DNA of 24,463 bases from IMG/VR virus record IMGVR_UViG_3300006068_000011, positions 1-24,463 of that record; one strand, written 5' to 3'. Of the stretch, positions 1 to 24,463 are shown in pieces. The translations under genes and the position numbers were made by a program. The notes beneath the pieces are model-generated. The model was given only the letters and a program-made list of their open reading frames with translations, was not told the DNA's origin and made no database searches. The stretch comes from a virus. Taxonomy: Duplodnaviria > Caudoviricetes. Numbering within the stretch: position 1 is the first letter of the stretch; the number at the start of each line of letters is the position of its first letter.

Positions 1-99
1 CCAGTCAAAAAATTCTTTTTGTTCTTCGGTAAATTTAGATTTATCGCCGCCTAAAATGTTGATGATATCCTTAGTAGATTTTAATAAATCATAACTCAT
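1..99 (-). CDS. Hypothetical protein, 5' part only (MSYDLLKSTKDIINILGGDKSKFTEEQKEFFDW...), runs off the window
   Basis: The ATG at 99 overlaps the TGA of the upstream gene (ATGA coupling). A GGAG SD lies upstream and the frame is open to the window edge. Not in the supplied ORF track. Confidence 0.75.
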   Translation of the reverse strand, partial: MSYDLLKSTKDIINILGGDKSKFTEEQKEFFDW

Positions 100-872
100 C
101 GCACTTCTCCTCTTTGCTTTTTGTACTCATCATGGTCAATAGATATAAACTTGACCAATCCAGAACTGTCAAAACCAAAGCCAGGGGCTAACATGGTCAG
201 GGAACATCGACAATGGGGGTGTAGTCCATTTACAGAAGGGTTTGATTCCCCTTTTTTATGATACGTAAATTTCAATTCACTTACTTTCCATACCCTAGGT
301 GTGACCCCGTCCGAAAGCAAATGCAATCTTTTGCACTCGCTGCATACTTTATCATCTTTACTTGTCACAAAAAACACAGTAGCATCCTGAACATTTATGC
401 TATCCGCTACTTCCGAAATCCTGAGCAAAGCTCCCATATTTTTAGCTTTAGTTCCCTCAGCTTCTGCAATTTTAATAAAATGCGATACCGATTTGTCCAG
501 TTCCTCTTGCATAATTCCTTTAATAACATCCTCTCTTGGCTTTGTCTTTGAAAACCTAGCCTTGAGCAAGTGATCAATCACCCTGCTTTTTATATTTTGC
601 GTAGTCGTTTCTTCTAATTTAGCAATGTATTGGTTGGCTATTGTTAAAATATCGTTAAGAACATCCTTTTCTTCTTTATTTAGCTGACTAGGTGTTTTTT
701 GTATATTGGCAAAAAACAAACGCTGTAAATTGGCTTCGCTAGGAACGGCAGAGCTAGAAAAAACAATGCTTTTACCCTGAGCCTCTTGCTTATATTCTCC
801 CAAAACCGTAGGCCGCAAGGCATCAAAAAATTTTTTAACGGATTGCTCTACATACTGGCGTATTGATTTCAT
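96..872 (-). CDS. Phage head morphogenesis / minor capsid protein (MuF, SPP1 gp7-like)
   Basis: C-terminal D-x-x-V-C-x-x-C motif (DDKVCSEC) and the hallmark HPHCRC motif, preceded by a helical region with IAEAE resembling the IARTE motif of the family. Confidence 0.85.
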   Translation of the reverse strand: MKSIRQYVEQSVKKFFDALRPTVLGEYKQEAQGKSIVFSSSAVPSEANLQRLFFANIQKTPSQLNKEEKDVLNDILTIANQYIAKLEETTTQNIKSRVIDHLLKARFSKTKPREDVIKGIMQEELDKSVSHFIKIAEAEGTKAKNMGALLRISEVADSINVQDATVFFVTSKDDKVCSECKRLHLLSDGVTPRVWKVSELKFTYHKKGESNPSVNGLHPHCRCSLTMLAPGFGFDSSGLVKFISIDHDEYKKQRGEVR

Positions 873-875
873 ATC

Positions 876-1394
876 CTACTCTAGCTTAATCTTGCCTGTG
901 TTGATAGCCTTATCATAATCACCTTCTAATTCCTTTTTTTGCCTTTTCCATTTATCCAAAATCTCTCTCACCATTTTTTCTTGTCCAACGATGTTCTGTT
1001 TTTGCAAATGTGTTAAATTTTTATTAAACACTCCGCTTAAGTTTAATATGCTTTTTTCTGCTTTTTTAGAATAAATGTCCTCGGCTTTTCCTAAAAGCTG
1101 CTCCAACTCTCCCACTTTTTGAGTCAAAAGCCGTTGTTCAGAAGATAACTGTTGCGGATCTTGAGGCATTTGTTGATCCAAAGTTTGTTGATCGCCCCCC
1201 ATACCCTGTTGTGCTTCTTGGGCCCCGCCCATTTCTGGAGTCCGCTGCATCATGCTGGCCATTTGTTGCCATTGCGCCTCTCTTTGCGCTTGAGCGTACC
1301 CCTGCTCAAAACCTGTGCGAAAGGCAGTGTCAATAGTATTAAGAAAAGTTTTTTTTAGCGTTTTGTATTTTTGCTCCCAATTAATTTTGGACAT
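876..1394 (-). CDS. Hypothetical protein with coiled-coil ends and a Gln/Met/Gly-rich linker, possibly head-associated
   Basis: 172-aa ORF with a strong AGGAGG SD, ending 3 nt before the MuF gene. The function is inferred from position only. Confidence 0.75.
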   Translation of the reverse strand: MSKINWEQKYKTLKKTFLNTIDTAFRTGFEQGYAQAQREAQWQQMASMMQRTPEMGGAQEAQQGMGGDQQTLDQQMPQDPQQLSSEQRLLTQKVGELEQLLGKAEDIYSKKAEKSILNLSGVFNKNLTHLQKQNIVGQEKMVREILDKWKRQKKELEGDYDKAINTGKIKLE

Positions 1395-1409
1395 GGTCCC
1401 TCCTATTTA

Positions 1410-1976
1410 TTATTTATATCGTATATATCGTCCGTGGGCCAAAGAGCCAGCACCAAATGTTCTGGTTAAATTAATAACGGCTTTAGAAGGTTTATAATGG
1501 GCCTTAGCAGTTCCCTTGTTTCTTGCCCCTATAGCAATACCGATTTTTTCATTGTAAGAACCCATGGACACTGGCAATCCGAGTGTTTCGCACAGGTCTT
1601 TCATGGCTTTTGCAGGTATGGCTTGAATTTCACCATTTTTATTTGCTTTTATGTTGCTAATTTTTTTAGATAAAGCTTTGTGCCTTGCCGCCCACACAAT
1701 ATCTTCACCGATATTTGGCACACTTGATTGCCTTGCGTTTGCATAGTCGGACTGCGGCATATGGGGGTTTTGTTCGATATTTTGCAACATAATTATGCGC
1801 TCTATTGGCAAGCCCTTCTCATGCTCAGCGTGCTCTATAACGGGTATAGACGGTTCTTTGGCCGTTGTTTGAGGAAACTCGTTAATAGTCATGTTTTTTG
1901 GGGGCAATCCCTGTTCATGATAAACATATACCCATTTACCATTTTTGTCCTGATATTTGCGAATATATTTATGCAT
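1410..1976 (-). pseudogene. Truncated remnant of a large polyvalent protein (LPD1-associated zincin-like metallopeptidase region)
   Basis: Likely start is the ATG at 1976 (MHKYIRKYQDKNGKWVYVY) after a GTAGGGG SD. The C-terminus DLCETLGLP...IGIAIGARNKGTAKAHYKPSKAVINLTRTFGAGSLAH resembles the LGLAFGARG...AHYEP...VINLT...GAGSLAHEWxH motif of polyvalent-protein peptidases, but it ends HGRYIRYK-stop instead of HExxH. Confidence 0.7.
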
Positions 1977-1995
1977 AGATACCCCTACAAACAAT

Positions 1996-2003
1996 AAGAT
2001 TAT
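1996..2003 (-). promoter_or_regulatory. ATAATCTT motif, candidate phage late promoter
   Basis: Same 8-mer as at 14412, 17064 and 24026; about 20 nt upstream of the ATG at 1976. Confidence 0.6.
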
Positions 2004-2301
2004 GCCGCAACCTACAACTTTTAATAAAAATAAAGCGCTTTATACCTCCAACTCAAGGCTGACGGACCTACCATCACTCGACCAACAAGAGCTATTGCCC
2101 CCTTAACCTATCGCAATCCATTGGCTAGGCCTTGACCGTATCATATCGTGCACATTTCTGCTTACAAACTATTTTTGATTTTTTTAGCCTGTCAAACCTC
2201 TACCAACTCAAAAGAGTCTTAAGCACATTGAAAATCTCAAATCTTACTTTTTCAATATTTAACCACCAGTACTAAACGGCAATATAACAAAAACCAAATA
2301 C

Positions 2302-2913
2302 TTATTTACGACGTTTTAGATAGCTCTTATCTGGACTGTGTTCTAATATTTCATGTGCCCAACTCTTTCCTCTATCAAAAAATTCATGAAAATCAGATAA
2401 AGCCAAATCGTCTAAAACGCTTACGCAATGTTCAAAATTAGCCCTTAAATGATTTTTTACGCTGTCATTATCTATGTATTTTAAGTACTTATTAAAAGCG
2501 TCCACCACGGCATCTTTATGCTCTTGCCACCACTGAGTAAGATGCGATTGCGCATCATACTATACCGACGGGTAGGTCTTTTGCTTTTATACTGTCCATA
2601 GTATCTAAAACTGACGAAACGGTTTTAGCATTCCGATTACTTTATCGCCTTGTTAATATCAGTTTCAGAACCGTCCCACCAAGCTTATCGCTCTTTTAAG
2701 AACCAGATCGCAAAAATTAACCAGCGAGGAATGGTGTGGGTTATCATTTGGATTTGAATATATTCCTAACTCTTTTGCCTTATCGATATTGAATTTGGTT
2801 TCATGGGGTATTTTTTAAGATAAACTTTTTGCGTGTAAAGCAATAATAAGGGTTTCGGGGAGCTTTTTGCTTGAAAATGATTTAGGTTTTAATTTTGCAG
2901 ACAAATTGTCCAT
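2302..2913 (-). pseudogene. Decayed gene of unknown function (in-frame stop plus apparent frameshifts)
   Basis: A GGGGG SD and ATG at 2913 begin MDNLSAKLKPK...; there is an in-frame TAA at 2815-2817, then the same frame continues KIPHETKFNIDKAKELGIYSNPND... to a TGA at 2665-2667. Protein-like text then hops frames (AWWDGSETDINKAIK; NAKTVSSVLDTMDSIKAKDLPVGI) and rejoins the original frame as YDAQSHLTQWWQEHKDAVVDAFNK...KRRK-stop. Confidence 0.55.
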
Positions 2914-2947
2914 AGCACCCCCACATATCTACAATACCTACAAAATA

Positions 2948-2955
2948 AAAATTAT
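2948..2955 (-). promoter_or_regulatory. One-mismatch variant (ATAATTTT) of the candidate late promoter motif
   Basis: Its context CATAATTTTATTTTGTAGG closely resembles CATAATCTTATTGTTTGTAGG at 1984-2004, and it lies upstream of the ATG at 2913. Confidence 0.35.
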
Positions 2956-2961
2956 GGCTAT

Positions 2962-2993
2962 AAAAAATACAAAAATGCCTATTTTTTAGGCAT
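2962..2993 (-). terminator. Intrinsic terminator candidate
   Basis: Perfect 7-bp stem ATGCCTA/TAGGCAT (2975-2981 with 2987-2993), followed on the minus strand by TTTTGTATTTTTT. Confidence 0.6.
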
Positions 2994-3249
2994 CTTAACG
3001 ATTTCTTGACAATTTTTAGGATTATTTTGGGTAGAGTACCCCGTGAAAAAATTTTAGAGATAGAAGATTCTTTTTTTTCAGGGAAACAATACCCACTCAA
3101 GACGCTAACGCGTCTTTCGGAGTATTGGAAACAAGCAACTGCTGCGAAGAAGCATAACGGCTTTAGGTACGCTTAACTATTTACTACTGAATAAAACCAC
3201 AAGCTGTAAACAGCTTTTAGAATCTGAATTTTTATGAATCTTATTATGT
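2965..3249 (-). ncRNA. Candidate structured non-coding RNA B (about 285 nt)
   Basis: Lies between a TTGACA-N16-TAAAAT promoter and the terminator at 2962-2993. Contains hairpins AAGCTG/CAGCTT, AAGACGC/GCGTCTT nested in CAATACTC/GGGTATTG (G-U pair only on the minus strand), and TGAAAAA/TTTTTCA. No SD-led ORF. Confidence 0.4.
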
Positions 3250-3255
3250 GTTCTA

Positions 3256-3283
3256 ATTTTATATTTTTATTTTTATGTGTCAA
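3256..3283 (-). promoter_or_regulatory. Sigma70-type promoter candidate
   Basis: Minus strand TTGACA (3283-3278), 16-nt spacer, TAAAAT (3261-3256), in a very AT-rich tract. A second TTGACA lies at 3310-3305. Confidence 0.55.
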
Positions 3284-3330
3284 TTTTTATGTTTCAACAA
3301 CCAATGTCAACAACTATATTCATTCCTATA

Positions 3331-3692
3331 CCCTTAAAGGGGAGGAGAGCCAAGGATGAAGAATTAGATTCCTAACATCATCATTCCGTTCCTTGGCTCC
3401 CCCGAAGGGGGAAGGAAACCAGAGGAAGGAATAGGTTTAGGAACATCGTCATCCTGAACATCATCATTCCGTTCCTTGGCTCCCCCGAAGGGGGAAGGAA
3501 ACCAGAGGAAGGAAGTGTATACCGGAATACAGTCTCCAGATCTTGGCTCCCCCGAAGGGGAAGGGAGATTAGATTCTGGATGCCAATATCCGAATATCGA
3601 TACGCTAACACAGATTCCAGAACATCAACAATCGAGCATCGTCATTAGGGATACCGTTTCCGTTCCTTGGCTCCCCTTTTTTTAAAAAAGGA
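3331..3692. repeat. Cluster of hairpin-containing repeats (CTTGGCTC core followed by a C-run/G-run hairpin)
   Basis: Exact 58-nt direct repeat at 3374-3431 and 3457-3514. A third partial copy CTTGGCTCCCCCGAAGGGG is at 3542-3560. A fourth, TTCCGTTCCTTGGCTCCCC at 3658-3676, is followed by a CCTTTTTT/AAAAAAGG inverted repeat. An inverted copy (GAGCCAAGGA at 3347-3356) is preceded by CCCTTAAAGGG. Confidence 0.92.
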
Positions 3693-4080
3693 AGACGGTC
3701 TTTAGACCGCAAGATTCGGATATTGTGTTCTGGATACTGTTGGAATGAATTAGTAAGATTGTGAAATTGTCTTAAACAACGATATTCAAAATCATCATTG
3801 TCCGTGACATTGGTTAACTTAAGTAAATAAATTGTGTTGTTCGGACCATCGTTATCTGCTTGATTGTTTCCTAATGACTATATCCAAATATTGTATTTTT
3901 GATTCTAACACCTCCTTTCTGTGTCGTTGATACATATAAATCTAACTACTATGTCCAAGCATCGGACAAAACTACGAAAAGCGTCCTGGACTACTAAATG
4001 GATGCATCGTTTTTATGAATATAAGTTATTAGAACAAACAAGCCGCCGACAACGAAGTTGGAGAGCGTCCGCTGTTTTTT

Positions 4081-4161
4081 AAAAAGAAAAAGAAAAAATA
4101 AAAAGCCCCACTACCTCTTTTGGGTCAATTTTCAAAAAAACGCATTAACCCATAAGAGGTA
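4081..4161 (-). terminator. Long hairpin plus U-tract, candidate 3' end of RNA A
   Basis: 18-bp stem pairing 4112-4129 with 4144-4161 (one mismatch, one pair that is G-U only on the minus strand). A 24-nt almost pure U tract (4104-4081) follows after 7 nt; this gap is atypical for a canonical terminator. Confidence 0.45.
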
Positions 4162-4557
4162 TCCTGAAAATTTTTTCTAGGAGGTCAGCATCTTTTGGCT
4201 ACAAGATGCAAGAAGCACGAGTCACGCTTATGGGCCCAAAAATACCCATAGGAGAATTCCTTGCCCCAGGGAATTGCACCCTAGGATTGGTTACGCATGA
4301 ACCTCGATCCCTCTAGGACCGCCTCCCGTCTCCAATGCGAGAAACGATCACGGGCCTTGTTTTCGAGACTATTACCCTGAGGGATTGTTTGTTTACGACG
4401 CCTAGAACCGCCGTTTAAGGTGATCCGCTTTGGGTTTATTGTTCAAACCCGTGCACTTTTGACTCACTCCTCTCTTGATTTGTGCTGACAAAGCCCTCGT
4501 CGTTATTTGTCCAAGGCATACCCCATCTACGTTTTTTGTAAGTATGCGGACTTGTCT
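4100..4557 (-). ncRNA. Candidate large structured non-coding RNA A (about 460 nt)
   Basis: ORF-free and visibly GC-richer than its flanks, packed with helices: GTCC/GGAC plus GCATAC/GTATGC (4509-4551), ACGACG/CGTCGT (4395-4503), GGGTTT/AAACCC (4432-4450), CGTTTCT/GGAGACG (4327-4346), T-loop-like CCTAGGG-TGCAATT-CCCTGGG (4265-4285), TATGGG/CCCATA (4229-4250), GCATCTT/AAGATGC (4188-4209). Bounded by a promoter and a terminator-like element. Confidence 0.55.
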
Positions 4558-4563
4558 ATGCAT

Positions 4564-4592
4564 ATTATATCCTAGAATGAGACAAAAAACAA
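4564..4592 (-). promoter_or_regulatory. Sigma70-type promoter candidate for RNA A
   Basis: Minus strand TTGTTT (4592-4587), 17-nt spacer, perfect TATAAT (4569-4564), with A-tracts upstream that resemble an UP element. Confidence 0.6.
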
Positions 4593-4618
4593 ATAATTAT
4601 TTTCTTTTTTTGTTTTTT

Positions 4619-4642
4619 TGTTATTATGTTTATTGTAGGAGG
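4619..4642 (+). promoter_or_regulatory. Extended -10 promoter candidate and SD of the RNase H gene
   Basis: TG-T-TATTAT at 4619-4627 and AGGAGG at 4637-4642, before the ATG at 4647. Confidence 0.45.
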
Positions 4643-4646
4643 TTGT

Positions 4647-5081
4647 ATGGATAAAATTATTGAGGTTTACACGGATGGAGGGTATAGGCCGCTACAAAGG
4701 GTAGGGGCTTATGCTTTTGGCATAAAAATAAACGGTAAGACCCGTTTTGAAGCAGGCATTAAAAAAGGCCATAACCTAAACTCTAATTATGTAGAGTTTA
4801 CTGCCTTTATAGAGGCTATTAAACACCTAAAGAAAAAAGGCGTCCTTAATAAGAGGGCTAATATCGTGGTCTATACCGATAGCCTAAACTTAAAAAACAC
4901 ATACGATGGGCTTTGTTTTTTTTACAGCTTAAAGTCTTTGAGTGCGACCATACGAAAAATCAAAAAACGTTATGGATCCATGATAGAGGTTGTTTGGGTG
5001 CCCAGAAACAGTGTGTTTGAGCAAAAAGTATGCGATTTACGATGCAATATGGCTATGGATCACGCTTTGGTTAAAAGGTAA
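4647..5081 (+). CDS. rnhA: Ribonuclease HI
   Basis: All four acidic catalytic positions are present in the expected motifs: IEVYTDGG, NSNYVEFTAFIEAI, IVVYTDS, and VVWVPRNS...VCDLRCNMAM. Start moved to the ATG at 4647 because of the AGGAGG SD. Confidence 0.9.
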   Translation: MDKIIEVYTDGGYRPLQRVGAYAFGIKINGKTRFEAGIKKGHNLNSNYVEFTAFIEAIKHLKKKGVLNKRANIVVYTDSLNLKNTYDGLCFFYSLKSLSATIRKIKKRYGSMIEVVWVPRNSVFEQKVCDLRCNMAMDHALVKR

Positions 5082-5427
5082 AGTTCAATATCAAACCGCC
5101 ACTTTGTTCGCCAAACCAGATAAAAGTATCATTCCTAAAAATAGGTATAACCATCCTTTTTCTTAAAAGGACGTCGCCTCCGTAAAGTATAGGGCCGTAT
5201 AAATACGGAGGAACGGTCGATCTGATAGCCGATGAAACATTATGCTCTATATTTTGCTCAATTAACCTTACTCCCCTGTCTATATCAGATCCGCCAATAA
5301 TGGCGCCCCCTACACGATAACATAAATTGGCTTGCTCTGGATAGAATTGGTATAAATAGGTTCTTTTGGCTTCTATTGGTGCGCAGGTGGAGCCTAACAC
5401 TAAAGAAATTAAAGCGCTTTCGATCAT
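5071..5427 (-). CDS. Hypothetical protein with hydrophobic N-terminus, possibly exported
   Basis: ATGA-coupled to the upstream gene; hydrophobic N-terminus; C-terminus GGLILNFTF. Its 3' end overlaps the convergent RNase H gene by 11 nt. Confidence 0.65.
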   Translation of the reverse strand: MIESALISLVLGSTCAPIEAKRTYLYQFYPEQANLCYRVGGAIIGGSDIDRGVRLIEQNIEHNVSSAIRSTVPPYLYGPILYGGDVLLRKRMVIPIFRNDTFIWFGEQSGGLILNFTF

Positions 5428-5744
5428 TTTGGTTTTGCTTTTGTTCTATAGCCACACGTGTTGCATTTTTTGAATGAGTAGGGGGTGTCTATTTTGTAGA
5501 ACACCACTTCTGACATTATGCCCTTACCGCATTGTTCGCATTTTTCGGCATGAAGTGTAGGGGTAACGTCCTTTTTGTTTTTATTCCTTTCTTGCTCGTT
5601 CCACAAACTTTCGTTAGCCCTTTGTAACTCGCCTATAGTTTCTATTAGCTTTTTTATTTCTAACTTAAGTTTTTCATTTTCGTTAATTAACTTGTTGATT
5701 TTGCTCTGTTTTTGTCGTTTTTTGTCTTCTCGACCTTTACCCAT
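5424..5744 (-). CDS. Coiled-coil protein with C-terminal zinc ribbon
   Basis: Heptad-rich helix followed by CEQC...CNTC. Confidence 0.75.
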   Translation of the reverse strand: MGKGREDKKRQKQSKINKLINENEKLKLEIKKLIETIGELQRANESLWNEQERNKNKKDVTPTLHAEKCEQCGKGIMSEVVFYKIDTPYSFKKCNTCGYRTKAKPK

Positions 5745-5747
5745 ATT

Positions 5748-6188
5748 TTATTCCCTATCAATCTTTTCCAAATCGTAAATAGCCAGAAAAGAACATGACC
5801 ACTTAATTGTATTTTGGGCCGAAATAGAAATAGCGATGTTGTCTATTTTTACATAAGGAAATAAAACTAAATCCTCTTTGGTTCTTCTTTTTTCGACTCT
5901 TAAAGTAGAATAGGGGGCGTCGAACATTTTTTCAAGTTTAGGTATTAAGTCCTCTGCTCTATACCAGTTTTCTTTATCCAACACCAAAACACCACTCATT
6001 GAGCCCTGAACACTTAATTTTTGCGATGCGATTTCTTGAGGGACAGGTATGTCGATCCCATAAATAGGGTATTCGTGGTATGATTTGGACCATTGAATAG
6101 TTTGTAGTCCAGGTATAAGCCGTTCGTTTAAAAAGACTCTAACGGCCGATCCGGTGAGAACAAAATGACTTCCCGACCCATTATCCAT
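5748..6188 (-). CDS. Tail-tube-like protein (tube paralogue or tube initiator)
   Basis: 146 aa and beta-rich. The pattern VLTGSAVRVFLN...LQTIQWSKSY...PIYGID..VPQEI....SVQGSMS resembles contractile tail tube proteins of SPO1/Twort-like phages. AGGTGA SD. Confidence 0.6.
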   Translation of the reverse strand: MDNGSGSHFVLTGSAVRVFLNERLIPGLQTIQWSKSYHEYPIYGIDIPVPQEIASQKLSVQGSMSGVLVLDKENWYRAEDLIPKLEKMFDAPYSTLRVEKRRTKEDLVLFPYVKIDNIAISISAQNTIKWSCSFLAIYDLEKIDRE

Positions 6189-6195
6189 AATTCAC

Positions 6196-6885
6196 CTATT
6201 CTTCTATATCGTCAGGGCCCCAAACAATAACCTTTTCGCTATTTTCTGTGCCCCATTCCCCAAGCCCAATGTCGTTTGGATACAAAATATGTATAATTAC
6301 GCGTATTCCTGTGGCCAAAATGCTTTTAATTAGGTCTATGGCATAAAGCCGTCCAGCAATAATGTCCGTTAGATAAAAGGCATAATCCCTACCGATTTTA
6401 TCGGGCATGTGGGGGCCGATTTTTTCTATGAAACGAATGGACGATCCAGATAAGTGCTTGTTTTTAAAAAAATAATTTGGGGCAATACTGATTAAGTTGT
6501 TGGCAGGAATGCCGATATAGGGAATAGGACCTTCTTCGTTTTCCATCCCGTAGTTCAAAACGACGTATCCTTCTTGTGGAAAATTAGAAAAATTAACACC
6601 TTGAACAAGTCCCGTGTCGCCTATTTCTATGGTATTGGTTATTGTCGTGTTTTTGTCGGAAATTGTGTAGGGCTGGCTTAAAAGGTATGAATAAGGTCCT
6701 TCTTGCTCAGGTATCAATTCGATAGGGTTTGGTATGCTGCTAGAAGTAGCGGTGCCGTCCATCCCAATTTGTTCTATGACTATATTTAATCCGGACACGT
6801 TTACGTTAGTTGGCGATACCACGACACCGACCTTGGTTTGCGCCACTTTTATGGTTGGCGAGTTTACGGTTAGGCTTGTGAAATC
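6196..6885 (-). CDS. C-terminal portion of a frameshift-split baseplate wedge protein
   Basis: The frame is open from 6885 (DFTSLTVNSPTIKVAQTKVG...) and overlaps the end of the upstream ORF. The GTG at 6846 has no SD. The C-terminal DLIKSILATGIRVIIH resembles the wedge-subunit motif I..IKPAG. Confidence 0.65.
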   Translation of the reverse strand, partial: DFTSLTVNSPTIKVAQTKVGVVVSPTNVNVSGLNIVIEQIGMDGTATSSSIPNPIELIPEQEGPYSYLLSQPYTISDKNTTITNTIEIGDTGLVQGVNFSNFPQEGYVVLNYGMENEEGPIPYIGIPANNLISIAPNYFFKNKHLSGSSIRFIEKIGPHMPDKIGRDYAFYLTDIIAGRLYAIDLIKSILATGIRVIIHILYPNDIGLGEWGTENSEKVIVWGPDDIEE

Positions 6886-8204
6886 TCAGTCATACCGGCA
6901 ATGTTTATACGAACAGGGTGCGGAGTGGCCATGGGGTCAACAAGGTTTGAGCCTGTTGTGTCGAAATAAACATAGTATTGATTCCCTGTATTTTTGCCTG
7001 TGATTAGAAAATAATCACCATCGTTAATTGCTGAAGGGGCGGGGACTGTTATGGAATAAACGGCACCTATACCTTCGGTTTCCGAATATGAATACAAAAT
7101 AGGTTCATGGATATGGGCCGCTCCTCGCCTATCCCTTCTTACCACCTTAGTCGTTGCTGGAATAAAAAGCTCTAAAGTATTGCTTTCTGTTTGAAATAGG
7201 GCTGTATATCGTGGTTTTGATTGTCCAATAATCTCTTTGGGGTAAAAAAACAAAGCGCCGTCTATTGTGCCCTGTGTAGCTGTTTGTGATACCGCTAGTG
7301 GGTTGTAAAACTCAATATACGCAGACCCCGGCGTAGAACCACCTTGGACCTTTGTTACATAAAAAGTTCCTCTGTTTTGGGGTAAAAATGAAGGAGCAAA
7401 CAAATTGGCGTAGTCCCCGGCCTTAATTTTACCGATAGATGGGCTGGCCCCACCTATCCAGCTAAATCTGACATTTCCATTTCCTAACGGAAAAAATTGC
7501 CAAACCGTTGATGGGCCATTGGTTGTGGGCCTAGGTGAAGGAAAAACAAGTACGTTTTGTGCCTTTCCCCCTACAACCGCTATCATAGATGAAGGACCTT
7601 TTGTTTCTGAAAAAAGGCTTACACAAAAACCGCTTCCTGTGTCCTTGGCAATGGCCTTTCCCGAATAACCCCTTTTCTTTAATTCTCTAGTTATAGCCGA
7701 CGCAACCTCTTGAGCTGTAGCAGCATTGATGTTGCTAAATTGGCTTGCAAAAAACTTGATTTTAATAACTTCTTCTGACCCGTCAAATTTAATCCATAAA
7801 TCATCGCCATCGTTTAGTGAGAATGGTTCCAAACCAATACTGTCCACATAGGCCTGATTTAGATCTTCCCCAAAAATAACGCTTAACAGGTTATTGACAA
7901 GGTCTCGGACCTGCTTTTTGTTTTTAATTGATATGCCAATACCTCTAAAAACATCGTCCCCAAGCCCTACCCTAGGGTCTCTGGTTATACCGAAGTCCGA
8001 CAATTTTGCGTCAAGGTATTGCTCAGAAGCCCTAGAAATGTATAGGTTTTCAGCAACGGACTCTAAAGAAAAAATATGATAAGCATGTGCGGAGGCAATC
8101 GCTTTTAATAAGGCATCTGTGTTAGGCCCTCGGATAGCAGAGTTTAACAATGCCCTTAGGTATTCGTATGCTTTTTGTTTGTCGCTATTAGACGGGCCAC
8201 TCAT
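6870..8204 (-). CDS. Baseplate wedge protein (P2 gpI / T4 gp7-like position), N-terminal portion
   Basis: Starts 1 nt after the baseplate J stop. The N-terminal LYISRASEQYLDAKLSDFGITR...GDDVFR resembles the A.G..LD..G...G..R...D..YR motif of gpI-like wedge proteins. Confidence 0.7.
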   Translation of the reverse strand: MSGPSNSDKQKAYEYLRALLNSAIRGPNTDALLKAIASAHAYHIFSLESVAENLYISRASEQYLDAKLSDFGITRDPRVGLGDDVFRGIGISIKNKKQVRDLVNNLLSVIFGEDLNQAYVDSIGLEPFSLNDGDDLWIKFDGSEEVIKIKFFASQFSNINAATAQEVASAITRELKKRGYSGKAIAKDTGSGFCVSLFSETKGPSSMIAVVGGKAQNVLVFPSPRPTTNGPSTVWQFFPLGNGNVRFSWIGGASPSIGKIKAGDYANLFAPSFLPQNRGTFYVTKVQGGSTPGSAYIEFYNPLAVSQTATQGTIDGALFFYPKEIIGQSKPRYTALFQTESNTLELFIPATTKVVRRDRRGAAHIHEPILYSYSETEGIGAVYSITVPAPSAINDGDYFLITGKNTGNQYYVYFDTTGSNLVDPMATPHPVRINIAGMTEISQA

Positions 8205-8205
8205 G

Positions 8206-11200
8206 TTACAATCCTATTTTTTTGACCGATATATCGGCTACAGGGTCAATTATTTTTGCTTTTTCAAACGGTTGCAATTTAATCAAGTCGTTTTGGTTGT
8301 CATATAGCGGAGAGCTGATTGCCACTGCTCTAACGCCATTAATCGAGTTTACGGTAGATATGATTTTGCTTATAGCAATAGATTGACCCATAGGGTTGCT
8401 GTTGATGAGGGCGGCAACTCTGGATCTTACCTGCTCCACAATCAAATTAAAAGGACGTCCTGACTGAATTCTGACATCAATAGTAACTTGCACGCGCTTG
8501 ATGAGGGGTTCTCTAATAAAGATTTCTGAACCAGCAGCAGCAACTCCAGGGTATTTGACTGGAGAGCGTGGGTCCCCATACACTACACGGTTTACCTCAC
8601 CAATTAGGCCTGTATTATATTTGTACGCAAAAATTCCCTTGATAAGATTTTGCGGGAAGTTTAGCTTGTTGACAGAACTTACAAAAACCTGCGCACTATC
8701 GTTTATTTTGTCATATTGCTGGTATGTATTAAAAGTTATGACGGCTTGTTCGTTAATGTCAGGATCAATATGGCAATATAAAATTTCTTTATATCCAACA
8801 TAAGGATCTTTTTCCATAACAAACACGTTGTCCGCTTGTATCCCGAGAGGTTGTAGGTTAATTGGACTCATCAACCCGTCAATAACAATTTCTTTATTCG
8901 ATATAACCCTCTTAACTGTCCATACGGCTAGGTTATCAACGCCTAATATATCTGATGAAATATGAAGTTTGTCAGATTGCTGAACAGCATCATATGGCCA
9001 AAACTTAATAACAGGTCTTTGGCATGAAATTGACACGTTGGATATACCTGTTTCATTTACTCCAGATGGGTTCCATAGATGGATTTTATTTGATTTACCT
9101 CCCTCCATCACATACCATGTGCCCTGGTTTGCTGTTGCAAAACCAGGCCCTAAAGTGACATAATCACCCGGCATGATATTTTTTAGGTCAGGGGCGGTAC
9201 CAACACCCGTCCACTGAACAATAATTACGCCATTCACTTTTGTGACATTAAATTGAGAAGTGGCATGGACGTTTGTAGATACTGGGATTGGCGCGCTAGT
9301 TAGTTCTTGTTCTTTTGCGTTTTTGTTTTCAAAATAAACTGAGTTTCCGTATGATCGGATAATCCTAAACCTACCTATATTAGTAGGTTCGACACCGTTT
9401 TGCGCATAAACCTCCATCGTGTCGCCTTCTTGCACAGATAATTGGTGCGCAAAACTAGTATTGCTAAAGGTCCTGTGCTGAAAGTTTACGACTGTAGCGC
9501 CCGGCAATCCTACGTTATTTACATACGATACGGAATAAGATGGGAACCCCGATTGATTGGATTCGATATTTACTGTATTGCCCACGGCCACGGCATCAAG
9601 TTCTGGTATAGTATTGATTATTGCGGCAAGGTTAGACGCTGTTTCGTTTGCATTCACACCTACAGGGAAATCTACGCCGGCAGTAAATGAATAAGTCGAC
9701 GAGGTGATAAATACAAAATCGTCGCCCGAAACATCTGAGTTATTAGTGATAGTTATGCTGGCGTAGGAGAGCTCTGTTTTTGCATTTGGGTTAAACAGCA
9801 AAAGCTGTTTTGGGAGCACGCCTTCCACATAGAATGTTCCGTTGTTTTCGGGGTTGGCCATACCAGAAACAGTAACTTTATCCCCGATGTTGATGTGAGA
9901 GAATAGGAGCGAAGATGTGCTGTTTACCGTAAAAAGCACCGTATCGTCATTGTTTTTTACAATTTCTAAAGCCCCTGAATATCCTAAATAAGGATTGTTT
10001 ATGCTAAAGTTAGGAGACGGGCTAGTATCCCCATGACTTAAACATACCAAAGCGCCTTGTTTTTCAATTTTGAAGTTAGTCCCGTTCATAAGCCCCGTGT
10101 TAATTCGTGGGCGACCAAAAAGATCTTGCCTTAGCTGCTTAGTATCTACTTCCAAATACGACTCATTGTTGAGAGTATCGGTAGTAATAGTTATAAGGTT
10201 GGTATCCAAGAAAGAGGTGCGTTTTTTTTGCGGTATAGACGCGGTCAGCTTTACTAGTTGTCCTCCAGCCAGTTGTTTGGCCGCAAAAGAGGATACTCTT
10301 GTCATGATATACCCGTCTTTCCTGCTGGTAGATGCGACCACAGGGGCTGATACTTTATTTGCGGAACCGCCGCTAATAAACACACTTCCTGCCCCACCTA
10401 TTTTTTTGGTAGTCAAAGAAAGCGTGGTGTTGTCTTGTGTGTTATTAATGTCTGATACAGAAAAAACACCCGATACCGCAGGATTTTTAATAAATCTATA
10501 GACCTGTTCAATCGTTGTTGGGACAAGCCTGACTTCTTCGCCATCATTAAACGCATATCCTACGTCAGATATATAGTTAAGTGGCTTTTTTAATACAAAT
10601 TGTGGAGACCCAAAGATATTAGATGTGGATATGTAGGCTAGGCCGTCTTGTAAGTACAACGACTCATCGCTAAAATTGGTGTATTCGTAAGTACTTCTAG
10701 CGATAACTCCTGACCCTGTTAGTCCGCCGTCATTAACAATGGTAGCCGTTATTAAATCGGTAAGGTTAGCGTCGACATAGTTTTTGATTTCTAAGGCCGT
10801 AGTGTTTTGGGCTTGATAAAACTTGAATACCGAAGGAATGACTGTATATACGTTGCTTTCGGATACAGCTTCTCCGTTTTTCCTGACAACAGTAAAGCTG
10901 TTTGCGGTAGGAGTAAATCCAGCCAGATCGCTTACTCTAAATGTCCCAGTGTTCTTAGGATGAATAGTTCCGCCGCTAGAAATCGTTACATATTCGCCGC
11001 CAGAAAGGCCAGTTAATGCTGGGGCGGTACCTACGCCGTTCCAAGTAAAAGTGACTTGATCTACCCCAGCTACAGGGGTATTTGGTGCGATAGATATGTT
11101 CCATCCGGTAGTGCCATCAATGGAGGTGCTTACTAACGCTCCTGATTTTAAGAAAATTTTTACTTTGACGCTGTCCGCAAACTCTACAGTATGCGTAATC

Positions 11201-14200
11201 GGTGAATTTTCCGTGGTGGGGTAATAATAACCAACGGATATTTTTTCGCCAGCCAATCCCCATGCTTTTGATCTAAATAGCAGCGCATCTTGAGCAGCGC
11301 TTTGATTTAGTACCCGTTTTGCCCTCATGTATGCACGAAAGTTAGAAAAGTCAAATGTGTTAAAATAAGTTGTAAGGGGCACGGCAGGCACCACATCGTT
11401 ATCGTTGGCATTAAAACTGTTAGAGTTTAAGGCTAGTGTCGTATTTGTTTTTATATTTCTAAAAAGGTTGACCTTGTATGTCTTGTTTTGAAAGTCGGAA
11501 TCATAAATGGATACAAAAAAGTCTTCACTTGATAAATCGAGCGGATAGGCAAGATAAAACCTGTCGTTAAGGCGTATTCTTTTGGTTTGGTAGTTTGGTT
11601 TTACGGCTATAGCCCCAGTAGTATAGTTTATATTATCAATAACATTGTTTTTGTAAATGGCCTGCGTGTCTTTTTTGCCATATTGATGTAACATACCTAC
11701 ATAGCCTTCAGGTGGAACGTTCGATAAAACAGACGGTGCCGAATTGACAGTATTGATGGTGCTTAGCGTAGGATTAGCTACCTGCTCGCCAGTAAAAGTC
11801 GAGTGAATAAATCGAGGAAAGAAGCCCTCTCTTATGCCTGTCGTTACAAAAGCGGTTAATGATTCGTATGCGCTTGCTTGTAGAACTTTATTGAGCCCAA
11901 TATTTTCTGCGGCCTGATTAAAGTATGGGATCAACAAGCTTCCGACGGTCTCTTTCGTGTAAGATTCTAAAATAATGCGCTCCTCGTCCTCAACAAAAGC
12001 GCGAACGGAGGGAACTTGAGTTTCTATTTCTTGTGCAATTTGATATGCATCTTTTGTGCCAGCCCCAATTTCTACCCGATAAGGCACACTACTTGTTCTT
12101 ACAAACACGATACCCGATTTGTAGATAACACTAGATTCTGGCACGGCATTTGTAAACTCAGATGCCGTAACTTCTAATTCAAAATAGTCTTGCAATGGGC
12201 CGACCGCCAATACACGGCCTTCAAGTCGGTTGTTTGTGTTTAGCTCTTGCGATACATTGATCACATAGTCGCCGGGCATTAAATTTGCAAAAGCATTGCT
12301 TACAGAACTAGTATATCTAACGATATTTGCTGTCGGTTTGGATACTGTAAGAAAAGTGTTTGGGGCAAGCCCTGTATTTACGATTTTGGCATACAAATCG
12401 TCAACGACAATATAAAATAGCGCAGGACTTAGAAGTGTTGTGGTTCCTCCCGTTATTGCGTCAAACTCTACAAAGGCCGATGTACTTTCTACCCCAGCGG
12501 TAAGTTTATCCCCCGAATTAAGCGGTGTTTTGAGCGATATTTGTGCTGTATTCCTACTGATTTTAAAGTCGGCAGCACGTCCTTCGGCACTTAAAGCATT
12601 AATATCGAACATTCCTTTAGTTACCAAGGTAGAGCTTGGATCTATTTCAATCGAGGCCCTACTGGATTCCCCTAAATTGGACCTAATAGATATTTGTTCT
12701 CCGACAATAGAAGCCGTAACGCCTGTTAATTTATTATTAAAAACATTGACCCAGCTTTCCAAACTATTGGTGGCAGATACGGAGGTGTATGTTCCCTCTG
12801 CAATAAAGTCCGCGTTTACTATAGTATAGGTTTTCCAGCCAGTTTTATCGACATTTAATATGAGGGTGTCGCCACCTGTAATAGTGGGGGCCCACTGGGC
12901 TTGTTTTTTTGTGATTACTTCAGCGGAAACGCCGTCTTTTGACAATGGCCTTTTGTTTTTGAAAAGTTTAACTGTTTCTATTTTATTTAAAGGCAATCCG
13001 ACAATTTCTCTTACGTTTCTACCTAAAGACACCTCAACCGCCTGAATATCATCTACCGCATTAGATTTAGATCTAAAAACCACCACTTGCCCATTACTTC
13101 TTGTGGTGGCCTCAAAATGTAAAGAAGAGTTTGCGTTTACGGATGCAGCAATTTCGTATCCTGTAGCAGCTCCAGGACTAATAAAATCGCTATCCGAAAA
13201 GACGTGTTCTTTTATTGTATTGCCTATTTTTATAGCAATCCTATCACCGCCACGGACATCATAAGGCCCTTTAAAGTTAGCTACAAGCTCTGCTTTTGTA
13301 ACAGAAGACTGCTTACCCCCCGTTTTTAACTGAAAGTGAGACTCGCCACCCAACGCGCTATCTGTCAAAATTTCATACCCAACACCGGCATTTTTTGTTT
13401 CGTACCCAGTACCGTCATCAATGAACAAGTTAGTTTCTTGCTCATTAGACACTATTTCGGCACTTACTACGGTAGATGGTTCGTCCGGTGCTCTAACCCC
13501 TAACGATGAATTTTTCACGGCAGTTGCCGTCCCAAGGCCTCTAGAGAGTCTTGCATTCTTAATACGAAGTCGCAATTCTTCTTCGGACTCAGAATCTTTT
13601 CCTGAATTTAATGGTGCTGGGTTAAAAACTTTAGCCCCAGGAAATGGAGGGCTTAAAAACTCGTTAATGGATTTGGCTGGCACATTGCCTTTAATGCCCG
13701 GTTCTTCGGCAATAATAGGGATATTGTCCACCTGATTTTCACCGTCTAACAGGACGGCATCCTGCTGCGTTCTAAAAATAACATCTGGATTTCCACCAGT
13801 GCCTGCGGCTCTTAAAATTGTATTATTCGGGACAATTCTTACGCCACCTTGCGCCAAAACCACAGATTCATTATTGTTGTGGAATCGGGCCGTTGGCATG
13901 CTTAAGTTGATTTGCCAATACAGGCCTAAATTTGTTTTTGAAGAATAGGTCAATGGACCTTCTTCGTTGGAGGTTCCCCGTCCTATGTACAAAGATCCGG
14001 ACGCGGGGAATTGACTAGCGTCATTGACAAAAATAACAGTAGATCCAATGTTTGGCGCTGGGGTTGCGGCGTAAATTTTGGTAGAAACTTTGTCAAAAGA
14101 GGTATCTACAATTGTAACGGACCCTGTGGCCGGCGTGGCGGGAATTGGAATTAATCCTTCGTCTGCAGCCAAAACAAATAAGGCATCGCCGCTAGCGCTA

Positions 14201-14388
14201 TCAACTGTTGAATCCCTAAAAATTTGATATGCTTCTGCCGAAGCTTTTGCTGTCGCCAAAGCTACAGTTTCAAAAAACTGAGTAACCAAAGAGCCGGGGT
14301 TTAAATCGTTTACCCCGGTTTTGGACATATATTCTGCTAACATTTCGCCAAGTATTTGCTCAAAGGACTTTGGCTGAGGTATTTTCAT
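8206..14388 (-). CDS. Giant baseplate J-like wedge protein (2060 aa)
   Basis: N-terminal gpJ motifs (KSFEQILGEM, DLNPGSLVTQFFE, DSASGDAL, ATPATGSVTI, AEEPGIKGNVPAKSI, GKDSESEEELRLRI) and C-terminal gpJ motifs (GVAAAGSEIFI, INSNPMGQSIAISKIISTVNSINGV) flank about 1600 aa of beta-rich inserts. AGGAG SD. Confidence 0.9.
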   Translation of the reverse strand: MKIPQPKSFEQILGEMLAEYMSKTGVNDLNPGSLVTQFFETVALATAKASAEAYQIFRDSTVDSASGDALFVLAADEGLIPIPATPATGSVTIVDTSFDKVSTKIYAATPAPNIGSTVIFVNDASQFPASGSLYIGRGTSNEEGPLTYSSKTNLGLYWQINLSMPTARFHNNNESVVLAQGGVRIVPNNTILRAAGTGGNPDVIFRTQQDAVLLDGENQVDNIPIIAEEPGIKGNVPAKSINEFLSPPFPGAKVFNPAPLNSGKDSESEEELRLRIKNARLSRGLGTATAVKNSSLGVRAPDEPSTVVSAEIVSNEQETNLFIDDGTGYETKNAGVGYEILTDSALGGESHFQLKTGGKQSSVTKAELVANFKGPYDVRGGDRIAIKIGNTIKEHVFSDSDFISPGAATGYEIAASVNANSSLHFEATTRSNGQVVVFRSKSNAVDDIQAVEVSLGRNVREIVGLPLNKIETVKLFKNKRPLSKDGVSAEVITKKQAQWAPTITGGDTLILNVDKTGWKTYTIVNADFIAEGTYTSVSATNSLESWVNVFNNKLTGVTASIVGEQISIRSNLGESSRASIEIDPSSTLVTKGMFDINALSAEGRAADFKISRNTAQISLKTPLNSGDKLTAGVESTSAFVEFDAITGGTTTLLSPALFYIVVDDLYAKIVNTGLAPNTFLTVSKPTANIVRYTSSVSNAFANLMPGDYVINVSQELNTNNRLEGRVLAVGPLQDYFELEVTASEFTNAVPESSVIYKSGIVFVRTSSVPYRVEIGAGTKDAYQIAQEIETQVPSVRAFVEDEERIILESYTKETVGSLLIPYFNQAAENIGLNKVLQASAYESLTAFVTTGIREGFFPRFIHSTFTGEQVANPTLSTINTVNSAPSVLSNVPPEGYVGMLHQYGKKDTQAIYKNNVIDNINYTTGAIAVKPNYQTKRIRLNDRFYLAYPLDLSSEDFFVSIYDSDFQNKTYKVNLFRNIKTNTTLALNSNSFNANDNDVVPAVPLTTYFNTFDFSNFRAYMRAKRVLNQSAAQDALLFRSKAWGLAGEKISVGYYYPTTENSPITHTVEFADSVKVKIFLKSGALVSTSIDGTTGWNISIAPNTPVAGVDQVTFTWNGVGTAPALTGLSGGEYVTISSGGTIHPKNTGTFRVSDLAGFTPTANSFTVVRKNGEAVSESNVYTVIPSVFKFYQAQNTTALEIKNYVDANLTDLITATIVNDGGLTGSGVIARSTYEYTNFSDESLYLQDGLAYISTSNIFGSPQFVLKKPLNYISDVGYAFNDGEEVRLVPTTIEQVYRFIKNPAVSGVFSVSDINNTQDNTTLSLTTKKIGGAGSVFISGGSANKVSAPVVASTSRKDGYIMTRVSSFAAKQLAGGQLVKLTASIPQKKRTSFLDTNLITITTDTLNNESYLEVDTKQLRQDLFGRPRINTGLMNGTNFKIEKQGALVCLSHGDTSPSPNFSINNPYLGYSGALEIVKNNDDTVLFTVNSTSSLLFSHINIGDKVTVSGMANPENNGTFYVEGVLPKQLLLFNPNAKTELSYASITITNNSDVSGDDFVFITSSTYSFTAGVDFPVGVNANETASNLAAIINTIPELDAVAVGNTVNIESNQSGFPSYSVSYVNNVGLPGATVVNFQHRTFSNTSFAHQLSVQEGDTMEVYAQNGVEPTNIGRFRIIRSYGNSVYFENKNAKEQELTSAPIPVSTNVHATSQFNVTKVNGVIIVQWTGVGTAPDLKNIMPGDYVTLGPGFATANQGTWYVMEGGKSNKIHLWNPSGVNETGISNVSISCQRPVIKFWPYDAVQQSDKLHISSDILGVDNLAVWTVKRVISNKEIVIDGLMSPINLQPLGIQADNVFVMEKDPYVGYKEILYCHIDPDINEQAVITFNTYQQYDKINDSAQVFVSSVNKLNFPQNLIKGIFAYKYNTGLIGEVNRVVYGDPRSPVKYPGVAAAGSEIFIREPLIKRVQVTIDVRIQSGRPFNLIVEQVRSRVAALINSNPMGQSIAISKIISTVNSINGVRAVAISSPLYDNQNDLIKLQPFEKAKIIDPVADISVKKIGL

Positions 14389-14411
14389 GCGGTCTCCTAC
14401 AACTCAACAAA

Positions 14412-14419
14412 AAGATTAT
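14412..14419 (-). promoter_or_regulatory. ATAATCTT motif, candidate phage late promoter
   Basis: Sits in the 31-nt gap upstream of the baseplate J gene, about 24 nt before the ATG. Confidence 0.6.
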
Positions 14420-17044
14420 TTACAGGTCATTTATGGCCACGCTGATGGGGACCGACCCTAATCCATTTCTTAATCCTACTATAGCGTTTATTTTCATTTG
14501 AGGGCCCCTGAGGTCAATGTCAATTGACTTAATATCGCTATATCGTTCATCAGCGATAATCATGGAATTAAACCTCTTGACTATATCTTCGACAGAAAGC
14601 TCTGACAGGTTAACCCCCGGCACTATACCCATACCATAATTCTGATCCACCAACCTACTGCCCTGCGGGCTAATAATCTTAAGTCTCAAAGATTGATATA
14701 AGTTTTTTAATCCATAAGACAATTTTATATCGCCAAAATTATCAATGGCTATATCCCCATCGTCCCCCAATGCCCAATCCACTTTAGACACACCGGAGTA
14801 TTCGTCTAATTTAGCAACTGCGGGTGGAGAGAACACGCTAATTTCGTCACTTGTGTTTTCTGTAGGAATCCATATTGTTTGTGTTGAATTGGTGGTGTGA
14901 GGCAAAAATGCATGCAATTTTGCATCGTGAACAGTTTGGAAAATGTCAAGATTGTCTAAGCCATCTACGGTTATTAAATAATCCGTATCGCTTAATTTGT
15001 CGATAGCTATTATTTTCCGTGCCTGTTTAGGGACGGTTGTGCTTTGTAAAAAAATCGTTTGTCCAACATATAAATTAGAGGCGTCAGACACGTTAAATCT
15101 TCGCCCGCTGCCGTTTGATAAAAATGGTCTAAAAAACCCCTCTTCATCAATATATGGACTGTTTAAACTGTTTAGTGTGGCTATTTCTACCCAACGAGTA
15201 TAATCATTTAGATATTTTTGAGCAATTTGTTCAATAGTTAGGCCGTATGGAACCGGCACCTTAATTGCTAAGGTTTCTTTAGTGGAACCAAATTCATATG
15301 GAGTGCCTTCAGTAAGTGCGCTCACTACCTCAAACGCTTTATTGTCGTTTTTGACTATTAACCCACTACTTTTTAGTAGGTAAAGCGAGGTAATGGCTTC
15401 ATATAAATCGGACAGCAATAGCATTTCGTCGATACTCATTGGTTGCGATCGTTCGCTAGGAGGTGCGGTTTGATAAATTTGCGAAACGGTTTCATGGCCC
15501 GCTCCAAAATAGTATGCCAACAAGCTAGCAGTGCCTTCTAGGACTTCAATCCATTCACCAACCGTATCGCTAGTTATGTCCGCCAATTTCTCTAATTCTT
15601 CTGCAAAATTGTTTAGCTCGGCTTCAGTTGCGTCGTATTCTTCTAAATCGACCCCATCCAATACTTCGTTTATTTGATGCGGACTTTCAATGTCGCCTGA
15701 GCCTTCTTCTTCCTGATTGGTATCGTTTTCTTCCGTTACTTCATTCGTATTTGCGCTGCTACCTTTTTCTGCCAGATTTGTTAGTCCAAATTGCGAAAGC
15801 AATGATAAAAAGGCGCTTTGTGCGCCACCTTTGCTAAACAAATTTTCATATTTTTTTAACACATTATTTAGTTCGGGTATGTCGTTTTTGTTGATAAAAT
15901 TTATGACATTTTCTACACTTGCATATATATCTGCCACGGTAAAGGGAAGTGACAAAGCGCCTTTTACAATAACGATAGCCTGTCTTAGGGCCTCAAAAGG
16001 CGCTAAAACATCAGTCCTTACCGCCTTAACTACGTCATATGCTAAGCTAAGCGTCATTCTGGCCCGATTAAGACTTACAAATATTTTTTGCAGATCATTT
16101 AGCTCTCTTTGCGTTATTTTGTTCAGCGGGTTTGTGACGCTTTTTGATTTTAGCGCTATTCTTTTGTATGCCTTTAATTGTAAGTTAAAACGGTATTCTA
16201 AAGGACTTTCGACGCTTTGATTGTAGGTATATTGAACAGGCGTTACGAGGTAGGCATATCCAAATTTTGGCAGATGAAGCGCTAACTTAAGTTTTTTGTA
16301 TTCTCCGGACTTAGATTTTTTGATAGCATAATCTTCTAAGAACCGGTCAAGGGACAGAGCGTATTGATAACCAGTTCCTTTATCCTTAACCGGTGTATTA
16401 TTCGGATTGCTTTGTCCTGTCGATTTACTACCCAACCCAAATGGTAAACTCTGTGTAAATTTGTTAAATTGACTTATTAGTTCTTTAGATCTATTTAATG
16501 TATTGCTAAAAAGCGATGATAGTAGTCCAAACGCACTGTTGTTTGCAGCCTCGCTTTTTGCCTTATCAGAATATCCTTTTCGTGCTGGGTTAATACCAAA
16601 GGTCCCAGCAAGCTGTATCATCTTAAAATACACACCGGCATGTTCCTCTACGACGCCATTACTAGAAGCTAAAGATTCTATGGCGTATGGGGTTGTGATA
16701 TTCATTAGTTGAGGGGTTATCGGAAACTCAAAAACAGATTTGTTGTCTCCGCTACCAAAAGAGGCGCGGTACAAATAGGGATATTCGGTTTTTGTAAACT
16801 GGACCTCTGCCCCCTTGTTTTCCTGGTCGTATAAAGAATACGATCCATCATCATTTTCTTTTACATACACTAATTGATAGGAAGTAGCTATACGCGCTTT
16901 GCTTTCTTGTGGTGATTGAGGTACGGCATCAAAAGAATGTTTTTTTTGAGGGCTAAAAACCTTATTTTTATTGTCATTCTTTTGAATAAGTTGACTTTTT
17001 GCGGCGTTAACGGATTTGTTGATTAGATCCTTACCTATCGGCAT
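14420..17044 (-). CDS. Baseplate fusion protein: tube-initiator-like N-terminus, LysM-like domain and gp25/gpW-like C-terminus
   Basis: N-terminal FEFPITPQ...GVVEEH...IQLAGTFG...SVESPLEYRFNLQLKA. LysM-like YGLTIEQIAQKYLNDYTRWVEIATLNSLNSPYI. C-terminal DGDIA..FGDIKL..GLKNLYQSLRLKI.SPQGS..VDQNYG...IIADERY, typical of gp25-like sheath initiators. Confidence 0.8.
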   Translation of the reverse strand: MPIGKDLINKSVNAAKSQLIQKNDNKNKVFSPQKKHSFDAVPQSPQESKARIATSYQLVYVKENDDGSYSLYDQENKGAEVQFTKTEYPYLYRASFGSGDNKSVFEFPITPQLMNITTPYAIESLASSNGVVEEHAGVYFKMIQLAGTFGINPARKGYSDKAKSEAANNSAFGLLSSLFSNTLNRSKELISQFNKFTQSLPFGLGSKSTGQSNPNNTPVKDKGTGYQYALSLDRFLEDYAIKKSKSGEYKKLKLALHLPKFGYAYLVTPVQYTYNQSVESPLEYRFNLQLKAYKRIALKSKSVTNPLNKITQRELNDLQKIFVSLNRARMTLSLAYDVVKAVRTDVLAPFEALRQAIVIVKGALSLPFTVADIYASVENVINFINKNDIPELNNVLKKYENLFSKGGAQSAFLSLLSQFGLTNLAEKGSSANTNEVTEENDTNQEEEGSGDIESPHQINEVLDGVDLEEYDATEAELNNFAEELEKLADITSDTVGEWIEVLEGTASLLAYYFGAGHETVSQIYQTAPPSERSQPMSIDEMLLLSDLYEAITSLYLLKSSGLIVKNDNKAFEVVSALTEGTPYEFGSTKETLAIKVPVPYGLTIEQIAQKYLNDYTRWVEIATLNSLNSPYIDEEGFFRPFLSNGSGRRFNVSDASNLYVGQTIFLQSTTVPKQARKIIAIDKLSDTDYLITVDGLDNLDIFQTVHDAKLHAFLPHTTNSTQTIWIPTENTSDEISVFSPPAVAKLDEYSGVSKVDWALGDDGDIAIDNFGDIKLSYGLKNLYQSLRLKIISPQGSRLVDQNYGMGIVPGVNLSELSVEDIVKRFNSMIIADERYSDIKSIDIDLRGPQMKINAIVGLRNGLGSVPISVAINDL

Positions 17045-17050
17045 GATACA

Positions 17051-17076
17051 CCCCTATATTGTAAAGATTATAGGGG
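17051..17076 (-). promoter_or_regulatory. ATAATCTT motif (17064-17071) embedded in a hairpin that sequesters the SD
   Basis: Minus strand reads CCCCTATA-ATCTTTACAA-TATAGGGG-TGTATC-ATG, a perfect 8-bp stem whose 3' arm contains the SD. Confidence 0.65.
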
Positions 17077-17079
17077 AAA

Positions 17080-18399
17080 CTAAATAACCTTGTATATTCT
17101 AGCCATCTCTGCCGGCAAATATGTGGGTGGTATATCAATACTTAATCTTAACCGGCTATTTGGCTCAATTGCAGTTATTTTGGCAAATAATTCGTCTTGT
17201 GAATTTGATACTAGATATACACTGTCCCCTACCGAAAATCCACTTGAATCTTTAACAACCACAGCGTTGGTGCCGTTTGATGGGGCGGTTAATGGGCTAA
17301 CTCTTAATAATGTAGAGTAGGTATTTTTGTTGTTTAGCGCGGCTGAAATCAGTCCGTCCTGTGCGCTTAAGGCGGTATCGGCTCCTTTTACCTTAAAAAG
17401 ACTGCCGCCTAGCCTGTTTAACCTCAATAACAAAAATTGATACCTTTTTCCGTAAAAACCAGTAGAAGAGGTTAGCTCGCCCGTATTTATGTCCTGGGTT
17501 AAGTTACCCAGATATCCGTTGATTTGACTAACCCTAGTTGCGCTTAAAAAGGTAAGACGGTTGTTAAGGGCGTTTTGTAAGGCAGTTAAAGGACCTGATT
17601 GTAGTTTTGTGTTGCCTAAAAGAGCTGGGTTATATGAGTTAAACCCAGCACATGTCGTTTGCCCGTGTGACGTGTTAAAGTTTGGATAGGACATCCAGGT
17701 ATTGAGCTGTGCCAAGAAATTGTTAGCATCCGCTACCGCTGCAGATGCTTGCGCTGCCCTAGTCGGGTCTGTATCGCCCGTGTGTATAGCAGGTATAGTA
17801 GCGTTGACATAAGACTGTAAGTGCGTGATTTTACTAACTAAATCAGAAAGATAGGTATGCATTGTGGGGTATGTCACAATGTTTTCTACAGGACCTGGCA
17901 AAACAACGCAGTGCTGTCCAGTTACACGCTTAATAAGCGTTTCTGAGGTTATACCAGAAATAACCGAAAGGGCTTCGTTTATTTTGGGTATTTCTGCGTT
18001 TGTATCAGTTGCTGGATATGTTTCTAACAGCTGCTTTCCTATCAACACGTTTAAGGCAAATGGCTTTGTATGTATCCACACTTTTTTAGGCAAAATAGAC
18101 GGAGGTGTGTTGTTTTGGTCATTAGGGAAAAGCAGATTTCCTGTGTTTAAAGATGCTGCGTCTTGTATAATTGACTCGGTTAGACTTGTCCTAAAAATTC
18201 CTGTATATCTACCTAATTCGTTGTGGTAGATATCTATTAGGGCATTGACAGGATCCATTAAGGATTTATTAGCATTATCCACAACAACGTCCTGTTGTTT
18301 TTGCTGTATAATAGATTCTTTAGATTTTTGAATAGCGGCTATTTCAAGGTCCGCCATAATGATTTTTTGCGAAAAAAGGATTCTTTCTGCTTTTTGCAT
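17080..18399 (-). CDS. Putative virion structural (baseplate-associated) protein
   Basis: 439-aa ORF inside the baseplate operon. It has a helical body and a C-terminal beta module (VVVKDSSGFSVGDSVYL) similar to one in the adjacent 874-aa protein. Confidence 0.7.
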   Translation of the reverse strand: MQKAERILFSQKIIMADLEIAAIQKSKESIIQQKQQDVVVDNANKSLMDPVNALIDIYHNELGRYTGIFRTSLTESIIQDAASLNTGNLLFPNDQNNTPPSILPKKVWIHTKPFALNVLIGKQLLETYPATDTNAEIPKINEALSVISGITSETLIKRVTGQHCVVLPGPVENIVTYPTMHTYLSDLVSKITHLQSYVNATIPAIHTGDTDPTRAAQASAAVADANNFLAQLNTWMSYPNFNTSHGQTTCAGFNSYNPALLGNTKLQSGPLTALQNALNNRLTFLSATRVSQINGYLGNLTQDINTGELTSSTGFYGKRYQFLLLRLNRLGGSLFKVKGADTALSAQDGLISAALNNKNTYSTLLRVSPLTAPSNGTNAVVVKDSSGFSVGDSVYLVSNSQDELFAKITAIEPNSRLRLSIDIPPTYLPAEMARIYKVI

Positions 18400-18400
18400 A

Positions 18401-18724
18401 TCAATGATATTTCCAGGGAACTAAATAAAACTGAAAAAGCTCTTTCACGGTTTCGCCAATAACCTCTTCTTTGTATCCCATAATTTCTAGTCTTTTGACG
18501 GTAGACGGAATTTTTTGTGCATATTCTGTAATATAAGCCTCTCCCTCTAGTTTATCTACCCACGGCTTGATTTCGTCAGGAGCCTGCATTCGTCCTCCCA
18601 AAACAAGATAATACTTACCTTCTTCCCACTTTATCAGGTCATCAAGGTCTTTTTGAGAACGTATCACCGCGATATCTTTTGTTTTCATATGTATCATTTT
18701 ATTCCATTTTTGCGCTTTTGTCAA
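18401..18724 (-). CDS. Hypothetical protein
   Basis: Fills the gap between the spike gene and the 439-aa gene with 1-nt spacers on both sides. The start codon is uncertain (TTG at 18724 or a downstream ATG). Confidence 0.65.
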   Translation of the reverse strand: MTKAQKWNKMIHMKTKDIAVIRSQKDLDDLIKWEEGKYYLVLGGRMQAPDEIKPWVDKLEGEAYITEYAQKIPSTVKRLEIMGYKEEVIGETVKELFQFYLVPWKYH

Positions 18725-18725
18725 G

Positions 18726-19775
18726 TTACGTAATAAAAACCTTAGGAGAAAACGGACCTATAGCTTGACTCATGACAGGTGCGCCCTGGTTTCCAGTACC
18801 AACAAACATGGTTTGCTGGGTGACCGCAGGAGACCCTCCTTGTCCACCTAGATATACCATACCATCAAGCACTATTTGAGAACCTTTAATGTTAACGGCA
18901 CTATCACCTTTTATTTCTATTTTGGATCCGCCAATTTCAACCCCGCTTTCTCCTTTCATGCTAATCTTTTGGGCTTTTAACGAAGAATTTCCGCTAGCTT
19001 CTAGTATAAGATCTTGCTTTGCCTTTTGGGTAATCGCCTTTTCGGCATTTATTGTTAAAGCGTCTTTTGTGTTGTAAGTTATTGATTTTTCTGTATTTAT
19101 TTCTGTTTTTTCTTTATTTTTTAGGCTGAATGTTCCATTTTTGGCAATTATCAATTCGGCGTTTTTATGCTTAAGTGTAAAACCACCCTCGGCGTCTATC
19201 GCGAGAATGGTATCCCCTAAGTCTTTGTTTTCTGGCGATCCATCATTCTTGGTTTTGCCTATAAATTTTGCTTCCAAACTGCCATCGTCTTTAATATGAA
19301 AGCTAATGCCGTTAAAACTAAACAGCAACTCGTGCTTATTTGCCTCATGTTTTAATTTTCTGTCGGGATGCCCCAAAGAACCAACGATAACCCCACGATT
19401 TGACATACCGTCAATGAACAATACCAGCACAACAGCTCCATCTTGTTCTGCAGACGATATACCGGCCGTCTTTTTTTGATTTTTCACTTCTTTTTGAGCT
19501 CTATACGAACAAAAGGCAAAATCGGCTAACGAACCAAAACTTTCTGCGGCTACTAGGTTTTTGTACAACACAGGCGTCATTCCACCATGGATGTTTTGTT
19601 CTAGCACAACCACGTCATATTCTATAAACTTTTTGGATACACTTTCTTTTTGGTTGGGATAAATTATTTTTTTAACAATCCCTATTCGAAGTTTGTTGTT
19701 TTCGTTTATACGCTCTATTTGATCGAGGGATTTTTCCTGAGGCATTAAAAAGCTAGGCAAAACAGTGTTGCTCAT
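18726..19775 (-). CDS. Baseplate central spike protein (P2 gpV / T4 gp5 / VgrG C-terminal-like)
   Basis: N-terminal OB-fold-like region (LRIGIVKKI...YDVVV...GAVVLVLFIDGMSNRGVIVGSLGHP) followed by roughly 8-residue beta-helix repeats (LTINAEKAITQKAKQDLILEASG...IEIKGDSAVNIKGSQIVLDG). Directly follows the hub gene. Confidence 0.8.
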   Translation of the reverse strand: MSNTVLPSFLMPQEKSLDQIERINENNKLRIGIVKKIIYPNQKESVSKKFIEYDVVVLEQNIHGGMTPVLYKNLVAAESFGSLADFAFCSYRAQKEVKNQKKTAGISSAEQDGAVVLVLFIDGMSNRGVIVGSLGHPDRKLKHEANKHELLFSFNGISFHIKDDGSLEAKFIGKTKNDGSPENKDLGDTILAIDAEGGFTLKHKNAELIIAKNGTFSLKNKEKTEINTEKSITYNTKDALTINAEKAITQKAKQDLILEASGNSSLKAQKISMKGESGVEIGGSKIEIKGDSAVNIKGSQIVLDGMVYLGGQGGSPAVTQQTMFVGTGNQGAPVMSQAIGPFSPKVFIT

Positions 19776-21508
19776 TATTTACCCCTAATTTTGTTTTTTA
19801 TACGATCTAACCCGCCTTCTTCTGTCATTTGTTTGGACATTTCAGATACCGTGTCGTTATTTATATCTATTGGATTAAAGTTTACGGCCGGCAAAGTCGG
19901 CGATATTTGCTTTTCTTTTTCTATAGTGGTGTTTCTTAAACGTGAAAATTTTACACCCGAACCGCTCGCATCTGCCTTAACTCCATACGACAAACCAAGG
20001 GTAGTCATAAAACTTGTGTTGCCATTTCCGGGATTAACACTAAAAGAATGCCTTACGGACTCAATATGAAAAAGAGTGTCATTTAACATAAAGTTGTCGC
20101 CTATAGTTATTGCCTCTTGAACACCTAGCATTTGAACGGTTCCGTTTAGTTTTAAATGTCCGTTTAGCATCACATCGGCCAGTATTTCTGTAAATGTTTT
20201 GGCGTATAGTTCTTTTTTTTCTTTCAAAATATCATCATGCCGCGTCACAATAATCGCGGACCTTAGACCGTGCCGCTGAATATCGTGCACATCCGATTTG
20301 AAGTTTTTGCTGGCCACTTGATAGTTCATATGCATTGTGTTTACTTCTGGCGGCGCTGCTGGGGCGCTAGAAAACACGCTGACGTAGTTAATATGGTGAC
20401 TATCATCCCTTCCTATATTATATGACATAATTAGAGAGTCGTGTACGGACCAGACAGGAAGCTCGTGGAAATATGTTACGGGTGTTTTTATTTTGATTTT
20501 TGCCGAGCTATAAGGTATTTGTCGGTAGAACACCCACGGCATAATAACGCCGTTATTATCTTTTCTAAAACTTGCAAACAATTCATCGACAGGGGCGTTT
20601 TCAAATCCTTTCAAAATACTCCATATTGGCACCTGATCCCAAAACTGTGGCAAATACACCGTAACGGATAAATTTGGGGCCTTTATTTTGGGTTCATAGC
20701 TATCATAGCCGTGCACGCCTGTTTTGAGCAAATAAAGGTCTTTTAATTGACCATTTGCTGCCGTTTTAACTCCCATTAAAGACAATAATGTAGGTGGGGC
20801 GACAAAAACCGTGTTTGGAGTGTCTGGTAGCTTTTTGTCGGTTTTATACGGCCCTCCTCTACCTAAAAAAGAAGACCATAAAAACTGAATAATAAAGTCG
20901 TTTTTCTGCCCATCTAATTTGGTCTGGGACAATAGGTCCGAAAACGTTTGTGCAAAACGCGACATATAGACTATAACATCATTTTTTTCATTTTCAAACA
21001 CCAAAAACGGGTTGTAGTAGATAACGCTGTTAAGCTCTTTAAAAGCATAACCACTAATGCTATATGTTAAAAGTTTAGCCCCGGTTTCGTGCATTATTTG
21101 ATAGTTTTGCCTTACCGACTCAATTTTAAAGACCCCCTTAAATCCATATTTTTCTAGATTTATAGGCTTAAGATCTAAAACATCTTTTTCTATCAAATTC
21201 AGTACGGATTTGTCGTTTACAATATGTATTAGGCAATAATCGCCGGGAAGTACGGTAGATAATATATGCTCTTGTGTTGGCAAAAGCACTGCCTCAAATG
21301 GATGAAACGGCGATGATTTTGAGTAGGATACGTTTAGGGAAATAATTCCGCTTTTGATAAATGTAATGCCAGACTTATTTCGCTCGTCAATTGTGACGCC
21401 ATCGTTCATTGAGGTAGATACGCGCACAATAGTTAAGGCCGCTCCGGGATTTTTTGATTGAATATAAAAATTGCCGTTTTCAGGGCCTATTCGCTGCGTC
21501 CTACTCAT
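19775..21508 (-). CDS. Baseplate hub protein (T4 gp27 / Mu gp44 / P2 gpD-like)
   Basis: Lies between tape measure and spike, with TAATG coupling. C-terminal DIQRHGLR...LNGTVQMLG..AITIGDN....LFHIESVRHSF.....FMTTLGLSYG is a typical hub signature. Confidence 0.8.
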   Translation of the reverse strand: MSRTQRIGPENGNFYIQSKNPGAALTIVRVSTSMNDGVTIDERNKSGITFIKSGIISLNVSYSKSSPFHPFEAVLLPTQEHILSTVLPGDYCLIHIVNDKSVLNLIEKDVLDLKPINLEKYGFKGVFKIESVRQNYQIMHETGAKLLTYSISGYAFKELNSVIYYNPFLVFENEKNDVIVYMSRFAQTFSDLLSQTKLDGQKNDFIIQFLWSSFLGRGGPYKTDKKLPDTPNTVFVAPPTLLSLMGVKTAANGQLKDLYLLKTGVHGYDSYEPKIKAPNLSVTVYLPQFWDQVPIWSILKGFENAPVDELFASFRKDNNGVIMPWVFYRQIPYSSAKIKIKTPVTYFHELPVWSVHDSLIMSYNIGRDDSHHINYVSVFSSAPAAPPEVNTMHMNYQVASKNFKSDVHDIQRHGLRSAIIVTRHDDILKEKKELYAKTFTEILADVMLNGHLKLNGTVQMLGVQEAITIGDNFMLNDTLFHIESVRHSFSVNPGNGNTSFMTTLGLSYGVKADASGSGVKFSRLRNTTIEKEKQISPTLPAVNFNPIDINNDTVSEMSKQMTEEGGLDRIKNKIRGK

Positions 21509-21516
21509 ATATTTAC

Positions 21517-23982
21517 CTATTTAGTCCTTGGTGTTAAATTCAGAGGACTACCAGTCATGTTTGGGGTCACCATACTGCCAAGGTCGGGAGTGAACACGCC
21601 GGTGTTAGTTCGTCTTTCCCCAGCCTCTTTTCTGGCCTCTTCGATTCTTAATATCGCACTCTCTATAGCCTTAGAGAATTTATCAACCGTGTCGGCCGAT
21701 GCTTTTAGACTTTCGCCAAACCTATCAAAATTGCTTTTCATCACCTCAGACATTTTAGCTTGAGTTGCTAAAATAGTATCGCCACCGGTAGGCATACCTT
21801 TTGTCTTGTCCGCATCCAATGCCGACTGTACCATATCTTTTTTCTGCTCTTCCGTCGGCATAATTGTTGTTTTTTTGCGATATTCTGGGTCCTGCATTCT
21901 CTTAAGCTCTCGCACATATTGGTATGTAGACTGGCTATCCTTGAGGGCTTCTATAGCACCTCGATCCCCAATGGCAATACCGCCAGCCATTATAGTAGAA
22001 AGGTATTGTTTTTGCTTTCGGAACTCTTCATCACTCATGCCTTTAGGGCGTTTTCCTAATATGATTTCTGGATTTATATTTTTTATTGCCGTATCGACCG
22101 CACTAAATCCAGTATATTGCTTTCTTTTAGATTCTATAAGCCGCTCTTTTTGTTCCGGAGTCAAATACATGTCGGCTTTACCGGCCTCTAATTCTTCAAT
22201 GGTAAACCTATCGACAATGCTTAGGGTTTGAAAGCCTAAATTTTTAAGAACTGGATCCTTCATATATCCAGCTAGTCGCAACACTTGGCTAGCACCACCA
22301 GCTACCGTTTGTTGCTGCATCCCAGTGTTTACATTTGCAGCCGTATCAATACTGCGTTTAGTAATTTGGCCTTCAATGGCAGCCATATCTGACAGCCGGT
22401 TAGATACTGCCTGAATTGCCTCTGGCGTATATGCCCCCACTCGGTTAATCATTTGAGACAACACCTCGCTGTACCTATTAAACTCTTGTCGGTATTCGGA
22501 CTTATCTAGTCCCATTTTGAAAGCGCTAGCTAAAAACTCTTTCATTGCATTTTCTGTTTTGCTAAAATCGCCTCCCATCATGTACGACAAGTTCCCATAT
22601 ACTTGGGATGCATTTAGCATACCTACGTTTCTTTGTAGTAAATTGGCGTTTAGAGCAAACAGCCTTGAGCCTTGTGTAGAACCGCCATATTGTGCAATTT
22701 CCATCATTGCTTGCCTGTTTTGTGAGTCTAAAAATCCACGCTGATTAGCTCCTCGCAAATAATTCATCATGTCTGAGTCGGCTATTCCAAGAGCTCTTTG
22801 AACGGGTAGGTTTTCTAATTGGTACTGCTGATACTGTTGTATAGTGTATTGATAAAAAGGGTCCGATGCTTTTAGCGCCTCATATGCGGATTGCCTTTTT
22901 TGCATTTCTTCGGCTCTTTTTTGCGCATCGTAAACCTCGCCGTATGTTCCTATGCCTAAAGGGCCTAAAATTTTTTGTCTATTGTATAGAGCAGCGCCAC
23001 TCGCCCCTAAAATACCGCCAAAAACTGCACCGGGAAGATTTCCTACCAATCCACCAGAAGCAATACCGCCACCAAGCCCTAATAATATGCCGCCAACGCC
23101 AGACATCAGGTCAGTAAAACGGCTAGACTCTACCTCTTTTTGCGCCATTCTACTCGCTCTTTCCAAAATACCCATGTTTAGCATTTCTTGATAGGCATTA
23201 CCTGATAAAGCCGATAATGCAGGTGTTGCTTGGGCAGTTCTGGCAGTTCCTATTGCAGATACTATTTCTCTAGGGGCTTGTTCAAAATCCTGTTTAATTT
23301 GCGCTCCGGTGATTAGGGAAGTCCCAGCAAACCCAGCAAGCCCGCCAAAAAACGAAGCGGGATTGTATCGCATCATATCGTAAAGTCCGCCGCCTATTCC
23401 GCCCAAAAAACCGCCAAATCCCCCTAAGCGACCACCGCCACCGGCCATAGCGGCCTGTGCAGATTCTATGCCTCTTCCTAATAACGTACTCCAAGAGGCA
23501 CCCCTACCATACCCAGCCCTACGAGAAGCGCTCTGCAGACCGATAATTTCCGCTTCTTTTTGGGCCAAACGTTCTTGTTCTCTGGCTATTGAACGAGTGG
23601 TTTTTAGGTATTCTTCGCTGGATTCGTTTAGTTTCTTTTTGAGTTCTACTAAAGATAGTAAGCTTTTTCTAATAGATTCAAGTTCTTTTAGCTCCTCTTT
23701 AATAGAAGAAACTATTTTGGTTCTCTGTTCTAGCTCTTCTTTAATGATTTGCCGGTTTGTTTTGTCCGCCCCATAAGAAGCTGATTCTCTACCAAAAAAT
23801 GGATCTCTAAATAATGGGACAGTTTGTCCCAAAGAACGCACAGCCTGCATCCCTTGAATATCCATTCTTCCGGCAAAACGATTCTGTAAATAGTTGAGAT
23901 CATTAGTCATTTTGCGAATAGCTTCATCAAATTGTTTCGTGTCTATTAAAGTGGTGAAGCGTATTGATTTGTTATTATCCAT
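21517..23982 (-). CDS. Tail tape measure protein
   Basis: About 821 aa, helical and coiled-coil with Gly/Ala-rich hydrophobic stretches, immediately upstream of the hub. Start moved to the ATG at 23982 (MDNNKSIRF) after a GGAG SD. Confidence 0.8.
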   Translation of the reverse strand: MDNNKSIRFTTLIDTKQFDEAIRKMTNDLNYLQNRFAGRMDIQGMQAVRSLGQTVPLFRDPFFGRESASYGADKTNRQIIKEELEQRTKIVSSIKEELKELESIRKSLLSLVELKKKLNESSEEYLKTTRSIAREQERLAQKEAEIIGLQSASRRAGYGRGASWSTLLGRGIESAQAAMAGGGGRLGGFGGFLGGIGGGLYDMMRYNPASFFGGLAGFAGTSLITGAQIKQDFEQAPREIVSAIGTARTAQATPALSALSGNAYQEMLNMGILERASRMAQKEVESSRFTDLMSGVGGILLGLGGGIASGGLVGNLPGAVFGGILGASGAALYNRQKILGPLGIGTYGEVYDAQKRAEEMQKRQSAYEALKASDPFYQYTIQQYQQYQLENLPVQRALGIADSDMMNYLRGANQRGFLDSQNRQAMMEIAQYGGSTQGSRLFALNANLLQRNVGMLNASQVYGNLSYMMGGDFSKTENAMKEFLASAFKMGLDKSEYRQEFNRYSEVLSQMINRVGAYTPEAIQAVSNRLSDMAAIEGQITKRSIDTAANVNTGMQQQTVAGGASQVLRLAGYMKDPVLKNLGFQTLSIVDRFTIEELEAGKADMYLTPEQKERLIESKRKQYTGFSAVDTAIKNINPEIILGKRPKGMSDEEFRKQKQYLSTIMAGGIAIGDRGAIEALKDSQSTYQYVRELKRMQDPEYRKKTTIMPTEEQKKDMVQSALDADKTKGMPTGGDTILATQAKMSEVMKSNFDRFGESLKASADTVDKFSKAIESAILRIEEARKEAGERRTNTGVFTPDLGSMVTPNMTGSPLNLTPRTK

Positions 23983-24025
23983 GATAGTCTCCAAAAAACC
24001 ATATATCGCTATACGGCCTAGCCAA

Positions 24026-24033
24026 AAGATTAT
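24026..24033 (-). promoter_or_regulatory. ATAATCTT motif, candidate phage late promoter for the tape measure operon
   Basis: In the divergent intergenic gap about 44 nt upstream of the tape measure ATG, where a promoter is required because the next gene points the other way. Confidence 0.6.
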
Positions 24034-24051
24034 ACGGGATGCGTTTTGTGG

Positions 24052-24080
24052 TTGATTTCTAGACTGACTTGTTGTATAAT
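24052..24080 (+). promoter_or_regulatory. Sigma70-type promoter candidate
   Basis: TTGATT (24052-24057), 17-nt spacer, TATAAT (24075-24080). Confidence 0.7.
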
Positions 24081-24087
24081 GACTATT

Positions 24088-24463
24088 ATGAGAAGTGTTA
24101 GAAAGATATATAGAGATCGTATTGAAACTGTGTTATTGCCTAGTCCGTATGTAAGGCCGTATATTGAAACGGTACGGTCTGAAGAAGGCGGTGTATTAAA
24201 GGACGAAATGGTCTTGCTAAAAACTTTAGAGCTTATCATGTATGATGATTTAATGTCACTATACGATTTGGTTTCAAAAAAAGAAAAAAAATATCAGGAC
24301 GTGTTTTTAGCTAACAAACAAGCCAGAGAATTAATTGTTTTTGCTTATAGCAACGACATGGAGGAGTTGGCCCTGCATGTCTTATATATTATGCGCAAAT
24401 TTAACGAAAGCGCATTTGTTAATTTTGTGTTAAACTCGGTAGATACGGACTCCGTGTTTGCGG
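24088..24463 (+). CDS. Hypothetical protein, 5' part only (MRSVRKIYRDRIETVLLPSPYVRPY...), probably leaderless
   Basis: The frame is open for 125 codons to the window edge. The ATG at 24088 lies 7 nt after the TATAAT and there is no SD. Not in the supplied ORF track. Confidence 0.75.
   Translation, partial: MRSVRKIYRDRIETVLLPSPYVRPYIETVRSEEGGVLKDEMVLLKTLELIMYDDLMSLYDLVSKKEKKYQDVFLANKQARELIVFAYSNDMEELALHVLYIMRKFNESAFVNFVLNSVDTDSVFA

What the first reader, a model, noticed from the sequence alone, without database searches (positions are those of the whole stretch)
4081..4592. Candidate novel large structured ncRNA (RNA A, about 460 nt) with a T-loop-like hairpin and alternative folds
Seen: a complete-looking transcription unit (TTGTTT-N17-TATAAT through to an 18-bp hairpin and U-tract) with no ORF of 60 aa or more. 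It has at least eight helices, including a long-range ACGACG/CGTCGT pairing that closes a multibranch domain, and a GGG-UGCAAUU-CCC hairpin resembling a tRNA T-arm. That hairpin is mutually exclusive with two other helices (AATTCC/GGAATT at 4255-4275 and CCTAG/CTAGG at 4280-4317), hinting at a conformational switch. I see no tmRNA, RNase P or group I/II intron signatures. Established: phages encode large structured RNAs such as GOLLD and ROOL. Caveat: several helices gain G-U pairs on the plus strand instead, so the strand call rests mainly on the promoter and terminator.
Basis: partly seen in the sequence, partly recalled or inferred. Interest (0 to 1): 0.7.

Follow-up and report, generated by a model that had tools for sequence, protein, structure and literature searches.

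The report
Orphan phage RNA with tRNA arm
A hot-spring phage carries a 500-base protein-free stretch with a promoter-like start, many predicted hairpins and one hairpin of the form of a tRNA's T arm; it is likely a stable RNA that mimics part of a tRNA and it matches no catalogued RNA family, but with only one near-identical relative its fold and job remain untested.

Summary
The unit is real: minus-strand TTGTTT-N17-TATAAT, no ORF of 60 aa, folding better than shuffles (z -3.7), no Rfam, tRNA, tmRNA or RNase P match. The T-loop hairpin (4264-4286) is the solid core: the same 13 letters form the T arm of two real tRNA genes in a related phage. A canonical-shaped anticodon arm and a variable-arm-like hairpin lie just upstream, but no stable acceptor stem forms. 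The 'switch' helices cost 7-9 kcal/mol and one is broken in the only relative. ACGACG/CGUCGU loses to a local hairpin. The U-tract starts 7 nt after the long hairpin. New here: the 5' end can pair with 4034-4046, beyond the U-tract (3 of 300 shuffles), so the RNA may be about 525 nt. Only one full-length relative was found (97%, 11 changes), so covariation could not be tested; its 350-nt core carries fewer changes than silent sites (2/351 vs 42/1097, boundary chosen afterwards). Best reading: an uncatalogued phage stable RNA built around a degenerate tRNA module, working as a non-decoding tRNA mimic (0.45). Rivals: decayed tRNA unit; origin primer beside RNase H.

The parts
4587..4592 (-). -35-like hexamer TTGTTT (3 of 6)
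   Evidence: sequence; unchanged in relative L001
4564..4569 (-). -10 hexamer TATAAT; inferred start near 4557
4546..4559 (-). 5' arm of the predicted closing stalk (13 bp, one bulged U)
   Evidence: probability 0.67-0.97; 3 of 300 shuffles give as good a partner
4516..4547 (-). hairpin GCAUACUU/GGGUAUGC (partly competes with the stalk)
   Evidence: the relative's changes at 4524 and 4533 fall in its loop
4453..4485 (-). 4-bp stem around a variable purine-rich loop
   Evidence: 5 of the 11 changes in the relative lie in this loop; weak
4432..4450 (-). hairpin GGGUUUG/UAAACCC
   Evidence: probability 0.89
4395..4414 (-). hairpin ACGGCG/CGUCGU
   Evidence: probability 0.96
4379..4385 (-). 5' strand of helix AUCCCUC/GAGGGAU (partner 4307-4313); excludes the anticodon-like arm
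   Evidence: probability 0.89; C-G becomes U-G in the relative
4327..4346 (-). D-position hairpin (7 bp, non-canonical loop)
   Evidence: invariant in relative
4305..4321 (-). anticodon-arm-shaped hairpin CGGUC-CUAGAGG-GAUCG (AGA)
   Evidence: 90 of 20000 shuffles, 18 of 2322 window positions; costs +4.8 kcal/mol with the other arms
4289..4303 (-). variable-arm-like hairpin GGUU/AACC
   Evidence: probability 0.63, 0.22 in the relative
4264..4286 (-). T arm: 8-bp stem, loop UGCAAUU
   Evidence: probability 0.94, 0.89 at 65 C; same 13-mer in tRNA-Arg and tRNA-His genes of related phage G004
4162..4261 (-). four consecutive hairpins (4250-4261, 4229-4250, 4188-4209, 4162-4182)
   Evidence: probabilities 0.8-0.99; the change at 4256 falls in a tetraloop
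4112..4161 (-). long hairpin (17 pairs, one mismatch)
4081..4104 (-). U-tract, 7 nt after the hairpin; candidate (leaky) terminator
4034..4046 (-).
   Evidence: unchanged in relative
4626..5081 (+). divergent neighbour: RNase HI-like gene, acidic catalytic residues present by inspection
   Evidence: Pfam RNase_H E 9e-8, PHROG 531 E 8e-17, Atlas

Best explanation
This is likely a stand-alone phage gene for a stable non-coding RNA of 455-525 bases, predicted to fold around a degenerate tRNA module, that would act as a non-decoding tRNA mimic. Shown: promoter-like site, absence of an ORF, hairpins, a T arm of the type used by tRNA genes of related phages, no stable acceptor stem, no CCA. Inferred: host RNA polymerase starts near 4557; some transcripts stop at the U-tract and read-through ones close a 5'/3' stalk that would protect the ends; the T arm (with the anticodon-like and variable-like arms if they form) presents a tRNA elbow that binds or titrates host tRNA-recognising proteins, such as processing or modifying enzymes or tRNA-cutting defence nucleases. 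Which protein is a guess.
For: Promoter and U-tract are each one of 2 such sites. z -3.7 to -4.0. T-arm pattern occurs once in the window, 0 of 100 shuffles (the pattern was written from this hairpin). Exact T-arm 13-mer in two ARAGORN-called tRNA genes of a related phage. Anticodon-arm shape at the right distance, 0.45-0.8% by chance. The best of 90 relaxed ARAGORN calls in the window is this module, score 89.5 against a pass mark of 100. Core 4110-4460 has 2 changes in 351 nt against 42 in 1097 four-fold sites, p 5e-4; whole unit 11 in 524, p 0.04. 5'/3' stalk: 3 of 300 shuffles, and the relative's two changes at 4511-4512 break the local helix that competes with it. Relatives of this phage carry tRNA arrays and tmRNA.
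Against: No covariation test was possible: of 11 changes, 3 fall in pairs of probability 0.6 or more (2 kept, 1 broken; p 0.12). The core boundary was chosen after seeing the data, and recombination between near-identical phages can also give low-change patches; the 5' 97 nt carry 9 changes. The cloverleaf costs +4.8 kcal/mol and competes with a helix of probability 0.89. Outside the T arm the module is no closer to 50 phage tRNAs than shuffles are (204 of 300). No tRNA model match at E 10 or better. No homologue in 21 related virus records or phage Mx1. Without the long hairpin the fold is only z -2.1.
Confidence: 0.45

Rival explanations
1. It is the decaying remains of a small tRNA transcription unit (promoter, leader, a Ser-type tRNA pseudogene, trailer, terminator) with little or no present function.
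For: Arms in tRNA order without a stable acceptor stem; ARAGORN calls it a possible Ser(AGA) pseudogene only at a relaxed threshold; tRNA arrays occur in related phages; no distant homologue; one read set ends in unlike sequence 20 nt into the unit, which may be an insertion.
Against: The tRNA-like core is the least changed part; ten or more further helices and the end-to-end stalk are not expected of a decayed leader.
Confidence: 0.2
2. It is a replication-primer RNA, as recalled for ColE1 RNA II and T4 R-loop origins: the transcript folds, stays hybridised to the template near its G-rich/U-rich end, and the neighbouring phage RNase H trims it to a primer.
For: Divergent neighbour is an RNase HI-like gene; transcription points to 58-nt direct repeats at 3374-3581 and a stretch of 23-25% GC at 3160-3340; size near 500 nt.
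Against: No switch of GC skew here; phage RNase H genes are a common family and need no such partner; 0 of 81 related loci besides the near-identical one show this RNase H by tblastn, so linkage could not be tested; it leaves the T arm unexplained. The ColE1/T4 mechanism is recalled; in PMC4083084 I saw only reference titles on it.
Confidence: 0.15
3. It is a 5' leader or attenuator that senses tRNA-binding factors or a ligand and controls read-through into 3900-3300.
For: A 10-bp anti-terminator pairing exists (4236-4227 with 4156-4147); a strong Shine-Dalgarno-like site lies at 3910-3921; a boxA-like 15-mer with one mismatch sits in the long hairpin.
Against: The anti-terminator costs +18 kcal/mol; no started ORF follows the Shine-Dalgarno-like site in either phage; no riboswitch match; the boxA-like site lacks the C shared by the E. 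coli and B. subtilis consensus given in PMC13753749.
Confidence: 0.1
4. It is not an RNA gene: hairpin-rich DNA of an origin or genome-end region, with chance matches to tRNA arms.
For: The plus strand also folds (z -2.8); neighbouring non-coding blocks fold as well (z -3.8 at 2960-3260); local 120-nt windows in the unit reach only z -2.4 on the minus strand.
Against: Promoter, T loop and U-tract all read on one strand; the fold from 4557 to 4250 is strand-biased (z -2.15 against -0.33); the 4382 change keeps a pair only on the minus strand.
Confidence: 0.1

Closest known systems
Class II tRNA (Rfam RF00005; Ser/Leu type) and phage tRNA genes with a G55 T loop
   Same: T arm letter for letter as in tRNA-Arg and tRNA-His genes of related phage G004; anticodon-arm shape and a variable-arm-like hairpin in tRNA order
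   Different: No stable acceptor stem, no CCA, non-canonical D region, embedded in a 500-nt unit; no model match
T4 RNAC/RNAD (species 1 and 2) and the phage tRNA-shaped RNAs with an insert in place of the anticodon arm
   Same: Phage non-coding RNA with a T arm and unknown function (T4; PMC9697503 passages); the T-arm type is shared with an uncatalogued phage family seen here
   Different: Three to four times longer; lacks the Leu-type D arm and the covarying 7-bp acceptor; the family model matches the T arm only, 11.8 bits against 60-73 for three held-out members
GOLLD and ROOL RNAs
   Same: Large structured phage RNA of unknown function; GOLLD can carry tRNAs in its linker (bioRxiv 10.1101/2024.12.08.627333, passages)
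   Different: No Rfam match; no tRNA island in the window; no evidence for ornate, pseudoknotted or covarying structure
tmRNA, one-piece and permuted
   Same: T arm inside a 300-500 nt RNA; relatives Mx1 and G018 encode tmRNA
   Different: No model match; no G3-U70 acceptor; relaxed ARAGORN calls are unidentified tags
YrlA Y RNAs
   Same: tRNA-like T arm inside a longer RNA whose ends pair (PMC4201824, passages)
   Different: No Ro60 gene among 17 window proteins scanned; no Rfam match; the permuted acceptor costs +7.1 kcal/mol and the following loop lacks GG

Membership tests
tRNA (RF00005) | T arm with T-loop consensus | tested here: met
   G at position 55, seen in 3 of 50 fetched phage tRNAs
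tRNA (RF00005) | 5-bp anticodon stem with Y-U-N-N-N-R-N loop | tested here: inconclusive
   shape present but competes with a helix of probability 0.89
tRNA (RF00005) | 7-bp acceptor stem, discriminator, CCA | tested here: not met
   local stem has 1 mismatch and 3 G-U and must unzip the T stem; distal partner costs +12.9 kcal/mol; no CCA
tRNA (RF00005) | covariance-model or ARAGORN pass | tested here: not met
   relaxed score 89.5
Phage tRNA-shaped insert RNAs (model R1) | 6-bp T arm with UGCAANU loop | tested here: met
Phage tRNA-shaped insert RNAs (model R1) | Leu-type D arm right after a 7-bp acceptor strand | tested here: not met
tmRNA | model match, G3-U70 acceptor, resume codon and tag frame | tested here: not met
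GOLLD / ROOL | Rfam model match | tested here: not met
GOLLD / ROOL | extensive covarying, multimer-forming structure | not testable with these tools
   one relative only
YrlA Y RNA | adjacent Ro60 gene | tested here: not met
   the record is 15% complete
YrlA Y RNA | permuted T - acceptor - D order | tested here: inconclusive
   7-bp downstream partner exists, +7.1 kcal/mol
RNase P RNA (bacterial A) | model match; P1-P4 core | tested here: not met
   the stalk's bulged U recalls P4 (recalled) but no P2/P3 lies upstream
Group I / II introns | catalytic core match | tested here: not met
Intrinsic terminator | U-tract within 2 nt of a GC-rich stem | tested here: not met
   7-nt gap
ColE1/T4-type primer RNA | persistent R-loop trimmed by RNase H at an origin | not testable with these tools
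   only the neighbourhood could be read

The most novel reading that the evidence does not exclude
A new class of about 525-nt, end-closed phage RNA that carries a tRNA-Ser-like module without an acceptor end and is paired with its own RNase H gene: either a tRNA-elbow decoy against host tRNA-targeting defences, or a tRNA-shaped primer that starts phage DNA replication at the repeats downstream.
Probability: 0.15. Interest if true: 0.8.

Novelty: new variant of a known kind. Interest (0 to 1): 0.45.

Why it matters
Large phage RNAs (GOLLD, ROOL, T4 RNAC/D) have no settled function. A thermophile-derived, promoter-bounded 500-nt RNA with a tRNA T arm would be an easy target for probing and cryo-EM and would add a size class between the 110-250 nt tRNA-shaped RNAs and the 600-800 nt cages. 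If it primes replication with the adjacent RNase H, it would tie tRNA mimicry to origin firing. With one relative and no transcript, it is a lead, not a discovery.

Tried and rejected
Homologue searches that gave only the near-identical record (L001/L124) or chance matches: blastn in phages and plasmids; patterns in viral contigs, metagenome contigs (2 chance hits) and genome contigs (2 hits, not examined beyond the model search); neighbour proteins; blastn/nhmmer over 81 related loci; blastn and model R2 over 23 whole records; R2 over 92 loci (T arm only apart from two weak full-span hits of 13-15 bits). In related phages the matching position holds genes, not a non-coding gap (39 loci mapped). 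Sequencing runs: no RNA holder listed, which says nothing on expression. Contigs of 4 DNA runs laid: X5 covers 4351-4521 with 7 differences that the output did not show; X6, X7 and X8 have no cover over most of the unit, which proves nothing. The profile search for relatives of the neighbour proteins never ran. Rejected: conformational switch; a compensatory pair seen by eye at 4479/4462, since the helix is not predicted in either sequence; RNase P, tmRNA, introns; recalled likeness to FMN and cobalamin riboswitch T loops (no Rfam match); an rRNA-spacer origin: GGAUCACCU (4426-4418; 6 of 100 shuffles) and a boxA-like 15-mer (4139-4125; 1 of 100) flank the tRNA-like module in spacer order, but they were picked by eye among many recalled motifs, the anti-Shine-Dalgarno part is missing and blastn to five rrn loci gave E 0.95 at best. 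Literature searches that found no description of this RNA or of phage Mx1's RNAs; most subscription journals are not in the library and no supplements were opened.

Full report
Setting. The window is a linear virus record, about 15% complete, with baseplate, tail and head genes of a large myophage. The closest cultured relative found is Myxococcus phage Mx1 at 31-34% protein identity. The best holders among public runs are hot-spring metagenomes, and two of the four runs laid give long pieces at 96-99% identity. The finding lies in a 2.6-kb stretch with only short ORFs, back to back with an RNase HI-like gene at 4626-5081.

Observation. The promoter-like site is as described and is one of 2 among 12 TATAAT sites with TTG at -35 spacing. 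No ORF reaches 60 aa. The minus strand folds at z -3.72, the plus strand at -2.83; much of this comes from the long 3' hairpin, and without it z is -2.1. Rfam gives nothing at gathering score and only chance rows at E up to 10. Three details fail. The U-tract begins 7 nt after the hairpin, so it is not a canonical terminator. CGUCGU prefers the local partner ACGGCG (probability 0.96) to ACGACG (+4.2 kcal/mol). The two helices said to rival the T arm cost +6.9 and +8.5 kcal/mol, and one is mismatched in the relative; the switch has no support.

A longer boundary. Folding past the U-tract shows that the first 14 nt can pair with 4046-4034, 13 bp with one bulge, at probability 0.67-0.97 in both phages and 0.8-0.9 at 65 C. 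This partner ranks second in the whole window apart from the self-complement, and 3 of 300 shuffles of the downstream 640 nt offer one as good. Both arms are unchanged in the relative, whose two changes at 4511-4512 break a local helix that competes with the stalk. So the RNA may be about 525 nt with a leaky internal stop. This is a prediction.

The T arm. The hairpin at 4264-4286 is predicted at 0.94. Its central 13 letters are the T arm of a tRNA-Arg and a tRNA-His gene in related phage G004, found in 1 of 5 records searched exactly; G at loop position 55 occurs in 3 of 50 fetched phage tRNAs, 7 unparsed. A degenerate pattern for it gave 120 viral stretches, 79 non-redundant. Of these, 32 matched a D-arm motif, several by chance; I kept 26 by eye and aligned 23. 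They form an uncatalogued set of 100-250 nt tRNA-shaped RNAs whose 7-bp acceptor covaries at all 7 pairs (94% of cells paired, 0 of 500 shuffles); 40 of the 120 loci were scanned against Rfam and gave only 4 ordinary tRNAs elsewhere in them. A model of this set scores the three held-out members at 60-73 bits but RNA A at 11.8 bits, T arm only. RNA A shares the arm, not the family.

A degenerate tRNA module. Upstream of the T arm lie a 4-bp hairpin, a 5-bp stem with a C-U-AGA-G-G loop, and a 7-bp hairpin, in tRNA order. The anticodon-arm shape arises in 90 of 20000 shuffles and 18 of 2322 window positions. Relaxed ARAGORN calls a Ser(AGA) pseudogene at 4260-4347, the best of 90 calls in the window (89.5, next 85.7, pass mark 100). 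Against it: the cloverleaf costs +4.8 kcal/mol and excludes AUCCCUC/GAGGGAU (0.89); no acceptor stem is stable, whether local, upstream (+12.9) or permuted (+7.1); the tRNA model finds nothing; and outside the T arm the likeness to phage tRNAs is at shuffle level (204 of 300).

Relatives. One full-length relative was found, 97.4% identical. It differs at 11 sites in 524 nt against 42 of 1097 four-fold sites (p 0.04); 2 lie in the 351-nt core (p 5e-4, boundary chosen afterwards) and 9 in the 5' 97 nt. Three fall in confidently predicted pairs, two kept and one broken (p 0.12). That is compatible with selection on the core but is not a covariation test. No other homologue appeared in any search.

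Mechanism. I put 0.45 on a stable, non-decoding tRNA-mimic RNA that presents a tRNA elbow to host tRNA-recognising proteins; transcription, the stalk, the elbow and the partner are all inferred. Rivals: a decayed tRNA unit (0.2); an origin primer trimmed by the neighbouring RNase H, suggested by 58-nt repeats at 3374-3581 and an AT-rich tract downstream but not by GC skew (0.15); an attenuator (0.1); structured DNA (0.1).

Comparison and novelty. It fails membership of tRNA, tmRNA, RNase P, GOLLD/ROOL, YrlA and the insert-bearing tRNA-shaped set. It resembles in kind the phage stable RNAs of unknown function: T4 RNAC/RNAD (PMC9697503, passages) and GOLLD/ROOL (bioRxiv 10.1101/2024.12.08.627333, passages); YrlA shows that tRNA modules inside longer RNAs are recognised by tRNA enzymes (PMC4201824, passages). 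The boxA consensus is from PMC13753749 (passages). IS608 papers were seen as a search listing only. Six library searches found no description of this RNA; no supplements were read. Earlier scan notes describe stem-closed tRNA-like cassettes in other phages; they are unchecked leads here. Verdict: a plausible, uncatalogued variant of phage tRNA-mimic RNAs, thinly supported; interest 0.45.

Noticed in passing
L006, L007, L009, L011, L013, L017, L023, L033, L037, L038, L041, L045, L049, L054-L056, L067, L074, L077, L078, L083, L086, L089, L097, L106, L114 (coordinates): Uncatalogued set of 100-250 nt phage tRNA-shaped RNAs: covarying 7-bp acceptor, Leu-type D arm, unrelated inserts, 6-bp T arm with G55. 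No Rfam hit in the loci scanned. Better supported than RNA A itself.
   Followed up: partly
window 4538 (run X6): A 5.2-kb contig matches 4538-6300 and then ends in 28 unlike GC-rich letters, right after TTAC on the minus strand. It resembles an IS200/IS605-type end (recalled; IS608 papers list TTAC), which would be an insertion 20 nt into the RNA.
   Followed up: no
window 3340-3690 and 3160-3340: Three to four copies of a GC-rich hairpin repeat (58 nt, spacing 83 and 67) beside an AT-rich tract; 2908-3550 is held by three of four runs laid. Candidate origin or genome-end element.
   Followed up: partly
window 2960-3260, minus strand: Second structured non-coding block, z -3.8.
   Followed up: no
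window 3910-3921, minus strand: Strong Shine-Dalgarno-like site with no started ORF behind it in either phage; a 90-codon stop-free frame at 3605-3877 has no NCBIfam hit.
   Followed up: partly
window 6196-8204: Two ORFs (444 and 216 aa) correspond to one 684-aa gene in the relative; the alignment has 46 gap columns here. Deletion in this phage or assembly fault.
   Followed up: partly
window 4582-4613: Imperfect AT-rich palindrome over the -35 region between the RNA and RNase H starts; possible operator (seen; z -3.3 on the plus strand).
   Followed up: no
window 4426-4418 and 4139-4125: A 16S 3'-end-like 9-mer and a boxA-like 15-mer each occur once in the window, both inside this unit on the minus strand, on either side of the tRNA-like module. 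Post hoc and weak.
   Followed up: partly
L243:593-969 (Myxococcus phage Mx1) and L264: tmRNA genes over the Rfam cut-off in Mx1 (118 bits) and related record G018 (66 bits).
   Followed up: no
L029, L003/L020/L032, L016, L015, L018/L019, L051/L101: Other recurring phage elements with the same T arm but no Leu-type D arm, some closed by a short stem, one duplicated.
   Followed up: no
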